Translations under genes and position numbers: made by a program
The notes under the pieces: model-generated
What the model was told of the DNA's origin: nothing
The model's input: only the letters and a program-made list of their open reading frames with translations
Database searches by the model: none
Source: Acidilobaceae archaeon
GTDB lineage: Archaea > Thermoproteota > Thermoprotei_A > Sulfolobales > Acidilobaceae
DNA: 64,000 nucleotides
Reading direction: 5' to 3'
NCBI GenBank assembly: GCA_038897215.1
Contig: JAWAWX010000001.1
Span: 608,001 to 672,000, forward strand
Part shown: piece by piece, positions 1-64,000 of the stretch
Position numbering within the stretch: position 1 is the first letter of the stretch
Layout: each line of letters starts with the position of its first letter

Positions 1-1375
1 CTATAGCGATTATCGTAGTGTAAGCAATAAGACCGAGTAGCGTCCCGAAAGCGCCTGGGAGAATTATCTTGAACGCTAATCCGACCACTATGCCTGAAAG
101 CAGGGGAGATATGGTCCTGGCTCCCTCGTAGAGGATCTGGACGACCCCTCTACCCCAGATCGCTATAGCGTAGACTAGAGCCGAGAAGACAGCCATAGCT
201 AGCTGAGCTACGAGGAAACCGTAGACTCCAGCAACGCTAGTGAGCACTATGGCTAGAGGAAGAGAGGCTAGAGAGAGCGTCGCGGATATCCTAGAGTACT
301 CTAGAACCCTCCCTCTAGCCACTAGAAACGAGCCTGCTAGCTGATAGCCTAAAGGAGATAGAAGGAAGGGGGCTATGATGAAGTAGAAGTACGACGGAGC
401 AAGCTCAAACCTACCACCAAACAGGATTTCGACAATTAAGTCTATCGAGAGCACTAAGAACCCGGCTACAGCCACTAGGACTAGAGAAGAGCGCTCTACA
501 GCTAGGCGGAAGCCTTCTAGAGCTCGAGAATTCTCCCCTCTAGAGGATGCCACTAAAGCTGCTGTCTGGAGAGCGCTCGTTATCTGCTGTATAGGAGTCG
601 CTAGTCTAGATGCTAGAGCTAGATTACCTACCTCTAGGTCTAGAGCGACTCTATACAAGAATCCAGTCTTCACGCTATCTATAATCATAGAAGCTATGCT
701 TGATGCATGGAGAGGGAGAGATCTAGCTAGTAGCATCGCTTGAGCCGAAAGAGCTGGAGCCTCGACTCCCCCCACGACTCTATAGGCTATCAGAACGCTT
801 GCTAAACCCATCGAGAGAAACGTGAGTGACTGACCTAGGAGAAACCCGAGAACCCCGTAGCCTAGAAGTACTAGCGTTATCGAGAGAGCTACTCTCAAAG
901 CTGTAGAGAGCAGAGTGAGTGCTGCCGAGAGATGGAATAAACCGAGCCCGTTTAGAGCCGCTTGAGACACTGTGAGTGTCGAGACTCCAACCACGTAGGG
1001 AGCTAGGACGATTAGGTACCCTGCTAGCTCCCGCCTACCTAGCAGAGAAGCCAGCCACGAGGATGCAACTATCTGAGAGAAGGCTAGAGCTGAGGATGTA
1101 GCCAAGACTAGTATCAGCGCTGAGGAGTAGAATCTCCTCCTCGAAGAGTAGCTAGTCTCAGAAGCCACGACGCTACTGAGGACACCGCTGAGGCTGAAAC
1201 CCGCTAGAGCGGTCATCACTGTGGGGATTAGGAGAGAGACTGCGGCGAGGCCGTAGCCCTCAGGCCCTAGTAGCCTAGCTACAGCTATGCTACCTAAAGC
1301 CGCTATAGCTATAGATGCGTAGTTAGCTATCGTTATCGAGACACCGGCTTTCACGAAGACCTCGCTTAGCCTCAT
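1..1375 (-). CDS. Wzx/MOP-family oligosaccharide flippase (3' end runs off the left edge of the window)
   Basis: Not in the ORF track. Manual translation from ATG 1375, which overlaps the TGA of the RpiB gene: MRLSEVFVKAGVSITIANYASIAIAALGSIAVARLLGPEGYG... 'ARLLGPEGYG' is typical of polysaccharide flippases, and the protein is hydrophobic throughout. Confidence 0.8.
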   Translation of the reverse strand, partial: MRLSEVFVKAGVSITIANYASIAIAALGSIAVARLLGPEGYGLAAVSLLIPTVMTALAGFSLSGVLSSVVASETSYSSRRRFYSSALILVLATSSALAFSQIVASSWLASLLGRRELAGYLIVLAPYVVGVSTLTVSQAALNGLGLFHLSAALTLLSTALRVALSITLVLLGYGVLGFLLGQSLTFLSMGLASVLIAYRVVGGVEAPALSAQAMLLARSLPLHASSIASMIIDSVKTGFLYRVALDLEVGNLALASRLATPIQQITSALQTAALVASSRGENSRALEGFRLAVERSSLVLVAVAGFLVLSIDLIVEILFGGRFELAPSYFYFIIAPFLLSPLGYQLAGSFLVARGRVLEYSRISATLSLASLPLAIVLTSVAGVYGFLVAQLAMAVFSALVYAIAIWGRGVVQILYEGARTISPLLSGIVVGLAFKIILPGAFGTLLGLIAYTTIIAI

Positions 1376-1842
1376 CTGCTCGCTTTGCATCTCTCTTCAT
1401 CATATCTCTTAAGGTACTCTATGTTCTCTCTCTCAGACTCATCTATGCTCGTGACCGAAAGCCAAGCCTCTATGATCTCTCTAGCTAAGATCTCGGTTAC
1501 CAGCCTGCCGCTCATTGCAAGCACGTTCGCGTCATTCCACAACCTCGCTCCTCTAGCTGTAACAGGGTCGTTGCATAGAGCTGCCCTGACGCCACACACT
1601 TTGTTAGCCGCTATGGAGACCCCCGTGCCCGTATAGCAGACTAAAACACCCCAGTCTGCTTCTCCTCGAGCAACAGCTTCAGCAACCTCTAACGCCACGT
1701 GAGGCCACGGCTCTGGCTTGCTCGAAGCCATTGAGCCGAACTTCTTGACCTTGAATCCTCTCTGCTCAAGGTACTCTACTACAGCTCTAGCAGCTGGGTA
1801 CACGTCGTCCGAGCCGACTGCTACAACGGGCACTCTAGCCAC
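1372..1842 (-). CDS. rpiB: RpiB/LacA/LacB family sugar-phosphate isomerase
   Basis: VLVCYTGTGVSIAANKVCGVRAA and ARLWNDANVLAM motifs. Confidence 0.85.
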   Translation of the reverse strand: MARVPVVAVGSDDVYPAARAVVEYLEQRGFKVKKFGSMASSKPEPWPHVALEVAEAVARGEADWGVLVCYTGTGVSIAANKVCGVRAALCNDPVTARGARLWNDANVLAMSGRLVTEILAREIIEAWLSVTSIDESERENIEYLKRYDEERCKASR

Positions 1843-1890
1843 CTTCTCCTCTCTCTTTTGAGCCGAGATTTTTCTATCTGAGAAGCAGAG

Positions 1891-4272
1891 CTACCGGTCT
1901 ACCCACTTGTAGATGAAGACTAGAACAGCGTACCTCTCCACGGAGTCTCTGCGGCTGACCTCGTGGAACACGTCGACTACCACTGCTTCAAGCACGAAGC
2001 TCTCCGGGGGCTCAGCGAAGATGAATTGCAGAGCTCCTGTCGCTGGATCGAAGACCGCTGGTAGGGTTAGGCTAGTGTTCGCTAGGAAGCCGCAGCTTCC
2101 GAGACACTTCCTAGAGAGTTCTAGCACGCCGTGAGTAGCCAGCCTGTATATGAGTGTCGACTTGACTTTCTCCACGTTGCTCGAAGGGCTACCTGCAAAG
2201 CCTGGGAACATGTACGCTACTCTGTTAACTCCCCGAGTAACCGAGTAGTAGTCCGTGTCTAGGAAGCTGGGAGCGCTCGGGTCTACTCTATGAGCTATTC
2301 TCAGCATTTGGAAGGATTTGGGGAAGTCTGCTAAGCCATGCACTACGTAGTACGTGTTCCCTATTGTCTGAATGCTGGGCATTGGGAACACGTAGAGTAC
2401 CGGGTCTTCTCGGATAGAGTGGAGCACGAAGACCTCGTAGAAGACTATGTATGTCTGGTTGGGGTTGAGGCCTAAGAGCTTTAGGAGAGCTATCGCTTCA
2501 GCCTCGCTCGAGCTAGTTAGGATGCGAGCCAGTAGCCTGATGTGTGTTTCATTCCACGTAGAGCCGTCTGCGATAGTCCTTCTCCCGGCATCGACTGAGA
2601 TCCAGTACCCGTAGTCCCACCAGCTGACGATCACGTCTTCTCTCGAAGTGTTATGCTTCAAGTATTCGAGAGCCCTAATCCACGCGTTGTTTAACGGTAC
2701 TACAGTCTCCCCGCCGATAGCTAGAGGCCCGAGCCCCGCTGTGAGTATTTGGGGAGCTCTGAGGCTATTCACCTCGTAGCTAGCGTGAACACTGTAGCCG
2801 AGGAATACCAGGAGAAGAGCTATGATGCTCACTGTGAAAACTATCCTGACCTCGGGGCTCAGAACCGAGGCTCCGCTATACTCTCTAGTCCTCGCTTTCT
2901 CTCTTTTTCCAGAAACCTCTCTAGGGGATAAAGCTAGGTAGGCTTTGCTCACAAGCCCGAGAGATACTCCTGAAGCTATGGTGGTGTAGAGTACAGCTAT
3001 CTGCAGGAAGTACGCCATATTGTAGCTCGCGTAAGCCATCAGTAGAGCCATAGACCCTAGTGTGAGAGCAACGTGGATAGAGAGATTACCCCGACCTCTA
3101 TAAGACTCGAGAGCAGAGAACACTAGCCCGGTCAGCGTGAAGAAAACAGGAACCCCTAGCTCCGGAATCAGTGCTCCCAATCCCAGAGGCTGGTGCTCGC
3201 TAACGCTCTCAGCTAGCGGGCTAAATCCTCTAACTCCTAGCGCGAGAAGAACTCTCCCAGGGACGCTGATCACTTCTAGATGTATCAGCACGAATCCTAC
3301 CACAGCACCCGAAGCTATGAGCCATAAGTGCTGAAGCCTAGTGTACGGAAACAGCTTCTCATCAAAACCTAGACTCTTCCAGGCTAGGATTGCAATGTAT
3401 GCTATGAGAGCAGCTAGCGGGATGAAACCCATGCCTTTAGCAAAGTAGAGAATAGACACCGCGGGAGACGCGGAGACAACTACAGCCATAGCTGTTAGAG
3501 TCACTGCGTAGACTAGAGCACGCTCTCTACTAGCAGACCCGTAGACTAGGAAGTCTAGGAGAATAGCTAGAGCTAAAGACAAAGCGATGAAGTGATAGCC
3601 TCCCCAAATGAAGGCAACAAAGCCGCCCACCGCGCCGGCTAGAACTGCTAGGGTCAGAGAGCGGGAGGAGCTCTTGGAGGAGAGAGCCTCGTAGAAGAGA
3701 ATGTAGTGTAGAGTTATGGGTAGGAAAGCGATAGTCATCTTCTCAACGAACCCAACAGTGGTTCTCGAGAGTGCTGAGGGGAGGAGAGAGTATAGCGCTG
3801 CAGCTACGAGAGCACCGCTATGAGACCCCGTGACTCTATATACGAGAAGATATGCTAGAATACATGTCAGAACGTAGGCTATCACGGGCTGGAGAGCTAC
3901 CCACTCGCGTAGAGTGAGCTCGGAGACGAGAGAGACTATGTGGTACGTTGCCGCGGACAACCAGCCTACTCCTATATACTCTCGTCTGAGCAGGTCTCTC
4001 CCGAGAGGATGCCAGAAGAGATCCTGGTCTTGTAGCTCGCTGAAGGAGAAGAGCCCTCTCTCGTAGAAGTGTTTAGCTATATAATACATTATGAAGGGGT
4101 CTGCCTCATCTAGCTCGAGCCCGTACTTCACTGCTGGAAGGAGCCTGAGATAGGTCCCTGTGGCTAGCACTAGAACTAGTAGCAGAACACAGACGAGACT
4201 CCACTTCTCTCTAAGAGCTTCTATGAGTAAGTTCGACCATCTCCTTCTCTCTCTCAAAGCCTGAAACCTCAC
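1891..4272 (-). CDS. aglB: Oligosaccharyltransferase AglB (STT3 family)
   Basis: N-terminal multi-TM region with EADP and SVSEH motifs, and the SWWDYGYWI signature. Confidence 0.95.
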   Translation of the reverse strand: MRFQALRERRRWSNLLIEALREKWSLVCVLLLVLVLATGTYLRLLPAVKYGLELDEADPFIMYYIAKHFYERGLFSFSELQDQDLFWHPLGRDLLRREYIGVGWLSAATYHIVSLVSELTLREWVALQPVIAYVLTCILAYLLVYRVTGSHSGALVAAALYSLLPSALSRTTVGFVEKMTIAFLPITLHYILFYEALSSKSSSRSLTLAVLAGAVGGFVAFIWGGYHFIALSLALAILLDFLVYGSASRERALVYAVTLTAMAVVVSASPAVSILYFAKGMGFIPLAALIAYIAILAWKSLGFDEKLFPYTRLQHLWLIASGAVVGFVLIHLEVISVPGRVLLALGVRGFSPLAESVSEHQPLGLGALIPELGVPVFFTLTGLVFSALESYRGRGNLSIHVALTLGSMALLMAYASYNMAYFLQIAVLYTTIASGVSLGLVSKAYLALSPREVSGKREKARTREYSGASVLSPEVRIVFTVSIIALLLVFLGYSVHASYEVNSLRAPQILTAGLGPLAIGGETVVPLNNAWIRALEYLKHNTSREDVIVSWWDYGYWISVDAGRRTIADGSTWNETHIRLLARILTSSSEAEAIALLKLLGLNPNQTYIVFYEVFVLHSIREDPVLYVFPMPSIQTIGNTYYVVHGLADFPKSFQMLRIAHRVDPSAPSFLDTDYYSVTRGVNRVAYMFPGFAGSPSSNVEKVKSTLIYRLATHGVLELSRKCLGSCGFLANTSLTLPAVFDPATGALQFIFAEPPESFVLEAVVVDVFHEVSRRDSVERYAVLVFIYKWVDR

Positions 4273-4388
4273 TCGCCCTATCTAGAGCAAGACTCTTCCG
4301 TATTTAAGCTGTTGACTCTTCTACTAGCGCTATGTGCTGAAAGCTAGATAGCTATTAAGCTTCGCCTCCTCCCCTATCCGGGGGGCGG

Positions 4389-4748
4389 ATGGCTAGAATC
4401 GACGTAGAGGAGTTTAGAGGCGTTCTAGACTACCTCCTTAAGCATTACGAGAAGCTAGAAAGCATGGAGAGAAGGCTTTCTCAAATAGCCAGCTCGGAGC
4501 TAGAGGCTACTCGAGTCAAGCTCTGGAAGATAGCTCTAGGAGGGCTTATAAGCAAATACAAGACTCTCATAGAGGACTTGAATAGAGGAGAGTCTATATC
4601 AGTCGTGATCGATGCCTGCAAGATTAGAGACGAGGTGAGCAGATTACTGAGCGAGTACTCGAGAGACGAGGACCTAATAGCGCCAGTTAGGCCTGCTCTC
4701 GCTAAGATCTACGCTGACGCGCTAGAGATATGTGGTGAGAGCCCCTAA
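4389..4748 (+). CDS. Hypothetical helical protein
   Basis: ATG start with GGGGG upstream, host-like codon usage; no recognisable motif. Confidence 0.7.
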   Translation: MARIDVEEFRGVLDYLLKHYEKLESMERRLSQIASSELEATRVKLWKIALGGLISKYKTLIEDLNRGESISVVIDACKIRDEVSRLLSEYSRDEDLIAPVRPALAKIYADALEICGESP

Positions 4749-4848
4749 GAGGTCGTGTCTCCAGGACTATGGCTCTCCTCGAGAGCGAGCTGTGTGGTTT
4801 AAAGAGGCGAGAGCTGAGCAACCGGTTTAGAGGGCTGGCTATTGAGAG

Positions 4849-5439
4849 TTGGTGGTTGAGATGCGCTTGCCGAGTCTAGAACAGGAGGTTTACGAGCCGC
4901 TCTCGTGGATAGCTGGAATCTCTGCTATCCTCATAGCTTTCATGGGGCCATCTCTTCTAGATATCGACGCGCTAGCAGACCCCCGCTGGTTAGGCGTAAT
5001 CGCTGGAGTCTTGGTTGGATTCGTGGCTCACGAGTTGATGCATAGAAATGTGGCTAGAGCCTACGGGCTGTCTGCTGAGTTCGTAGCGTACACTCCCGGG
5101 CTCTTAGTTACAGTCTTCTCGGCTCTGCTTCCAGTGAGGATCCTAGTGCCGGGCTATGTGAGGATCCGGGGGGTCTCTACTAGGAGAGGCTATGCTCTCT
5201 CTATAGCTGGAGGGCCTTCCGCCAACATATTCATCGCTATGCTCGGAGCGATCTCGCACAGTCTTCTAGGCTATCCAGCGAGTAGATTCGTGGAGGGAGT
5301 CGTCGAGGTCAACCTCTGGCTAGCTTTCTTCAACCTGCTCCCAATCCCCCCGCTAGACGGGTATAGGCTAGCTTCTCTAGACGCTAGGATATGGCTCTGT
5401 CTCCTAGCTCTCGTGGTCCTAGCCTGGATTCTCTGGTGA
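4849..5439 (+). CDS. Site-2 (M50) intramembrane zinc protease
   Basis: HELMH zinc motif, GGP, NLLPIPPLDG. Confidence 0.9.
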   Translation: MVVEMRLPSLEQEVYEPLSWIAGISAILIAFMGPSLLDIDALADPRWLGVIAGVLVGFVAHELMHRNVARAYGLSAEFVAYTPGLLVTVFSALLPVRILVPGYVRIRGVSTRRGYALSIAGGPSANIFIAMLGAISHSLLGYPASRFVEGVVEVNLWLAFFNLLPIPPLDGYRLASLDARIWLCLLALVVLAWILW

Positions 5440-5445
5440 GAGTCT

Positions 5446-5979
5446 TTGAGGAGAGCTAGGAGAGTACTCCTCTTCGGTAGGTTTCAGCCATTCCATTTGG
5501 GGCACGTCGCTCTCACTAGATGGGCTCTCTTCGAGCTGGGATTCGATGAAATAGTGTTCCTGGTGGGGATGGCGTCAGAGAACTATACTCCAAGAAACCC
5601 CTTCACGGCGGGTGAGCGCATCGAGATGATCAGACTCTCGCTGAGCGACGAGAGGCTACCTCTAGAGAGAGTCGTTACAGCCACGATTAGAACCATGGAG
5701 ATAAACATAGGCAACATGTTCTACGTGCTCTCCTACGTCCCCAGAGTAGAGGCTATAATGACTAGGAACCCAGTGCTAGCCAAGATGGCCTCGGACGCGG
5801 GGTTGAGGGTCGTGGTGCCTCCTAGCTTTAATAGAGATGAGTGGAGAGGAGAGACGATAAGACTCAAGATAGCTAGAGGCGATGAGACTTGGAGAAGAGC
5901 CCTCACGCCATCTACCGCGTCTTTCATCGAGGAGATTGGGGGAGTTGAGAGGATCCGAGCTATCCTCTCTCAGGACTAG
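5446..5979 (+). CDS. nadM: Nicotinamide-nucleotide adenylyltransferase
   Basis: GRFQPFHLGH and NPFTAGERIEMI. Confidence 0.92.
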   Translation: MRRARRVLLFGRFQPFHLGHVALTRWALFELGFDEIVFLVGMASENYTPRNPFTAGERIEMIRLSLSDERLPLERVVTATIRTMEINIGNMFYVLSYVPRVEAIMTRNPVLAKMASDAGLRVVVPPSFNRDEWRGETIRLKIARGDETWRRALTPSTASFIEEIGGVERIRAILSQD

Positions 5980-5982
5980 AGG

Positions 5983-7110
5983 CTAGAACTGATACTGGAC
6001 CCTGTATCTGAGAACCCCGGCTAGCCCCCCGAATGTCTCGAGAAACCAGGGGGCTTCCGGCACGCCTGATGGGATTACTATGACTTTAGCCCCTCTAGAC
6101 TCTCCCTCCTGCTTCCAGGAGTCCTTGTCTTCTCTGTTCTCATGCACTAGTAAAGTCTTAACTGCTCCCATCTCGAGAGCTAGCTTCACTTCCTTATCTC
6201 CATAGACAGCCATCCCCGTCATCTGAGCTAAGTGGAGCTTGAATTCTTCGAGTGCTTCTACAGCCTCTCTGTAGATCTGTGCTTGTATCACATCTCTAGC
6301 CTTCATGACTGCCTCTTTCAGACCCTCGTATCCCTGGTACGCTACGTCTACTAGCTCCTTGGAGACTAGCTGAGCTAGCCTGTAGTCTAGGAAGCCTCCT
6401 TTGACGAAGTCTTGCTTAGCGTAGCCGGGACCTGCTACTATGACCGCTTTGAGCACTCCCTTCTCTAGGAGTGGGAGAAACTTGCTGTTAGCTGCTTCAC
6501 CTACCTTCTTGAAGAACTCTTCGACCATCTGCTCTATTATCCTATCGTATCTCCTCTGGCTCTGGCCTCCTTTCTCGTGCTTTCCTGGGACGAAGCCTTC
6601 TAGCTCGTCTAGCACCTCTATCCTGCCTCCTTTAAGGAGCCCTATTGTTGCTTGGTCTCTCTCAACTATGATTATGCCTACTGCCTCTTTCTCCTCGACC
6701 ATGTCTTCTAGGAACGATGTTATGAACTCCTTCTCGGTCCTGTAGTAGAAGACTGGGACCTTCTCGGGGGGTGAGAACGTTAGGCATATGAAGTCCCCTG
6801 TGTCCATGTTCTCTCCGCAGAACACTACTAAGCCATTGGGGGGAGTCTTCGGGATCATCTGGATCCTGTCTATGGCAGCGCTTAGAGCTCTCTTGACAGC
6901 CTGCCGTGTCCTCTTCAGCTTTATGTTATCCGTGATCGAGAACTCTTGCCTCAGCAGTTGGAGGACGTCTGTGAGAGGCTTCCCTGGGGGGACGTAGAGG
7001 CTTAGGAGGACCGTGGCTGGAGCCTGCCAGCTCTTCAGCTCTCTTATGATCTTAGCTAGCTCTTCTCTGCTCACCTTCAGCTTCTCTAGCACCTCTTCTC
7101 TGCTGCTCAT
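5983..7110 (-). CDS. prf1: Peptide chain release factor aRF1
   Basis: NIKL (NIKS-like) and GGQSQRRY motifs; LLSLYVPP. Confidence 0.95.
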   Translation of the reverse strand: MSSREEVLEKLKVSREELAKIIRELKSWQAPATVLLSLYVPPGKPLTDVLQLLRQEFSITDNIKLKRTRQAVKRALSAAIDRIQMIPKTPPNGLVVFCGENMDTGDFICLTFSPPEKVPVFYYRTEKEFITSFLEDMVEEKEAVGIIIVERDQATIGLLKGGRIEVLDELEGFVPGKHEKGGQSQRRYDRIIEQMVEEFFKKVGEAANSKFLPLLEKGVLKAVIVAGPGYAKQDFVKGGFLDYRLAQLVSKELVDVAYQGYEGLKEAVMKARDVIQAQIYREAVEALEEFKLHLAQMTGMAVYGDKEVKLALEMGAVKTLLVHENREDKDSWKQEGESRGAKVIVIPSGVPEAPWFLETFGGLAGVLRYRVQYQF

Positions 7111-7184
7111 CTCTCTTACCCTATCAGGTAGCCTCTCTCAGCTATCGCTGAGCAGAGCTTAAAGATTGAGAGGCCCCGGTTTAG

Positions 7185-8123
7185 TCATGGGATTAGGAGT
7201 GATAAGACTGCTTTCTGAGCGTGTAGCCTGTTCTCCGCCTGGTCCCACACGACGCTCTGAGGCCCGTCTATGACCTCGTCTGTCACCTCTTCGCCCCTCC
7301 TAGCTGGGAGGCAGTGCATGAAGATAGCCTTGTCTCCAGCTAGGCTCATCAGCTCTCCGTTGACTTGGTATGGCTTCAAGAGTCTCTTCTTGAGCTCAGC
7401 CACATCCTCTTGACCCATGCTGACCCAGACGTCCGTGTAGACCACGTCCGCTCCTCTGACGGCTTCTCTGGGGTCTTCTATGAACTCTATGGTGGCTCCC
7501 GTCTTCTCAGCCTCTCTCAGCGATGCTGCTAGTAGCTCTGGGTGAGGTCTAAGCTGGGGTGGTGATGAGATGACTATGTGGAGACCGAGCTTGGCTCCGG
7601 CTACTATCAGACTGTTAAGCACGTTGTCGGAGCCGTCTCCGACGAATACTAGCTTCACTCCCCTCAGTCTCCCCTTCTTCTCGAGTATCGTCATCATGTC
7701 TGCTAGAGCTTGGAGAGGGTGGCTCACGTCGCTGAGCCCGTTTATCACGGGCACGCTCGAGTAGCGAGCTAGCTCGACTAGAGTCTCGTGCTTCCTCACT
7801 CTAGCGACTATCCCGTCGACGTATCTCGATAGAGTTCTAGCTGTGTCAGCCACGCTCTCTCCTCTAGCTAGCTGGAGCTCATCCCACCTCATGTAGAGAG
7901 CTCTCGCTCCAAGCTGGTGCGCTGCGACCTCGAGGCTCACTCTAGTCCTCGTGCTAGGCTTCTCGAAGAGTAGAGCTATGACTCTCCCCTCTAGGAGGGG
8001 GATTATTCTCTCTCCTCTACGCTGTCTCTCCTTGAGTTCGAGACCTCTCCTGATGATCTCCTCGACTTCGCTCGACTCGTAGTCCACTAGTTCAAGCAAA
8101 TGCCTGCCTCTAAGAGTTCTCAA
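7185..8123 (-). CDS. argF: Ornithine carbamoyltransferase
   Basis: STRTR, HPLQ, DVWVSMG, FMHCLP, QAENRLH. Confidence 0.95.
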
Positions 8124-8142
8124 GGAGGCTCAGCCTCCGAGA

Positions 8143-8412
8143 CTAGGAGCCTAGAGCTTCTCTTAAGTCTTCCTCGGTTATACCTAAGTCCTCCTCCGTG
8201 AGCTCTACCTCTAGCTCTGCTAGGAACGACACCAGGTCTCCTATAGCGACCTCGTCTCGAAACACTAGGCTCTTCACGTCATCCCAGCTCTTCACTCTAA
8301 CACCGAAGTCCTCCCAAGCCCATTCAGCTACCTCCTCGAGACTACAGTGCTCTCTGAGCTTCTCGTAGAGCCTAGTCTTCAGCCTAGCTAGTCTCTCCCT
8401 TCTAGAGGCCAA
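8143..8412 (-). CDS. Small acidic hypothetical protein
   Basis: TTG start with GGGGG SD; co-oriented with argF. Confidence 0.7.
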   Translation of the reverse strand: MASRRERLARLKTRLYEKLREHCSLEEVAEWAWEDFGVRVKSWDDVKSLVFRDEVAIGDLVSFLAELEVELTEEDLGITEEDLREALGS

Positions 8413-8475
8413 TTCTCAGCCCCCTCTCTTTATTAACTCGAATAGCTTTATCTAAGCAGAGCGGGCAAGAACCTC

Positions 8476-9072
8476 TTGATCGAACTCTTAGAGAGCCTCG
8501 TGAAGCCTGAGAGAGGAGGGAGGCCTTCCTTCACTCTCTACCACATCTACGTAGCTCTTAGAGAGCTGAGGAGAGAGCCTCTAGGAAGACCTACTCTCTC
8601 CAGAGTCTTGGAGTTAAGCGATTCCTCGGTGAAGACTCTACTAGCTAGGCTCGAGAAGAGAGGGCTAGTAGCTAGGAGTAGAGGAGGAGCCTACCTAACC
8701 GAGGCGGGAGCCGAACTCCTAGACTGGCTAGAGTCTAGACTCTCGATCTGCGAGACGAGTCTGAGCATCGAGCAGTGGGGGAGAGTCGCTGTAATCACTG
8801 TAGCGTGCGTTAACCCCCCGGTTAGAGAGGTTGACGCTCTAGCATACAGAGACTTCTTCATATCAGCTGGTTGCAGTAAAGCCATGATAGGAGGGCTTGT
8901 CGAGAAGAGGATAACTATGCCCGGGCTGCCTCCAGACCTAGAGGAGAAGATTAGCTCCGAGGTCTCCAGATGCGTTCCTCGAGATAGAGAGAGGCTCGTA
9001 GCCATAGTGAGCTATGAGGAGCTCAGCAAAGCGTGTAACGCTCTCCTGAGTGTCTTCAAGCAATGCCTTTAA
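8476..9072 (+). CDS. wHTH protein, DUF4443-like putative regulator
   Basis: N-terminal wHTH (PLGRPTLSRVLELSDSSVKTLLARL...RGGAYLT) plus an alpha/beta C-terminal domain. Confidence 0.7.
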   Translation: MIELLESLVKPERGGRPSFTLYHIYVALRELRREPLGRPTLSRVLELSDSSVKTLLARLEKRGLVARSRGGAYLTEAGAELLDWLESRLSICETSLSIEQWGRVAVITVACVNPPVREVDALAYRDFFISAGCSKAMIGGLVEKRITMPGLPPDLEEKISSEVSRCVPRDRERLVAIVSYEELSKACNALLSVFKQCL

Positions 9073-9252
9073 CCGGGGAGTTAACGGGTTTCAATCATTA
9101 CGAGAGAAGCTCGAGACCTAAAGCTACTACTTCTAGAGTGCGCTCTACTCTAGCCTAGTAGTACTCACGCGCGTAAACCCAAATTATACAAACTCTTTTC
9201 TAAGAAGCTTAGCTAGCTCAGAGAGAGCCTTGAGTAACACTAGTTGTAGTTA
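9068..9252. other. Candidate WhiP-associated replication origin core (motif copy plus AT-rich tract)
   Basis: Convergent intergenic gap beside whiP. TTTAACCGGGGAGTTAAC at 9068-9085 and AT-rich AAACCCAAATTATACAAACTCTTTTCTAAGAA at ~9175-9206. Confidence 0.55.
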
Positions 9253-10014
9253 CTACAGAGAGGGCTCTGGGCTCGAGCACTTATCTAGAAGCTCTTTCAG
9301 ATTCTTCGAGAACCCTACTCTAACCCCTAGTCTCGGGTCTGTGTATATGTAGAGGAGCCCCTTACTCTGAAGAGTTCTCAGTACTCTCATGAGCCAAGAG
9401 TAGTCTGCTTCGAGCTTCTCCTGGAGCTGGTCTACATACATGTAGGTTGTGCCCCATCTAGCGTAGTGTGAGGCTAGGTGAGCTAAGACTTCGAACTCAT
9501 CCTCGCTTATCAAGCTTCTGAGCTTGGAGAGAGCGCAGGTAACCGTGGAGACTCTCTCTTGTAGTTTACTGCCGGCTTTACCCGTTAGCTCGGCAGTAAA
9601 CGGCAAGACTTGCTCAGAGGGAGTGGAGCGAGCTGGCTGAGCCTTGTCTTTTATTGCCTGCTTTACGCTAGACGAGAGGATCCTCTGGGCTATGAGAGCG
9701 TACTCGTCGAGAGAGCTCTTCCTAGCCTCCCTCATGTAGATAGACCTAGCGTACTCCTCTCCTCTAGCTGTGAGATACCAGAGCCCCGAGCTGTACTCAA
9801 CGTAGCCTCTGACCCTCCAGTAAGACAGGTAGCTCGACACGTACCTAGAGCTCAGCCCTAGGACCTCAGCGATCTCCGCTGACCTCATGGGTCTGGAGAG
9901 GAGGAGCAAGAATATCGAGTCCACTACTCTGCTACGCGGCCCGCTTCTCTCTCTCTTCTCTAGAGCTCTCTCTAGTAGCTTCTCCTCATCTCTCGCTCTC
10001 CACTCGATGCTCAG
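9253..10014 (-). CDS. whiP: Winged-helix replication initiator WhiP (probable CTG start at 10014; ORF track starts at 9924)
   Basis: Two wHTH domains with GPRSRVVDSIFLLLLSRPMRSAEIA...YVSSYLSYW and GLLYIYTD motifs typical of crenarchaeal WhiP. The frame is open to 10026, and GGGGCGGGG precedes the CTG. Confidence 0.85.
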   Translation of the reverse strand: MSIEWRARDEEKLLERALEKRERSGPRSRVVDSIFLLLLSRPMRSAEIAEVLGLSSRYVSSYLSYWRVRGYVEYSSGLWYLTARGEEYARSIYMREARKSSLDEYALIAQRILSSSVKQAIKDKAQPARSTPSEQVLPFTAELTGKAGSKLQERVSTVTCALSKLRSLISEDEFEVLAHLASHYARWGTTYMYVDQLQEKLEADYSWLMRVLRTLQSKGLLYIYTDPRLGVRVGFSKNLKELLDKCSSPEPSL

Positions 10015-10107
10015 AGCTCCCCGCCCCTAGCTGGGGGTAGGCTATATCGGCTCTTGCTCAGAGAGCCTCGGTCTTACGCTAGTTTAACCCCCCGGTTAAC
10101 GGCTCGG

Positions 10108-11265
10108 CTAGAAGACGCTCAAGCCAAGAGGCTCGAGTCGCTTCAAGAGATGCTTCTCTAGCTCCGCACCCGTCTTGTAGTATTTTAGTAGGAGCTTGTC
10201 CCCCCTCTCTAGCACTATGCCCGGGCTCGGGGGGACTAGCCAGTCGCTCTTAGCTTTCTTGTATACTGCCACCACGACGAAGCCTTGGTCCTCTAAGTCT
10301 AGCTTGCTCAGCTCTACGGGGTCTTCGCGAGTGTAGGATACCTTGAGGTAGGCTTCTTCACCCATCTCTACGGCTTTGCCCAAGACCTCAGAGACTTCTC
10401 TCTTTAGCACCACGCTAGCGAGCTTGTAGGCGGCGTCTCCGATCTCCTCTAGGCTCTTTATGAAGACAGCTAGGCTGACCACGTCTCTAGAGGGGGCTGA
10501 GTAGGAGTGCTCCATGACGCCCTCGAGGCTCTCGTAGTACAGCTTGTCTACGTAGTCTTCTAGCTCCACAACGCTCGAAGCTATCTCCACATCGTCCTCT
10601 ATAAGAGCGTAGAAGGACATATCGAGCATAGCGTCTAGAGAGAGCTTCAAGCTCTTCACGCTATCAGCCAGCCTATCTCCAGCTCTAGAGAGAGCCGCTA
10701 CTTCCTGAGAGCACTTCTCGACGTTGATAGGCTCCCCTAGCTCTCTCGAGAGCTGCTCTATCTCATCCACGGGCCCTCTGACCACGAGGAGGTCTCCCTC
10801 CATAACGCTAGAGACCTCGGGAGCCAGCAGGTACCTCTCTCCTCTCTTGATCAAGAGCACGTCGACGAGAGCCGAGAGAGGCCAGGAGGAGTCCCGCTTG
10901 CTCCTCAGCGGGAAAACCGCTTCGCCCATGCAGGAGGCAGCAGTGATGTAGGGGTGCGGAGGGTAGCCTCTGAGAACAGCTGTAGCCAGGTCTCCGGACG
11001 CGTTGCTTATACTGTCTAGAGCCGAGGCCACGCCGACTATCCCGTGGATCATCCTCGGAGAGCCGCCTACTCTCAGAGCCTGGAAGGTTCTCTCTATCAG
11101 CCGCCTGGACAGACTGTCGACCACGTCTTCTATCATGAGTACTTCGAGCGCTGCAACGCTATCGTTGAACGCTAGAGAGTACACTGCTAGGTCGAAAGCT
11201 GTGCTCGAGTACCGCCTCAGCTGAGCTAGGAGGCCTCTAACGGTCTCCTCGTGTAGTTCGCTCAA
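10108..11265 (-). CDS. PhoU / TrkA-C (RCK_C) domain protein
   Basis: Two PhoU-like helical repeats (DLAVYSL..EDVVD; DMSFYAL..EDYVD), each followed by a TrkA-C-like GD.L segment. Confidence 0.75.
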   Translation of the reverse strand: MSELHEETVRGLLAQLRRYSSTAFDLAVYSLAFNDSVAALEVLMIEDVVDSLSRRLIERTFQALRVGGSPRMIHGIVGVASALDSISNASGDLATAVLRGYPPHPYITAASCMGEAVFPLRSKRDSSWPLSALVDVLLIKRGERYLLAPEVSSVMEGDLLVVRGPVDEIEQLSRELGEPINVEKCSQEVAALSRAGDRLADSVKSLKLSLDAMLDMSFYALIEDDVEIASSVVELEDYVDKLYYESLEGVMEHSYSAPSRDVVSLAVFIKSLEEIGDAAYKLASVVLKREVSEVLGKAVEMGEEAYLKVSYTREDPVELSKLDLEDQGFVVVAVYKKAKSDWLVPPSPGIVLERGDKLLLKYYKTGAELEKHLLKRLEPLGLSVF

Positions 11266-11746
11266 TAGAGGGCTCTCCCCGATCTCCTCGGCTAAGTAGA
11301 CAGTATAAAACTAGCGCTGCTTCAGCGACTGGGCCCAGCCTGCTCCCCGCCTTCTTGACGTACACGGGGGTCCCGTAGGCTAGCTCGCTAGCAGAGAAAT
11401 CGGGGTCTCCTCCGTTGAAGACCACGAGGACTCTACCGCTGTAAACCGGGGGGTTAAAGGGGTCTATGAACTCTCTAGCGTGCCCGTGGCTGACGAGGAG
11501 GACGGAGTCTGGCTTAAGTAGCTCCAGCGCGTCGGGCAGGTCTTGGAGCACCAGGAAGCTACCTCCAGCTCTCAGAGCTAGCCTCATAGCCTCAGGGATC
11601 CCCGATTGAGCAGCAGCCCCGTAGACCTTCGTAGCCACGAATACCCTCAAGCCGAGCCCGTAGACGAGCCTCGCTGCATCGACCAGTCTCTGAACGCTAC
11701 TCACGTTGTGCAAGAGAGCGACCAGCTCCGCCAACTCCCTCACCAC
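11237..11746 (-). CDS. DUF2122/COG4080 protein (SPOUT-like; often mislabelled RecB nuclease)
   Basis: LHNVSSVQRLVD...KVYGAAAQSGIPEA...L.DLPDALELLKPD pattern. Confidence 0.75.
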   Translation of the reverse strand: MVRELAELVALLHNVSSVQRLVDAARLVYGLGLRVFVATKVYGAAAQSGIPEAMRLALRAGGSFLVLQDLPDALELLKPDSVLLVSHGHAREFIDPFNPPVYSGRVLVVFNGGDPDFSASELAYGTPVYVKKAGSRLGPVAEAALVLYCLLSRGDRGEPSIERTTRGDR

Positions 11747-11810
11747 CAGTCGAGAGCGCGGAGGAGAGCCTCTATAAACGCGTAGAGCTAAATGCTCTCC
11801 GAGGACCTCT

Positions 11811-12557
11811 CTAGAGGCTCTTAGCTCGAGCGCTCGGAGAGCAGACGGGGCAGTTGGGGCTTCTCGCTACCGGTATCTCCGAGAACTCAGCGTTGTAGCC
11901 ATCGTACACTATCAGCTTCCCTAGTGCTGGCTTACCGTAGCCCGTCAAGATCTTTATCGCTTCAGCAACCTGCAGCATAGCCATGACTCCTGCTGTTGTC
12001 CCCAAGATCGGCGTCCTCTCCTCCTCTCTCGGAGGCTTGGGCACTATGCAGCTGAGACAGGGGGTCTTCTCGGGGACTACTACGAGGAGCTGGCCCCAGA
12101 GTCCTCTGACTCCAGCGTGGATGAGGGGCTTCCTGTGCTCTACTGAGGCTTTGTTGAGAGCTAGCCTGGTCTCCCAGTTGTCTAGACAATCTAGCGCGAG
12201 ATCAGCCTCTCCTACTAGCTCGTATAGTAGCCTCTCGTCGGCTCTAGCAGTCACAGTCTTCACGGAGACGTGGGGGTTGAGCTCTCTCAGCTTCTCAGCG
12301 GCAACCTCAGTCTTGAGTCTACCCAGGTCTCTAGTCGAGTAGAGCACCTGTCTGTTGAGATTACTCAACTCTACTCTCTCCGAGTCTACGAGAACAAGCT
12401 CCCCGACGCCAGCAGCAGCCAAGTACATAGCGGCAGGAGAGCCGAGTCCTCCCAAGCCGACTACGAGAACCCGCGACTTCTTGAGCTTCTCCTGAGCCTC
12501 TACTCCGAATAGCCTCAGCTGTCTATCGTACCGCTCTAGCTCGATACTCGTGAGCAA
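11811..12557 (-). CDS. ThiF/MoeB/UbaA E1-like adenylating enzyme
   Basis: RYDRQ, GLGGLGS, SNLNRQ, CLDN and two CxxC zinc motifs. Confidence 0.92.
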   Translation of the reverse strand: MLTSIELERYDRQLRLFGVEAQEKLKKSRVLVVGLGGLGSPAAMYLAAAGVGELVLVDSERVELSNLNRQVLYSTRDLGRLKTEVAAEKLRELNPHVSVKTVTARADERLLYELVGEADLALDCLDNWETRLALNKASVEHRKPLIHAGVRGLWGQLLVVVPEKTPCLSCIVPKPPREEERTPILGTTAGVMAMLQVAEAIKILTGYGKPALGKLIVYDGYNAEFSEIPVARSPNCPVCSPSARAKSL

Positions 12558-12591
12558 AAGCGAGCCCTCCTCCTCTTCCAGTAGATGAGGC

Positions 12592-13572
12592 TTATAACGC
12601 CTGGTCTTGAGCGAGAGCTACGGCTACGTAGTCGGCTATAGCTCTAGCGAGAGGAGGCGGGACAGCCTCTCCCACCATGTCGTACTGGAGGTCTCTGCTA
12701 CCCAGGAAGACGTGATAGTCTGGGAACCCCATGAGTCTCGCCTGCTCTCTCACAGTCAGAAGCCTGTCCTCGTAGGGGTGGATGAATCTAGAGGATCCCA
12801 TGACCGTGGGGGCTCTCCTCCTGGGGTCGAGTCTCACGTAGTTGGGGTGTCTGCGCCTAGCTCCCTCAAAGTATAGGAGCGCCTCACCCCACCTCAGCTT
12901 AGAGACTCTAGCTCTCATCCTCCTCGAGAGCTCCTGAGGATACTCGTGGTTAGGAGGGTAGCTGGAGCCTGGTGGAGGCAAGTCTCTTAGAGCCTCCTCT
13001 ACGCTAGGCCCCGGCTTCTTAGGAGGCTTTATCTTGAGGTTCGAGACGAACACTCTAGTCCTCACGCTGGGAGAGCCGTAGTCCTCGGCTCTCAGCACGT
13101 TGAAGTAGACTCTGGGGTAACCTACTCTCTCCAGCTCTCTCCTAATACTCTCCGCTATCGGGGGCTCCATCACTCCTCTAACGTTCTCTATCACGAAGAC
13201 TCTAGGCTTTAGGTCTCCTATCAGTCTAATAGCGTGGAGGAAGAGCTGCCCTATCGGATCACTGTAGAGTCTGTCGAGCGGATCCCTCATCCTCCTAGGG
13301 TTAGCTTCTGTAAACGGCTCGCAGGGAGGGCTCGCTATCACCACATCTACTTCTCCTCGAGAAACCCCCAGGAGGCTCTTGAGTAGAGAGTAGTCTACAT
13401 CCTTGACGTCTTCAGCGAGCACTAGAGCCTCGGGGAAGTTGGCTTTATATGTTCTAGCTACGGGAGGGTTATTCTCTATCGCTGCTAGAACCCGGAACCC
13501 TGCCTCGACGAAGCCTCTACTATAGCCTCCTCCTCCCGCGAAGACGTCAATGAGAGTATAGGTTTCTCTCAT
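12592..13572 (-). CDS. Orphan C5-cytosine methyltransferase (Dcm/DNMT family)
   Basis: Motifs I (DVFAGGGG), IV (SPPCEPF), VI (ENVRG), VIII (RTRVF) and IX-X (REQARLMGFPD; GEAVPP). Confidence 0.9.
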   Translation of the reverse strand: MRETYTLIDVFAGGGGYSRGFVEAGFRVLAAIENNPPVARTYKANFPEALVLAEDVKDVDYSLLKSLLGVSRGEVDVVIASPPCEPFTEANPRRMRDPLDRLYSDPIGQLFLHAIRLIGDLKPRVFVIENVRGVMEPPIAESIRRELERVGYPRVYFNVLRAEDYGSPSVRTRVFVSNLKIKPPKKPGPSVEEALRDLPPPGSSYPPNHEYPQELSRRMRARVSKLRWGEALLYFEGARRRHPNYVRLDPRRRAPTVMGSSRFIHPYEDRLLTVREQARLMGFPDYHVFLGSRDLQYDMVGEAVPPPLARAIADYVAVALAQDQAL

Positions 13573-14110
13573 CCTCCGCTATCTCCTCTTCCAAAATTTT
13601 GATATACTTAGCTAGCTTCTCAGCATGACTGCTCCTAGACGCTTCTAGAGGAGCACCGCACTGAGGGCACGCGAAGTCGTTATCGAAAGCCTCCTGTAAC
13701 GTGTAGCGAGACCCGTCTAGAGGGCACGTGAACCACTCTGTCTCAGTCTCGCTAGCTAGCTTCTCTTTGAGCTTCTCGAGGGTCAGCTTCTTCCTCTTGA
13801 GTAGATTAAAGTTTAGAGCATCGCTGTCTACGTACCAGACGTATCTCAACATATCCTGCTTGAAGTCTCTCTCCTTTCTCAACTCTATCAGTCTAGCTTC
13901 GTAGAGCATTCTGAGGACTTTGCGGACCTCTATCTGCCTCAAGCCTGTAAGCTCTTCTATCTCGCTATCGCTTAGCCCGCCTTTCTCGCTATGGACTAGT
14001 ATCAGTCTGAAGATGTTGAGAGCTAGAGATGGGTCTATCTCGCTGTTCTCAAACACTCTGATCACCAGCTCTTCCACGAGTTTTGACGCATCAGCAGGCT
14101 CTCTACTCAT
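13547..14110 (-). CDS. tfe: Transcription factor E (TFIIE-alpha)
   Basis: wHTH with [11 protein letters not shown] and Y.W, zinc ribbon CPLD...CPQCG, conserved gene context. Confidence 0.88.
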
Positions 14111-14655
14111 ACTCGTAGCACCCTCTTGCCTCTCTCTGAGGGGATTATCTTGAGTCTAGCTCCTTCAAAGTATATCCTAGACCAGGAGCCCCTATAAAGC
14201 CTATCGAGAAATAGAGCTAGAGCAGAGACCTCGCTGTGAGGCTGGCTCCCCACTGCTACGTTGTAGTCTGAGTTCTCGTAGAAGAACCTCTCCACCTTCT
14301 CAGCGCCGACTACTACCAGCTTGGGTTTAGGAGACGACCTTATCTCCTCGATCACATCGTCTAAAGCGAGACCATACATGGTCAGATGGATGACCTCCCC
14401 GCCACTAGACCTCCACGAGGAGACATAGCTCTTGCTGCTTACACCACACTCTAGGTGCATCGAGCCCCCCCAAGTCTTCAAGACTTTCTTCAAGCTAGCG
14501 ATCACGCCTTCGTCACAGACGTCTCCTAAAATGAATCCATTAGCTCCAAAAGCTCTAGCTACTAGCCCTACGTGAGTAGTTACTCGCTCGTCTCTCCCGG
14601 GTCTGTGCCCGATTCTTAGAACGTAGACTCTACCATAGAGACTAGCCGGGTGCAA
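14107..14655 (-). CDS. trm56: tRNA (cytidine56-2'-O)-methyltransferase
   Basis: [48 protein letters not shown]. Confidence 0.95.
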
Positions 14656-15790
14656 TCTTCTCGAGCCCTCTAGCGGCCTCTCTTCTAGCGCGTGCAGCGA
14701 TTAGGTTCTCGACTGCTACTAGGAGCTCCTCTAAGCCTAACCCCTTCAAGGCCGATATCTTCACGATTCTGTAGTCTACTCTCCTCTTAGAGCACGCTTC
14801 CTCGATTACTCTAACTCTCTCCTCGAGCTCCTCTAGGGAGACCTTGTCTATCTTGTTGGCTGCCACTATTATCGGGATGCCTATAGCCTCGATCCTGGAT
14901 AGCACGTCTAGCCCTGCTTCTACCTTCTCTCTAAGCAATCTAGAGTCTTCTGAGACGTCTACAACGAAGATGATCACGCTAGCTAGCCTCACCTCCTCGA
15001 GAACAGCGTGGAATGCCTCGATGATCTCGGGGGGCACGTCTCTTATGAAGCCAACGGTGTCTACGAACACTACCTTCTTGCCGTTTATGACTCTAGAGGA
15101 GTGCTTAGTGTGGAGAGTAGTGAAGTACTCCTCGCCAGTAGGCTCTCTCTCCCCCGTCACGGCGTTGAAGAGCGTAGTCTTCCCGGCTGAAGCATAGCCC
15201 ACTATAGCCACGTGGGGTAGCCCGAGGCTTATCCTGGAGAGAGCTCTACTCCTCCTCATCTCCCTCAGTCTCTCCAGCTCTTCTCTTAGCTTAGCCAGCC
15301 TGCTAGTCAGATGCCTGTAGTAGCTGTCTGTAGCGTAGCCTCCAGAGCCCAGGAATCCGGGGAGTTCTCCCAGCTTCTTCCTCCTAATCAGCTCTCTCAC
15401 TAGAGGCAGCTCGTGCCTCAGCCTAGCTATCTCTATCTGGAGTAGCGCTTCTCTGCTACCAGCGTGCTTCATGAAGATCTCCAGTATGAGCATCACTCTA
15501 TCCAGAACCCTGACTCCCATCTCTTTAGCGATCTTGAAGAAAGAGGAGGGCTTGAGATTCCCGTAGAATATCAGCGCTTGAGGCTTCTCCTCTCGCGCTG
15601 ACTCCACGATTTCCTCGAGAAGCCCCCTCCCGACACCCCAAGAGTATCTCGTCTTCCATACTCTAATCACTCTATACCCGGCTATTTCAGCTAAGACGAG
15701 CGCTTCTCCTAGCTGGCTCGCTTTGACTTTCGGTATCACGAGATACGCTTTCAGCCAGCTATCTTCTCTCCTCCTCTTCTCTCCTAACAA
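14642..15790 (-). CDS. hflX: GTPase HflX
   Basis: LILEIF..HA..REA.LQ; GYASAGKTT; DTVGFI; NKID. Confidence 0.93.
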
Positions 15791-16268
15791 CCACCACCTC
15801 TCCTAGAGTAGCTCCTCGAGAGTACGGCTTCTCCTCGAGTAGAGGCTCTTCTTCCGTAGCCACTAGGATCTTGACTCCTAGAACTCTCTCTATCCTCTTA
15901 GCTAAATCGATTGGCGGCTTGTACTTCTCGCTCTCTATCCTCCTCACTACCTCAGCGCTAACTCTAAGCCTCTGAGCTAGCGCTTCTACCGTGAGACCCC
16001 TCTTCTCTCTAGCTCTCCTCACTAGGTCTCCATAGCCTTCTACCAGGTCGAGGCTCTCCACGCTTCTAGCTCTAGAGGTCTGTCTAGTGAGCTGGCGTGG
16101 AGGAGTCTCTCTCTTCTCCTCTCTGACTACCACAGCCCTCCTGCCGAGTCTCTCAAGGCAAGCCGGGCATATCCTCAGCTCGGCTTCGTCTACGCGAGCT
16201 CTAACAGTCTTCTCCACGCTCTTCCCGCAGATCTCGCACACTTCTCGAGTCATGTAGACTCCGCGCAC
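15759..16268 (-). CDS. mbf1: Multiprotein bridging factor aMBF1 (likely start ATG 16253)
   Basis: CEICG..CPAC zinc ribbon, HTH and the TLGE motif. Confidence 0.9.
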   Translation of the reverse strand: MRGVYMTREVCEICGKSVEKTVRARVDEAELRICPACLERLGRRAVVVREEKRETPPRQLTRQTSRARSVESLDLVEGYGDLVRRAREKRGLTVEALAQRLRVSAEVVRRIESEKYKPPIDLAKRIERVLGVKILVATEEEPLLEEKPYSRGATLGEVVVVRREEEERR

Positions 16269-16351
16269 CGTGCTAACAGAGTTCTACTTGGGGGTATTAA
16301 TTGGTTCTCCCAATAAAAACCCCTTCTCGAGCATCTATCTGAAGGGGTTGA

Positions 16352-17497
16352 GTGCAACCGGGTCATGTTCAGGCGAGCGAGACCGATATCCTTAGAGAGA
16401 AGGTTAGATTCTTGACTCAAGCTAAGCTAGCTCTAGAGCGCGACCTAGAGTACTATAAGAACGAGGTGTCTAAACTCCTCTCTCCTCCACTCATCGAGGC
16501 TACTGTGATCGACGTGATCGACTCTGATAGAGTAATAGTTCGGAGTAGCTCTGGCCCCAACCTCTTAGTGAATGTTGCTAGCAACGTGGATAGAGGGAAG
16601 CTGAAGCCCGGGGTAGCTGTAGTCTTGAATAGCAGAGGCTCGACTATAGTGGACGTGCTCCCCGATAGAGTAGACCCTCTAGTCTCGGTCTTCGTGGTCG
16701 AAGAGGCTCCAAGCGTGACATTTGAAGACGTGGGGGGACTGGACTCTCAGCTTAGGGAGATCTACGAGGCAGTCATACTCCCCCTCAAGAACCCTCAGGT
16801 CTTCGTGGATATGGGGATAGAGCCTCCTAAAGGCGTCCTTTTCCACGGCCCCCCCGGGACTGGGAAGACTCTAGTGGCTAGAGCTATAGCTCGAGAAGCT
16901 GGAGCTACATTCATCAGCTTGAGTGCTAGTAGTCTTCTCAGCAAGTTCGTGGGCGAGGGAGCTCGGCTCGTTAGAGAGCTCTTCAAGCTAGCTAGAGCCA
17001 AGGCTCCATCGATAGTGTTCATAGACGAGATAGACGCAATCGGGGGCCGTAGAGTAGAGGTGGGGACTAGCGGGGAGAGAGAGGTTCACAGAACTCTCGC
17101 TCAGCTCCTAGTAGAGCTAGACGGCTTCTCGCCTCTATCCAACGTGAGGATACTAGCGGCTACGAACAGGCTAGACGCTCTAGACCCTGCTCTCCTCAGA
17201 CCGGGGAGATTCGATAAGCTCATAGAGTTCCCCCTGCCCGACAAGAAGGGGAGACTCTCTATCCTCAGGATACACACGAGAAGAGTCCCTCTAGCGCCAG
17301 ACGTGGACCTTGAGGAGATAGCAGCGACCACAGAGGGCTTCAGCGGAGCGGAGCTCAAGCTACTAGTCGTGGAGGCAGCATACAACGCTATCAGGAGACA
17401 CTCTAAGATAGTTACAGCAGAAGACTTTAAAGTAGCTATAGAGAAAGTGAAGACAACGAGAAGCAAGAAGTATCAGGAGAGCTCTCTAACCTACTAG
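16352..17497 (+). CDS. pan: Proteasome-activating nucleotidase
   Basis: Coiled coil, OB fold and AAA+ domain (GPPGTGKT, FIDEID, LLRPGRFD). Confidence 0.93.
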   Translation: MQPGHVQASETDILREKVRFLTQAKLALERDLEYYKNEVSKLLSPPLIEATVIDVIDSDRVIVRSSSGPNLLVNVASNVDRGKLKPGVAVVLNSRGSTIVDVLPDRVDPLVSVFVVEEAPSVTFEDVGGLDSQLREIYEAVILPLKNPQVFVDMGIEPPKGVLFHGPPGTGKTLVARAIAREAGATFISLSASSLLSKFVGEGARLVRELFKLARAKAPSIVFIDEIDAIGGRRVEVGTSGEREVHRTLAQLLVELDGFSPLSNVRILAATNRLDALDPALLRPGRFDKLIEFPLPDKKGRLSILRIHTRRVPLAPDVDLEEIAATTEGFSGAELKLLVVEAAYNAIRRHSKIVTAEDFKVAIEKVKTTRSKKYQESSLTY

Positions 17498-17579
17498 CGT
17501 CCAGCGTCTAGAGACCTTGGGATAGCGTGTAGAAGAGGGGAAAACCTCCCGCTCTCATAGTATCTCGGGGGTCTCCGTA

Positions 17580-17819
17580 TTGTCTAGTAGAGGCGGCAAG
17601 ATCTCATTCATCAAGATCTATGCTCTCAACCACAAGCCCTCTTCCGGCTGCAACTTCTTCAGCGTGGAGGAGAAGCAGGGAGTCTACGTGGCTCGCTGTT
17701 CTCTCTTAGAGCACTACATACCGAGCCCCAGTGTTCACAAGTGTGAGAGCTTGTGGGAGCACTGCCCCTATAGGAGACTCTACTTCCAGGTGATGGGGGA
17801 GCGCCAGCCTCTAGCATGA
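17580..17819 (+). CDS. Small 4-Cys putative metal-binding protein
   Basis: CNFF...C...C...CPY pattern; GGGGG SD. Confidence 0.7.
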   Translation: MSSRGGKISFIKIYALNHKPSSGCNFFSVEEKQGVYVARCSLLEHYIPSPSVHKCESLWEHCPYRRLYFQVMGERQPLA

Positions 17820-17932
17820 TAGTCCGCTTAGGCTTAGCTTCTAGGAGTGGTTGAGAGCTCCCTCTAGGCCTCTCTTGGAGACAAGGTGGTTATCGAGAAT
17901 CGCGGGTCTCGCGTGTCGCGCTAATCGACTGA

Positions 17933-18244
17933 CTATATCAGAAACGCTTGGCTCACCACGTCCTGGAAGTCTCTAGGTAAGCTCTTACCTCTCTCTTTAT
18001 AGTACTTGTAGGCTTTCTCTAAGAACTTTACGAGAGTGGGGCAGTTCTCGAACCTCCCTTCTCTAGGGCACTTCTCCTGTCTGCCTTCTATGTTGATCGA
18101 GATGAGGCACATCACTGTCTTCTTGTCGAAGTAGGGGCAGAGCTTGTGGTACTTCTTAGCAGACTTCATCATAACCGAGACCCACCTCTTCTCCTCGCTA
18201 TCCTCCTGGCTCTCTCTGCCTGTAAGCTCGTGGAGCTTAGTCAA
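17933..18244 (-). CDS. Small 4-Cys putative metal-binding protein
   Basis: CPYF...C...C...CP pattern; GGAGGTGA SD. Confidence 0.8.
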   Translation of the reverse strand: MTKLHELTGRESQEDSEEKRWVSVMMKSAKKYHKLCPYFDKKTVMCLISINIEGRQEKCPREGRFENCPTLVKFLEKAYKYYKERGKSLPRDFQDVVSQAFLI

Positions 18245-18344
18245 GCTCTCACCTCCGAGTCTCGAGCGCTTTGTGGCGGGGATTCTTAGGTGTTACTGTG
18301 GTGCTTGGGAGATACGCTCTCAGACACGCTAGCGTCTATGGTGG

Positions 18345-18674
18345 CTAGCTACGAGGATTAGAGCCTATCTGGGTTTTGACTGGAAGAGTGAGACTGCTAG
18401 AAGAGTGCTGAGAGACTTCCAGCTACTCATGGCTTCAGCTTACGGGATCTCCGTAGATGTCGATGTGCTAGAGCTCCCAGTAGGAGAGACTGATAGCGAG
18501 GCTGAGAGCCTACCAGTAGTCTACGTGGGGGATAAGCTTCTCGCTCGAGGAGAGGTTCCAGCGATCTCGAAGCTAGTCGAGGGAGTCTTCGAGGTGCTCG
18601 AGGAGTCCCTACCTCTCCCTAAGCTCTCGGGCTTCCCCCTCCTAGCTCTCGAGAGTGAGGTAGAGGAGGGCTAG
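18345..18674 (+). CDS. Thioredoxin-like fold protein without CxxC (start uncertain: 18345, 18357 or 18405)
   Basis: Frame is open upstream of the tracked GTG (ATRIRAYLGFDWKSETARR); LPVVYVGDKLLARGEVP resembles the thioredoxin-fold C-terminus. Confidence 0.6.
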   Translation, partial: LATRIRAYLGFDWKSETARRVLRDFQLLMASAYGISVDVDVLELPVGETDSEAESLPVVYVGDKLLARGEVPAISKLVEGVFEVLEESLPLPKLSGFPLLALESEVEEG

Positions 18675-18721
18675 AGCTTATCCTCCCCCCGGGCTACAGG
18701 ATTCTACCTCTAGGGAGTGGA

Positions 18722-19216
18722 GTGGGTCTAAGCGAGAGCCAGGCTTCCAGAGTATACGCTGTTCTAGCCTACCAGTTCGGAGTAGAGGTGGCGGAGTGCT
18801 TCGCGAAGCTTGAGAGAGAGCTTGCTGTAACGCTATCGCCTAGAGGGAGGATAAGAGACGTGCTACTAGGAGGGAGGAGGATTCTGACTCTCAGACCCTC
18901 GACGGGCATGTTTGCTCTAACGCTGCTAGCGGGAGACGTGATAAGAGAGTGTGTAAAGCCCCCCAGGCATAGAGTCATAGTTGACTCCTCTAAGCTGGAT
19001 CTCATCAAAGGCTCTGTCTTGAGACCCGTGGTTATCGACCTAGACCCATCAGCTAGAGCGGGAGCAGAGGTGCTCGTTGTGAGCGAAGACGATAGACTCC
19101 TAGGAGTCGGGAAGCTAATGCTACCTCCAGCAGTAGTCAAGAGCGTCGACCGAGGCGAGGTCGTCAAGCTTAGAGAAGCCAGCTCGCTCCTCGAGAAAGC
19201 TTCGAGTAGCAAGTAG
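18722..19216 (+). CDS. Stand-alone PUA-domain protein (ArcTGT C-terminal C2/PUA-like)
   Basis: SPRGRIR...TLRP.TG...GSVL..V...D...RAG.EVLVV.EDD.LLGVG. Confidence 0.8.
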   Translation: MGLSESQASRVYAVLAYQFGVEVAECFAKLERELAVTLSPRGRIRDVLLGGRRILTLRPSTGMFALTLLAGDVIRECVKPPRHRVIVDSSKLDLIKGSVLRPVVIDLDPSARAGAEVLVVSEDDRLLGVGKLMLPPAVVKSVDRGEVVKLREASSLLEKASSSK

Positions 19217-19314
19217 AAGCCGCTGGGAAAGCTTCGGGGACTCGCTGACGACGAAGGTGTGAGAGTAGCTAGTCTGGAAACCGACAAAAACCTGGGAGTA
19301 GTGTAGGAAGCGAG

Positions 19315-20061
19315 GTGGAGTGGCTCTTGGAGCTCGTGTTGAAGAGGTTTGGTGAGAGCGAGCTCAAGGGCTCGGTTTTGATAACAGGGTTCAGAGGCTT
19401 CGGAATGGTCGGCTATCTCGCCTCTAAGCATCTAGCTCTAGCTCTTAGAGCTGAGAAAGCGGGGGTGATCCTGCTGAGAGATACGCCAGCATTCATAGCC
19501 GTTGAGGAGGACGGAGTAGGATACCCCTTCGAGGTATACTACTCGCCAAAGCATAGAGCCACGATACTACTCAATAGAGCCGTGCCTCAGGGGAGAGCTC
19601 TTGCTGAGTACGGTCGCGGCGTAGTAGAGTGGGTTGAGAGAGTAGGCTTCAACTACGTGATCCTAATCGGGGGGCTCAATAGAGAATTCAAGCCTGGTAG
19701 CGACACCTACGGGTATAGATGGCTTAAGAACTCAGAGTATAGAGGACCGCACCTCCAGGCTCCAGAGTTAGAGGAGGGCCTCGGAGTCGTGGGCCCACTA
19801 GCGTATCTCTACATGCTTCTAGATGTTAAGCGCATCCCTACAGTAATGGTTCTCTCCTACACGTTCCCCGAGGCTATCGACTACGATGCTGTCCTCGTAG
19901 CTGTTAGAGTAGTAGCTAGAGACTTGCTCGGAGCAGACCTAGCATTCGAGGAGCTCGAAGCTCTAGCTAAGAAGCAGAGAGACGAGATAGAGAAGATAAT
20001 AAGGATGCTCGAAGTCGAGACAGCTAGAGCCTCCGAGGAGGCTAGAGGGATGTACATGTAG
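19315..20061 (+). CDS. PAC2 family proteasome assembly chaperone/activator (PbaA/PbaB-like)
   Basis: ITGFRGFGMVGYLA, LIGGL, VVGPLA; C-terminal HbYX motif (MYM). Confidence 0.85.
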   Translation: MEWLLELVLKRFGESELKGSVLITGFRGFGMVGYLASKHLALALRAEKAGVILLRDTPAFIAVEEDGVGYPFEVYYSPKHRATILLNRAVPQGRALAEYGRGVVEWVERVGFNYVILIGGLNREFKPGSDTYGYRWLKNSEYRGPHLQAPELEEGLGVVGPLAYLYMLLDVKRIPTVMVLSYTFPEAIDYDAVLVAVRVVARDLLGADLAFEELEALAKKQRDEIEKIIRMLEVETARASEEARGMYM

Positions 20062-20066
20062 GTAGG

Positions 20067-21599
20067 CTAGCACCTCTCAACAGTCTCTGCTCCGAGCTCT
20101 CGAGCCTCGAGGCCAGCGACTCTCTGCCAGTACACGTCGCTACAGTACTCGACTAGAAGTCTAGCTCCTGCTCTCCTAGCTTTAGCGGCTAGAGCTCTCA
20201 CGAAGTAAGCGAGTAGCTCGACTACTCTCTCATCCAGAGTCTCGCTTACCACGCTTTGAGTAGTCGGGTATACTCCGCAAAGCTTCTCCGGGATGAGGCC
20301 TAGGAGTGGCTTATAGTACACTACGACCTCTCCGCTTCTCCAAGCTACCCCCACGTCTAGCAAGCACTCAGTCTCATCTACTAGAGGCTTGAGGACTACT
20401 CTCTCCGCTCTCTCTAAGAGCTTATCTATTATGGCTGATGCTCTTTTATGATATCTCACTAGCTTAGGGTTCCAGGAGCTCTCGAGAGTCGATAGCTTCA
20501 GAGCTCTCGCTCTCCCTCCAGCTTCCGGAGTGTGCTCCTCGAGGTACTTGATGTACCTCCTCATCCTTAGAAGACACTCGTATGCTCTAGGGTGGCTTGC
20601 AGAGAGCTCTAGGAGATACTCCCAGAGCCTGCCCTCTCTTATAGCCTGCTTAGTCTTCTCTATACTCCTCCTTATGACGTAGAGGTTGTGGAGAGCTACT
20701 AGCTTGACTCTCTCCCCCGGCTCGGCTCCAGCTAGGTCTTCAGCGGACCGGGTCGAGCACACGGGGCACTCGCATGGTAGGTGCTGGAGCTCTCTCACCT
20801 CGTAGACCCCGTTTTCCGTCATGTACCTCCCGTCTCTCGCGTAGAGTATGTAGGAGGCTGAGTCGAAGGAGTCTACTCCGAGAGCTACAGCGAAGGGGAT
20901 GATTAGAGGGTGGCCTGCTCCGAAGAGGTGGACTGGTCTGCCGGCTGGGAGGACTCTCTTAGCCGCGTATATCATGTCGAGGATCGTGGTGAACTCGTAC
21001 CTCTCCAGGAAGACAGTAGGGCTGCCTATACCGTACATGAAGTACCCTCGTAGGAGCACTGCTCGCCTAGCAGACTCCTCAACTAAGTCTAGATATCTGC
21101 CCCCTTGGATCGGCATGACCCAAGCCTGGTCCGAGTCGGCTATGAGGCTCTCCGCCTCTCTCCCTCTTCTCAGAGTCTCCTCAACGGTCCTTCTGGCTGT
21201 CTCGTAGTCCACGTCTCCTGTGGGCACGTCTAGTATGACCGCTATATCGCTACCTATGGCTTTCTCGTACTCAACTATCTCTCTTTGCTCTACGTCTATG
21301 TCTCCGTACTCTAGTATCTGGTAGGCTCCAGAGTCCGTCATCACGACTCCATCGAACCCGAGGAATGAGTGTACCCCCTTCTCAGCGACTACGCTACCGT
21401 ATCTCTTCTTCAGCAAGTAGGCGTTAGTTATGATTTGCTTGAAGCCAGCTCTCCTGATCTCCTCTACGCTGACCTCTTGTCTGGCTACGTCTACTACCGG
21501 GAAGAAAGCTGGAGTCTCTAGAGTCCTACCTCTTACCCTAATCCTCCCTATCCGCCCAGCTAGGTCTATGTCTCTGATCTCGAATGTGGGCTGAGCTAA
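20067..21599 (-). CDS. tgtA: Archaeosine tRNA-guanine(15) transglycosylase, catalytic subunit (N-terminus extends beyond tracked start 21416)
   Basis: MTDSGAYQ, HLFGAGHP, DSFDSASY, CECPVC and HNL. In-frame upstream sequence reads FEIRDIDLAGRIG...ETPAFFPV...IITNAY. Confidence 0.92.
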   Translation of the reverse strand, partial: LAQPTFEIRDIDLAGRIGRIRVRGRTLETPAFFPVVDVARQEVSVEEIRRAGFKQIITNAYLLKKRYGSVVAEKGVHSFLGFDGVVMTDSGAYQILEYGDIDVEQREIVEYEKAIGSDIAVILDVPTGDVDYETARRTVEETLRRGREAESLIADSDQAWVMPIQGGRYLDLVEESARRAVLLRGYFMYGIGSPTVFLERYEFTTILDMIYAAKRVLPAGRPVHLFGAGHPLIIPFAVALGVDSFDSASYILYARDGRYMTENGVYEVRELQHLPCECPVCSTRSAEDLAGAEPGERVKLVALHNLYVIRRSIEKTKQAIREGRLWEYLLELSASHPRAYECLLRMRRYIKYLEEHTPEAGGRARALKLSTLESSWNPKLVRYHKRASAIIDKLLERAERVVLKPLVDETECLLDVGVAWRSGEVVVYYKPLLGLIPEKLCGVYPTTQSVVSETLDERVVELLAYFVRALAAKARRAGARLLVEYCSDVYWQRVAGLEARELGAETVERC

Positions 21600-22042
21600 A
21601 CCTTCACACCCTTAGACCTCAAGTATTCTAGGTATAGAGTGTGCACTTTCTGAGCCATGGGTCCAGAGCCTTCGACGCCATTAGAACTCACTCTAATCAT
21701 CTTCCCGATTTCTACGACGTTAACGTCCTCGTAGACCTTCACTAGATGCCTCCCTATTCCTCCTTGAGTGATGAGAAACTCAGCGAACTCCTTGGCGTCG
21801 AAGACAGAGCCCTCTTCTAGTATGATCTCGCTTATGCTAGAGCCACTGATGAAGACTAGAGGCCAGGAGCGCCCATCGGAGTCTACGGCTCTCTCTAGTA
21901 GCAGATTGAGGTTGCTTAAATCGAAGCCTCCTAGCTTACCCCTATAGAGCCTCCCGTTAGTCAGCCTAACCGATATCTCCTTATCAAGGAGACCCGACAT
22001 CTTCGAGTAGAGCCTCCTACTCGCCTCCGAGGGTACCGACAT
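21596..22042 (-). CDS. Sm-like protein SmAP3 (augmented Lsm)
   Basis: Sm1 (VRLTNGRLYRGKLGGFD..NLNLLL) and Sm2 motifs plus a C-terminal domain. Confidence 0.88.
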   Translation of the reverse strand: MSVPSEASRRLYSKMSGLLDKEISVRLTNGRLYRGKLGGFDLSNLNLLLERAVDSDGRSWPLVFISGSSISEIILEEGSVFDAKEFAEFLITQGGIGRHLVKVYEDVNVVEIGKMIRVSSNGVEGSGPMAQKVHTLYLEYLRSKGVKV

Positions 22043-22102
22043 CTACCCCACCCCTCCAGCTAGAGCCCAAAAAGCAGGTCTATAAGCTTATCTAGAAGCA
22101 CG

Positions 22103-22264
22103 AGTAGGTCTAGAGGAGTACTCCTCTCATCCTACTAACCTCACGCAGGAAACGCGGAGAGTTAGCGCTAAGTCTCGACTTAGCTGAGAGCAAGGCTACA
22201 TACATGCCTCTATCTAGAGTACTTGCTTCCAGATCCTCTCTTCTGGAGAGCAATCCTTAATAAT
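22103..22264. promoter_or_regulatory. Palindrome cluster and putative promoter between divergent genes
   Basis: AGAGGAGTACTCCTCT 22112-22127; GCTAAGTC-TC-GACTTAGC 22167-22184; TCCAGA-N8-TCTGGA 22228-22247; TTAATAAT ~22257. Confidence 0.5.
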
Positions 22265-22306
22265 AGGGGGGGTTGCTTAATGTACTCGACTATGAGGTGA
22301 GTCGAG

Positions 22307-22789
22307 GTGAGAGTCGTTAGAAAAGAGGTCTTAGCCATTGTCGCCATAGCCTTGCTGGCAGCTCTAGCAGGCTACTACGCTCTCCAGGTCTATGCTCAAG
22401 AGCAGGCCTCCAGCCAGGTCTGCTCTGGCACCGCTAAGGCTTTCGAGAATCGCGAGAAACACATGCTACACAAGAGTTTCGCCAAGAAGCTAGCGCGCCA
22501 CGCTCTAGCAGCTAGATTCATCGAGGTCAGTCCAGAGTACGCGTCGGAAGTCGAGAAGATACTGAGAGAGAACCCTGAGACAGCAACGCTCCTAGAGGAG
22601 GGCTTCACTATAGCTAAGATCAAGCCTCTGGTCAGAGCATACGTGGGAGCGGGCGGAGAGGTGACGCTGAAGGCCACGCAGGCGATAGTGGTGCTGAAGA
22701 AGGGCTCTGAGGCGTGCTATGCGTACCTAGTAGACTTATCGAATGGGACTGTAACCAAGCTACCGCAACTAAACAAGCTAGCGAAGTAG
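22307..22789 (+). CDS. Secreted/membrane-anchored hypothetical protein
   Basis: GAGGTGA SD; signal peptide; C-terminal YLVDLSNGTVTK, a PepSY-like ending. Confidence 0.75.
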   Translation: MRVVRKEVLAIVAIALLAALAGYYALQVYAQEQASSQVCSGTAKAFENREKHMLHKSFAKKLARHALAARFIEVSPEYASEVEKILRENPETATLLEEGFTIAKIKPLVRAYVGAGGEVTLKATQAIVVLKKGSEACYAYLVDLSNGTVTKLPQLNKLAK

Positions 22790-22882
22790 AGCGAGGAATT
22801 CAGCGATAAGAGCTATCCAACCTCCCTCTGTCCACGATATCTTTTTCCCTCTCTCCATGAGACTTCTCAGCGGGGATGGAGA

Positions 22883-23380
22883 GTGCTAGATTCTAGTAGG
22901 CTCGAGCTGGTTGCAGTCCTAGCTGCTTCTATTCTAGTCGCTACTCTCTTCCCCGTAGCAGTGTACATAACCTATCCCGATGTGAGAGGATACGAGCCAG
23001 GCTTGGAGGAGGTCTTATCAGAAGATTTGGTATTGAGACCTCCACGATTTCTCGTAGGCTCAGCTAACAGTGTTCTCTATAGAGGCAGGAGTGTAGAAGC
23101 TCTTAAAGACTCTAGCTTCCACGAGCACACACAGAGAGCCAGGCATCTAGTAGTCTTCACTGAAAGAGAAGGCAGAGCCATCTTAGTCCTACTCCCTCAC
23201 TACTTAGATAGAGCAAGTGGAGCTCTCGTTTCCGGAGAAGAACTCGCTAAAGCTATACGAGCGAGAGAGGCTCTGCTAGTAGTCGAGTTCTTTGAGACGC
23301 ATAGAGGCAGGGTAGGTGTTGTTGTTGAGGTGAAGCTAGAGGATAGGGAGTACGTGGCTCTTAGAGCTAGCAGGCGGTGA
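22883..23380 (+). CDS. Membrane-anchored hypothetical protein
   Basis: One N-terminal TM helix followed by a beta-rich domain. Confidence 0.7.
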   Translation: MLDSSRLELVAVLAASILVATLFPVAVYITYPDVRGYEPGLEEVLSEDLVLRPPRFLVGSANSVLYRGRSVEALKDSSFHEHTQRARHLVVFTEREGRAILVLLPHYLDRASGALVSGEELAKAIRAREALLVVEFFETHRGRVGVVVEVKLEDREYVALRASRR

Positions 23381-23383
23381 GTC

Positions 23384-23941
23384 TTGAATCTCTATCAGCT
23401 CGCCTTAGCTGCTCTAAGCGCGCTCTCCGCTATCCTCCTCATCTATATCTCTTACATCATCTTAAGAGTCTATCTGAGAGTTGGAGAGAGCCCTCTCGGC
23501 TATCTTTCTCTCTTCTTCGCTATCCTAGCCGTTAGCCAGGTTGCTTCAACGGCTTCTCACTTAGTCGATGACCCTCGAGTTTCTCTCTCGCTATACTCGT
23601 CTTCGTCCTCTATAGCTTCAGCAGCATTCATCATACTACTCTACTCAATAAGCCGGTCTAGAAGAGAAGAGGTTTACGCTATAGCTCTCCCCGCACTTCT
23701 AACATCCTCCCCCGATCTGATCGCCTCTATTCTCTCTCTCGCTTCCTCTCTCTCAGTTAAAGGGAGAGCTCTCAAAGCATACCTCATGGCTCTCTCTATA
23801 GCGTTCTTTCTAAAGGGTCTCAGCGCTCTCCTACTAGCTTCTCTAACAGGCTTGTACTTAGCGCTAGCATCAGAGCTTCTGAGAGCAATCGTGACTCTCC
23901 TCTTCGCCATCTATCATGCTAGAAGGGTAGCAGGGTCATGA
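23384..23941 (+). CDS. Polytopic membrane protein (~6 TM), possible sensor domain
   Basis: Hydrophobic helices; translationally coupled (ATGA) to the wHTH gene. Confidence 0.75.
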   Translation: MNLYQLALAALSALSAILLIYISYIILRVYLRVGESPLGYLSLFFAILAVSQVASTASHLVDDPRVSLSLYSSSSSIASAAFIILLYSISRSRREEVYAIALPALLTSSPDLIASILSLASSLSVKGRALKAYLMALSIAFFLKGLSALLLASLTGLYLALASELLRAIVTLLFAIYHARRVAGS

Positions 23942-24216
23942 GGAAGAGAAGTAGGCTTGACCTCATACTAGAGGTCTTGGAAGCTGTCTACGAGGAGGGA
24001 GACTCTAACCCTACTCGGCTCTCTCTAAGAGTAAATCTGTCCTACGATAGGCTCAAGAAGCTGCTCGACGAGCTCGAGAAAAGAAGGCTAATAGAGATAT
24101 CGCCATCCAATAATAGAAAGGGGTCTATGAGAGTGACGCTGACACGCGAAGGAGAGAAGCTCATGCTCGAACTCAAGAGGCTGAAGAGAGTGGTCGAGGA
24201 CTACGGTCTCATCTAG
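23938..24216 (+). CDS. Winged-helix transcription regulator (COG3432/HTH_45-like)
   Basis: RKRSRLDLILEVL...PTRL....NLSY..L...L..L...LT..G. Confidence 0.88.
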   Translation: MRKRSRLDLILEVLEAVYEEGDSNPTRLSLRVNLSYDRLKKLLDELEKRRLIEISPSNNRKGSMRVTLTREGEKLMLELKRLKRVVEDYGLI

Positions 24217-24266
24217 AAGGAGCGAAGGTTGACTTATATAAGCTTCGTGTCTAAGCGGTTCTGCTT

Positions 24267-24620
24267 ATGAGGAGTTCTGGCTTGGGGAGCGTGGTCTTCA
24301 CTGCTAGAGTCTCTAGCGTGAAGCCGGGGTTTATCAGAGGCCAGCTCATAGCTACAGCCGAGTACCCCGGGGGGCTGATGGTTTTCGACGCTATAGAGAG
24401 TCTCTTCAGCGTCAAGGAGGGAGAGTTGCTCGAGGTCCGAGTGAGCGATGAGAAGCCAGGGAATCTAGACGAGCTAGACTTCTGCGGTCACGGCTATCTG
24501 GCTGCAGAGGAGGAGATAGGGGAGACTGTTCTCTCACTCTGGGGTATAGTGTTTAGATTCAAGCCTCCTCTAGGGCTCGAGATGGGGCGCAAGTACTATC
24601 TCTGCTTGAAGAAGCTGTAG
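24267..24620 (+). CDS. rpo8: DNA-directed RNA polymerase subunit Rpo8 (G)
   Basis: OB-fold pattern with FD...L...EG....EKP and DFCGHGY...SLWG. Confidence 0.85.
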   Translation: MRSSGLGSVVFTARVSSVKPGFIRGQLIATAEYPGGLMVFDAIESLFSVKEGELLEVRVSDEKPGNLDELDFCGHGYLAAEEEIGETVLSLWGIVFRFKPPLGLEMGRKYYLCLKKL

Positions 24621-24684
24621 AGAGCGATATGCACTCACGGAGACCCCCCTCTCTCAGGGCTCTGGGGAGGCTTTCGGAGGGTCG

Positions 24685-26280
24685 TTGTTGGACTTCTCTC
24701 AGCTAGAGAGAGCTCCTCTACTCGTGAGGGTAGCGGCTCTCATAGCTTCTCTAGCGGTATTCCTGCTAGTTCTCGGGGCAGTCCTGGGTCTCCTCGAGAC
24801 CCGCTTGCTAGCTCTCCTCCCATCAGCTGTAGTAGCGCTCGTCTTAGCTATCCTCGCTCTCCACGGTGCTCGAGCCCTCCTAGCCCGCGCTAGCGTAGCC
24901 GTTCTATTCTCCTCTCAGAGCGAGAGTAGCTCTGGAGAGCATTGTAGAGCTCTAGCTCTAGACTTGAGGAGCGGTAGAGCTGAGGATGCTTCGAGAGAAC
25001 TCTCTAAGATAATCGGAGAGAGAGCTAGGAGGACTAGCGCTAGGTACGCTGTAGTAACCGGGCTCTCTGGCTCTCTCTCGAGAACAGTTCTAGCTGTTCT
25101 GGGAAAGCCCGAGGTGGTAGAGCACGAGTACTTGGTGTTGAAGAAGCTGCTCCCCTCAGCTATCCCCGGCTTGAGAGCTCTCGAGGAGAGCTGGATTTGC
25201 TCAAGTAGCTTAAGCGAGATGACTAGAAGACTGAGTCTAGGCTTCGGAGCCCCTCTGGTTCACTCTTTCCCAAGCCCTCCTCCATGTTCTAGCGATGAGA
25301 ACTCAGTGGTCCTAGGAGAGCTCCTAGACTTCCCCGGAGAGGAGTTCAGAGTCTCTCGAGCAGACATATCGAAACACGTGGCTGTCTTCGGGTCAACGGG
25401 GTCGGGTAAGTCTACGACTCTCTCCTCTCTAGCTGTAGCGGCTAGAAAGCTGGGCTTCTCAGTACTCGTTCTAGACTGGACTGGAGAGTACCCCCAGCTC
25501 TTAGCTAGAGCTGGAGCCGTCTTCGAACTCCTCAACCCAGCTAGAGGGCAGGCTTCTCTAAACCCTCTAGAGTCTGTTGAAGACGAGGAGATGCTGCTAA
25601 ACATAATGGGTAAAGCTTTGAGCCTAACAGGACCCCAGTCTTATCTCCTCGTGAAAGCCATGGAGGGAGAGAAGCCTAGAAGCTTGAGAGAACTCGAGAC
25701 CAGGCTGGAGGAGCTACCCGAGGAGTCTAAGTGGGATAGAGAGGTTAAGAGAGCTCTCCTCAGGAAGATCGCTCTACTCACGAGAGGCTCTTATCCCGCG
25801 TTCTCGAAGACCACTCTGCCGGAGCTAGAAGGGCTGAAGGTAGTCGATATGAGTAGCGTGAGAGGCTGGGTTGCTAGGAAGAGTTATGCTCTCTTCATGC
25901 TCGCTACTCTCTTCGCTAGAAGAGAGCGCGAAGGCTCCGGTAGCCCTCTCCTAGTCGTCATAGACGAGGCTCACAACATACTCTACGGGGAGGAGCAACT
26001 CTTCGTAGAGCAGCTATTCGCAGAAGCTAGGAGATACGAGCTCAGCCTAGCTATCGCTACCCAATCCCCATCCTCTATACCGAACGGGGTTCTCTTGAAC
26101 GCCAACACTAAGATCGTTCACGCTCTGAAAAGCGCTAGAGACAAGACTCTCATAGCTGAAACCATGAGTCTCCCGCAAGAGTACCTAGAGGTTCTCGATA
26201 AGCTCGAGCCTGGAGTAGCTCTAGCTCAGACCCCCTCTTGTAGTAGAGCTCTCCTTCTGAGAGTCAAGCTCAGCAACTAG
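24685..26280 (+). CDS. Membrane-anchored HerA/VirB4-like (DUF87) ATPase
   Basis: 2 N-terminal TM helices; HVAVFGSTGSGKS, LDWTGEY, VIDEAH, RRY, ATQSP. Confidence 0.85.
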   Translation: MLDFSQLERAPLLVRVAALIASLAVFLLVLGAVLGLLETRLLALLPSAVVALVLAILALHGARALLARASVAVLFSSQSESSSGEHCRALALDLRSGRAEDASRELSKIIGERARRTSARYAVVTGLSGSLSRTVLAVLGKPEVVEHEYLVLKKLLPSAIPGLRALEESWICSSSLSEMTRRLSLGFGAPLVHSFPSPPPCSSDENSVVLGELLDFPGEEFRVSRADISKHVAVFGSTGSGKSTTLSSLAVAARKLGFSVLVLDWTGEYPQLLARAGAVFELLNPARGQASLNPLESVEDEEMLLNIMGKALSLTGPQSYLLVKAMEGEKPRSLRELETRLEELPEESKWDREVKRALLRKIALLTRGSYPAFSKTTLPELEGLKVVDMSSVRGWVARKSYALFMLATLFARREREGSGSPLLVVIDEAHNILYGEEQLFVEQLFAEARRYELSLAIATQSPSSIPNGVLLNANTKIVHALKSARDKTLIAETMSLPQEYLEVLDKLEPGVALAQTPSCSRALLLRVKLSN

Positions 26281-26844
26281 TCTCGAGACAGTCTCGACTA
26301 GACTCGGGTCTCTCTCGAGCCAGTCTATAGAGACTCCCGTGTTCCAGCTCTCGATAGACTTCAAGACCTCCTCGACAACCTCTAGAGCACTCCTACCAGT
26401 GCAGTCTATCTCGACCACGTCGCTCGAACTATCTAAGAGCTCTTCAGCTATAACGTTGAAAGCCTCGGCTAGAGTGTTCTCTAGGATCTTCGCTGAGCTC
26501 CAGCCTCTAGACTCTAGTCTCTTCTTCAAAACCAGGGGGTGTAAGCGGAGCAAGACTACGAGAGCCACGTGTTCTCCGGCATGCTCTAGCCAGAGAGAGG
26601 GGCTCACGTCAGCAACCACAGCGCAAGAGCTTAGAGACTCGGCGAAGCTCGCTACAGCTTCTCCAGCTCTCTCAGCCAAGACTACTCTAGCCTCTCTACC
26701 AGTAGGGTCGGGAGCTAGAGCCCCCTTCTCCTCGTAGACCACGCGTGCTTCAACGAAAACGCAGCCCAAGAGCTCAGCTAGGAGAGAGCCCACGCTAGAC
26801 TTGCCGACACCAGGAGTCCCTACAACCAAGACTAGAAAGGGCAT
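26221..26844 (-). CDS. Adenylate kinase, AK6/Fap7 type
   Basis: GTPGVGKS; RLESRGWS..KI.EN..AE; C-terminal IDWL. Confidence 0.85.
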   Translation of the reverse strand: MPFLVLVVGTPGVGKSSVGSLLAELLGCVFVEARVVYEEKGALAPDPTGREARVVLAERAGEAVASFAESLSSCAVVADVSPSLWLEHAGEHVALVVLLRLHPLVLKKRLESRGWSSAKILENTLAEAFNVIAEELLDSSSDVVEIDCTGRSALEVVEEVLKSIESWNTGVSIDWLERDPSLVETVSRLVAELDSQKESSTTRGGLS

Positions 26845-27067
26845 CTAGCAACTCTCCCCAGTTAGAGCTCTCAGAGAGCTATCTTTAAAGCACTCCCCGA
26901 AAGAGGCTACAAGGCTCTCTCTGAGTAAAGTCAGAGCTCTATCCTCTCCCCTCTTTGGAGAGTAGCTCTCCTTAGGCGCGCCATGCCTATGATCAAACTT
27001 TAAAAGGCGAGCGGGTATAGTATATTTATTACTATCGTTTATGGTTACGCGTGCTGGGTGAGGGGGA

Positions 27068-28726
27068 GTGAGCGTCAGGATCCCAGTTACCGAGGCTACA
27101 GGAGTCCCAGTGTTGATACTGAAAGAGGGGACCTCTAGGACTGTCGGCAGAGAGGCTTTTAGAGTCAACGCTATGGCTGTGAAGGCTATCGCCGAGATGC
27201 TGAGGACCACATATGGCCCCAAGGGAATGGATAAGATGCTGGTAGATAGCCTCGGCGATATAACGATAACCAACGACGGAGCCACTATACTCGACAAGAT
27301 GGATGTCCAGCATCCCACAGCTAAGATGCTAGTCCAGATAGCAAAAGGGCAGGACGCTGAGGCGGGTGATGGGACTAAGACCGCGGTCATACTGGCTGGA
27401 GAGCTCATAAAGGAGGCGGAGAAGCTTCTCGATAAGAACATACACCCAACGATAATAATCGAGGGCTACAAGCAGGCTGCTGAGAAAGCTGTCGAGTACC
27501 TCTCCTCCATAGCTATCTCCATCACTCCCGAGCAGAGAGACGTGCTCTTGAGGATAGCTATGACTAGCTTGAGTAGCAAGGCTGTGAAAGACGCTAGAGA
27601 GCACCTGGCGGAGCTCGCTGTAGAAGCTGTTCTAGCTGTAGCCGAGAAGCGTGGAGACAGGTGGTACGTAGACCACAACAACATACAGATCATCAAGAAA
27701 CACGGAGGTAGCCTCCAGGACACTCAGCTAGTCAAGGGCATAGTCTTAGACAAGGAGGTAGTCCACCCAGACATGCCCAAGAGAGTGGAGAACGCTAGGA
27801 TAGCTCTCCTAGACGCTCCTCTCGAGATAGAGAAGCCCGAGATCGACTTGGAGATAAGCATATCGAGCCCCGAGCATCTCAAGAAGCTGATGGAGAAACA
27901 GGAGAGGATACTAGCGGAGAAGGTTGAGAAGATAGCTGCTACCGGAGCCAACGTGGTGATCACTCAGAAAGGCATAGACGACGTGGCTCAGTACTATCTA
28001 GCTAGAAAGGGGATACTGGCAGTCAGGAGAGTCAAGAGGAGCGATATAGAGAAGCTAGCTAGAGCAACCGGAGCCAGGATAGTCACAGACATAGACGACC
28101 TGAAGCCCGAAGACTTAGGCTACGCTACTCTAGTAGAGGAGAGGAAGGTTGGAGAAGACAAGATGGTGTTCATAGAGGGAGCTAAGGAGCAGAGAAGCGT
28201 CACTATACTCATAAGAGGAGGCTTCGAGAGACTCGTTGAGGAGGCGGATAGAGCTCTACACGACGCCATAAGGAGCGTGGCAGACGCCGTCATGGACGGG
28301 AAAATCGTGGGTGGAGCCGGGGCAGCAGAGGTAGAGGTGGCTAAACACCTCTACGAGTACTCGAAGAGCCTAGCCGGCAAGATCCAGCTAGCGGTAGAGT
28401 CTTACGCGCGAGCCCTAGAATCCATACCCCAGATACTGGCCTTCAACGCGGGGCTAGACCCGATAGAGACTCTAGTCAAGCTGAGGAGCGCTCACGCCAG
28501 CCCTGAGGGCAGGTGGATAGGTCTAGACGTAGACACAGGGAACCCCCTGAACTCCATAGAGAGAGGGATAGTGGAGCCTCTCAGAGTGAAAGCAAACGCC
28601 TACAAGGCGGCAGCAGAGATAGCCACGCTCATACTCAGAATAGACGATATGATAGCAGCCAAGAGAGAGGAGAAGAAGGAAGAGGAGAAGAAGAAGGAGA
28701 AGAAGGAAGAAGAAGAGGAGAAGTAG
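27068..28726 (+). CDS. ths: Thermosome (group II chaperonin) subunit
   Basis: GPKGMDKML, TNDGATIL, GDGTKT; K/E-rich tail. Confidence 0.97.
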   Translation: MSVRIPVTEATGVPVLILKEGTSRTVGREAFRVNAMAVKAIAEMLRTTYGPKGMDKMLVDSLGDITITNDGATILDKMDVQHPTAKMLVQIAKGQDAEAGDGTKTAVILAGELIKEAEKLLDKNIHPTIIIEGYKQAAEKAVEYLSSIAISITPEQRDVLLRIAMTSLSSKAVKDAREHLAELAVEAVLAVAEKRGDRWYVDHNNIQIIKKHGGSLQDTQLVKGIVLDKEVVHPDMPKRVENARIALLDAPLEIEKPEIDLEISISSPEHLKKLMEKQERILAEKVEKIAATGANVVITQKGIDDVAQYYLARKGILAVRRVKRSDIEKLARATGARIVTDIDDLKPEDLGYATLVEERKVGEDKMVFIEGAKEQRSVTILIRGGFERLVEEADRALHDAIRSVADAVMDGKIVGGAGAAEVEVAKHLYEYSKSLAGKIQLAVESYARALESIPQILAFNAGLDPIETLVKLRSAHASPEGRWIGLDVDTGNPLNSIERGIVEPLRVKANAYKAAAEIATLILRIDDMIAAKREEKKEEEKKKEKKEEEEEK

Positions 28727-28831
28727 GGAATCCCGCTGAGCCCTTCTCTCTCCCCTCTCGATTAAGTAGCTCTCAAACCCGCTCCTAGCCTCTATTCTAT
28801 CCTCTAGTCTAGCCTAGCATCTAGGAGCCTA

Positions 28832-28889
28832 GGGGTCGGCGAGGTGTCTTCTACTCACTAGCTCGTCGTCGTCGCCTCCCCTCATCCCC
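28832..28889 (-). ncRNA. Candidate box C/D guide sRNA (~58 nt)
   Basis: GGGGAUGA...CUAGUGA...CCGACCCC: C-like box, C'-like box, D-like box CCGA and a GGGG/CCCC terminal stem. TTATAG lies ~26-31 nt upstream on the minus strand. Confidence 0.5.
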
Positions 28890-28970
28890 GGCTATCACTG
28901 TACTTGTCGAGGAGCTATAAGGCTATGTTTTCTCTGAGGGCTTGTAGGCTTAGTCGCGCTAGCTCTCGGG

Positions 28971-30398
28971 GTGCGCGGCTTGAGTGAGGAGGCTCCCGTC
29001 AAGACTCACGTGGACTACGCTCACGAACTCGACGTCTTGGTCAAGCCGGAAGCCTTGATCCCGGGCGTGGAGAGAGAGGCGGGCTCTCTCCTGGGCTCCG
29101 GCTTCCCCTTGTTCAGCATAGGCGGAGGCTACTTGAGGCAAGCTCTCTCCTGGATCCTCCTAAGCTTCCACTCTAGGCGAGGCTACTACATAGTGGATAC
29201 TCCGTCTATAGCTAGTAGCGAGCTCTTCCAGATCTCCGGCCACATGGACTTCTACAGGAAGAACATGTTCGTGCTGAGCATAGAGGAGAAAGACTACGTG
29301 GTAAAGCCCATGAACTGCCCCTTCCACATCCTCATATTCTTGAACGAGCTCGGCAAGAGAAGAGGCAGGCTCAAGCTCCCCTTCAAGATATTCGAGCTCG
29401 GCAGAGTCCACAGGTACGAGCCCAGCGGGACTATACACGGGCTGCTTAGAGTCAGAGGCTTCACTCAAGACGATGCCCACATAGTGGTGGAGGAGTCTCA
29501 GACAGCTGAGGTCGTGCTGAGTGTGTTCGAGGAGATGAGAGTGCTCCTAGAGGAGGTCTTCTCTCTCCCTCTGGGCTCGGAGAACGCCCGGATTAGAGTC
29601 AGCGTCTCCGACAAGAGCCTAATAGGCAAAGACTTCATGGGCTCTCTCAGCGAGTGGGAGCACGCTGAAGACGTTCTAGAGAAGGTGGCGAGACACATAG
29701 AGGAGCGCTACGGAGTAAAGAAGACCGTGGGGGTTGGCGAGGCAGCCTTCTACGGGCCTAAGATAGACTTCATGCTTGTCGTGAGAGAAGCGAGCGTAGT
29801 CAAGGAGTGGCAGATGGGCACGATCCAGTTCGACTTCAACCTACCCAGGAGATTCAATATAGAGAAAGAGGTCAGAGAGGTCTTCGGAGACGTGAGGGTA
29901 TACCTGATCCACAGAGCTCTACTAGGCTCTCTCGAGAGATTCCTAGGAGGCTACCTGGAGTACTCTAGAGGCAGGCTGCCCTTCCCGCTAGCCCCTCTCC
30001 AGATAGCGGTTCTCGCCATCAAGGGGGGAGGCGAGGAGGACAGAGAGATAGCGGAGATAGCCGAGGAGCTCAAGAAGAGACTCGCATCGCTCGGGTTCAG
30101 AGTAGGGGTAGCGGAGACGAGCAAGACGGGGCTCTCCGGCGCTGTGAGACAGCTCGAGTCAACCCTGAAGCCCCCCATCGTGGTCTACGTGGGGGCTCGC
30201 GAAGCCAGAGAGAGGTTCCTCACAGTCTCAGTGTACTCTATGAGAGACCGTAGGAGAGAGCAGAAGAGAGTACGCTACGAGACGCTGGAAGACGCGGTCT
30301 CCAGGCTAGAGGAGCTAGCAGAGCAGCTAGAAGAGGGGGTGGTCAGAGTCTCGGGAGCCAGGCCCAGGCTACCGGCAGACCTCAGCTTCCTCCTCTAG
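28971..30398 (+). CDS. thrS: Threonyl-tRNA synthetase, catalytic subunit without editing domain (crenarchaeal ThrRS-cat)
   Basis: KPMNCPFH, GLLRVRGFTQDDAH, AFYGPKID, IHRALLGSLERF; no N-terminal editing domain. Confidence 0.93.
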   Translation: MRGLSEEAPVKTHVDYAHELDVLVKPEALIPGVEREAGSLLGSGFPLFSIGGGYLRQALSWILLSFHSRRGYYIVDTPSIASSELFQISGHMDFYRKNMFVLSIEEKDYVVKPMNCPFHILIFLNELGKRRGRLKLPFKIFELGRVHRYEPSGTIHGLLRVRGFTQDDAHIVVEESQTAEVVLSVFEEMRVLLEEVFSLPLGSENARIRVSVSDKSLIGKDFMGSLSEWEHAEDVLEKVARHIEERYGVKKTVGVGEAAFYGPKIDFMLVVREASVVKEWQMGTIQFDFNLPRRFNIEKEVREVFGDVRVYLIHRALLGSLERFLGGYLEYSRGRLPFPLAPLQIAVLAIKGGGEEDREIAEIAEELKKRLASLGFRVGVAETSKTGLSGAVRQLESTLKPPIVVYVGAREARERFLTVSVYSMRDRRREQKRVRYETLEDAVSRLEELAEQLEEGVVRVSGARPRLPADLSFLL

Positions 30399-30536
30399 GG
30401 TTGGAGAGCGGAGGGCGAGGGGCTGGGAGGATTTGTGCTAGACCCCGCCGGCTCCCCTCTTCATCCCATTCCCGGGTAGCTCTCCGGGAGCGTCTGAGAG
30501 GTTCCCCGGGCTCTAGCTTCCTCCTCTCCGAGCTTA

Positions 30537-31826
30537 TTAGCGTTTGAACGCGGAGACTCCAGCGTACCTAGCCTGGGGGCCGAGCTCTTCCTCGATCTCG
30601 ATTAGCCTATTGTACTTAGCCGTTCTCTCTCCTCGAGCCGGAGCTCCCGTCTTTATCAGGGGGGCTCTCAGAGCTACAGCTAGGTCTGCTATGAAGGGGT
30701 CTTCTGTGTCGCCGCTTCTATGGCTCACGACCACCTTGAGCTGGCTGGATTCGGCTAGGTGAGCGTACTCTAGAGCCTCTGTGAGAGTCCCCACCTGGTT
30801 TACTTTGAGTAGAGCTGCTGTCGTCGAGCCAGCCTCCAGACCCTTCTTGAGCCTGTCTACTCTGGTGACGTATAGGTCGTCTCCGCAGACTAGAGCTCTC
30901 CCCCCGAGTCTTCTGGCTAGTTCAGCGAACCCCTCGAAGTCGTCTTCTGCCAGAGGGTCTTCTATGTAGGCTATGGGGTATCTCGACGCTAGCCCCGCGT
31001 AGAGCTCTACGAGCTCTCCTCTGCCGAGCAGCCTCCCGTCTACTCTGTAGCCTCCGCTCTCTCTAAGCTGGCTAGCTGCAGCGTCGACCCCTAGGAGCAC
31101 GTCTGAGCCCTCAGAGTAGCCCGACCTCCTCACAGCCTCTACTAGAGCCTCTAGAGCCTCCTCCACTCTCCTCATGGGGGGAGCGAAGCCTCCCTCGTCT
31201 CCAACGTTCACAGCGCTCGCTCCATACCTCTCTCTAAGCAACCTCTTGAGCTCCCAGTAGACCTCTACGGCTACGCGGAGAGCTTCAGTGAAGCTATCAG
31301 CGTTCACGGGAGCGATCAGGAACTCCTGGAAGGAGAGCTCGTTGCCAGCATGAACCCCCCCGTTGATCACGTTCATGAGGGGGGTCGGGAGAACCCTGGC
31401 CGAGACCCCGCCCAGGTACCTGTAGAGAGGGAGGCCTAGCTGAGCTGCCGCAGCTCTAGCCACAGCCAGGCTGACGGCTGTGGTCACGTTGCCCCCGAGT
31501 CTCGACTTATCCTCCGTTCCGTCTAGAGCAACCAGCATAGCGTCTACCAAAGCCTGGCTCCTCGCATCAACCCCCACAAGCCTGGGGGCGACGACCTCGT
31601 TGAGCCTAGCTAAAGCGATAGAGACCCCTCTCCCAGCCCACCTCCTCCCCCCATCTCTCAGCTCTACAGCCTCCCCCGAGCCTCTACTAGCACCACTCGG
31701 AGCAATAGCCCAGCCGACAGCACCCCCCCGAGTAGCGACTACAGCCTTAACAGTAGGAGACCCTCGAGAGTCGAGAGCAAGAAGCCCTCTAACAGAAGCT
31801 ATCTCGAAAACCCCCAAGACACCCAC
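30537..31826 (-). CDS. eno: Enolase
   Basis: DSRGSPTV, PSGAS, GDEGGFAP, SHRSGDTED, IKTGAP.RGER. Confidence 0.97.
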   Translation of the reverse strand: MGVLGVFEIASVRGLLALDSRGSPTVKAVVATRGGAVGWAIAPSGASRGSGEAVELRDGGRRWAGRGVSIALARLNEVVAPRLVGVDARSQALVDAMLVALDGTEDKSRLGGNVTTAVSLAVARAAAAQLGLPLYRYLGGVSARVLPTPLMNVINGGVHAGNELSFQEFLIAPVNADSFTEALRVAVEVYWELKRLLRERYGASAVNVGDEGGFAPPMRRVEEALEALVEAVRRSGYSEGSDVLLGVDAAASQLRESGGYRVDGRLLGRGELVELYAGLASRYPIAYIEDPLAEDDFEGFAELARRLGGRALVCGDDLYVTRVDRLKKGLEAGSTTAALLKVNQVGTLTEALEYAHLAESSQLKVVVSHRSGDTEDPFIADLAVALRAPLIKTGAPARGERTAKYNRLIEIEEELGPQARYAGVSAFKR

Positions 31827-31928
31827 ACACCCAGCCGAGGAGACCCCCAGCAGAGCGAGGAAAAAACTTTAGCGAGAAAGAATGGAGGGAGAGAGAAGAG
31901 AGCTAGCGGCTACGGAGTCTGCTACTCG

Positions 31929-32321
31929 CTAGCCTCTGGGCTCGACGGGTCTCTCAATGGTGTACTCGCTACCGGCCTCAGTGAAGACCTTTATGACGTG
32001 CATCTGCCCTACAGTGAGAGGCTTACCGGTCTCACAGTCTAGCTCTTTTGACTCTCCAGCTCCTATCACTATATTGACATCACATTTTCCTACTCCGACT
32101 ACCTCTATTCTAACTACCTTGGATGCTGCTGTTCCATCGTTCTTGACTAGGAGTTCTACAGTGCCATCGTTGTAGAGTCTAGCGTAGCTTATCTTTAGCC
32201 TCTCTCCTCCTCCTAGCCCACCCCAGATGCCCATTACCCAGGCTCCTACGGCTAGAGCTATGGCTATGGTTACAGCGATCAGGATTACTGTGGCGATTAC
32301 GGGGCTTATTCCTCTACGCAC
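31929..32321 (-). CDS. Type IV prepilin (probable major pilin)
   Basis: Class III signal RRG/ISPVIATVILIAVTIAIAL; GAGGTGA SD. Confidence 0.9.
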   Translation of the reverse strand: MRRGISPVIATVILIAVTIAIALAVGAWVMGIWGGLGGGERLKISYARLYNDGTVELLVKNDGTAASKVVRIEVVGVGKCDVNIVIGAGESKELDCETGKPLTVGQMHVIKVFTEAGSEYTIERPVEPRG

Positions 32322-32458
32322 GGCGTGTCACCTCAGCCCTGTTCCTAGTACTGGTTTCTCTTTGCTTCTGCTTAGTTTTTGCGTCTTAGATCGGCTAGAA
32401 TCCGTGTTCTCCCTTATATATACTATTCTGAGTGATCGATCGCTCTGGATCCAGCTGT

Positions 32459-33067
32459 CTAGCCCGTGACGTATACCCGGGCTGATGCTAGGTGGGGTGT
32501 GTTGTTTATGTAGGCTATGATGGCTATGGTTACTGGCCCCTTGGGGGCTTCTACGTAGAGAGTTCTCGAGGCTCCAGGCTTGAGTAGGAGTGACGCGGCT
32601 GGAGCGAGAGTGCTGGGGACGCCTGCTTCTCCGAGAGTGTACCCTTCAGCCGTAGCCACTCTAGACAAGTCTATCCAGCCGGGGGGCTCTGGCTGGGAGG
32701 GGCAGGGGGGGACTTGTATCAGGCCGTCCACGGACTTGAGTATAGCGAGTCTAGCTAGCGCTCCCTGGCTCACGCTAGCCCCAGTCTCCGTTAGGGCTCC
32801 TGGCACCACGGCTATGGTTATGTAGAGCTCGCTCTGCCCCATGTTGACGACCTCTACTATCATGCAAGCCTGGTCACCGCTAGAGCTAGCGTAGACTAGG
32901 ACGAGGTCTATGCTCGAAGAGACTAGGCTCAGGTAGGATACTCGGGCTCTCTCGCTGGCCAGCCAGGACTGCTGGGAGACAGCGTAGGCGAAGAGAGCCA
33001 GCCCTAGAGCTAGAGTCACAGCCACAAGTATGACAACAGCCACTACGTCTGACTGGCCTCTAGCCAA
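32459..33067 (-). CDS. Type IV prepilin (minor)
   Basis: Class III signal ARG/QSDVVAVVILVAVTLALG. Confidence 0.8.
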   Translation of the reverse strand: MARGQSDVVAVVILVAVTLALGLALFAYAVSQQSWLASERARVSYLSLVSSSIDLVLVYASSSGDQACMIVEVVNMGQSELYITIAVVPGALTETGASVSQGALARLAILKSVDGLIQVPPCPSQPEPPGWIDLSRVATAEGYTLGEAGVPSTLAPAASLLLKPGASRTLYVEAPKGPVTIAIIAYINNTPHLASARVYVTG

Positions 33068-33188
33068 AGCCCTCCCAGTACTCTACTCTAGGAGTGGCGC
33101 TAATTAGTGCTGGATAAGACCTCTCGGCTCTTACTATTAATCGCTAAGATATTATCCTCGAGTTCTACCACCGATTACCGGGAGTAGA

Positions 33189-34946
33189 GTGAAGAAGGCT
33201 CAATCGGAAGCGATCGGAGGAGCCTTAGTGCTAGCCATAGTGATCCTGATCATGATACCCCTGCTTCTAGGCATGTTTGTCGAGACGCAGAGAGGGGTAG
33301 AGAGGTACAAGCACGTAGCATCATTCCAAGCGGAGAGGCTAGCCGAGAAGATCCTAGTAGACTGGGTGCCGGTGCTCGACGAGAGATACCCTGGCTTCTG
33401 GGTGAACAACACGGGCACGGTCGCGGTAGAGCTCCGCACGCTATTCCTCATAGACACGGCATCCCACAAGATACTCTACGCGGTCAACCTGACAGAGTAC
33501 ACTCCGTGGGTAGAAGGAGGCCCCATCGTGAGCATAGTGCTCTTCCCCGAGGTCCGCAGGCACCTGGGAGGGAGGCTCGTGCTCAACCCCGGGGAGGCAG
33601 CGTTCTTCCACCTCGACGGGAGCAAGAGTGAGCTCCGCAGAGTCACAGTCTCAGCGGTCATACTCTCCGGAAGAGGAGTCCTACACCCCACGGGAGGAGC
33701 GGGCTTCGACAGGAGGCTAATCCCCCCGCTCTCGGAGACAGGGCGAGCTACAACAGCGGTGATGCTAGAGCCCAGAATAGTCTTCCTGAACTTCACTAGA
33801 CTCCAAGACCTCCTAAGCCCAGAGTCACCCATAGAGCTCGCTAGCAGAGGGTACTTCAGCAGAGTAAACCCCACAGTAGGAGTAGTAGTCTACGATAGCG
33901 GAGGAGGCCAATACGCGTACGTCGTCGTAGAAGAGCGCAGCAACCACAACGTCAACATAGAGCTGAGAGCCCCAACCCCCTTCACCGCGGTCATAGGCCG
34001 AGCTCCGGGCTCGCAGGATAGATACAACATCCTCCTCACATACCGAACTGGTGCTGGAACACCAGTGAATCCTTATGTGTGGCATAGGGTTAGGATAGAG
34101 GGGCTGACGGTCTCGTCCTTCTCGTTCCAGTACAGTAGTAGCGATGGCTACGTGAACGTCAACACGCAGAACATAGAGGAGGCTCTGGGGTTCTGGTACT
34201 ACGCTAACACCGAAGGTATTCTAGCGCAGCCCGGAGCAAGGCTATCGATAACCGGCAGTATCCGCATAGTAGGGGTAGCGGAGAAGTACGTAGTCTACAG
34301 GCTTCAAGCAACTAGCAGCGGCCAGGTTATGAGTAGCTATGAGCCCTTCGTGTTCGTAGCTGACACTGACGGGAACGGGTACGGCGAAGTCATAATAATC
34401 ACTGAAGACTACGTGTGGGGCACAGTCAACCCGCCTGATGTAAAGTGTAGTGTCGACGAGGGAGGCAGCATCCTAGCCTACTCTGCCTTCATCTCCGGAG
34501 GCAGAATAACCTACAACCCGTGGCACCCGCTGGGAGGGTTCACGTTTAGGCTGAAGGGCGTAGTCTTAGACCCCAGGAAGGTTATCGGTGTCTACGTTAT
34601 GGCTAGAGTCTACTATCACGACACGGAGCTCGGAGGCATCGGCGACTGCGTGATAACGCCGTACCCCATACTCAGATTCCTCCTAGTAGACGATAACTGG
34701 AATGTGCTAGCATTCAAGGACGTGACCTACAACGAGCTCGTAGCTCTAGCCTCAGAGAACACCTGGCCTCCTAACAGGCAGTACGTCTTCGTATCAGCTA
34801 CTCTAGCAGTCCCCGTTACGGACGCTCAGAGACTCTACGTGGCGGTATCTCTCATAGACCCGTTTAGAGGAGTGGGGAGAGACGACTTAGACTTGACTCT
34901 TGGAGTCGAGATCATCGGAGTGATACCCTACGTGAGAGGAGACTGA
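33189..34946 (+). CDS. Large pilin-like adhesin (class III signal)
   Basis: KKA/QSEAIGGALVLAIVIL; VNNTG pilin motif; DTDGNGYGE Ca-binding-like loop. Confidence 0.75.
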   Translation: MKKAQSEAIGGALVLAIVILIMIPLLLGMFVETQRGVERYKHVASFQAERLAEKILVDWVPVLDERYPGFWVNNTGTVAVELRTLFLIDTASHKILYAVNLTEYTPWVEGGPIVSIVLFPEVRRHLGGRLVLNPGEAAFFHLDGSKSELRRVTVSAVILSGRGVLHPTGGAGFDRRLIPPLSETGRATTAVMLEPRIVFLNFTRLQDLLSPESPIELASRGYFSRVNPTVGVVVYDSGGGQYAYVVVEERSNHNVNIELRAPTPFTAVIGRAPGSQDRYNILLTYRTGAGTPVNPYVWHRVRIEGLTVSSFSFQYSSSDGYVNVNTQNIEEALGFWYYANTEGILAQPGARLSITGSIRIVGVAEKYVVYRLQATSSGQVMSSYEPFVFVADTDGNGYGEVIIITEDYVWGTVNPPDVKCSVDEGGSILAYSAFISGGRITYNPWHPLGGFTFRLKGVVLDPRKVIGVYVMARVYYHDTELGGIGDCVITPYPILRFLLVDDNWNVLAFKDVTYNELVALASENTWPPNRQYVFVSATLAVPVTDAQRLYVAVSLIDPFRGVGRDDLDLTLGVEIIGVIPYVRGD

Positions 34947-35512
34947 TAGCAGGCTCTCGAGGCTATGGCTTTAGCGTAGGCGGGAGCGCAGGAGGCTAGA
35001 GTCCCCCGATTCTCTAGAGTGACTCTGATTATGGGGGCTCTCGCTACTAGAGCCTCGTATATGCTAGGGTGAGTCTCGCGGAGTCTTCTATGGACTACGG
35101 CTACGTAGAGTCTGCCCGACTCCACGGCCTTCTCCAGAGCTCTCCTCAGCTCCTCTACGAGGAGCTCCATTGGCCCGATCTCGTCTACTGCCACGACCTG
35201 GCACTCTCTGAGAGCTCTCTCCAGAGCCCTGACCCCTACTCTCACAGCGTCCTCCTCCACGACAGCGTACCTCCCCACTCTAACCCTCCCAGGAGCTCCG
35301 GCTCTAGCCAGCCACCCCTCCTCCCCCGTGGCCAAGTCCACTATCCTGAAGCCCACTCTCGAGCCCCCCACTCTGACCTCGGGAGCGCTGAAGCCCCCCA
35401 CGCTGCAGCCGAGAGAGCGGAGCTCAGCGACAACCTTGGAGAATATCGTGCTCTTCCCGACCCCGGGCTCTCCCGTCAGGTACAGCCTCCCCCATGGGAG
35501 AGAGCACTCCAC
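34928..35512 (-). CDS. Nucleoside-triphosphatase THEP1/NTPase_1
   Basis: LTGEPGVGKST, EVR.GG.RVGF, VGRY.V, VDEIGPME. Confidence 0.92.
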   Translation of the reverse strand: MECSLPWGRLYLTGEPGVGKSTIFSKVVAELRSLGCSVGGFSAPEVRVGGSRVGFRIVDLATGEEGWLARAGAPGRVRVGRYAVVEEDAVRVGVRALERALRECQVVAVDEIGPMELLVEELRRALEKAVESGRLYVAVVHRRLRETHPSIYEALVARAPIIRVTLENRGTLASCAPAYAKAIASRACYQSPLT

Positions 35513-35592
35513 GAGAGCCCCCTCGAGCTGCTGTGAGGTCGAGTAAAGGCTAATTACGTGGCGCTCAGAGTATATCCAGGCTGGGGGAGGTC

Positions 35593-37197
35593 TTGAGCCA
35601 GCCTCTGGGCTACGTCGTCAAGTCTCTGGACCACCGTACGGCTATAGCTGTGTCACGAAACCCTCTACCCGTGGGCGAGTACGTCTCAGCATCCTTCACT
35701 GTAGACGACCCGATGAGGGGAGAGAAAGAGATCTCGACTCTGGCACTAGTCTCCGTAACCTCCTACCTCCCGCTAGTCCCTGAGAGCGTGCTGAGATTCG
35801 TCGGGCCAGAGTCTAAGCCTAAGACTCCCTCTCTGAAGTACACAGAGTCCACTCTCTACGTCGTAGCCCAGGTAGACAAAGAGACCGAGCAGGCAGAGCC
35901 CCCCAGGTACCCGATACCTCCAGACACCCCCCTGGAGCCAGCTAGCAGAGAGCTGCTATCAGCAGTCTACGGGAGCAAGACCGGTATCGTGAGGATCGGT
36001 CTTCTAGCTCCCAGAGAGCTGGGGGTAGAGGTGAGGATAGACCCGAACAAGCTCGCTAAACACCTCTTCATAGCTGGAGCCACGGGGTCCGGTAAGAGCA
36101 ACACTGTAGCTATACTAGCCGATAGACTATCCAGGATGGGGGCTCCGGTCATAATCTTCGACGTCCACGGAGAGTACTCGCTAACCCCCGAGGACGGAAA
36201 TACAAGCAGAGTCGTCAGAGTGAACGCTAAGATCAACCCTCTAGCGATACCGCCTAGAATGATGGCCTCGATAATAATCCCAGAAGCGCAAGCACGCAGA
36301 CAGAGGAGAGCACTCTCGATAGCTCTCAGAAACCTCAAGAAGAAGATACAAGAGGAGAAGGAGAAAGAGAAGCTCTCCACAGAGGAGGCTGTAGTAAAGC
36401 TCTATGAGAAAACCAGGTCGGTGCGGAGAGAAGAAGAGGACGAGGAGGAACTCTCCTGGGGCCCTCAGCTGCCAATACAGCTCTTCAAAGAGCTCCTGAT
36501 AAGAGAGGTGTTCTCTCTAGCCAGCAGAGGAGTGATCGATGGAAAGCAGAGAGACACAGTCATAGACAAGGTCGAGGAGTTCTTCGAGTACACTCCTCTA
36601 ACTCTACAAGAGGACCCAGTAGTGGAGAGAGCTAGACGCGGGTCTATAGTCGTAGTCGACTCCTCAGAGCTCTCAGACGAGCAGAGAAGGTGGGTCTTGA
36701 AGATTCTAGCGGACTCAGTCCTCAACAAACTGAAGGAGGCGAGAGGCTCGCAGTCCATAGTCTTAGTCGTAGAGGAGGCTCCACTGTTCCTGGATTCGTG
36801 GCTCCAACACCCGGTCAAAGACAGCTTGCAGAGGCTAGCTAGAGAAGGGAGAAAGTTTGGAGCATGCCTAATCGTCGTTAGCCAAAGGCCGAGGAATCTC
36901 GATTTAAACGTCGTCAGCCAGCTCCAGAACTTCGTCTTCCTCAGGATGGTTCAGCTAGACGACATTAGGGTTGTAGCCAACGCTGCCGACTCTCTAGACG
37001 AGAAGCTAGCATCAATCATCCCAAGCCTCCCCGACGGCAGAGCGATAGTGATGGGGGAGTGGCTGGGCAGATTCCCAGCTCTAGTAGACATAGACCTGCA
37101 TAGAGGCAAGAGAGTTGGAGCAACGCCAAACCTCGTGGAGCTCTGGGCTAGCGGAGAGCCTAGAGGAGTTGAGAGTCTTCCAGTAGAGCCCTTCTAG
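35593..37197 (+). CDS. HerA-family (HAS barrel + DUF87) ATPase/DNA translocase
   Basis: KHLFIAGATGSGKSN, FDVHGEY, VEEAP, AREGRKFG, SQRP. Confidence 0.88.
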   Translation: MSQPLGYVVKSLDHRTAIAVSRNPLPVGEYVSASFTVDDPMRGEKEISTLALVSVTSYLPLVPESVLRFVGPESKPKTPSLKYTESTLYVVAQVDKETEQAEPPRYPIPPDTPLEPASRELLSAVYGSKTGIVRIGLLAPRELGVEVRIDPNKLAKHLFIAGATGSGKSNTVAILADRLSRMGAPVIIFDVHGEYSLTPEDGNTSRVVRVNAKINPLAIPPRMMASIIIPEAQARRQRRALSIALRNLKKKIQEEKEKEKLSTEEAVVKLYEKTRSVRREEEDEEELSWGPQLPIQLFKELLIREVFSLASRGVIDGKQRDTVIDKVEEFFEYTPLTLQEDPVVERARRGSIVVVDSSELSDEQRRWVLKILADSVLNKLKEARGSQSIVLVVEEAPLFLDSWLQHPVKDSLQRLAREGRKFGACLIVVSQRPRNLDLNVVSQLQNFVFLRMVQLDDIRVVANAADSLDEKLASIIPSLPDGRAIVMGEWLGRFPALVDIDLHRGKRVGATPNLVELWASGEPRGVESLPVEPF

Positions 37198-37247
37198 AAC
37201 TAGTTTAAAACACTCGCTCAGCCTACTCCCTCAGCGGTTGGTGCTGA

Positions 37248-38771
37248 TTGAGCAAAGTCTTAGTGCTAGACCTGGGAGGGCAGTACGCGCACCTGCTGGC
37301 TAGGAGGCTTAGAGAGCTGGGAGCTTACAGCGAGCTTTTGCCAGTAGCGTCGGCTAGCATCGAGGAGGTCTTAGATGAAGTAGAGGAATCAGACGCGGTA
37401 GTCTTCAGCGGGGTTCTCGAAGACTCTATCAGCGACGAGCTAGTCTCTCTAGCCAGGAGAGTCGTCGAGACCGGGAAGCCGGTACTGGCAGTCGGCTCAA
37501 GCCACCTGCTACTAGCTCTAGCACTAGGGGGGAGGGTCGGAGCCTCCCCTGTAGCAGAGTACGGGCCGGCTATTGTTGAACTCTCGGGAGAAGACCCTGT
37601 TCTCAGAGAGCTCCCGCGCAAGCTCAGAGTCTGGATGAGTCACAGCTACTCAGTCATAGAGCCTCCTCCGGGGAGTCTGGTTCTAGCCTCTAGCCCGGGT
37701 AGCCCCGTAGCAGCCTTCAGACTAGGCAGAGTCTACGGAGTCCACTGGCACCCCGAGGTGGCTCACAGCGAGCACGGCTCTACTCTCCTCTCCAGATGGC
37801 TCGACTACCACGGCATAGACAGGAGCTGGAGACCGGAGGATGTAGTGGAGAAGATAGTTGAGGAGCTGAGGAGAGAGCTAGCCGGAGCTCGCGTGATCTC
37901 AGCGGTAAGCGGGGGCGTGGACTCCACCACAGCGACTCTACTAGTCTACAGAGCAGTCGGGAACTCGCTCAGAGCAGTCATGATAGACCATGGCTTCCAC
38001 CCTATGGGCGAGCCCAGGAGGTCTTTTGAGATTCTCAGAGGCCTCGGCTTGAACGTTGTTCTCGTAGACGCTAGAGAGAGGTTCTTTAGAGAGCTCAGAG
38101 GAGTCGCTGACCCCGAGGAGAAGAGGAGAGTCTTCGGCAGAGTCTACGCTGAAATCCTGGCAGAGGAGGCTGAGAAGTGGGGAGCAGAGTACCTAGTCCA
38201 GGGGACTATCTACCCGGACGTGATAGAAAGCGGGGGCAGGCCTGGAGCTAGCCTCATAAAGACTCACCACAACGTAGCAGGGCTACCTAAAGACTTCAAG
38301 CTGAAGCTCGTAGAGCCTCTGAAGTGGTTCTACAAAGACGAGGTCAGGCGGATAGCTAGAGCTCTAGGAGTACCAGAGGAGATAGTGAGGAGGCAACCGG
38401 TCCCAGGCCCGTCACTCCTAGTCAGAGTAGAAGGCGAGGTCACTGAGGAGAAGGTGGAGATAGCTAGGAGAGCTAATGCCATCGTCAGAGAGGAGGTAGA
38501 GAGAGCAGGGCTAGGAGACAGGCTCTGGCAGTACTTCGCTATACTGACCTCCTCTAAAGCCACTGGAGTGAAGGGGGATAGGAGAGTCTACGGCTACGTC
38601 GTCGTAGTTAGAGCTGTGGAGAGCTCTGACGCAATGACGGCTTCAGCGGCGAGGCTACCCTGGGAGGTCTTGGAGAGAATAGCGTTAAGGATAACAAGCG
38701 AGGTCCCGGGAGTCTCTAGAGTAGTCTACGATATCACGAGCAAGCCTCCCGCAACGATAGAGTGGGAGTAG
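37248..38771 (+). CDS. guaA: GMP synthase (fused GATase + ATPPase; GATase appears inactive)
   Basis: LDLGGQY, MSH, HPEV, SGGVDS, QGTIYPD, IKTHHN, KPPATIEWE. Confidence 0.93.
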   Translation: MSKVLVLDLGGQYAHLLARRLRELGAYSELLPVASASIEEVLDEVEESDAVVFSGVLEDSISDELVSLARRVVETGKPVLAVGSSHLLLALALGGRVGASPVAEYGPAIVELSGEDPVLRELPRKLRVWMSHSYSVIEPPPGSLVLASSPGSPVAAFRLGRVYGVHWHPEVAHSEHGSTLLSRWLDYHGIDRSWRPEDVVEKIVEELRRELAGARVISAVSGGVDSTTATLLVYRAVGNSLRAVMIDHGFHPMGEPRRSFEILRGLGLNVVLVDARERFFRELRGVADPEEKRRVFGRVYAEILAEEAEKWGAEYLVQGTIYPDVIESGGRPGASLIKTHHNVAGLPKDFKLKLVEPLKWFYKDEVRRIARALGVPEEIVRRQPVPGPSLLVRVEGEVTEEKVEIARRANAIVREEVERAGLGDRLWQYFAILTSSKATGVKGDRRVYGYVVVVRAVESSDAMTASAARLPWEVLERIALRITSEVPGVSRVVYDITSKPPATIEWE

Positions 38772-39059
38772 CTACCGTTCTCTAAGCTCATCCACATCGA
38801 TCTCTATCACTTGAGGCTCTCCGCTCTCTCCCCCCGCTCTCTCCCCGCTCCCCTCAGACCCTCCGGCTTTCAGCTTCTGGATTACGGCATTCCACGTGTT
38901 ACCGCACTCGGGGCAGAGAAATGCCCCCATCACTGTGACCGTTACTCTACCCTCTTTATCGGGGATTGGCGAGACTAGAGTCCAGGTTCTCAGAGGCCCT
39001 GGAGACCTGGCTCCACACCGGGGGCACTCTGATGGAGGAGCCTTTCTCCCCTTAGGCAA
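38772..39059 (-). CDS. Cren7-family chromatin protein with zinc ribbon and acidic tail
   Basis: CPRCG...P.RTWTLVSP.PD..GR.TVTVMG.F.CPECG. Confidence 0.75.
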   Translation of the reverse strand: MPKGRKAPPSECPRCGARSPGPLRTWTLVSPIPDKEGRVTVTVMGAFLCPECGNTWNAVIQKLKAGGSEGSGERAGGESGEPQVIEIDVDELRER

Positions 39060-39882
39060 CAGTTCTCCACCTCAGCTCGTAGCCCTCCAAGGGCTCTACT
39101 ACGATGCTATATGAGGGAGACAGCTCTTTAAGAGCTACTCTCAGCCTCTCTATGAGCCTCCCTAGTCTCTCTAAGCCTGCTCTACTTGCTAGAGGCATGT
39201 CTACAACCAGGCTTATGGAGTCTACTCCCACCTCGTAGACTAGTACTCTAGGTTTGGCTGAAGCGTTCATAGATAGGTCTCTCATCACTCCTCCTAGAGA
39301 CTCGACTAGAGAATCGATCACCCTCTGAGCGCTAGCCTCAGGGTCTAGATTCCAGAGCTTTATGTTAAGCCTTACCGCTGTAGCCTCTCCCGATATGAGA
39401 GCAGGCGTGTTCAGAAACCTAGAGTTGGGTATAGTGTAGACTCCTCCAGAAGTCTTCACTATGACATGCGTTGGGGTTATATCAGCGATCTCTCCGTGAG
39501 CTCCATCCGGTAACACTATCTGAGTCCCTCTTGTCAGCAGGCTCTGAGCCGCTATCGCGTAGTAGGCTATAACATTCGAGATTACTGGCGTGAGCGAGAG
39601 CGAGATGACGCCGATTAAGGCGACGAACATAGCCAAAAATATCAGAGAGTCTGTGATTAGGTAAAGGAGTACTAGTAGAGCTAGAGCCATCAAGAGGAAC
39701 GAGGAGGTCTCAGAGAGCTTTCTAGCACCCTCAGGCCCTAGAGTAGCTCTAGCTCCGGCTAGGAGGCCTCCTATCTTCCTGCCAAGCACGAGAGCCGAGA
39801 CTAGGGCAAGGACTCCTACGATTATGTCGAGTGACGCCTCGGCTAGCTTCTGTCTAAGAGCTTCTACTAGCTCTTCTAGCAA
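39052..39882 (-). CDS. Small-conductance mechanosensitive channel (MscS)
   Basis: 3 TM helices, ISNVIA, then G.I..I....V..T..G.YTIPNS. Confidence 0.8.
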   Translation of the reverse strand: MLEELVEALRQKLAEASLDIIVGVLALVSALVLGRKIGGLLAGARATLGPEGARKLSETSSFLLMALALLVLLYLITDSLIFLAMFVALIGVISLSLTPVISNVIAYYAIAAQSLLTRGTQIVLPDGAHGEIADITPTHVIVKTSGGVYTIPNSRFLNTPALISGEATAVRLNIKLWNLDPEASAQRVIDSLVESLGGVMRDLSMNASAKPRVLVYEVGVDSISLVVDMPLASRAGLERLGRLIERLRVALKELSPSYSIVVEPLEGYELRWRTVA

Positions 39883-39891
39883 TCTATCACC

Positions 39892-40548
39892 TCAGAATAG
39901 CTTACTGTACTCCTCTATAGCCTCCTTCTTCACTAAGGCTATAACACTATCTCCCTCCTCTAGCACCACGGAGTCCTCGGGCTCGATTAAGTTGCTCTTC
40001 TTGAGTACAGCCAGGACTTTAGCGAACCTGCTCGCCTCTGCTTTCAGCTCTCTCAAATGCCTCCCTCTATACGGGCTTGTCTTAGTTACAGCTGAGGAGA
40101 CGAGAGCATAGCCTCCCGAGAGAGCCGGGACTATGGATAGGACTCTCTGAGACCCCTCGATCATAGCTTGGAGAGTGCTGGCCACTAGCTGAGGCCACAC
40201 CAGGACGCTCGTTATACCCATGAGTCTTGCTGCTTCAGCAACCTCCTGCCTTCCTAGAACCATGTAGACTCTCCTAATCCCCTTAGTCTTAGCTATAGCG
40301 CTAGCGTAGAGGCTCACTTCGTCTCTCTGCGTTACAACAACTACTACATCGTAGCTAAGAACGTCTATGCTATCGTAGAACTCGGGGTCTAGCACGTCTC
40401 CAGCGTAAGTCTCAACGTCGATACTCTCTCTTATCTTATCTAGCTCAGCTCTATCAGAGTCGACTACGGTAACCGAGTGGCCTTCTTCAGCAAGTCTCTC
40501 TGCCAGGTATCGCGCGATAAGATTAGCGCCTACGATCAGCACCTTCAC
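39892..40548 (-). CDS. trkA: TrkA-family K+ uptake regulatory protein
   Basis: RCK_N Rossmann fold (LIVGA...VTVVD, GD) plus RCK_C (GDSVI). Confidence 0.85.
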   Translation of the reverse strand: MKVLIVGANLIARYLAERLAEEGHSVTVVDSDRAELDKIRESIDVETYAGDVLDPEFYDSIDVLSYDVVVVVTQRDEVSLYASAIAKTKGIRRVYMVLGRQEVAEAARLMGITSVLVWPQLVASTLQAMIEGSQRVLSIVPALSGGYALVSSAVTKTSPYRGRHLRELKAEASRFAKVLAVLKKSNLIEPEDSVVLEEGDSVIALVKKEAIEEYSKLF

Positions 40549-40613
40549 GCTCCTCTACGCACCCCCGGCTATCTGAGGCTAGAGGAGGTAAATAGCCTGG
40601 GAGCCTCCTGACT

Positions 40614-42407
40614 TCAAGCAAATCGTGAGAGGGTTAGCACTGCTGTCACCATCGCTAAGCTAGTTGTTAGAATAGCGTGAATGAAGCCGGCGGCTATAGT
40701 CCCGTTAGCGATCTTCCCTGCTGTGAGACCCATTAGCCAGGAGTTCATCACAGCTCCGAGGCTAGCTACGAGAGAGACTAGCATCAGCTGGTGCATCATA
40801 GCCTCTAACCTAGGGCCAGTGACGCCAACAGCTATGCTTTGAGAAGCGAGCCCGATCATCAGCATCGAGGACCCGGCTACTAGAACAGCGCCTATGTAAG
40901 GCATCATCATGTATACTCTGAGCTTCTTGCTCAGCTCTTCCTCGAGCTCCGCTAGGCTCTTCGAGTACCTAGCTAAGCTGTCTAGAGTCTCGGGGCTTCC
41001 GCCCCCATAGGTTATAGCGTCTACCAGGAATCTCATCGTAGCTAAGAGGAGCCAGTTCTTGTAACCTCTCAGAGCAACCGCCACGGCTCTCTCCAGGTCA
41101 GAGCCTAGTGATAGGGAGGAGGCTATCCTCCTTAGGACCGGGTTCAGAGGACCGTAGTCTCTCTTAGAGAGCATCACGATAGCCTTCTCCGGAGCTAGCC
41201 CCGTCTTCCTCGTCTCAGCGAGCTCTCTAAGAAATATCGCTAGCTGGAGGCCTGCTCCCTTGACTCTCCTAGACTCGCTCATCCACGCTATAGCGCCCGG
41301 GATGCTGAGAGCTATGAAGAAAACTCCAGCGCTTATAGTGAGACCGACAACCACCTGCTTATCTAGAATCCCGTCAAGCACTCTATAAGCGCCCGTGACT
41401 TGAAACACCACGATGAAAGCTACTACGGCAAGAGGAACCCCATAGCTCAAAGTGGCTATATAGGGAGATACAACCCTAATAGGAGTCTTGGGCTGGATCC
41501 TGTCCACTAGATATATGACAGCAACTGTCATCAGCGGTAATGCTACGAAAGCGAAGACAGCGAACTGAATCACACTACTAAGACCCGCTTGTGTAGGATT
41601 CATTGACGCCATTATGAAGAATACGTAGAAGGTTATAGATATGATCACAGCTATTATGACGTAGATCTCGCTATACATAGCTATCCTACTGCTTATAGTT
41701 TCAAGCTCTTCTATTCTCTTGGAGAAGATATCTCTAGTCCTCACCTCTAGGTAGTCTACTAGATTCGCTCCTGTCTTCAGCACAGTTATGTATCCGAGAA
41801 TGAAGTCTCTAAAGACGGGGCTCGGGTGTGTATAAGCTTGTCTCTCGAGAGCATCGATTGGGTCTAAGCCCATGTATTTCACGTTACGGAAGACTGCTCT
41901 AGCTTCTCTCCTTATTCCAGCGAAGACTCTCAGTCTCGACACGCGTTCTAGAACATGTACTAACCCGACGCCTGCGAGACTCATCGAAGTAAGGTATGCG
42001 GCGAAGAAGGGGAGCTCGCTATTAGTCCTGTTCCTCCTATAGTCTGCCGCTATAGATGGTAGAGCGAGCCCAATAGCTAGGACGAAGACGGGGAGCATGA
42101 GCGAGAAGAGAGATAAGATCACGCGTAAGATGAGGTCTATAGCGAACCACCAAACAACGAGAACCACGTATAGTGAGATGAAGAGCGATAGAAACGTAGC
42201 CATCAGAACCCTAGCTGAGTATAGTTGAGGATACATACTCCAACCTGCTCTCCTCAGAGCATCCTCCATCTCGAAGGTTTTCGTAAACCAGTCCACCACT
42301 CTTCCGAAGAGAGCGAGAGACAGGTAATCGTATACGTCGATGAATCCCACTCCTTGCCTCTTCTCCGCCCATTGCTTTAGCGAAGAGCTATCCCTACTTC
42401 TCAGCAT
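40614..42407 (-). CDS. Type IV pilus membrane platform protein (TadC/ArlJ/T2SS-F)
   Basis: Two T2SSF domains (ELPFFAAYL..M..AG; FLRELAE...G) in a multi-TM protein. Confidence 0.88.
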   Translation of the reverse strand: MLRSRDSSSLKQWAEKRQGVGFIDVYDYLSLALFGRVVDWFTKTFEMEDALRRAGWSMYPQLYSARVLMATFLSLFISLYVVLVVWWFAIDLILRVILSLFSLMLPVFVLAIGLALPSIAADYRRNRTNSELPFFAAYLTSMSLAGVGLVHVLERVSRLRVFAGIRREARAVFRNVKYMGLDPIDALERQAYTHPSPVFRDFILGYITVLKTGANLVDYLEVRTRDIFSKRIEELETISSRIAMYSEIYVIIAVIISITFYVFFIMASMNPTQAGLSSVIQFAVFAFVALPLMTVAVIYLVDRIQPKTPIRVVSPYIATLSYGVPLAVVAFIVVFQVTGAYRVLDGILDKQVVVGLTISAGVFFIALSIPGAIAWMSESRRVKGAGLQLAIFLRELAETRKTGLAPEKAIVMLSKRDYGPLNPVLRRIASSLSLGSDLERAVAVALRGYKNWLLLATMRFLVDAITYGGGSPETLDSLARYSKSLAELEEELSKKLRVYMMMPYIGAVLVAGSSMLMIGLASQSIAVGVTGPRLEAMMHQLMLVSLVASLGAVMNSWLMGLTAGKIANGTIAAGFIHAILTTSLAMVTAVLTLSRFA

Positions 42408-44073
42408 AGTGAGCCACCTCTTCCGCAGCTTTCTCGAATACGTCCTCGGGGAATCTGTAGTACATGTAGATGACGTCAGCTACCTCTCTGTAGTCTCTCT
42501 TATCTCTAAGCGCCATCCACTGGATCACGGTAGCTCTCTTCTCTATCTCTCTCCTCACTTCATCATGACTCTTGCCAGTAATCGCGCTGACCTCTTCGAC
42601 TACCAGGCTGTCTCTAAGGTCTAAAACGAACTTGTCTCTAGCGGGGTCCCACGCTAGTGACACTTTATACTTATCGTAGTCTTTAATCTCCCATATGTTA
42701 AACACTCTCCTCACTGTTACGGGCCCATGCTCTCCGGGAATGGTTACTCTTCTAACGAGAAGACACCACTTGAGTAGAGGTATGTAGCTTGGCGGTATAT
42801 TCATGGGAGGGCTCGTCAGCCTCCTGACTAGGTTCCTCACGTGCTCAGCGTGAGCGGTAGTCAAGCCTCCGTGGCCTGTGGCCATTGCCTGGAAGAGCAC
42901 GTATGCCTCCTCGCCTCTGATCTCACCGACTATGATGACGTCGGGTCTATATCTGAGGCTTATTTTCACCAGGTCGTATAGTGTAACCTCGCCGACTTTG
43001 CTACCTCCTAGAGCGTAGCTGGGTCTAGCTACGAGCTGAACCCAGTTCTCTAGAGTTAGCTTCAGCTCGGGAGTGTCTTCTATAGTTACTACTTTGATGT
43101 TCGGTCTAAACATGGTGGCTAGAGCGTTAAGCATCGTGGTCTTACCCGAGCCCGTGACTCCGATCACTATCCCCGGCATCTTGTACTCCATTGCGAGCCA
43201 GAGATATCCCGCGGTCATCGGGTCCAGAGTTCTCCCTTTCACTAAATCAATTATGCTTAGAGGTTTCTCCTTGAACTTCCTGATAGTGAATGTAGAGCCG
43301 CGCGTGCTAACTTCTCGCCTGAAGGTAGCGGCTAGTCTGTGACCCTCTGGGAGTATCGCGTCGACTATGGGGAAGGCGCTACTTATATGCTTCCCGGCCT
43401 TGTGGACAAGCTTTAGAACCATGGAGTCTAGCTCTTCGTCTGTCTCGAAGACTATGTTGGTTGGCATGCTCTCATACCTCTGGTGCCACACGTAGACAGG
43501 CTTGCCTACACCATTACAGCTAACGTCTTCTATGTAGGGGTCTCTAAGTATGACGTCTAACTGCCCGTAGCCTACATTGTCTCGAACCAGGTAGTAGTAG
43601 ACCTTGTTCCAATCCACTCTCCTTTTTAGAGTAGCCTCTAGCCTCACGCTATACCTTCTCATCAGATTCTTGACCTGCTCTAAGAGGTACTCTCTCTCAA
43701 TCTCTGCTTCCGACACTCCGCTCTCGCTTTTCGCGAGAAGAGACTTATCGAAGGGCTTCAGCTCCCACTCGAGGATCTTCACTAGTCTCTCGTAGGCTCT
43801 CATCTCGTAGGCGTTTAGGGGGCTCTCGTAGACGTAGTAGAGTCTTTCTCTTGAAACCTTCTCCTCTAGAATGAATACATGAGCATAGGGCTTAACCACG
43901 GTATACCTATCTACGACCTCGTAGTTCTCGTAGCCTCTGATATCGGGCACCTCGCCGGCTTCCATGCTCTCTGCTAGTTGCTTTTCGAACTCGCTCTCTT
44001 CGCTATACCCCAGCCTACTTCTTCTGAGAAGCGACACGGCCTTCTTGAACAGGTCTGTAATCGCTCTCCACAT
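42394..44073 (-). CDS. Type IV pilus assembly ATPase (TadA/ArlI/VirB11)
   Basis: IEDVSCNG, FTIRKF, GVTGSGKTT, IEDTPEL, LRYRPD.IIVGEIRG, TGHGG.TT.HA. Confidence 0.95.
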   Translation of the reverse strand: MWRAITDLFKKAVSLLRRSRLGYSEESEFEKQLAESMEAGEVPDIRGYENYEVVDRYTVVKPYAHVFILEEKVSRERLYYVYESPLNAYEMRAYERLVKILEWELKPFDKSLLAKSESGVSEAEIEREYLLEQVKNLMRRYSVRLEATLKRRVDWNKVYYYLVRDNVGYGQLDVILRDPYIEDVSCNGVGKPVYVWHQRYESMPTNIVFETDEELDSMVLKLVHKAGKHISSAFPIVDAILPEGHRLAATFRREVSTRGSTFTIRKFKEKPLSIIDLVKGRTLDPMTAGYLWLAMEYKMPGIVIGVTGSGKTTMLNALATMFRPNIKVVTIEDTPELKLTLENWVQLVARPSYALGGSKVGEVTLYDLVKISLRYRPDVIIVGEIRGEEAYVLFQAMATGHGGLTTAHAEHVRNLVRRLTSPPMNIPPSYIPLLKWCLLVRRVTIPGEHGPVTVRRVFNIWEIKDYDKYKVSLAWDPARDKFVLDLRDSLVVEEVSAITGKSHDEVRREIEKRATVIQWMALRDKRDYREVADVIYMYYRFPEDVFEKAAEEVAHYAEK

Positions 44074-44092
44074 TGGGCTTAATCACTTCCCT

Positions 44093-44109
44093 CTATGATT
44101 ACATCATAG
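44093..44109. promoter_or_regulatory. Inverted repeat upstream of the pilus ATPase gene
   Basis: CTATGAT-TAC-ATCATAG, 20 bp before the ATG, in a divergent promoter gap. Confidence 0.45.
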
Positions 44110-44239
44110 GCTAACGTAGACCTTTTCCAGCATATTCGTCTTAGAGAAGAGATATTATATGTCTGATTTTATCTCCCAGCTAGCGAGCATGAGGAGACTT
44201 TAAAATAGAGTAGCGCTATAAGCTAGGATATGAGGAGGA

Positions 44240-47200
44240 ATGCCACGAGTAGCTCGATTAGTCTCTATTGCTTCGATTCTAGCAATAGCTCTAGCTGTGT
44301 CTTCCATTTGCTCAGCACTAGTTTTAGAGAGCTCTGTTGAAGCGGTTCTCAGCAACATCTACGGCTTAGAGGTAGTCACACTACCCGGCTGGATGATCTA
44401 CACTCACTATGAGGTTTCAGGGACAAGAGTGCTCTTGGGCGGAGACGGCTTCATAGCTAGCATCGACTTGGAGAAAGCAAGGGTCGAGAGACCCCTGGCT
44501 GTAGTAGGCAGAGTCACCTCCCTGTCTCTAGACTCTAGTGATACGAGCTATGCTGCAGTAGGCTCTGATAGCGGCGAGGTTCTAGTCCTGCAGCTCAGCG
44601 AGTGGAGCCTTCTGGCTAGATTCTACACGGCTACGAGAGCCTCGGTCAAGGCTGCCTACGTCGTAAAGTTGGGGAGCGAGAGAGCTAGAGACCCCTTCCC
44701 TCGCCTGATCGTCCTAGACGAGGCCGGGTTCCTCTACGTCTCTAGAGTCTCCAGGGGCCTTCTGACGGGCTGGTTTGAAGCGGGCCCTGTAGAGAACCAG
44801 GGCGCTGTAACGGGCGTCTACGGCTTCAGGGTTCTCAGCGTCGCCCCCTTGATGGAGCTAGCTGGCTGGCACTCCTACAGGTATCTAGGCGATAGAGTCA
44901 TAGCTCTAACGGACATAAGGATGCCAGAGCTCCCAGCCAACAGCCCCTTCCTGGGCTCCTCCATAATCAGAGTCTACTACCCAGACCCATACAGAGGCTT
45001 GATAGAGGCCTACACGGGGGTCTTCGAGCCCACAGTCTTAGGGGGCCCCTTGGAGGAGCGCTTCCTCTACTACGCGGTCTCCTGGGGGAGGTATCTGCTA
45101 CCACTACCTCAGCCTCGCGTATCAGCTACATCACTCGTATACTATGGTAGCAACGGGACAGTGGTCCTCGAGAACCTGCCTCCCGACGTCTATAGGGTTA
45201 GGGTTCTCTACGAGATAGTCTACAGAGATAGCGAGACGAGAGCAGTGCTCTCGAGAGAATACTACGTGGGAGAGCTAGCCATCGCGATTAAGAGTAGCTC
45301 GATCGAGCTAGTTAACATGACTCTAGCTCGTAGCGATTGCTCAGACATAGTCGAGAGATGCCTTCTGGGAGGTGAGAAGCTGTACTCTCCTAGCGTTATG
45401 CAAGGTCTCCTCGTCCTCGATACTAGGAGGCTACCGTTACTCTTCGACTACGAGGAGGACGGTAGACTAGTCCTCCTACCAATATCCAGGCAGCTAGCCG
45501 AGCTGGGTGTCAGAGACCTCTCGCAACACACTCTAGCAGTTTTCCTAAAGCCTCTAGACCCCCCTCTGGGCTGGAGAACTCTCAACGTGAGCTACGCTGC
45601 CGTGTTAGGGCTCGGAGACTGGCTCGTCGTTTACTATCTAGAAGAGGGCTTTAGGCTAGCTGATATCGGTTACGAGCAGCCACAGCTGATATACCTTGGT
45701 AGTAGACCGCGAGCCATAACGGTATCAGCCGACGCTAGAACGATCCTAGTAGGGACAGATAGAGGGCTCTTCTTCAAGATACGCTGGCTGAGAGGGCTGG
45801 GTCTAGCTCAGCCCGCGGGGAGTCTCGATAGGTACGTCATAGACTCGGTTCTCTCAATCGGGCCTGCTGCCGTCACCTCTATCAGGATGATCGACGAGAC
45901 TCGAGCACTAGTTGCTCTCGAGAACGGGAGGCTACAACTAGTAGACATCAACACCTGGACCCCCCTGTGGAGAGGCCCTCCAGGCTACGAGGGTCTAGAT
46001 ACAGGCCTTCGCGGAGCTCTAGTAGATCTAGCGGGCTCCTACGTTATCGCTGTCTCACCTGGGTCCAACAGGGTCTACGTCTTCAGAGAGAGGCTCGACG
46101 CTCTGCGCCCTCTCCTAGTCAATCTCGTTGTAGTAACGTATGATGACGAGGGGAGATGGTATGTATTCGAGCCTCCCTTCGAGCTAGAGCTAGAGCTGAG
46201 AGATAGAGCAACAGACTCAGTAGTAGCTGTGGCTAGGGCTAGGAGAGTGGCTCTCTTCTACGTCCCCACAGGCTCCTACTACCTAACAGTATCGGCTCCA
46301 GGAGCGGCGAGACCAGCCTCTATCGCTGTAGCAGTAGGAGCGGAGCCGGTTTCGCTAAACCTACTAGCTATATACTATCCGGGCTTCCCATTAAAAGTCG
46401 AGATAATAGACGCGACTAGGACCATCGAGGAGGTGATGAAGTACCACCCACCTAGAGCCACGATAACTCTCAGGTTTCTGAGCATCGATAGAGATGTAGT
46501 CCAGGAGCCTCTAAGAGTCACACTCCTGGGGCCTACTAGCGTGCCTAATATTCTCGTGACTAACGGCGTACTGATCGTGAGCGATGTCCTCCCAGGAGAG
46601 TACACGGTGCACGTGTCTCCCCTGACTCCCATGCTCAGAGAAGCAATGTTCACGGTCAGGGTCTCAATGACGAGAACGAGTCCTGATACCCTCATGCTGT
46701 ATCCCACTTCTCTGCCAGTGAGGATAATCCTCTGGGATGTGGATGCTAGAGCCTCGGTAGGAGTGGCTCACAGAGTGTTGCTCGAGAGGCTAGGCGCTGG
46801 CTCCCCCCTGCTAGCCTACCCTAGAAGTCTGACTGTAGCACGAGAGGCTCTAGTAGAGCTTCCAGCTGGAGTCTACAAGGTCAGGGTTGAGCCGCTGACT
46901 CTGAACGTCTACGAGAGGCCTGGAGAGATAACAGTTGAAGTCAGAGAGCCGACTACTGTGACTATAAACATGACCAGGAAGAGATTCACGCTAGAACTCA
47001 CAATACTAGACTCTTGGGGCAGACTTATGGAGGGGGCTAGGGTAGAGTTCGCAGGCATAGACATCCCCGTCTACGTTGAAGCGAAGACCTGGAGAGACGG
47101 CAGGGTTCTAGTAGAGCTACCATATGGTTTCTACGATGTCACGATATCGAAGAGGTTCTACAAGACCTTCACGGACTCTATTGCTCTCGAGTCGAGCACA

Positions 47201-47353
47201 TCGAGGCAGATAATCGTAGAACCGGGCGTCGTAGCGGTCCTAATCAGGTACGCGCCGATACTTGCTGGGGTAACAGCATTAGCGGTAGCGGGAGCGGTCT
47301 TTCTCAGAGTAAGGAAGATGATAGCGGAGAGGCTAGAAGAAGAGGAGCTCTAG
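44240..47353 (+). CDS. Large cell-surface protein (beta-propeller plus Ig/PEGA-like repeats, C-terminal TM anchor)
   Basis: Signal peptide; WD-like blades (AVGSDSGEV, LVGTDRG); repeated LP.G.Y.V modules; C-terminal TM helix with a charged tail. Confidence 0.8.
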   Translation: MPRVARLVSIASILAIALAVSSICSALVLESSVEAVLSNIYGLEVVTLPGWMIYTHYEVSGTRVLLGGDGFIASIDLEKARVERPLAVVGRVTSLSLDSSDTSYAAVGSDSGEVLVLQLSEWSLLARFYTATRASVKAAYVVKLGSERARDPFPRLIVLDEAGFLYVSRVSRGLLTGWFEAGPVENQGAVTGVYGFRVLSVAPLMELAGWHSYRYLGDRVIALTDIRMPELPANSPFLGSSIIRVYYPDPYRGLIEAYTGVFEPTVLGGPLEERFLYYAVSWGRYLLPLPQPRVSATSLVYYGSNGTVVLENLPPDVYRVRVLYEIVYRDSETRAVLSREYYVGELAIAIKSSSIELVNMTLARSDCSDIVERCLLGGEKLYSPSVMQGLLVLDTRRLPLLFDYEEDGRLVLLPISRQLAELGVRDLSQHTLAVFLKPLDPPLGWRTLNVSYAAVLGLGDWLVVYYLEEGFRLADIGYEQPQLIYLGSRPRAITVSADARTILVGTDRGLFFKIRWLRGLGLAQPAGSLDRYVIDSVLSIGPAAVTSIRMIDETRALVALENGRLQLVDINTWTPLWRGPPGYEGLDTGLRGALVDLAGSYVIAVSPGSNRVYVFRERLDALRPLLVNLVVVTYDDEGRWYVFEPPFELELELRDRATDSVVAVARARRVALFYVPTGSYYLTVSAPGAARPASIAVAVGAEPVSLNLLAIYYPGFPLKVEIIDATRTIEEVMKYHPPRATITLRFLSIDRDVVQEPLRVTLLGPTSVPNILVTNGVLIVSDVLPGEYTVHVSPLTPMLREAMFTVRVSMTRTSPDTLMLYPTSLPVRIILWDVDARASVGVAHRVLLERLGAGSPLLAYPRSLTVAREALVELPAGVYKVRVEPLTLNVYERPGEITVEVREPTTVTINMTRKRFTLELTILDSWGRLMEGARVEFAGIDIPVYVEAKTWRDGRVLVELPYGFYDVTISKRFYKTFTDSIALESSTSRQIIVEPGVVAVLIRYAPILAGVTALAVAGAVFLRVRKMIAERLEEEEL

Positions 47354-47396
47354 GGGTCGGAGTCTAACAACATGCTCCTAGTGTAGTTGCACGAGA

Positions 47397-47744
47397 CTAG
47401 CCCCACTTGCCTTTCTTCATGTGGACCTCTAGCTCAGCCTTTATCTCTTGGATCGTGAGCTCAGCGAACTCCTTCTCCTTCTGGAAGATCTTGACACACA
47501 GAGGGTCGAGATTGTCCTGGATCCCCTTCTCAGCGATCTCTCTAAGCTCTTCGAGTAAGACGAGAGCCCTCATGTGGAGAGTATTCGTCAACCTAGACCT
47601 CAAAACTAGCTGAGCCTCGTTCTCCGATAGCTCAGCGAATTTCTCTTTAGGAGCGCCACACCTAGGGCAACGGTCCGGAGGGCTGTCAGCCTCCAGCACT
47701 AGAGCACAAGCTTGGCACTTCCAGAACTTCGGCATGATGCTCAC
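47397..47744 (-). CDS. Rubredoxin-like domain protein (likely start ATG 47735)
   Basis: WKCQAC...PPDRCPRCGAPKEKF plus a helical C-terminus ending KKGKWG. Confidence 0.85.
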   Translation of the reverse strand: MSIMPKFWKCQACALVLEADSPPDRCPRCGAPKEKFAELSENEAQLVLRSRLTNTLHMRALVLLEELREIAEKGIQDNLDPLCVKIFQKEKEFAELTIQEIKAELEVHMKKGKWG

Positions 47745-47974
47745 TCCTCCTTCAAGTAGTCAGAGAACCCCCCTACACTCCGAATAAGCTTTTATTAATA
47801 ACTTCTCCATTACTCCACACGCCTTGAAGAGAGCGTTGAATCTCGCGTCGCGGAGGATTAGGAAGGTGGTGAGTCTGAGAGGCTCGGAGACACGCTAGCC
47901 ACGTGGTATCTATAGTGTAGCAGACTGGCATGTATTGAGAAAAAGCTAGCTGTATGGCTTACGGTGGAGTAATT

Positions 47975-47987
47975 AAGCTTAAAAAGG
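47975..47987 (+). promoter_or_regulatory. TATA-like promoter of the tRNA
   Basis: AAGCTTAAAAAGG ~25-30 bp upstream of the tRNA 5' end. Confidence 0.55.
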
Positions 47988-48008
47988 AGCTAGGAGAGTA
48001 GACCCAAT

Positions 48009-48083
<75 letters not shown>

Positions 48084-48206
48084 CTACGTGGTCGAGTTGT
48101 CTCTCTACGAGGCTGACTCACAGCTCTCGAGAGTATCTATGGCGGCTTCAGGGCTTGCTCGAAGGTGTTCTCGTATAGCTGTAGGCCCTATGCTCTAGTC
48201 TTAGTT

Positions 48207-48818
48207 CTAGCTCTTGGTCTGCCTCGTCTCCGATAGTATCGCTTCAGCTGTCTTCTCGTCTAGTAGCCCGCGTTTCGCCAGGCACTCCACCACGTCGGCT
48301 ATAGTGGCTACAGCGTGTAGCTTGACTCCTGCTTTCTCCAGGTTTTCTCGAGCTCCCTGAAGCCTGTCTAGTATCACTAGCGCTGCCTCTACTCTACACA
48401 CTCCGCTATCTCTCAGCGTTCTAGCCGCTCTCTCTATCGTGCCGCCCGTGGTCGCTACGTCGTCTACGAGTATGCACCTAGTCTCCTCGCCTTCGAGAAG
48501 CCCCTCTACGCTGCTCCTAGTCCCGTGCTCTTTCACCTCGCTCCTAGCGTAGGCTAGCTTCTTCCCCGATAGTAGAGCTATGGCTGTAGCCCACGGTATC
48601 CCGGCTGTAGCCAAGCCGACCACGGTCTCGTAGGGCTCTAGCTCTCTAGCCTTGTCTAGTAGCATCTCGACTGTTCTCGAGAAAGACTCTGGGTCTCCCA
48701 GAAGCCTCCTCAGGTCTAGGTAGAATCTGCTCTTCCTGCCTGAGGTTAGAGTGAACTCTCCCACCATTAGAGCTCTACGCTCAACCATCGCTTCAGCGAG
48801 CTCACAGACTCTACTCAC
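48207..48818 (-). CDS. pyrE: Orotate phosphoribosyltransferase
   Basis: F.LTSGRKS.FYLDLR; ILVDDVATTGGT. Confidence 0.95.
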   Translation of the reverse strand: MSRVCELAEAMVERRALMVGEFTLTSGRKSRFYLDLRRLLGDPESFSRTVEMLLDKARELEPYETVVGLATAGIPWATAIALLSGKKLAYARSEVKEHGTRSSVEGLLEGEETRCILVDDVATTGGTIERAARTLRDSGVCRVEAALVILDRLQGARENLEKAGVKLHAVATIADVVECLAKRGLLDEKTAEAILSETRQTKS

Positions 48819-49492
48819 TCAAGCTCGCCCCGGAGAGCTCTCTCGTGCTCTAGATTGATAAACCTGACTGCCTCCAGGGGGTCTCGAGAGCCCCAGATGC
48901 TCCTACCCACTATCTCGTAGTCTGCCCCCGCTCTCAGAGCGTCGCCAGGCCTAGCTCCCTGAGCCCCGATCCCGGGCGAGAGTATCCTAGCCGCAGGCAG
49001 TCTGCTCCTAGCGACCCTTATCATAGCCGGTCTGGTAGCCGGAGCCACCAGACCCCACGGCTTTAGAGCCTCTGCCACGGCTAGAGTCTTCTCTATATTC
49101 TCATCTATTATCTCGGAGCTTCCCGGATGACTCATAGAGACGACTAGAGCCAAGTCTATACCTTTCGAGTCTAGGAAAGCCTTCAGCTCATCGAGAGCCC
49201 CGGCTCTCCCCACGAATGCGTGAGCTATCACAGCATCAACGAACTCAGCAATAGGCTCCACGCTTCTAACCATCACGTGAGCCACGTCGGCTAGCTTGAA
49301 GTCCGCTATAACCCTAGCCCTGCAAGCTCTCCTAAGAGATCGCAAGCCCTGAATCCCGTAGAGGACCATGAAGGGGAGCCCGATCTTCAAGCCATAGACC
49401 TCACTACACACAGCTGAAACTATTGGGAGAAGAGGCTCGAGGCTAACCCCTCTTTCGGGGTCTAGAGCGACTATCAGCCTGCTTTCTCTCAA
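48815..49492 (-). CDS. pyrF: Orotidine-5'-phosphate decarboxylase
   Basis: DFKLAD, MSHPG, SPGIGAQG, IVGRSI. Confidence 0.95.
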   Translation of the reverse strand: MRESRLIVALDPERGVSLEPLLPIVSAVCSEVYGLKIGLPFMVLYGIQGLRSLRRACRARVIADFKLADVAHVMVRSVEPIAEFVDAVIAHAFVGRAGALDELKAFLDSKGIDLALVVSMSHPGSSEIIDENIEKTLAVAEALKPWGLVAPATRPAMIRVARSRLPAARILSPGIGAQGARPGDALRAGADYEIVGRSIWGSRDPLEAVRFINLEHERALRGELE

Positions 49493-49538
49493 CTCTCTTC
49501 CTCCAAGAGCTCTCTTCGAGCTTGCGAGCTAATTAAGT

Positions 49539-50051
49539 GTGAGAAGCCGAGAGAGCCTGCGAGGCGGAGAGGGGTTGGAGGAGGGGGGGAGGGAGCTCCT
49601 AGTAAGGAAGATTAGAGACGGGATAGTGGTAGATCACATAACGGCAGGCAGAGCTCTCCAAGTCTTAAGGCTACTAGGGCTAGAGAACTCGGGCTTGACT
49701 ATGGCTATAGTGATGAATGTTGAGAGCAAGAAACTCGGGAGAAAGGATATAGTGAAGGTTGAGGGCTTCTATCTAGACGTAGACCAGATCAACAAGATCA
49801 GCTTGATAGCTCCGAGAGCCACGATCAACGTGGTGAAGGACTGGAGAGTAGTGGAGAAGAAGAGAGTAGAGCCTCCTCAGCTCGTCGAGGGGATCCTTAG
49901 ATGCCCTAACCCGACCTGTATCTCGAGGAAAGAGGGGGAGCCCGCGACTCCCAAGTTCAAGCTGGTCTCTCGCGAGCCTCTCGAGTATCAGTGTATCTAC
50001 TGTGATACGAGAGTGAGGGAGGAAGAGATTGCTAAATACATCTCAGGATAG
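49539..50051 (+). CDS. pyrI: Aspartate carbamoyltransferase regulatory chain (start may be ~49575)
   Basis: IRDGIVVDHI, KDIVKVEG, CPNPTC...CIYC. Confidence 0.95.
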   Translation: MRSRESLRGGEGLEEGGRELLVRKIRDGIVVDHITAGRALQVLRLLGLENSGLTMAIVMNVESKKLGRKDIVKVEGFYLDVDQINKISLIAPRATINVVKDWRVVEKKRVEPPQLVEGILRCPNPTCISRKEGEPATPKFKLVSREPLEYQCIYCDTRVREEEIAKYISG

Positions 50052-51321
50052 CCTGCTCGTATGCGGAGACGTGCTAGCAGACTCTAGGAGAGTAGTGAGA
50101 GACGCGTGTGTAGAGATATCCGGTGGGGTTATTCTCGGAGTCAAGAGGAGAGAGGGGGGAGGTCTAGACTTCAGGGGAGAGAATAGCATAGTACTCCCCG
50201 GTCTCATAGACATGCACGTCCACCTCAGAGGGCTAGAGCTTTCCTACAAGGAGGACGAGGCCTCGGGGACTCTAGCGGCTCTCAGAGGCTGCCTGACGGG
50301 GGTAGTAGACATGCCTAACACCAAGCCCCCTCTCTCTACCCCCGAGGCTCTCGAAGCGAAGCTTAGAGCTCTCTCCGAGAACAGCTACGTAGACTACTCG
50401 GTCTACGCCGGGGTCCCCAGCAGGCCTGAGCTCGTGAGGAAGCTAGCCGAGAAGCCTATAGTAGGCTTCAAGATATACCCGGAGGACTTCGAGAAAGAGA
50501 GCTCTCTCTGCGAGGTGCTTAGAGAAGCTGAGAGACGCGGTCTCCTAGTAGTTCTCCACGCAGAGCACCCACTACTCATCAGAGCTCCAGACTACGGCTA
50601 CGATAGGAGACTCTATAGGAGCTGCGTGGCTGAAGAACTCGCGGTCTTGGAGATAGCAGAGCTCACTGAGAGATGTCGCGCGAAGCCCAGAATCCATGTC
50701 ACACACGTCTCCTGCTATAGGACGCTAGAGCTAGCCAAGAGTCTCGGCTTCACTGTAGACGTGACACCACACCACCTCCTATTCTCTCAAGAAGAGGCCC
50801 CCTACCTCTTCTCTCCCTACTGCGAATCCAAGGTGAATCCTCCTCTGAGAGATGCTCACGAGAAGAGCAAGCTGTGGATAGGCGTGTTCAGCGGTCTCGT
50901 AGACGCGCTAGCGAGCGACCACGCTCCTCACGCGTTCTCAGAGAAGACGTCTCTAGACCCTTCTCTCTGTAGCCCGGGCTTCTCGAGCATAGAGGCGTGG
51001 CCTGGGGTTATGGCTAGAGTCTTCTACGGAATAGGTGCTATCGAACTCTTCGCTAGACTAGCTTCAGAAAACCCGGCTAAGATATTGGGGCTGGGTGGTT
51101 GCTTCGGCTTCGAGAAGGGGTGTGTAGCCTCTCTTTCTGTTTTCAGAGAGTCTATCACGAGAGACCCCATGGCTTACACTAAAGCAAGAGTCTCCCCATA
51201 CTCTAGCTTAGAGAGGCTGGAATGCCTAGCTGTCATCGTGAGAGGGAGGCTCGCTATGCTGAAAGGGAGGCTGGAGGCCTCTAGAGGCTCTGGCTTCAAT
51301 CTAGCACTATCGAGACCCTAG
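50029..51321 (+). CDS. pyrC: Dihydroorotase
   Basis: [36 protein letters not shown]. Confidence 0.93.
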
Positions 51322-52244
51322 CTCTCGCCAAGTATGCCTAGCAAGAGAGCCATCCTCAGAGGCACGCCTAGCCTGGCTTGGAGAAAGTATGCAGCGAACG
51401 GGCTATAGTCGATCCTAGGGTCTATCTCGTCCACCTTTGGCAATGGGTGTAGAACCTTGAGGTCTGGCTTAGCCTCTCTAGCGAGGACATCAAAGTCTAT
51501 CCTGTAGCTACCACGTACTCTCTCGTACTCCTCGGGGTCAGCGAATCTCTCCTTCTGTATCCTGGTCACGTACATGACGTCGAGCTCTCCAAGCACTAGA
51601 GCGTAATCGGAGACCTCCCTGTACGCTACTCCCCTCTCTCTAAGCACCTCGAGTATCTCCTGGCGTGCTCTAAGCTGCGGGGGGGAGATTAGGTAGACTA
51701 GTCTGGGCTTGAATATCGTTAAGCCGAGGAGGAAGCTGGCTGCTGCTCTGCTATACTTCAGGTCCCCTACTACTCCCACCGTGAGGTCTCCTACGTCTCC
51801 CTTGAGCACTCTAAGCGTGTACAAGTCTAGCATCGCTTGAGTCGGGTGGTGGTGTTTCCCGTCGCCCGCGTTTATCACGGGGTTCTCGGCGATCTCCGCT
51901 GCTAGTCTAGCCGCTCCGTCGAACTTGTGTCTAACGACTATAGCGTCACTGTAAGCGTCAAGCATCCTTATAGTGTCAGCGAAGCTCTCCCCCTTAGCTA
52001 TGCTGGTAGCTTCCTCGCTAGAGAAGCCTATAGTCTCTCCTCCTAGCTTCTTGACAGCTGTCTCGAAGCTAAGCCTGGTTCTCGTAGAGGGCTCGAAGAA
52101 AGCGAGCGAAACGATCCTACCTTCTAGAGGCTTACCTCTAACTCCCTTCTTTCTAATCTCATCAGCAGTGTTGAAGAGCTCCTCTAACTCCTCTCGGCTG
52201 AAGTCTAAGATGGTGATGACGTCTCTTCTTCTAAGAAACACCAA
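51318..52244 (-). CDS. pyrB: Aspartate carbamoyltransferase catalytic chain
   Basis: [27 protein letters not shown]. Confidence 0.96.
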
Positions 52245-52401
52245 ACCGTACCCTCTAGTGCTGAGCCTAGTTCGAGCCTTATAGCTCTAGAAACTTGTAG
52301 AGTCCGCCAATTCCCCTCAGAGCCTCCTGGAACATCGGCTAGCAGTCAGTGACACAGATTATTAAGCGCCTGGAACTAACTGAAACACTGGGATACAGGC
52401 T

Positions 52402-53088
52402 ATGAATAGGTCTAGAGAAGGTGTTGCTTCTAGCGTGCGCGAGGTTCTAGTCAGCAGGCCTCACCTTAGAGAGTGCCTATCCGAGGGTGTAGTCAACTAC
52501 AGTGCTTTAGCGAGAGCTATACTCAAAGACGTTAGGAGAAAGCACCCTAACGCTTCTCTCTCCGCTATAAAGATGGCCTTGATTAGAGTTAGAAGCGAAC
52601 TCTCGGAGAGCGAGACTGCTCTAAGAGAGAGACTTAGAGGAGTGCTGGGCAGGAGCGTTCTTCAAGTACAGTCAGACCTCATAGTAGTCACCATAAAGAG
52701 GCACGCGCTCCTACCCAAGATACACGATGTAGCCAAGATACTGGACTTTGCTAGATTCATGCAGATTCTTCAAGGAGTCAACACCTTCACTCTCATCATC
52801 TCAGCGGAGAATTCCGAGGAGGTGTTCAGACTCGTCGAGAGAGAAGCCGTAGTCGAGGTGATAAGAGACCAAGCAGCAATCATAATAATAAGCCCGAGAG
52901 AGATCGTCGAGACCCCTGGAATAATAGCGTTCATCACTTCACTTTTATACGAGAACAATGTGAACATAACTCAGATAGTCTCGTGCCATGATGAGACGAT
53001 AATCTTAGTGTCCTCATCAGAGGTCACTAGAGCATTCCAAGTACTCGACCAGCTAATTAGAGCCATGAGAACCCAGAGTTCCACTTGA
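52402..53088 (+). CDS. HTH + ACT domain protein, putative amino-acid-responsive regulator
   Basis: GVVNYSALAR..AIKMAL N-terminus; C-terminal ACT domain (TPGIIAFI...L.ENNVNI). Confidence 0.8.
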   Translation: MNRSREGVASSVREVLVSRPHLRECLSEGVVNYSALARAILKDVRRKHPNASLSAIKMALIRVRSELSESETALRERLRGVLGRSVLQVQSDLIVVTIKRHALLPKIHDVAKILDFARFMQILQGVNTFTLIISAENSEEVFRLVEREAVVEVIRDQAAIIIISPREIVETPGIIAFITSLLYENNVNITQIVSCHDETIILVSSSEVTRAFQVLDQLIRAMRTQSST

Positions 53089-53175
53089 AACTCTATTCTC
53101 GAGCTATGAAACCTATTTGTTACAAAAGGAATAAATAAGTTACTCTCCCAGAGGGTTCGACGTAGGGGTCGAGCT

Positions 53176-54354
53176 TTGAGAGTAGTCCTAGCTTTCTCCG
53201 GCGGGCTCGACACGTCAGTAATCCTCAAGCTACTCCAGGAAAGACTAGGAGCGGAAGTGGTCACAGTCACTGTAGATGTGGGTCAGCAAGACGACTTCGA
53301 GGCTATCGAGGAGAAAGCGCTCAAGCTTGGAGCCGTGAGACACTACTACATAGACGCTAGGCGGGAGTTCGCCGAGAACTACGTGTTCAAAGCGATCAAA
53401 GCCAACGCTCTCTATGATGGAGCATACCCGCTCTCCACAGCTCTCGCTAGACCACTGATAGCAGAGAAGGTAGTCGAGGTGGCTAGAAGAGAGGGGGCTG
53501 ATGCTGTAGCTCACGGGTGCACCGGAAAGGGGAACGACCAGATTAGATTCGATATAGCGATCAAGACTCTCGCGCCACACCTCAAGATCATAGCCCCCGT
53601 GAGAGAATGGGGGCTCACTAGAAGCTGGGAGTACGAGTACGCTATGAAGCACGGGATACCCGTGAGAGAGAAGGTCTACAGCATAGACGAGAACCTGTGG
53701 GGTAGGTCCATAGAGTCGGGGGTTCTAGAAGACCCCAGCGTAGAGCCCCCCGAGGAGGTGTTTGAGTGGACACTGCCCCCCGATAAAGCTCCCGACACGC
53801 CAGCGTACATAGACCTAGGCTTCGAGAAAGGAGTCCCAGTGTCAATCAACGGGGAGAGGATGGAGCCAGTGAAGCTGATAACTCTCATAAACAAGATAGC
53901 TGGACTTCACGGAGTAGGGAGAATAGATATGATAGAGAACAGAGTCCTCGGGCTCAAGAGCCGCGAGGTCTACGAGGCTCCAGCAGCCACAACCATAATA
54001 ACAGCGCACAAGGAGCTAGAGAGGCTAGTGTTGACGAAGAGACTCTTAGACTTCAAGGAGCTAGTGGACTCGGAGTGGGCTAAGCTAGTCTACCAGGGCC
54101 TTTGGTTCGACCCGCTGAGGATAGCTCTCGACGCCTTCATAGACATAGCGGAGGAGACGGTGACGGGCTCTGTGAGAGTGAAGCTCCACAAGGGAGCGGC
54201 TAGGGTTGTAGGAAGGAGCTCTGAGTACTCTCTCTACGACGAGGACTTGATCTCGTACTTCAAAGACCAGCTAGACCAGAAGCTAGCAGTAGGCTTCATA
54301 GAGTTCTTCGGGCTCCAGTCGGCTAGAGCCTACAGGAAGCTCTATGCTAAATAG
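53176..54354 (+). CDS. argG: Argininosuccinate synthase
   Basis: [39 protein letters not shown]. Confidence 0.97.
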
Positions 54355-54366
54355 CGGGGGCTCTCG

Positions 54367-55731
54367 TTGTATAGAGAGAAGCTACTGGGAGTAGCTGAGG
54401 CTCTGCCTTTCACGTACATCTCCTCCATGGAGACAGATAAGCTTATAGCCTGTGAGACTCTAGAGGTTGTGAAGGCTTACTTGAAAGGGCTCGTAAAAGC
54501 GGGAGCGGTCGACGAGCAGCTAGCCTCCTCGATAGAGGCAGAGCTTCTAGAGCTCCAGAGAGACCCAAGCCCTCTCTGGAGAGAGGAGGCAGCGGATATA
54601 CACGAGGCAATAGAATCCTACCTCGTCAAAAAGCTCGGCCTCGCGGCAAGCCAGATAGCTCTAGGCAGGAGTAGAAACGACCAGGTTGCTGCTGCTCTAC
54701 GCTTGAAGACCAAGACTCTGCTCTACGAGATCCTAGCGGAGATAGCAGAGCTCAGGAGAACGGCTCTAGACCTAGCTCTATCGAACCTCGAGACCCCGAT
54801 ACCAGCGTATACTCACGAGAGACCGGCTCAAGTCTCTAGCTTAGCCCATTACCTTTCGTACTTAGACGAGATGCTAGAAGACTACGAGAGAGTCTTGTCG
54901 AGCGTGCTAGAGATAGTGGATAAGTCACCTCTAGGAGCGGGCCCCGCAGCGGGCACCATGGTCCCCATCGATAGAGCCTACGTGTCCAGCCTCCTCTTCA
55001 GAGGCTTGGTTTACAATAGCCTCTACGCTTCTGGGAGCAGAGACTTCCTCATGCTAGCAGTAGCAGTAGCCGCTAGTCTTCTCGTAGCACTGTCGAGGAT
55101 AGCCTCAGACTTGATCTACTTCTCCTCCCCCGAGGCCGGCTTCCTAGAGCTTCCGTCCTCCCACCTAGACACTAGTAGCATAATGCCTCACAAGAAGAAC
55201 CCCGTGACTCTAGAGATTATCAGAGCGAGAGCCGGAGAAGCGGTAGGCCGTTTGGCCGGCATCATGAGCATAGCTAAGGGCTTGAGGTCAGGATACAGTC
55301 TAGACTTCCAGGAGGCTAACGACGACGCTCTCTATGTCCTGATAGAGGCTAAGAGAGCTCTAGCAGTTCTGAGAGACGCTCTCTCCAAGACCCGCGTCGA
55401 CTCGGAGCGCGCTAGAAGATACCTGGAGGAGTTTCAGCCAGTAGCGGCTGAGGTAGCGGAGCTACTGGCTCTCAAGACCGGTAAGCCTTTTAGAGAAGTC
55501 TACTGGGAGATAGCTAGAGCGATCAGAGAAGAGGGAGGCTTGGAGAGAGCTCTCGAGAAAATGGAGAAGCTCTACGGTGTCAGAGTCACTGTAGACGAGG
55601 CTCTACGCAAGCCTAGCGAGGGCTCGCCCAACCCGGACTATCTCAGGAGGCGCTTGGAGAGCAGGCTCGCGGAGGCTTCTCTGAGGTCCTCCGAGCTGAG
55701 GAAGATTCTGGAGTCTGCGAGGTGTAGGTGA
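54367..55731 (+). CDS. argH: Argininosuccinate lyase
   Basis: GRSRNDQVA, SSIMPHKKNP. Confidence 0.93.
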   Translation: MYREKLLGVAEALPFTYISSMETDKLIACETLEVVKAYLKGLVKAGAVDEQLASSIEAELLELQRDPSPLWREEAADIHEAIESYLVKKLGLAASQIALGRSRNDQVAAALRLKTKTLLYEILAEIAELRRTALDLALSNLETPIPAYTHERPAQVSSLAHYLSYLDEMLEDYERVLSSVLEIVDKSPLGAGPAAGTMVPIDRAYVSSLLFRGLVYNSLYASGSRDFLMLAVAVAASLLVALSRIASDLIYFSSPEAGFLELPSSHLDTSSIMPHKKNPVTLEIIRARAGEAVGRLAGIMSIAKGLRSGYSLDFQEANDDALYVLIEAKRALAVLRDALSKTRVDSERARRYLEEFQPVAAEVAELLALKTGKPFREVYWEIARAIREEGGLERALEKMEKLYGVRVTVDEALRKPSEGSPNPDYLRRRLESRLAEASLRSSELRKILESARCR

Positions 55732-56864
55732 GAGCCGTGGAGGGCTATCTAGTGCTCGAAGACGGGCTCGTAGTCAGAGGCGAGGGCTTCGGAGCACCCG
55801 GAGTAGCCGTAGGCGAGGTCGTCTTCAGCACAGCTCAAGTAGGCTATCCCGAGAGTCTAACAGACCCATCGTATAGAGGGCAGATCCTAATCCTATCCCA
55901 CCCCATGGTTGGAAACTATGGAGTCCCCGAGAAGAGCATAACCCTCCACAAGATCCCGCTCCACTTCGAGTCCGATAGAATCCAGGTAGCCGGGCTCGTC
56001 ATCTCCACTCTAACGAGACCAAGCCACTACGCGTCAGCAATGAGCCTCGACGAGTGGCTGAGAAGAGAGGGAATCCCAGGGCTCCAGGGAGTAGATACAA
56101 GGATGCTCATAAAGAGGATCAGAGAGCGCGGCGTCATGAGAGGAGCCCTCATTGTAGGCAAGCCTCTCGAGAGCGTAGACGAGGTCCTCGAGGAGGTGAG
56201 GAGATTCGACTACGAGAGGCTCAACTTCGTGAGAGAAGTGACGGTCAAAGAGCCAGTGGTTCACAGAAACCCGCACGCGAGCAAGCGGCTAATCCTCTTA
56301 GACTTCGGCGTTAAGTATGGCATCTTGAGAGCGCTCCTAGACAAGGGATTTGAAGTAATCAGAGTCCCCTACGACTCCGACCCGCTTAGATACTACTACG
56401 AGTTCGAGGCAGACGGAGTCGTGGTAAGCAATGGCCCCGGAAACCCTAGGTATCTAGCGGAGAGCACTGACGTCTTGGAGAAGCTGAGAGCAGTCATAGA
56501 GAACGGAGTGCCGACTCTAGGCATATGTCTAGGCAACCAGCTACTATCTATGAGCCTAGGGGCTAGCGTGTTCAAGCTGAAGTACGGGCATAGAGGCATA
56601 AACAAGCCCGTCTACGACCTCAAATCAGGCTTTGGGTTCGTCACGACGCAGAACCATGGCTACGCTGTAGACCTGTCTAGCGCTAGAGGCCTCAGATTGT
56701 GGATGGTAAACATCGACGACAAGACAGTCGAAGGGTTCCTTCACGAGAGTAAGCCTGTACTAGCCGTGCAATTCCATCCAGAAGCCTCTCCGGGCCCGTG
56801 GGACTCAACGTGGGTCTTCGAATACTTCAAGAAGATCGTGGAGAAGGTGGGGAGAAGTGCCTAG
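55728..56864 (+). CDS. carA: Carbamoyl-phosphate synthase small subunit
   Basis: LTDPSY.GQ, SNGPG, GICLG, TQNHG, FHPE. Confidence 0.96.
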   Translation: MRAVEGYLVLEDGLVVRGEGFGAPGVAVGEVVFSTAQVGYPESLTDPSYRGQILILSHPMVGNYGVPEKSITLHKIPLHFESDRIQVAGLVISTLTRPSHYASAMSLDEWLRREGIPGLQGVDTRMLIKRIRERGVMRGALIVGKPLESVDEVLEEVRRFDYERLNFVREVTVKEPVVHRNPHASKRLILLDFGVKYGILRALLDKGFEVIRVPYDSDPLRYYYEFEADGVVVSNGPGNPRYLAESTDVLEKLRAVIENGVPTLGICLGNQLLSMSLGASVFKLKYGHRGINKPVYDLKSGFGFVTTQNHGYAVDLSSARGLRLWMVNIDDKTVEGFLHESKPVLAVQFHPEASPGPWDSTWVFEYFKKIVEKVGRSA

Positions 56865-59800
56865 AGAGTCTGTCAGCAAGGTTTTAGTGATAGGCTCGGG
56901 AGCCATAAAGATAGCTGAAGCAGCCGAGTTCGACTACAGCGGCTCTCAAGCCCTCAAAGCTCTCAAAGAAGAGGGGATTAAGAGTATTCTGATAAATCCT
57001 AACGTGGCGACAATCCAGACTAGCCACGAGCTAGCCGACAGAGTATATCTAATCCCCCTCACTCTAAAAGACGTCTCTAAGGTGATAGAAGCAGAGAGAC
57101 CAGATGGCATAATGGTAGGCTTCGGGGGGCAATCGGCTCTATCTCTAGGAGTAGCTCTCTACGACTCCGGGGTTCTCGAGAAGTATGGAGTCAAGGTTCT
57201 AGGGACTCCCATAGAGGGGATAAGGAGAGCTCTAGATAGAGAACTCTTCAAGAAAACAATGATAGAACACGGTCTCCCCGTGCCTCCCAGCAAGCCCGTG
57301 ACGACTCTAGAGGAGGCTCTAGAGGCGGGCGACGAGATAGGGTATCCTGTGATAGTTAGGGTTAGCTTCAACCTAGGCGGTAGAGGGTCGTTCATAGCCT
57401 GGAGTAGAGGAGAGCTCAGAGAGAAGATCTACAAAGCTATGGCTCACAGCGAGATCCGAAAGCTACTCGTAGAGAAGTATCTCCACCACTGGAAGGAGAT
57501 AGAGTATGAGGTCATGAGGGACAAAGTCGGGCAGAGCGTGGCCGTCGCGTGTTTAGAGAACGTGGACCCCATGGGGGTCCACACGGGAGACTCAATAGTA
57601 GTAGCTCCTTGCCAGACTCTAACCGATAGAGAGTACCAGCTTCTCAGAAAAGCCTCCATAGCGGTCGCTGACTCAATAGGCTTGATCGGAGAGTGCAACG
57701 TGCAGCTAGCTCTAGATCCCACATCTGAACTCTACTATATCATAGAGACAAATCCCAGAATGAGTAGAAGTAGCGCTCTAGCTAGCAAAGCCACAGGCTA
57801 CCCTCTAGCATACATTGCTGCCAAGCTAGCGCTAGGGTATACTCTAGACGAGCTTAAGAATAAGGTTACGGGGGTCACGACTGCTCTCTTCGAGCCCAGT
57901 CTCGACTACGTAGTCGTGAAGGTCCCCAGATGGGATCTCGAGAAGTTCGTGGGAGCAGAAAGAAGTCTGGGTAGCGAGATGATGAGTGTTGGCGAAGTCA
58001 TGGCTATAGGGAGGAATCTCCACGAGGCTTTCCAGAAAGCTATCAGAATGCTCGATATACGCGATGAACTCATAGGAGAATACTACGAGCAAGAAGAGCC
58101 TCTCGAAGCCGTCTTGGGAAGGCTGAGAAGGAGAGAGCCGTATACAATAATGCATATAGCTAAGGCTTTGAAGCTAGGAGCCACGGTAGAAGAGATATAT
58201 GAAGCTAGCGGGGTAGACAAGTACTTCATATATGTCATAGAGGATATAGTCAATGTAGCTGAAGCTCTTAAAAGAAACCCATCGAGAGAACTCGTCGAGA
58301 AAGCTAGGAGATTAGGGTTCACCTGCGAGCAAATCAAGAAGCTAGCCGGTAGAGACGTTGACTGTGAGAGGCCACGCGTTAAGCAGATAGATACTCTAGC
58401 TGGAGAGTGGCCTGCATCCACGAACTATCTCTACGTGAGTCACGATGCTAGCGAGGACGACGTCGAGCCAGCCTCCCACCCTAAAATCATGATCCTAGGT
58501 TCCGGGACGTTTAGAATAGGTGTTAGCGTAGAGTTCGACTGGGCTACAGTCAGCTTCCTAAAGGCGGCTAAGAGGAGAGGCTTCAAGGTGATAATGGTTA
58601 ACTACAACCCCGAAACAGTCTCTACAGACTGGGATGTTAGCGATAGACTATACTTCGAGGAGCTAGCTCTAGAGAGAGTCCTCGATATACATGATTTCGA
58701 GAAACCTGACTACGTTGTAGCCTTTGCAGGAGGCCAGATCCCAAACAATATAGCTAGGAAACTGGAGGAGAGAGGAGTTAAGCTTCTTGGGACGAGCGGG
58801 AGAAGCGTCGACATAGCTGAGGATAGAGCAAAGTTCTCCAAGCTACTCGATAAGCTCGGAATACGTCAACCAGAGTGGATAGAGGCTAAGAGTCTTGAGG
58901 AAGCTCTCAGATTCGCTGAAAGCGTCGGGTATCCCGTTATAGTAAGACCTAGCTACATCATAGGAGGCATGGCTGTGAGACTCGTTAAAGATAGAGACGA
59001 GCTAGAGTCATTCCTGAAACTTGCTAGAGACGTATCGAGAGAGCACCCTGTAGTAGTGTCTAAGTACATAGAGGGGATGGAGGTAGAGGTGGATGCTGTA
59101 TCAGACGCGTCTAGAGTTGTTGGAGTTCTCTCAGAGCACATCGAGCCAGCAGGTGTTCATAGTGGAGACGCTACACACGTAACTCCCCTCGTGAAGACTC
59201 CCCCAGAGTCAGCTAAGGAGATGAAGGAGATAGCCTTGAGTTTAGCCATAGAGCTCGGCATAAGAGGACCCTTCAACATACAATACGTAGTTGATGAGAA
59301 GAAGAGAGTCTACGTGATAGAGCTAAACCTAAGAGCAAGCAGGTCTATGCCCTTCGCCAGCAAGAGTAGAGGCGTAGACTTCATGGAACTCGCTGCTCAA
59401 GCAACACTAGATGGTAGCATAAAGCTAGGAGAGCCAGGAGAGTTCTACGAGATCCCAGCTAAGGCATACGCGGTTAAGACTCCCCAGTTCTCCTGGGCTC
59501 AGATTAGAGGAGCCTACCCGTTCCTCGGACCCGAGATGAGGTCTACCGGTGAAGTCGCGGCTCTCGACTCAGACTACCTCCTAGCTTTAATTAAGAGCTG
59601 GCTAGCAGCTAAGCCGAATAAAGTCCCATCGAGAGGAGCACTAGTGTACACGTACTCCAACGGCTCGAACACTCTTAACGTGACGGCTAAGATTCTCGAG
59701 AAGCTAGGAGTCAAAGTCTATACTCTAGAGGGCGCTCTCACGAGAGTAGGAGAGCCTATCACTAAGGAGGAGGCCCTAAAGCTAATCAGAGAGGGTAGCG

Positions 59801-60000
59801 TAGACCTGGTGGCCACATCGGGCTTCACTCCAGACCTCGACTACAAGATAAGAAGGCTTGCTGTAGACATGAATATACCCATAGTCCTAGACTCCACTCT
59901 AGCTCTAGAGCTAGCTCGAGCTATGGAGAGACTAGCGGTGAGGGGAGACTATGAGGTGAGAGAAGTCTCGGAGTACTGGGTCTTCACTAGGTCGCTCTAA
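56857..60000 (+). CDS. carB: Carbamoyl-phosphate synthase large subunit
   Basis: EFDYSG.QA, two ATP-grasp halves (GVHTGD; GVHSGD), EMRSTGEV. Confidence 0.97.
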   Translation: MPRESVSKVLVIGSGAIKIAEAAEFDYSGSQALKALKEEGIKSILINPNVATIQTSHELADRVYLIPLTLKDVSKVIEAERPDGIMVGFGGQSALSLGVALYDSGVLEKYGVKVLGTPIEGIRRALDRELFKKTMIEHGLPVPPSKPVTTLEEALEAGDEIGYPVIVRVSFNLGGRGSFIAWSRGELREKIYKAMAHSEIRKLLVEKYLHHWKEIEYEVMRDKVGQSVAVACLENVDPMGVHTGDSIVVAPCQTLTDREYQLLRKASIAVADSIGLIGECNVQLALDPTSELYYIIETNPRMSRSSALASKATGYPLAYIAAKLALGYTLDELKNKVTGVTTALFEPSLDYVVVKVPRWDLEKFVGAERSLGSEMMSVGEVMAIGRNLHEAFQKAIRMLDIRDELIGEYYEQEEPLEAVLGRLRRREPYTIMHIAKALKLGATVEEIYEASGVDKYFIYVIEDIVNVAEALKRNPSRELVEKARRLGFTCEQIKKLAGRDVDCERPRVKQIDTLAGEWPASTNYLYVSHDASEDDVEPASHPKIMILGSGTFRIGVSVEFDWATVSFLKAAKRRGFKVIMVNYNPETVSTDWDVSDRLYFEELALERVLDIHDFEKPDYVVAFAGGQIPNNIARKLEERGVKLLGTSGRSVDIAEDRAKFSKLLDKLGIRQPEWIEAKSLEEALRFAESVGYPVIVRPSYIIGGMAVRLVKDRDELESFLKLARDVSREHPVVVSKYIEGMEVEVDAVSDASRVVGVLSEHIEPAGVHSGDATHVTPLVKTPPESAKEMKEIALSLAIELGIRGPFNIQYVVDEKKRVYVIELNLRASRSMPFASKSRGVDFMELAAQATLDGSIKLGEPGEFYEIPAKAYAVKTPQFSWAQIRGAYPFLGPEMRSTGEVAALDSDYLLALIKSWLAAKPNKVPSRGALVYTYSNGSNTLNVTAKILEKLGVKVYTLEGALTRVGEPITKEEALKLIREGSVDLVATSGFTPDLDYKIRRLAVDMNIPIVLDSTLALELARAMERLAVRGDYEVREVSEYWVFTRSL

Positions 60001-60095
60001 GAGAGCACCACGTAGCATAAAGCCTGAGCGCGCCGAAAAAGCTCTCAGCTCGCTTATTAGCTCTCGAGAAGGCTTCGGCTTCTTATAGGCGATGA

Positions 60096-61328
60096 GTGTT
60101 GCCTAGAGTCTCAATGAGCTACAACACTCTGCTAGATGAGATCGAGGAGGCTCCGACAGTCTCTCTGCTCAGAATCGCTGAGGAGCTGAGGAGAAGCGGA
60201 GCAGACCCCATAATGCTTCTAGCAGGAGAGCCTGGTGTGCCCCCGCCTCTAGAAGTCAGAGAGATGCTTTGCGAAGCTCTCAGAGTAGAGTCGATGAGCC
60301 TCTACTCCTACACGCCGTCGGAGGGGGTGGCTGAGCTGAGGGAAGCCATAGCCTACGACTTGAAGGAGCTAGGGGGGATCGATGTCAAGCCCTCGCAGAT
60401 AGTTATCACAGCGGGAGGCCAGGGAGCGATGTTCTCTTCTCTAGCAGCGATCGCTAGAGAGGGGGACGAGGTCATCCTCGTAGACCCAACCTACTTCGGC
60501 TACAACGGGCTGATCAAGTTCTTCAAGCTTAGAGCTCGACGTATCATTGCTCCAGCCGAGAGAGGCTTCCAACCGGACCCGGAGGCCTTGAAGGAGGCGA
60601 TCAGCCCGGGTAGAACTAAAGCAGTCATCCTCGTCAGTCCAGACAACCCAACGGGCAGGCTTCTCGATAGAAGCGTTGCTAGAGCTATAGCGGAGATAGC
60701 TCAAGACTACGGGCTCTGGATTCTCTATGACGAGCCCTACAAGACTCTGGTCTACGAGGGCGAGCACGTCTACCTCTACGAGCTCGCTCCAGAGAACGTC
60801 CTAGCTCTCAACGCTTTCAGCAAAGACCCGGGCATTCCGGGCTGGAGGCTGGGCTACGTTTACGGGCCGGAGTGGCTGATGAAGAGAGTCGCTATAGCGT
60901 CAGAGGTCTCCGTCTACAACCCCCCCTCTATAGCGCAGGAGCTAGCGCTAAGGTATCTCAGGAATAGAGAGCTAAGGAGGAGGCACATAGAGAGAGTTAG
61001 AAGCATATACGTCGAGCGCAGAGATGTGATGCTTAGAGAGGCGAGCAAGCTTAGAGAAGCGCGGTTCATCAAGCCTGGTGGAGCCATGTTTCTCTTCGTA
61101 GACCTCTCAGCCTACCTGGAGAGAGCGGGCATGACTTCAGAGCAGCTAGCGGAGAAGCTACTAGTAGAGAAGCACGTAGCGACAGTCCCCGGTAGCTTCT
61201 TCGGAGAGTCTACCAGGAGATACCTGAGGCTAACGTTCACCACAGAGACCCCGGAGAGGATCAAGGAGGGGGTCGCGAGGCTCAGAGAGCTACTAGAGGA
61301 GTCCACGACTACCACTCAAAGATTCTGA
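60096..61328 (+). CDS. Class I/II PLP aminotransferase (aspartate aminotransferase-like)
   Basis: SPDNPTG, DEPY, FSKD.GIPGWRLG. Confidence 0.9.
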   Translation: MLPRVSMSYNTLLDEIEEAPTVSLLRIAEELRRSGADPIMLLAGEPGVPPPLEVREMLCEALRVESMSLYSYTPSEGVAELREAIAYDLKELGGIDVKPSQIVITAGGQGAMFSSLAAIAREGDEVILVDPTYFGYNGLIKFFKLRARRIIAPAERGFQPDPEALKEAISPGRTKAVILVSPDNPTGRLLDRSVARAIAEIAQDYGLWILYDEPYKTLVYEGEHVYLYELAPENVLALNAFSKDPGIPGWRLGYVYGPEWLMKRVAIASEVSVYNPPSIAQELALRYLRNRELRRRHIERVRSIYVERRDVMLREASKLREARFIKPGGAMFLFVDLSAYLERAGMTSEQLAEKLLVEKHVATVPGSFFGESTRRYLRLTFTTETPERIKEGVARLRELLEESTTTTQRF

Positions 61329-61404
61329 AATTATGTAATTACGAAAACTATATAGCACGTAGTAACTGACAGATACCCGGTAGTAGCCTCTAGCGTAGGA
61401 GGAG

Positions 61405-61431
61405 AGCATCCTCCACTTCGGAGGTGATGCT
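61405..61431 (+). promoter_or_regulatory. 5'-UTR hairpin sequestering the Shine-Dalgarno sequence
   Basis: AGCATCCTCC-ACTTC-GGAGGTGATGCT; the 3' arm holds the SD GGAGGTGA, 6 nt before an in-frame ATA at 61434. Confidence 0.5.
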
Positions 61432-61433
61432 TT

Positions 61434-62168
61434 ATAGGCAAGAGTAAAGCCTTCATAAGCTATGTTCTCTGGAAAGGGTCCTGTATGCTAGCCGAGGTGC
61501 TAAAAGAGTCTTGCGGAGGCAACCCCACGGCTATAGTAGCTAGAGTCCTCAGAATTAGAGATGGGGACCAGCATCTAGAAGCATGGCTTAGAGTCAGCTT
61601 CGACGACTGGAGCCTCTTCGATCACTTCGAGAGGTCTCTTTTCAAGAGGAAGGTTAAGAGCACGGTCGTGTACAGGGGGAAGAATAACGTAGTCCTATGG
61701 GCTAGGTACGCTTTAAGCACGTCGTGCAGAAGCTGCCTTCTGGTAAGCCCTCCCAGTAGATGCATGCTGAAGACCACGCTGGTGACGCCCGTAGGCGTAA
61801 TACACGAGATCCTCCACATGAACTCAAGCATAGCACACAACGGCCGCAAAGACACAATGGTCCTCATATCGGGTAGCATAAGGGAGATGATGAACTACAT
61901 GCTGACTCCTAGAGAGCAAGAAGTCATATACACAGCGTACTCAAAAGGCTACTACGAGTCTCCCAGAGAGACCACGCTACAAGAGCTAGCCAGAGAACTC
62001 AAGATCAGCGTCTCGACTCTAAACGAAGTTTTGAGAAGTGGAGAGAGGAAGATCATCGAGGCTTTCATAAAACACGACATGCCGCACTTAATGTTTAAAC
62101 GAATACTAGCGAAAGCATGGATTGAGATACCTCAAAGCTCTACTACTAGTAGCGCGAAGAGCGCGTAA
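61434..62168 (+). CDS. Bat/HTH_10 family regulator with Cys-rich N-terminal domain (NarO/DmsR-like); probable ATA start at 61434, tracked ATG at 61485
   Basis: LTPREQEVI..AY.KGYYE.PR..TL.ELA..L.IS.ST..E.LR.GE.K is the HTH_10 signature; Cys pattern C..C..CxxC-x8-C. Confidence 0.85.
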   Translation: MGKSKAFISYVLWKGSCMLAEVLKESCGGNPTAIVARVLRIRDGDQHLEAWLRVSFDDWSLFDHFERSLFKRKVKSTVVYRGKNNVVLWARYALSTSCRSCLLVSPPSRCMLKTTLVTPVGVIHEILHMNSSIAHNGRKDTMVLISGSIREMMNYMLTPREQEVIYTAYSKGYYESPRETTLQELARELKISVSTLNEVLRSGERKIIEAFIKHDMPHLMFKRILAKAWIEIPQSSTTSSAKSA

Positions 62169-62202
62169 GAGAGGCGCAACCTTCTGGAGAGCCCTAGAGA
62201 GC

Positions 62203-62252
62203 CCGAAAGGTTTCGGAACCAGCTATATATTTCTTTTTGAAAATAATTCAAA
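62203..62252 (+). promoter_or_regulatory. Promoter with two operators
   Basis: CCGAAAGGTTTCGG (62203-62216) upstream of TATATAT (62224-62230); TTTGAA-AATAA-TTCAAA (62236-62252) downstream of it. Confidence 0.65.
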
Positions 62253-62268
62253 TAATAGAATTGAGTAG

Positions 62269-63720
62269 GTGGTTCTAGTGAAGGATACCATAAGGCTAGG
62301 CATGAACCTGCCGCTCTTCGTCATAGGGACTCTAATCGTTGGATTGGGTTGCTTTATTGGCATTGTAGGCATATGGGGCTACATGGCTCAAGGAAAGGTT
62401 AGCCCTGAGTGGGTCAAGATAAGTCACGGCCATGTAGCTTGGTGGGGGGTCTTAATACTGATAGCGGCAACAGTCCTACCCGGGCTCAACGTGACCAGGT
62501 CATTTAAGAACCTTGCTGTCATAGTCTGCCTCGTCGCGCCCACAGTGTGGGGAGTCTCGTACTATCTCTACTACGCTAGGGGCGTCGACGCTTTCAAGTA
62601 CCTTCTACCTGTGAGCGAGCTAGCGTTAATGGCCGTCCTCCTAGCTATAGCGCTCCAGGCTTCGGGCTTCCAGCTACCTGGGATCACGGCGCACGAGGTC
62701 GAGAAGAGCCCCTACGAGATAGAGACGGGCATAGAGGTACCCAGGAAGATGTTCCTCGTGCCCACAGTCATCACAGTTCTAGGAGTTCTCGCAGGCTTCT
62801 ACATGACAGTATTCTTCAGAGCCGCGGAGAAGCCTATAGAGCCTGCCGCGCTAGTTCAGCTACACACTCATACAGTGTTGCTGGCAGCTAGCGCTGTGCT
62901 GATGCTTCTAGCGCTGAAGGTTCTCGGAGTCGACGAGGCTATCTTCGACTCAGCTCTGAGGATCTCACAGATAGCTCTACCTCTAGTCTTCCTAGGGCTC
63001 CTGGTCTTCATCCTATTCGGGACACACAGCATAGTCTGGGTTCTCCCTGCAGGCATATACTTCCTGCTACCTCTCGCTGTGTTCCTGGCTAGCATAGGGT
63101 TAATAGCAACGAAGCCAGTGGTGCCTTTCCACTCAGCTCTCAAAGCCTCTATGGCTTTCGCTCTAGCCGTGCTCTTGATACTCATCGCTACCGGCGCCTA
63201 CATAGCGCTCAGGTGGGACACGTCTCCCTACGTGACGGTAACGTTCAGGCAGCCAGAAGGGTGGCCTCACGTAGGCCCGTACTACGACCCTGCTAAGGGC
63301 TATCCGGGCACAGCCCCGGCCAGGAACACGCCTAGAGGGCTGGAGAACGCTCACTACAGTCCCGGAAGCTGGCTACACGTCGCTGTAGCGTGGCTGGTAT
63401 GCCTAGGGCTGCTCTCCGCAGGAGGAGTCTTCACAAACGTGCTGAACAAGCCAGGGCTCTTCTACCTCTTCGCGATCACCATCCCCCTAGCTCCATTCTT
63501 CAACGCGCTCGGAAGATACCTAGCCTGGTGGCCTGAGCTAGGCCCAGCGGCTCCAGCGCTTATGGTTACAGACCCCACGTTCACTGGCGCTCCGGGCGGC
63601 ATAGGAGCACTCTGGTACGCAGGCCACCCACTCAAGGCTTTCAACATATTGAGCCTAGCGATACTAGGCTTGGTAGTCATAAGCATCATAGCTCAAAAGA
63701 GAGCTAGCTCCGGCTCCTAG
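62269..63720 (+). CDS. Uncharacterised ~12-TM membrane protein with His motifs
   Basis: Hydrophobic helices; SHGH, LHTH and AHYSPGSWLH segments. Confidence 0.8.
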   Translation: MVLVKDTIRLGMNLPLFVIGTLIVGLGCFIGIVGIWGYMAQGKVSPEWVKISHGHVAWWGVLILIAATVLPGLNVTRSFKNLAVIVCLVAPTVWGVSYYLYYARGVDAFKYLLPVSELALMAVLLAIALQASGFQLPGITAHEVEKSPYEIETGIEVPRKMFLVPTVITVLGVLAGFYMTVFFRAAEKPIEPAALVQLHTHTVLLAASAVLMLLALKVLGVDEAIFDSALRISQIALPLVFLGLLVFILFGTHSIVWVLPAGIYFLLPLAVFLASIGLIATKPVVPFHSALKASMAFALAVLLILIATGAYIALRWDTSPYVTVTFRQPEGWPHVGPYYDPAKGYPGTAPARNTPRGLENAHYSPGSWLHVAVAWLVCLGLLSAGGVFTNVLNKPGLFYLFAITIPLAPFFNALGRYLAWWPELGPAAPALMVTDPTFTGAPGGIGALWYAGHPLKAFNILSLAILGLVVISIIAQKRASSGS

Positions 63721-63816
63721 CCTCCGAACTCTACCTATCCCCTCTTCTCCCCATTCCCCTCTTTGCTCTCTTGAAGGATAGCAGTTAGAGGAGGTAAGTG
63801 TGTTCGACCGCCCCCA

Positions 63817-64000
63817 CTAGGACTTAGCGCTTCTCGCCACATATCTGGCTATTGATGCTGCTATGTTGACTCCCGTGACTCTAGCTAGGGTTTTGAACTC
63901 GGGGACTACGTTTACTTCGTTGACTAGTAGTCCCCCCTCGCGAGCGTAGAGCATGTCCACTCCCGCTATCTCAGCCTTTACTGCTCTAGCTGCTCTTATC
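63817..64000 (-). CDS. LysX/ArgX/RimK-family ATP-grasp ligase, C-terminal part (5' end outside the window)
   Basis: Manual translation ...AEIAGVDMLYAREGGLLVNEVNVVPEFKTLARVTGVNIA...*; matches the GVD and EVN..PEF motifs. Confidence 0.85.
   Translation of the reverse strand, partial: IRAARAVKAEIAGVDMLYAREGGLLVNEVNVVPEFKTLARVTGVNIAASIARYVARSAKS

Follow-up and report, generated by a model that had tools for sequence, protein, structure and literature searches.

A putative local regulatory module of a Cys-bearing HTH_10 regulator, a palindromic box and a twelve-helix membrane protein in an Acidilobaceae archaeon

In the small genome (1,159,524 bp) of an Acidilobaceae archaeon, the gene for a Cys-bearing HTH_10 regulator, a palindromic box and the gene for a 12-TM membrane protein were found side by side within the window, the whole stretch of 64,000 nucleotides that was analysed. 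These elements probably constitute a dedicated local module, in which a homodimer of the regulator would bind the box and most likely activate the gene of the membrane protein, which has a fold of the haem-copper oxidase (HCO)/NorB type. A preliminary description of this DNA had reported an HTH_10 regulator beside the box and a 12-TM His protein; this overall observation was confirmed (PF04967 in ORF 61485-62168 with E 1.5e-17, box at 62203-62216, 12 long helices), and its interpretation as a NarO/DmsR-like redox-sensing system was partly supported. A profile search of the 1.16-Mb genome found one HTH_10 gene, that of the window regulator, and the locus represents a minimal testable system of a single regulator, a single operator and a single target. 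The control of respiration in Thermoproteota is almost unknown, and a literature search found no paper on HTH_10 regulators in Crenarchaeota.

The regulator gene, its start and the predicted homodimer

The features of the regulator gene are as follows.
61348 to 61355, forward strand: TATA-like CTATATAG, candidate promoter of the regulator gene, read from the sequence by position only
61420 to 61428, forward strand: Shine-Dalgarno-like GGAGGTGAT, 5 nt before ATA 61434, proposed from its spacing
61434 to 62168, forward strand: Cys-bearing HTH_10 regulator, 244 aa from ATA 61434 (HTH_10, conserved strand, Met1 alignment, AF2 model)
61482 to 61484, forward strand: codon TGT for Cys17, a residue kept by at least 90% of the 29 family sequences
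61725 to 61736, forward strand: Cys98-x2-Cys101 pair, invariant in the family alignment, with a spacer of 2-7 residues across the family
61902 to 62060, forward strand: HTH_10 DNA-binding domain, residues 157-209 in ATA numbering (Pfam; hhalign against the NarO family)

Gene callers start the regulator at ATG 61485 (61485-62168, 227 aa). The frame is open from 61428, and a conserved N-terminal strand, I-S-Y-V-L-W-K-G-S-C, is encoded 5' of this ATG, in a region that differs from locus L001 at synonymous third positions only. No ATG, GTG or TTG occurs upstream of ATG 61485 in the conserved N-terminal region, and Met1 of homologue P0072 aligns with ATA 61434. Because of this strand, the Shine-Dalgarno spacing, the P0072 alignment and the lack of an alternative start, numbering from the ATA is reasonable, and the ATA start is likely to reflect an ATG-to-ATA change. 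As the gene therefore has no canonical start codon here, the regulator may be poorly expressed or decaying. A structured 5' leader around the Shine-Dalgarno sequence (GGAGG/CCTCC repeats) was also considered and rejected, its folding z-score of -0.96 being no better than that of shuffles.

The AF2 model of the regulator has a pLDDT of 90. Modelled as a homodimer in three runs, it reached an ipSAE of 0.67, against 0.00 for the best of 3 controls; the contact agreement was at least 81% and the partner pLDDT at least 78. Among solved structures, 20 of 30 homo-pairs and 1 of 23 single chains attained this mark. These models suggest that the regulator most likely acts as a homodimer, with a predicted interface that takes in residues 106-113, adjoining the Cys loop.

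Conserved cysteines and the N-terminal domain

Five Cys residues, counted from the ATA, had been put forward as the sensor. All five (Cys17, Cys27, Cys98, Cys101 and Cys110) are present in the window regulator; across the 29 family sequences the C98/C101 pair is invariant and C17 occurs in at least 90%, whereas Cys27 and Cys110 are not conserved. The spacing of the pair varies across the family from CxxC and Cx3C up to Cx7C, and much more remote HTH_10 proteins still have a CxxC at the C98/C101 position. In the proposed mechanism, the N-domain would form two alpha/beta lobes, with the Cys triad C17/C98/C101, which may bind a metal or respond to a redox signal, at the inter-lobe hinge by the predicted dimer interface.

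Comparison of the regulator with NarO, DmsR and Bat limited the expected likeness to the HTH_10 domain. Neither Pfam DmsR_N nor BAT matched the N-domain of the window protein or of any of the 29 family members at E up to 1, as against E 4e-39 for NarO with DmsR_N as a positive reference. With hhalign, a profile of 9 NarO homologues gave 98.2% over HTH_10 and was significant over that domain only; the profile-profile comparison of the N-domain with the NarO homologues gave E 0.08 and a probability of <1%. A single-sequence hhalign had reached residues 99-156 (96.8%), a match that was lost with the 9-sequence NarO profile, and homology of the N-domain to that of NarO was rejected on this basis. 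The regulator thus has a NarO-like architecture, with a sensor domain that is not recognisable as DmsR_N. Foldseek yielded no structural match to the N-domain at E up to 0.001; with VIA the highest Z was 8.7 over 69 residues, generic ferredoxin-like domains filling the top rows, and neither comparison gave a clear structural relative.

It is somewhat unlikely that the Cys triad is instead a structural zinc site, in a regulator that either senses a non-redox small ligand in its N-domain or is constitutive. Such a role would fit the presence of only three conserved Cys with a variable spacer, and the lobes resemble ferredoxin-like or ACT-type ligand-binding folds (NikR C-domain, ACT repressor) at a low Z of ~6. 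Nevertheless, the Cys layout is collinear with that of NarO, which is described as an oxygen sensor (PMC11218638), and the respiratory contexts described below (nar, type II DMSO reductase, multihaem cytochrome) also speak against this reading.

The box and its conservation at membrane-gene promoters

Between the two genes lie the following elements.
62203 to 62216, no strand assigned: operator box CCGAAAGGTTTCGG, half-sites CCGAA/TTCGG with a 4-nt spacer, unique in the genome and of conserved position
62217 to 62223, forward strand: BRE position (TFB recognition element), between box and TATA
62224 to 62231, forward strand: TATA box TATATATT of the membrane-protein gene, read from the sequence, with a TATA-like hexamer in 8/8 loci

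The 14-bp palindrome CCGAAAGGTTTCGG abuts the BRE/TATA from upstream and ends 7 nt before the TATA box TATATATT, in keeping with the earlier placement just upstream of it. It is expected at ~0.02 copies per window and was seen in 2 of 100 shuffles. A genome-wide scan for CCGAA-N4-TTCGG, which the preliminary description had suggested, returned this copy as the single exact one in 1,159,524 bp and as the sole intergenic near-match, the remaining 8 sites with at most one mismatch all lying inside ORFs of at least 253 codons.

In 7 other loci (Thermoproteota, Korarchaeia), the orthologous membrane gene is preceded at the corresponding position by a matching box with 0-2 mismatches. Including the window, 8/8 such promoters carry it, with the box end 50-69 nt from the start codon and an A/T-rich TATA-like hexamer 5-7 nt after it. 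Loss of the box from orthologous loci had been named in advance as evidence against the module; the box and the gene pair both proved to be conserved there. A full-length regulator homologue adjoins the membrane gene, upstream or downstream, in L001, L004, L005/L006, L007, L008 and L009, and genome G001 has neither gene. A box with at most one mismatch was found in 0 of 25 other membrane-family loci, in the flanks of which no regulator homologue was found (one of them, L003, holds a different Cys-HTH_10), against a background of 7/1289 windows of 230 nt; as the box-bearing loci are kin, these co-occurrence counts are not independent.

That the palindrome is a mere 3'-terminal hairpin of the regulator transcript, acting as a terminator or stability element, is highly improbable. 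In the window it does lie 35 nt after the regulator stop codon and is followed by a T-rich run. In L005, L007 and L008, however, the regulator is downstream of the membrane gene, and in L002 (genome G007) the regulator gene is elsewhere in the genome, and in all of these the box is still found at the membrane-gene promoter, which contradicts the terminator or hairpin reading. Across the 8 loci, moreover, the arms are conserved as sequence, with no compensatory change, while the spacer varies (it is CATG in L005 and L008). In L008 and L004 the arms are no longer complementary, so that the box is better read as a protein site than as a hairpin.

Autoregulation through the same box was rejected, as no site with fewer than 3 mismatches was found within 200 nt upstream of 7/7 regulator genes; upstream of the window regulator, no CCGAA-N4-TTCGG with fewer than 4 mismatches was found. 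In L003, where the regulator is of a different type, CCGTAAGCTTACGG occurs upstream of the regulator gene.

In the proposed module, the regulator dimer would bind both half-sites of CCGAA-N4-TTCGG against the BRE/TATA of the neighbouring gene and would thereby control, most likely activate, the transcription of that single membrane gene. In archaea, a site upstream of the BRE more often belongs to an activator, while repressors usually sit on the TATA box or the transcription start. We infer activation rather than repression, and O2 or NO as the signal sensed. The same module working through a repressor, which would block TFB/TBP at the BRE until released by the signal, is unlikely. Only 5-7 nt separate the end of the box from the TATA-like hexamer, so that a bound dimer may overlap the BRE, and NarO itself is described as acting also as a nitrate-dependent repressor of the dms operon (PMC10062603). 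Mutagenesis of the haloarchaeal box, on the other hand, lowers the activity of the nor and nos promoters (PMC10062603, PMC11218638). The CGAA-N4-TTCG motif given in the preliminary description for NarO-dependent promoters is borne out by these studies for the haloarchaeal nir/nor/nos promoters, which carry boxes of this type 66-79 nt before the ATG (PMC10062603, PMC11218638).

Respiratory contexts of the regulator family

The regulator family ranges over Thermoproteota and Korarchaeia, and in relatives homologous regulators adjoin narGHI-narK (G008; narH 700 bits, above the cut-off) and a type II DMSO-reductase operon (G023). No box was found upstream of narG in G008, and the DMSO-reductase operon of G023 is preceded by no more than a half-site with 2 mismatches, adjacent to a TATA box. 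In the relative G004, a different Cys-HTH_10 gene at the syntenic position is followed by the identical 14-mer CCGAAAGGTTTCGG, which precedes a multihaem cytochrome operon with genes for a 4-CxxCH cytochrome and a 4Fe-4S protein; this second Cys-HTH_10 type would use the same box. Since the family is attached to nar, type II DMSO reductase and the membrane protein, the module would work like haloarchaeal NarO/DmsR.

A membrane protein with an HCO/NorB fold and non-canonical His

The features of the membrane-protein gene are as follows.
62268 to 62272, forward strand: putative Shine-Dalgarno-like GGTGG before GTG 62278
62278 to 63720, forward strand: 12-TM protein of 480 aa when started at GTG 62278 (the ORF lister places the start at 62269), with seven invariant His and an HCO/NorB subunit I fold

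As its homologues begin with M-K-D-T-I, GTG 62278 is the most likely start. The structure model has 12 long helices (pLDDT 86, pTM 0.90). The protein had been described as a 12-TM His-motif membrane metalloprotein; the helices and seven invariant His were seen, and the metal reading was sharpened to an HCO/NorB fold with non-canonical His. With VIA, the model gave a Z of 21.7 to cbb3 CcoN (3mk7_A; 385 aligned, rmsd 4.2) and 21.1 to NorB (4xyd_A), matches in the HCO superfamily having a Z of 17-22 over about 385 residues at ~8-12% identity; the best Foldseek match was NorB (3o0r_B; E 7.5e-4, probability 1.00). In the numbering of the ORF from 62269, with helices assigned from the model, the invariant His are H53 and H55 on helix 2, H199 and H201 on helix 6, H362 and H370 on helix 10, and H453 on helix 12, those on helices 2, 6 and 10 sitting near the helix start. 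None lies on helix 7, and the six canonical ligands (one each on helices 2 and 6, two each on helices 7 and 10) are not matched.

At the sequence level, no Pfam or NCBIfam family matched the protein apart from a sub-threshold DUF2871 hit, COX1 (PF00115) gave no match at E up to 1, and a profile search of PDB sequences found no subunit I; a PDB match to cytochrome oxidase subunit 2 (E 0.035) was discarded as not meaningful, since it covers a hydrophobic stretch. No COX1 gene was found in the genome (G000) with the PF00115 profile, and no subunit II, NorC or fused quinol domain is encoded adjacently in the window or any locus examined. Given that the protein lacks a His on helix 7, a partner subunit and any COX1 sequence signal, its fold does not imply the chemistry of an oxidase or NOR. 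The family comprises about 55 clusters at 90% identity in a collection of 5.8 billion proteins and also occurs in Caldarchaeales, Nitrosocaldus, Archaeoglobaceae and some Omnitrophota; outside the regulator-bearing clade, no conserved neighbours hinting at function were found in the loci examined.

A non-redox role, as a His-lined metal transporter or handler or as a haem-dependent, isomerase-like three-module protein resembling styrene oxide isomerase, is fairly unlikely. Over its first four helices the protein resembles styrene oxide isomerase (8pnu_G; Z 10.8, 125 aligned, 18% identity), the second repeat has a weak DUF2871 match (E 0.005, below the cut-off), and the alignment of units 1 and 2 puts their HxH motifs in register (E 5.8e-4; unit 3, at E 0.23, is not significant). 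In two distant loci, genes for NikR and a P-type ATPase, or for a ZIP transporter, lie within a few kb. These neighbours are not conserved, however, the resemblance of the whole protein to oxidase/NOR subunit I is much closer (Z 21), and the regulator family is tied to respiratory operons. A literature search found nothing relevant on DUF2871 or linking styrene oxide isomerase, haem-copper oxidases and NnrS.

In the redox module proposed here, the target would stand alone. It would most likely hold haem and/or a non-haem metal and have a small oxidant, for instance NO or O2, as its substrate; the organism lacks a canonical oxidase. Rather speculatively, it may belong to an unrecognised, cofactor-divergent branch of the HCO/NOR fold, a stand-alone and possibly quinol-driven NO/O2 reductase or detoxifier of oxidase-free anaerobic archaea, switched in Thermoproteota by a NarO-like Cys sensor through an operator of the type seen in haloarchaeal denitrification promoters. 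An unannotated family with an O2/NO-reductase fold and another ligand pattern bears on the question of how oxidases and NOR arose out of four-helix haem modules, and also on the ways in which strict anaerobes deal with NO or O2.

Comparison with known systems

In common with the haem-binding modules of styrene oxide isomerase (8pnu) and DUF2871, each third of the membrane protein can be read as a four-helix unit whose second helix bears His at its start; unlike them, it would fuse three diverged units, and isomerase chemistry is not suggested. It shares with HCO subunit I (3mk7_A, cNOR 3o0r_B/4xyd_A, qNOR 3ayg_A) the 12-TM architecture of three four-helix arcs and conserved His on helices 2, 6 and 10, which bear ligands in oxidases too. 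It differs in lacking PF00115, in the distribution of its His (two on each of helices 2, 6 and 10 and a single one on helix 12, with helix 7 bare), and in having no nearby-encoded subunit II, NorC or quinol-binding extension.

The regulator resembles NarO/DmsR (PF24277 + HTH_10) as a small two-part protein of about 210-245 aa with a C-terminal HTH_10, an early Cys at position 17 and a later Cys cluster ending C-P-[LV]. The motif described earlier for NarO, C-Xn-CxC-X7-C with HTH_10, was seen in the Haloferax volcanii protein (from pHV3; C17, C-x-C-x7-C), and among NarO homologues C17, C81 and C83 are invariant, with C91 in most. The Cys of the window regulator (C17...C98-x2-C101-x8-C110) follow the same order at different spacing, and its family keeps three of them as C-Xn-C-x2-C, as against C-Xn-C-x-C-x7-C, on an N-domain with no DmsR_N or BAT match. 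NarO/DmsR and, in relatives, a member of the window family (beside nar) are encoded next to respiratory genes, and both types accompany a CGAA-N4-TTCG-type palindrome, which occurs exactly, as CGAATCCGTTCG, in the narO-nar intergenic region. The phyla differ, and in place of the anaerobic respiration genes beside NarO/DmsR, the window neighbour encodes a protein of an unannotated family that is neither a Mo-enzyme nor a denitrification enzyme of known type.

In Haloferax mediterranei, the box-binding protein has not been identified and no NarO homologue was reported (PMC10062603). The nir/nor/nos motif of this species, CGAAYATDKTYG, has the same half-sites and a 4-nt spacer (PMC10062603), the CATG spacer recurring in L005 and L008, and its distance from the start (66-79 nt) is similar to that of the window-type box end (50-69 nt); the window box, by contrast, is extended to CCGAA/TTCGG and is single-copy. 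As the operator thus matches a box that works in the haloarchaeal nor and nos promoters, the recognition code may span archaeal phyla, and if the target is indeed a divergent NO/O2 reductase, this would point to an ancient cross-phylum HTH_10 regulatory code for nitrogen-oxide respiration.

The module and the start of the regulator gene

The module consists of two plus-strand genes located 3' of carB and a class I/II aminotransferase gene, both of which were identified by ORF listing and domain search. The putative operator, a 14-bp palindrome CCGAA-N4-TTCGG (the box), was read from the sequence.

56857-60000, carB
60096-61328, class I/II aminotransferase gene
62203-62216, box CCGAAAGGTTTCGG, between the regulator gene and the membrane gene (target)
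63817-64000, minus strand, 3' part of a convergent gene unrelated to the module, whose product has an ATP-grasp-like (RimK/LysX-type) C-terminus

Assignment of the first gene to the HTH_10 regulators, as made in the preliminary description, was confirmed by a match to PF04967 (E 1.5e-17). Its ORF was listed from the ATG at 61485; the frame is already open from 61428, after an in-frame TGA at 61425, and the strand I-S-Y-V-L-W-K-G-S-C encoded before this ATG was found in every homologue, with differences between the pre-ATG segment and locus L001 confined to synonymous third positions. As this conserved strand lies before the listed ATG, translation must begin upstream of 61455, a part of the open frame from 61428 that contains no ATG, GTG or TTG. 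The ATA at 61434 is placed 5 nt 3' of GGAGGTGAT and aligns with Met1 of the homologous protein P0072 (M-S-S-S-K-A-Y versus I-G-K-S-K-A-F in the window), and the earlier residue numbering from this codon was retained. The ATA probably reflects an ATG-to-ATA change, which may be a near-cognate start, a decaying start (start mutation) or a base-call error.

Uniqueness and conservation of the box

The sequence TATATATT starts 7 nt after the box. A genome-wide scan for CCGAA-N4-TTCGG returned one exact copy in the 1,159,524-bp genome, that of the window. All eight one-mismatch sites elsewhere lay within ORFs of at least 253 codons, and none was followed by a TATA box. The genome has no second HTH_10 gene besides that of the regulator. 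As read from the genome, the module is one regulator, one putative operator and one target.

The expectation that the gene pair and box would be conserved in relatives was borne out. Full-length regulator homologues adjoin the membrane gene in six further loci (L001, L004, L005/L006, L007, L008 and L009, with L007 from an Acidilobaceae MAG and L008 from Methanodesulfokora, Korarchaeia), being upstream of it in some and downstream in others. These loci, together with L002/G007, all have their best box match (0-2 mismatches) in the same place: its end is followed by a TATA-like element after 5-7 nt and by the start codon after 50-69 nt. The arms were conserved and the spacer varied (AGGT, AGTT, AATA, CGCG or CATG). 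In genome G007 the regulator gene lies apart from the membrane gene, in two parts at the ends of two contigs, and the box is still present at the membrane-gene promoter. Within 200 nt upstream of the membrane gene, the box (≤1 mismatch) was absent in 25 loci of other lineages (Caldarchaeales, Nitrosocaldus, Archaeoglobaceae, Sulfolobales, Pyrobaculum and bacteria), against a background rate of 7/1289 windows of 230 nt. The flanks of those 25 loci yielded no regulator homologue, L003 having a different Cys-HTH_10 gene. As the loci are related to one another, these co-occurrence counts overstate independence; despite this kinship, the pattern is what a regulator-operator pair would predict. A reading of the palindrome as a terminator was ruled out by the same pattern. 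The link between regulator, operator and target is well supported by these comparisons and is considered probable.

Other genomic contexts of the regulator family and box

A regulator profile search covered 31 genomes (that of the window organism, G000, and 30 relatives). In G008, a full-length homologue adjoins narG, narH (TIGR01660, 700 bits, above the cut-off), narI and a NarK transporter gene; at this locus (L045/L065, G008:C38) narG-narH-narI is complete, the homologue is divergently oriented and lies at the contig end, and no CCGAA-N4-TTCGG box was found before narG. In G023, a full-length homologue is located 3' of a type II DMSO-reductase alpha/beta/chaperone operon. In G004 (L047, G004:C270, 3509-7159), a different Cys-HTH_10 gene, encoding a C-x-C-x5-C-P-L cluster, directly follows the orthologous aminotransferase gene (54% identity). 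Next come an exact copy of the 14-mer, CCGAAAGGTTTCGG, and genes for a cytochrome c with four CxxCH motifs and for a Tat-signal 4Fe-4S dicluster protein. This syntenic arrangement suggests that the regulatory site stayed in place while its target was exchanged. In L003 (region 1-5634), the membrane gene and a molybdopterin oxidoreductase gene are separated by another Cys-HTH_10 gene; CCGAATGGTTACGG precedes the oxidoreductase gene and CCGTAAGCTTACGG the Cys-HTH_10 gene, and the membrane gene lacks the box, its promoter carrying another palindrome, CTACAT-N12-ATGTAG. From these G004, L003 and other family contexts, the box type thus appears to mark respiratory-gene promoters in these archaea, where it would be read by HTH_10 domains carried on several kinds of Cys-bearing N-domain.

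Predicted structure of the regulator

In the confident AF2 model of the regulator (pLDDT 90), a ferredoxin-like lobe (residues 16-93) interrupts a beta-rich second lobe (strand 7-13 and residues 110-148), and the HTH_10 domain follows. C17 and C98/C101 sit on the two inter-lobe connections, which by the topology of the model should lie close together. No solved structure clearly matching the regulator was returned by structural search. Modelling supported a homodimer: the ipSAE was 0.67 in three runs, whereas none of three controls exceeded 0.00, contacts agreed to at least 81% and partner pLDDT was at least 78, a mark reached by 20/30 solved homo-pairs and 1/23 solved single chains. Both the N-domain, with residues 106-113 next to the Cys loop among those involved, and the last helix of the HTH contribute to the modelled interface. 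Such a dimeric regulator would fit an operator of two half-sites.

The membrane protein and its distribution

Sequence methods (Pfam, NCBIfam and PDB-sequence profile search) gave no relationship for the target. Its AF2 model (pLDDT 86, pTM 0.90) contained 12 long transmembrane helices and, in an exhaustive structural search, had the fold shared by haem-copper oxidase and NO reductase subunit I (Z 21.7 to 3mk7_A, 21.1 to 4xyd_A and 17-19 to aa3, bo3, ba3 and qNOR; about 385 aligned residues, rmsd about 4.2 Å), the next unrelated structures scoring Z 8-11. The top Foldseek match was NorB (3o0r_B). Invariant His residues lie near the starts of helices 2 (H53, H55), 6 (H199, H201) and 10 (H362, H370), helices that also bear redox-centre ligands in the oxidases, whereas helix 7 lacks the canonical His pair. 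H453 on helix 12 is also invariant, as are R356, E359, Q197, K50, K456, N412 and R416. The protein appears to be a triplication, as alignment of unit 1 with unit 2 (E 5.8e-4) brings the HxH motifs of the two into register. Unit 1 resembles styrene oxide isomerase, a four-helix haem protein (Z 10.8). No partner subunit is encoded nearby. From the fold and His placement, our tentative best guess for the target is a haem- or metal-binding protein that acts on NO or O2.

No COX1-type oxidase was found in the window organism's genome, and its two molybdoenzymes are both encoded by Psr/Phs-like three-gene operons (molybdopterin subunit, 189-aa FeS subunit and NrfD-like anchor), so that the organism seems to live anaerobically by respiring sulfur compounds. 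These operons, at G000:C1:723784-728021 and 374998-379211 outside the window, are paralogous, and the N-termini of their FeS subunits are nearly identical.

Relatives of the membrane protein form about 55 clusters at 90% identity in a large protein collection, none of them named, and the family is patchy among relatives (2/31 genomes). In G007 (L038/L039, G007:C63:31790-33213) the orthologous gene contains an in-frame TAG that divides its match in two; a near-identical metagenomic copy (L002, P0003) is intact, and the interrupted gene would be either a pseudogene or an assembly error. No conserved neighbours of the membrane gene were found outside the regulator-bearing clade in the loci examined. 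Homologues (32-38% identity) also occur in bacterial MAGs labelled Waddliaceae, Planctomycetota and Omnitrophota (L027, L028, L032-L034), which suggests transfer between domains. An unannotated family coupled to this regulatory system is of real interest.

Comparison with NarO and haloarchaeal promoter boxes

The narO sequence was taken from pHV3 of Haloferax volcanii, and its product consists of DmsR_N (PF24277, E 4e-39) and HTH_10 by domain search. In nine haloarchaeal NarO homologues, C17, C81 and C83 were kept, as was mostly C91, within G-C-P-V. The Cys set ascribed to the regulator held in part among 29 family members: C98/C101 were invariant and C17 was present in at least 90%, whereas C27 and C110 were unconserved, the position of the fourth Cys differing between subclades. 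Much more distant HTH_10 proteins retain a CxxC at the C98/C101 position, and in some of them another Cys follows 7-8 residues later. Profile-profile comparison with NarO was significant over HTH_10 (98.2%) and over no other region; the N-domains alone gave E 0.08, the best path pairing C17 with C17 and C-P-L with C-P-V. As none of the 29 members matched DmsR_N or BAT either, the likeness is one of architecture and Cys layout, short of demonstrated family membership.

The CGAA-N4-TTCG-type operator of the preliminary description is confirmed by published boxes, CGAACATGTTCG or CGAATATGTTCG, located 66-79 nt before the ATG in the nir, nor and nos promoters of H. mediterranei; their mutation lowers nor and nos promoter activity, and the binding protein was not identified (PMC10062603, PMC11218638). 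The narO-nar intergenic region of pHV3 contains an exact CGAATCCGTTCG, which is weak evidence, given a total of six 12-mers of this kind in 45 kb. From its genomic contexts and Cys layout, the regulator may plausibly function in the manner of NarO/DmsR, sensing redox state or oxygen through its Cys residues on behalf of respiratory genes, with a likelihood approaching an even chance.
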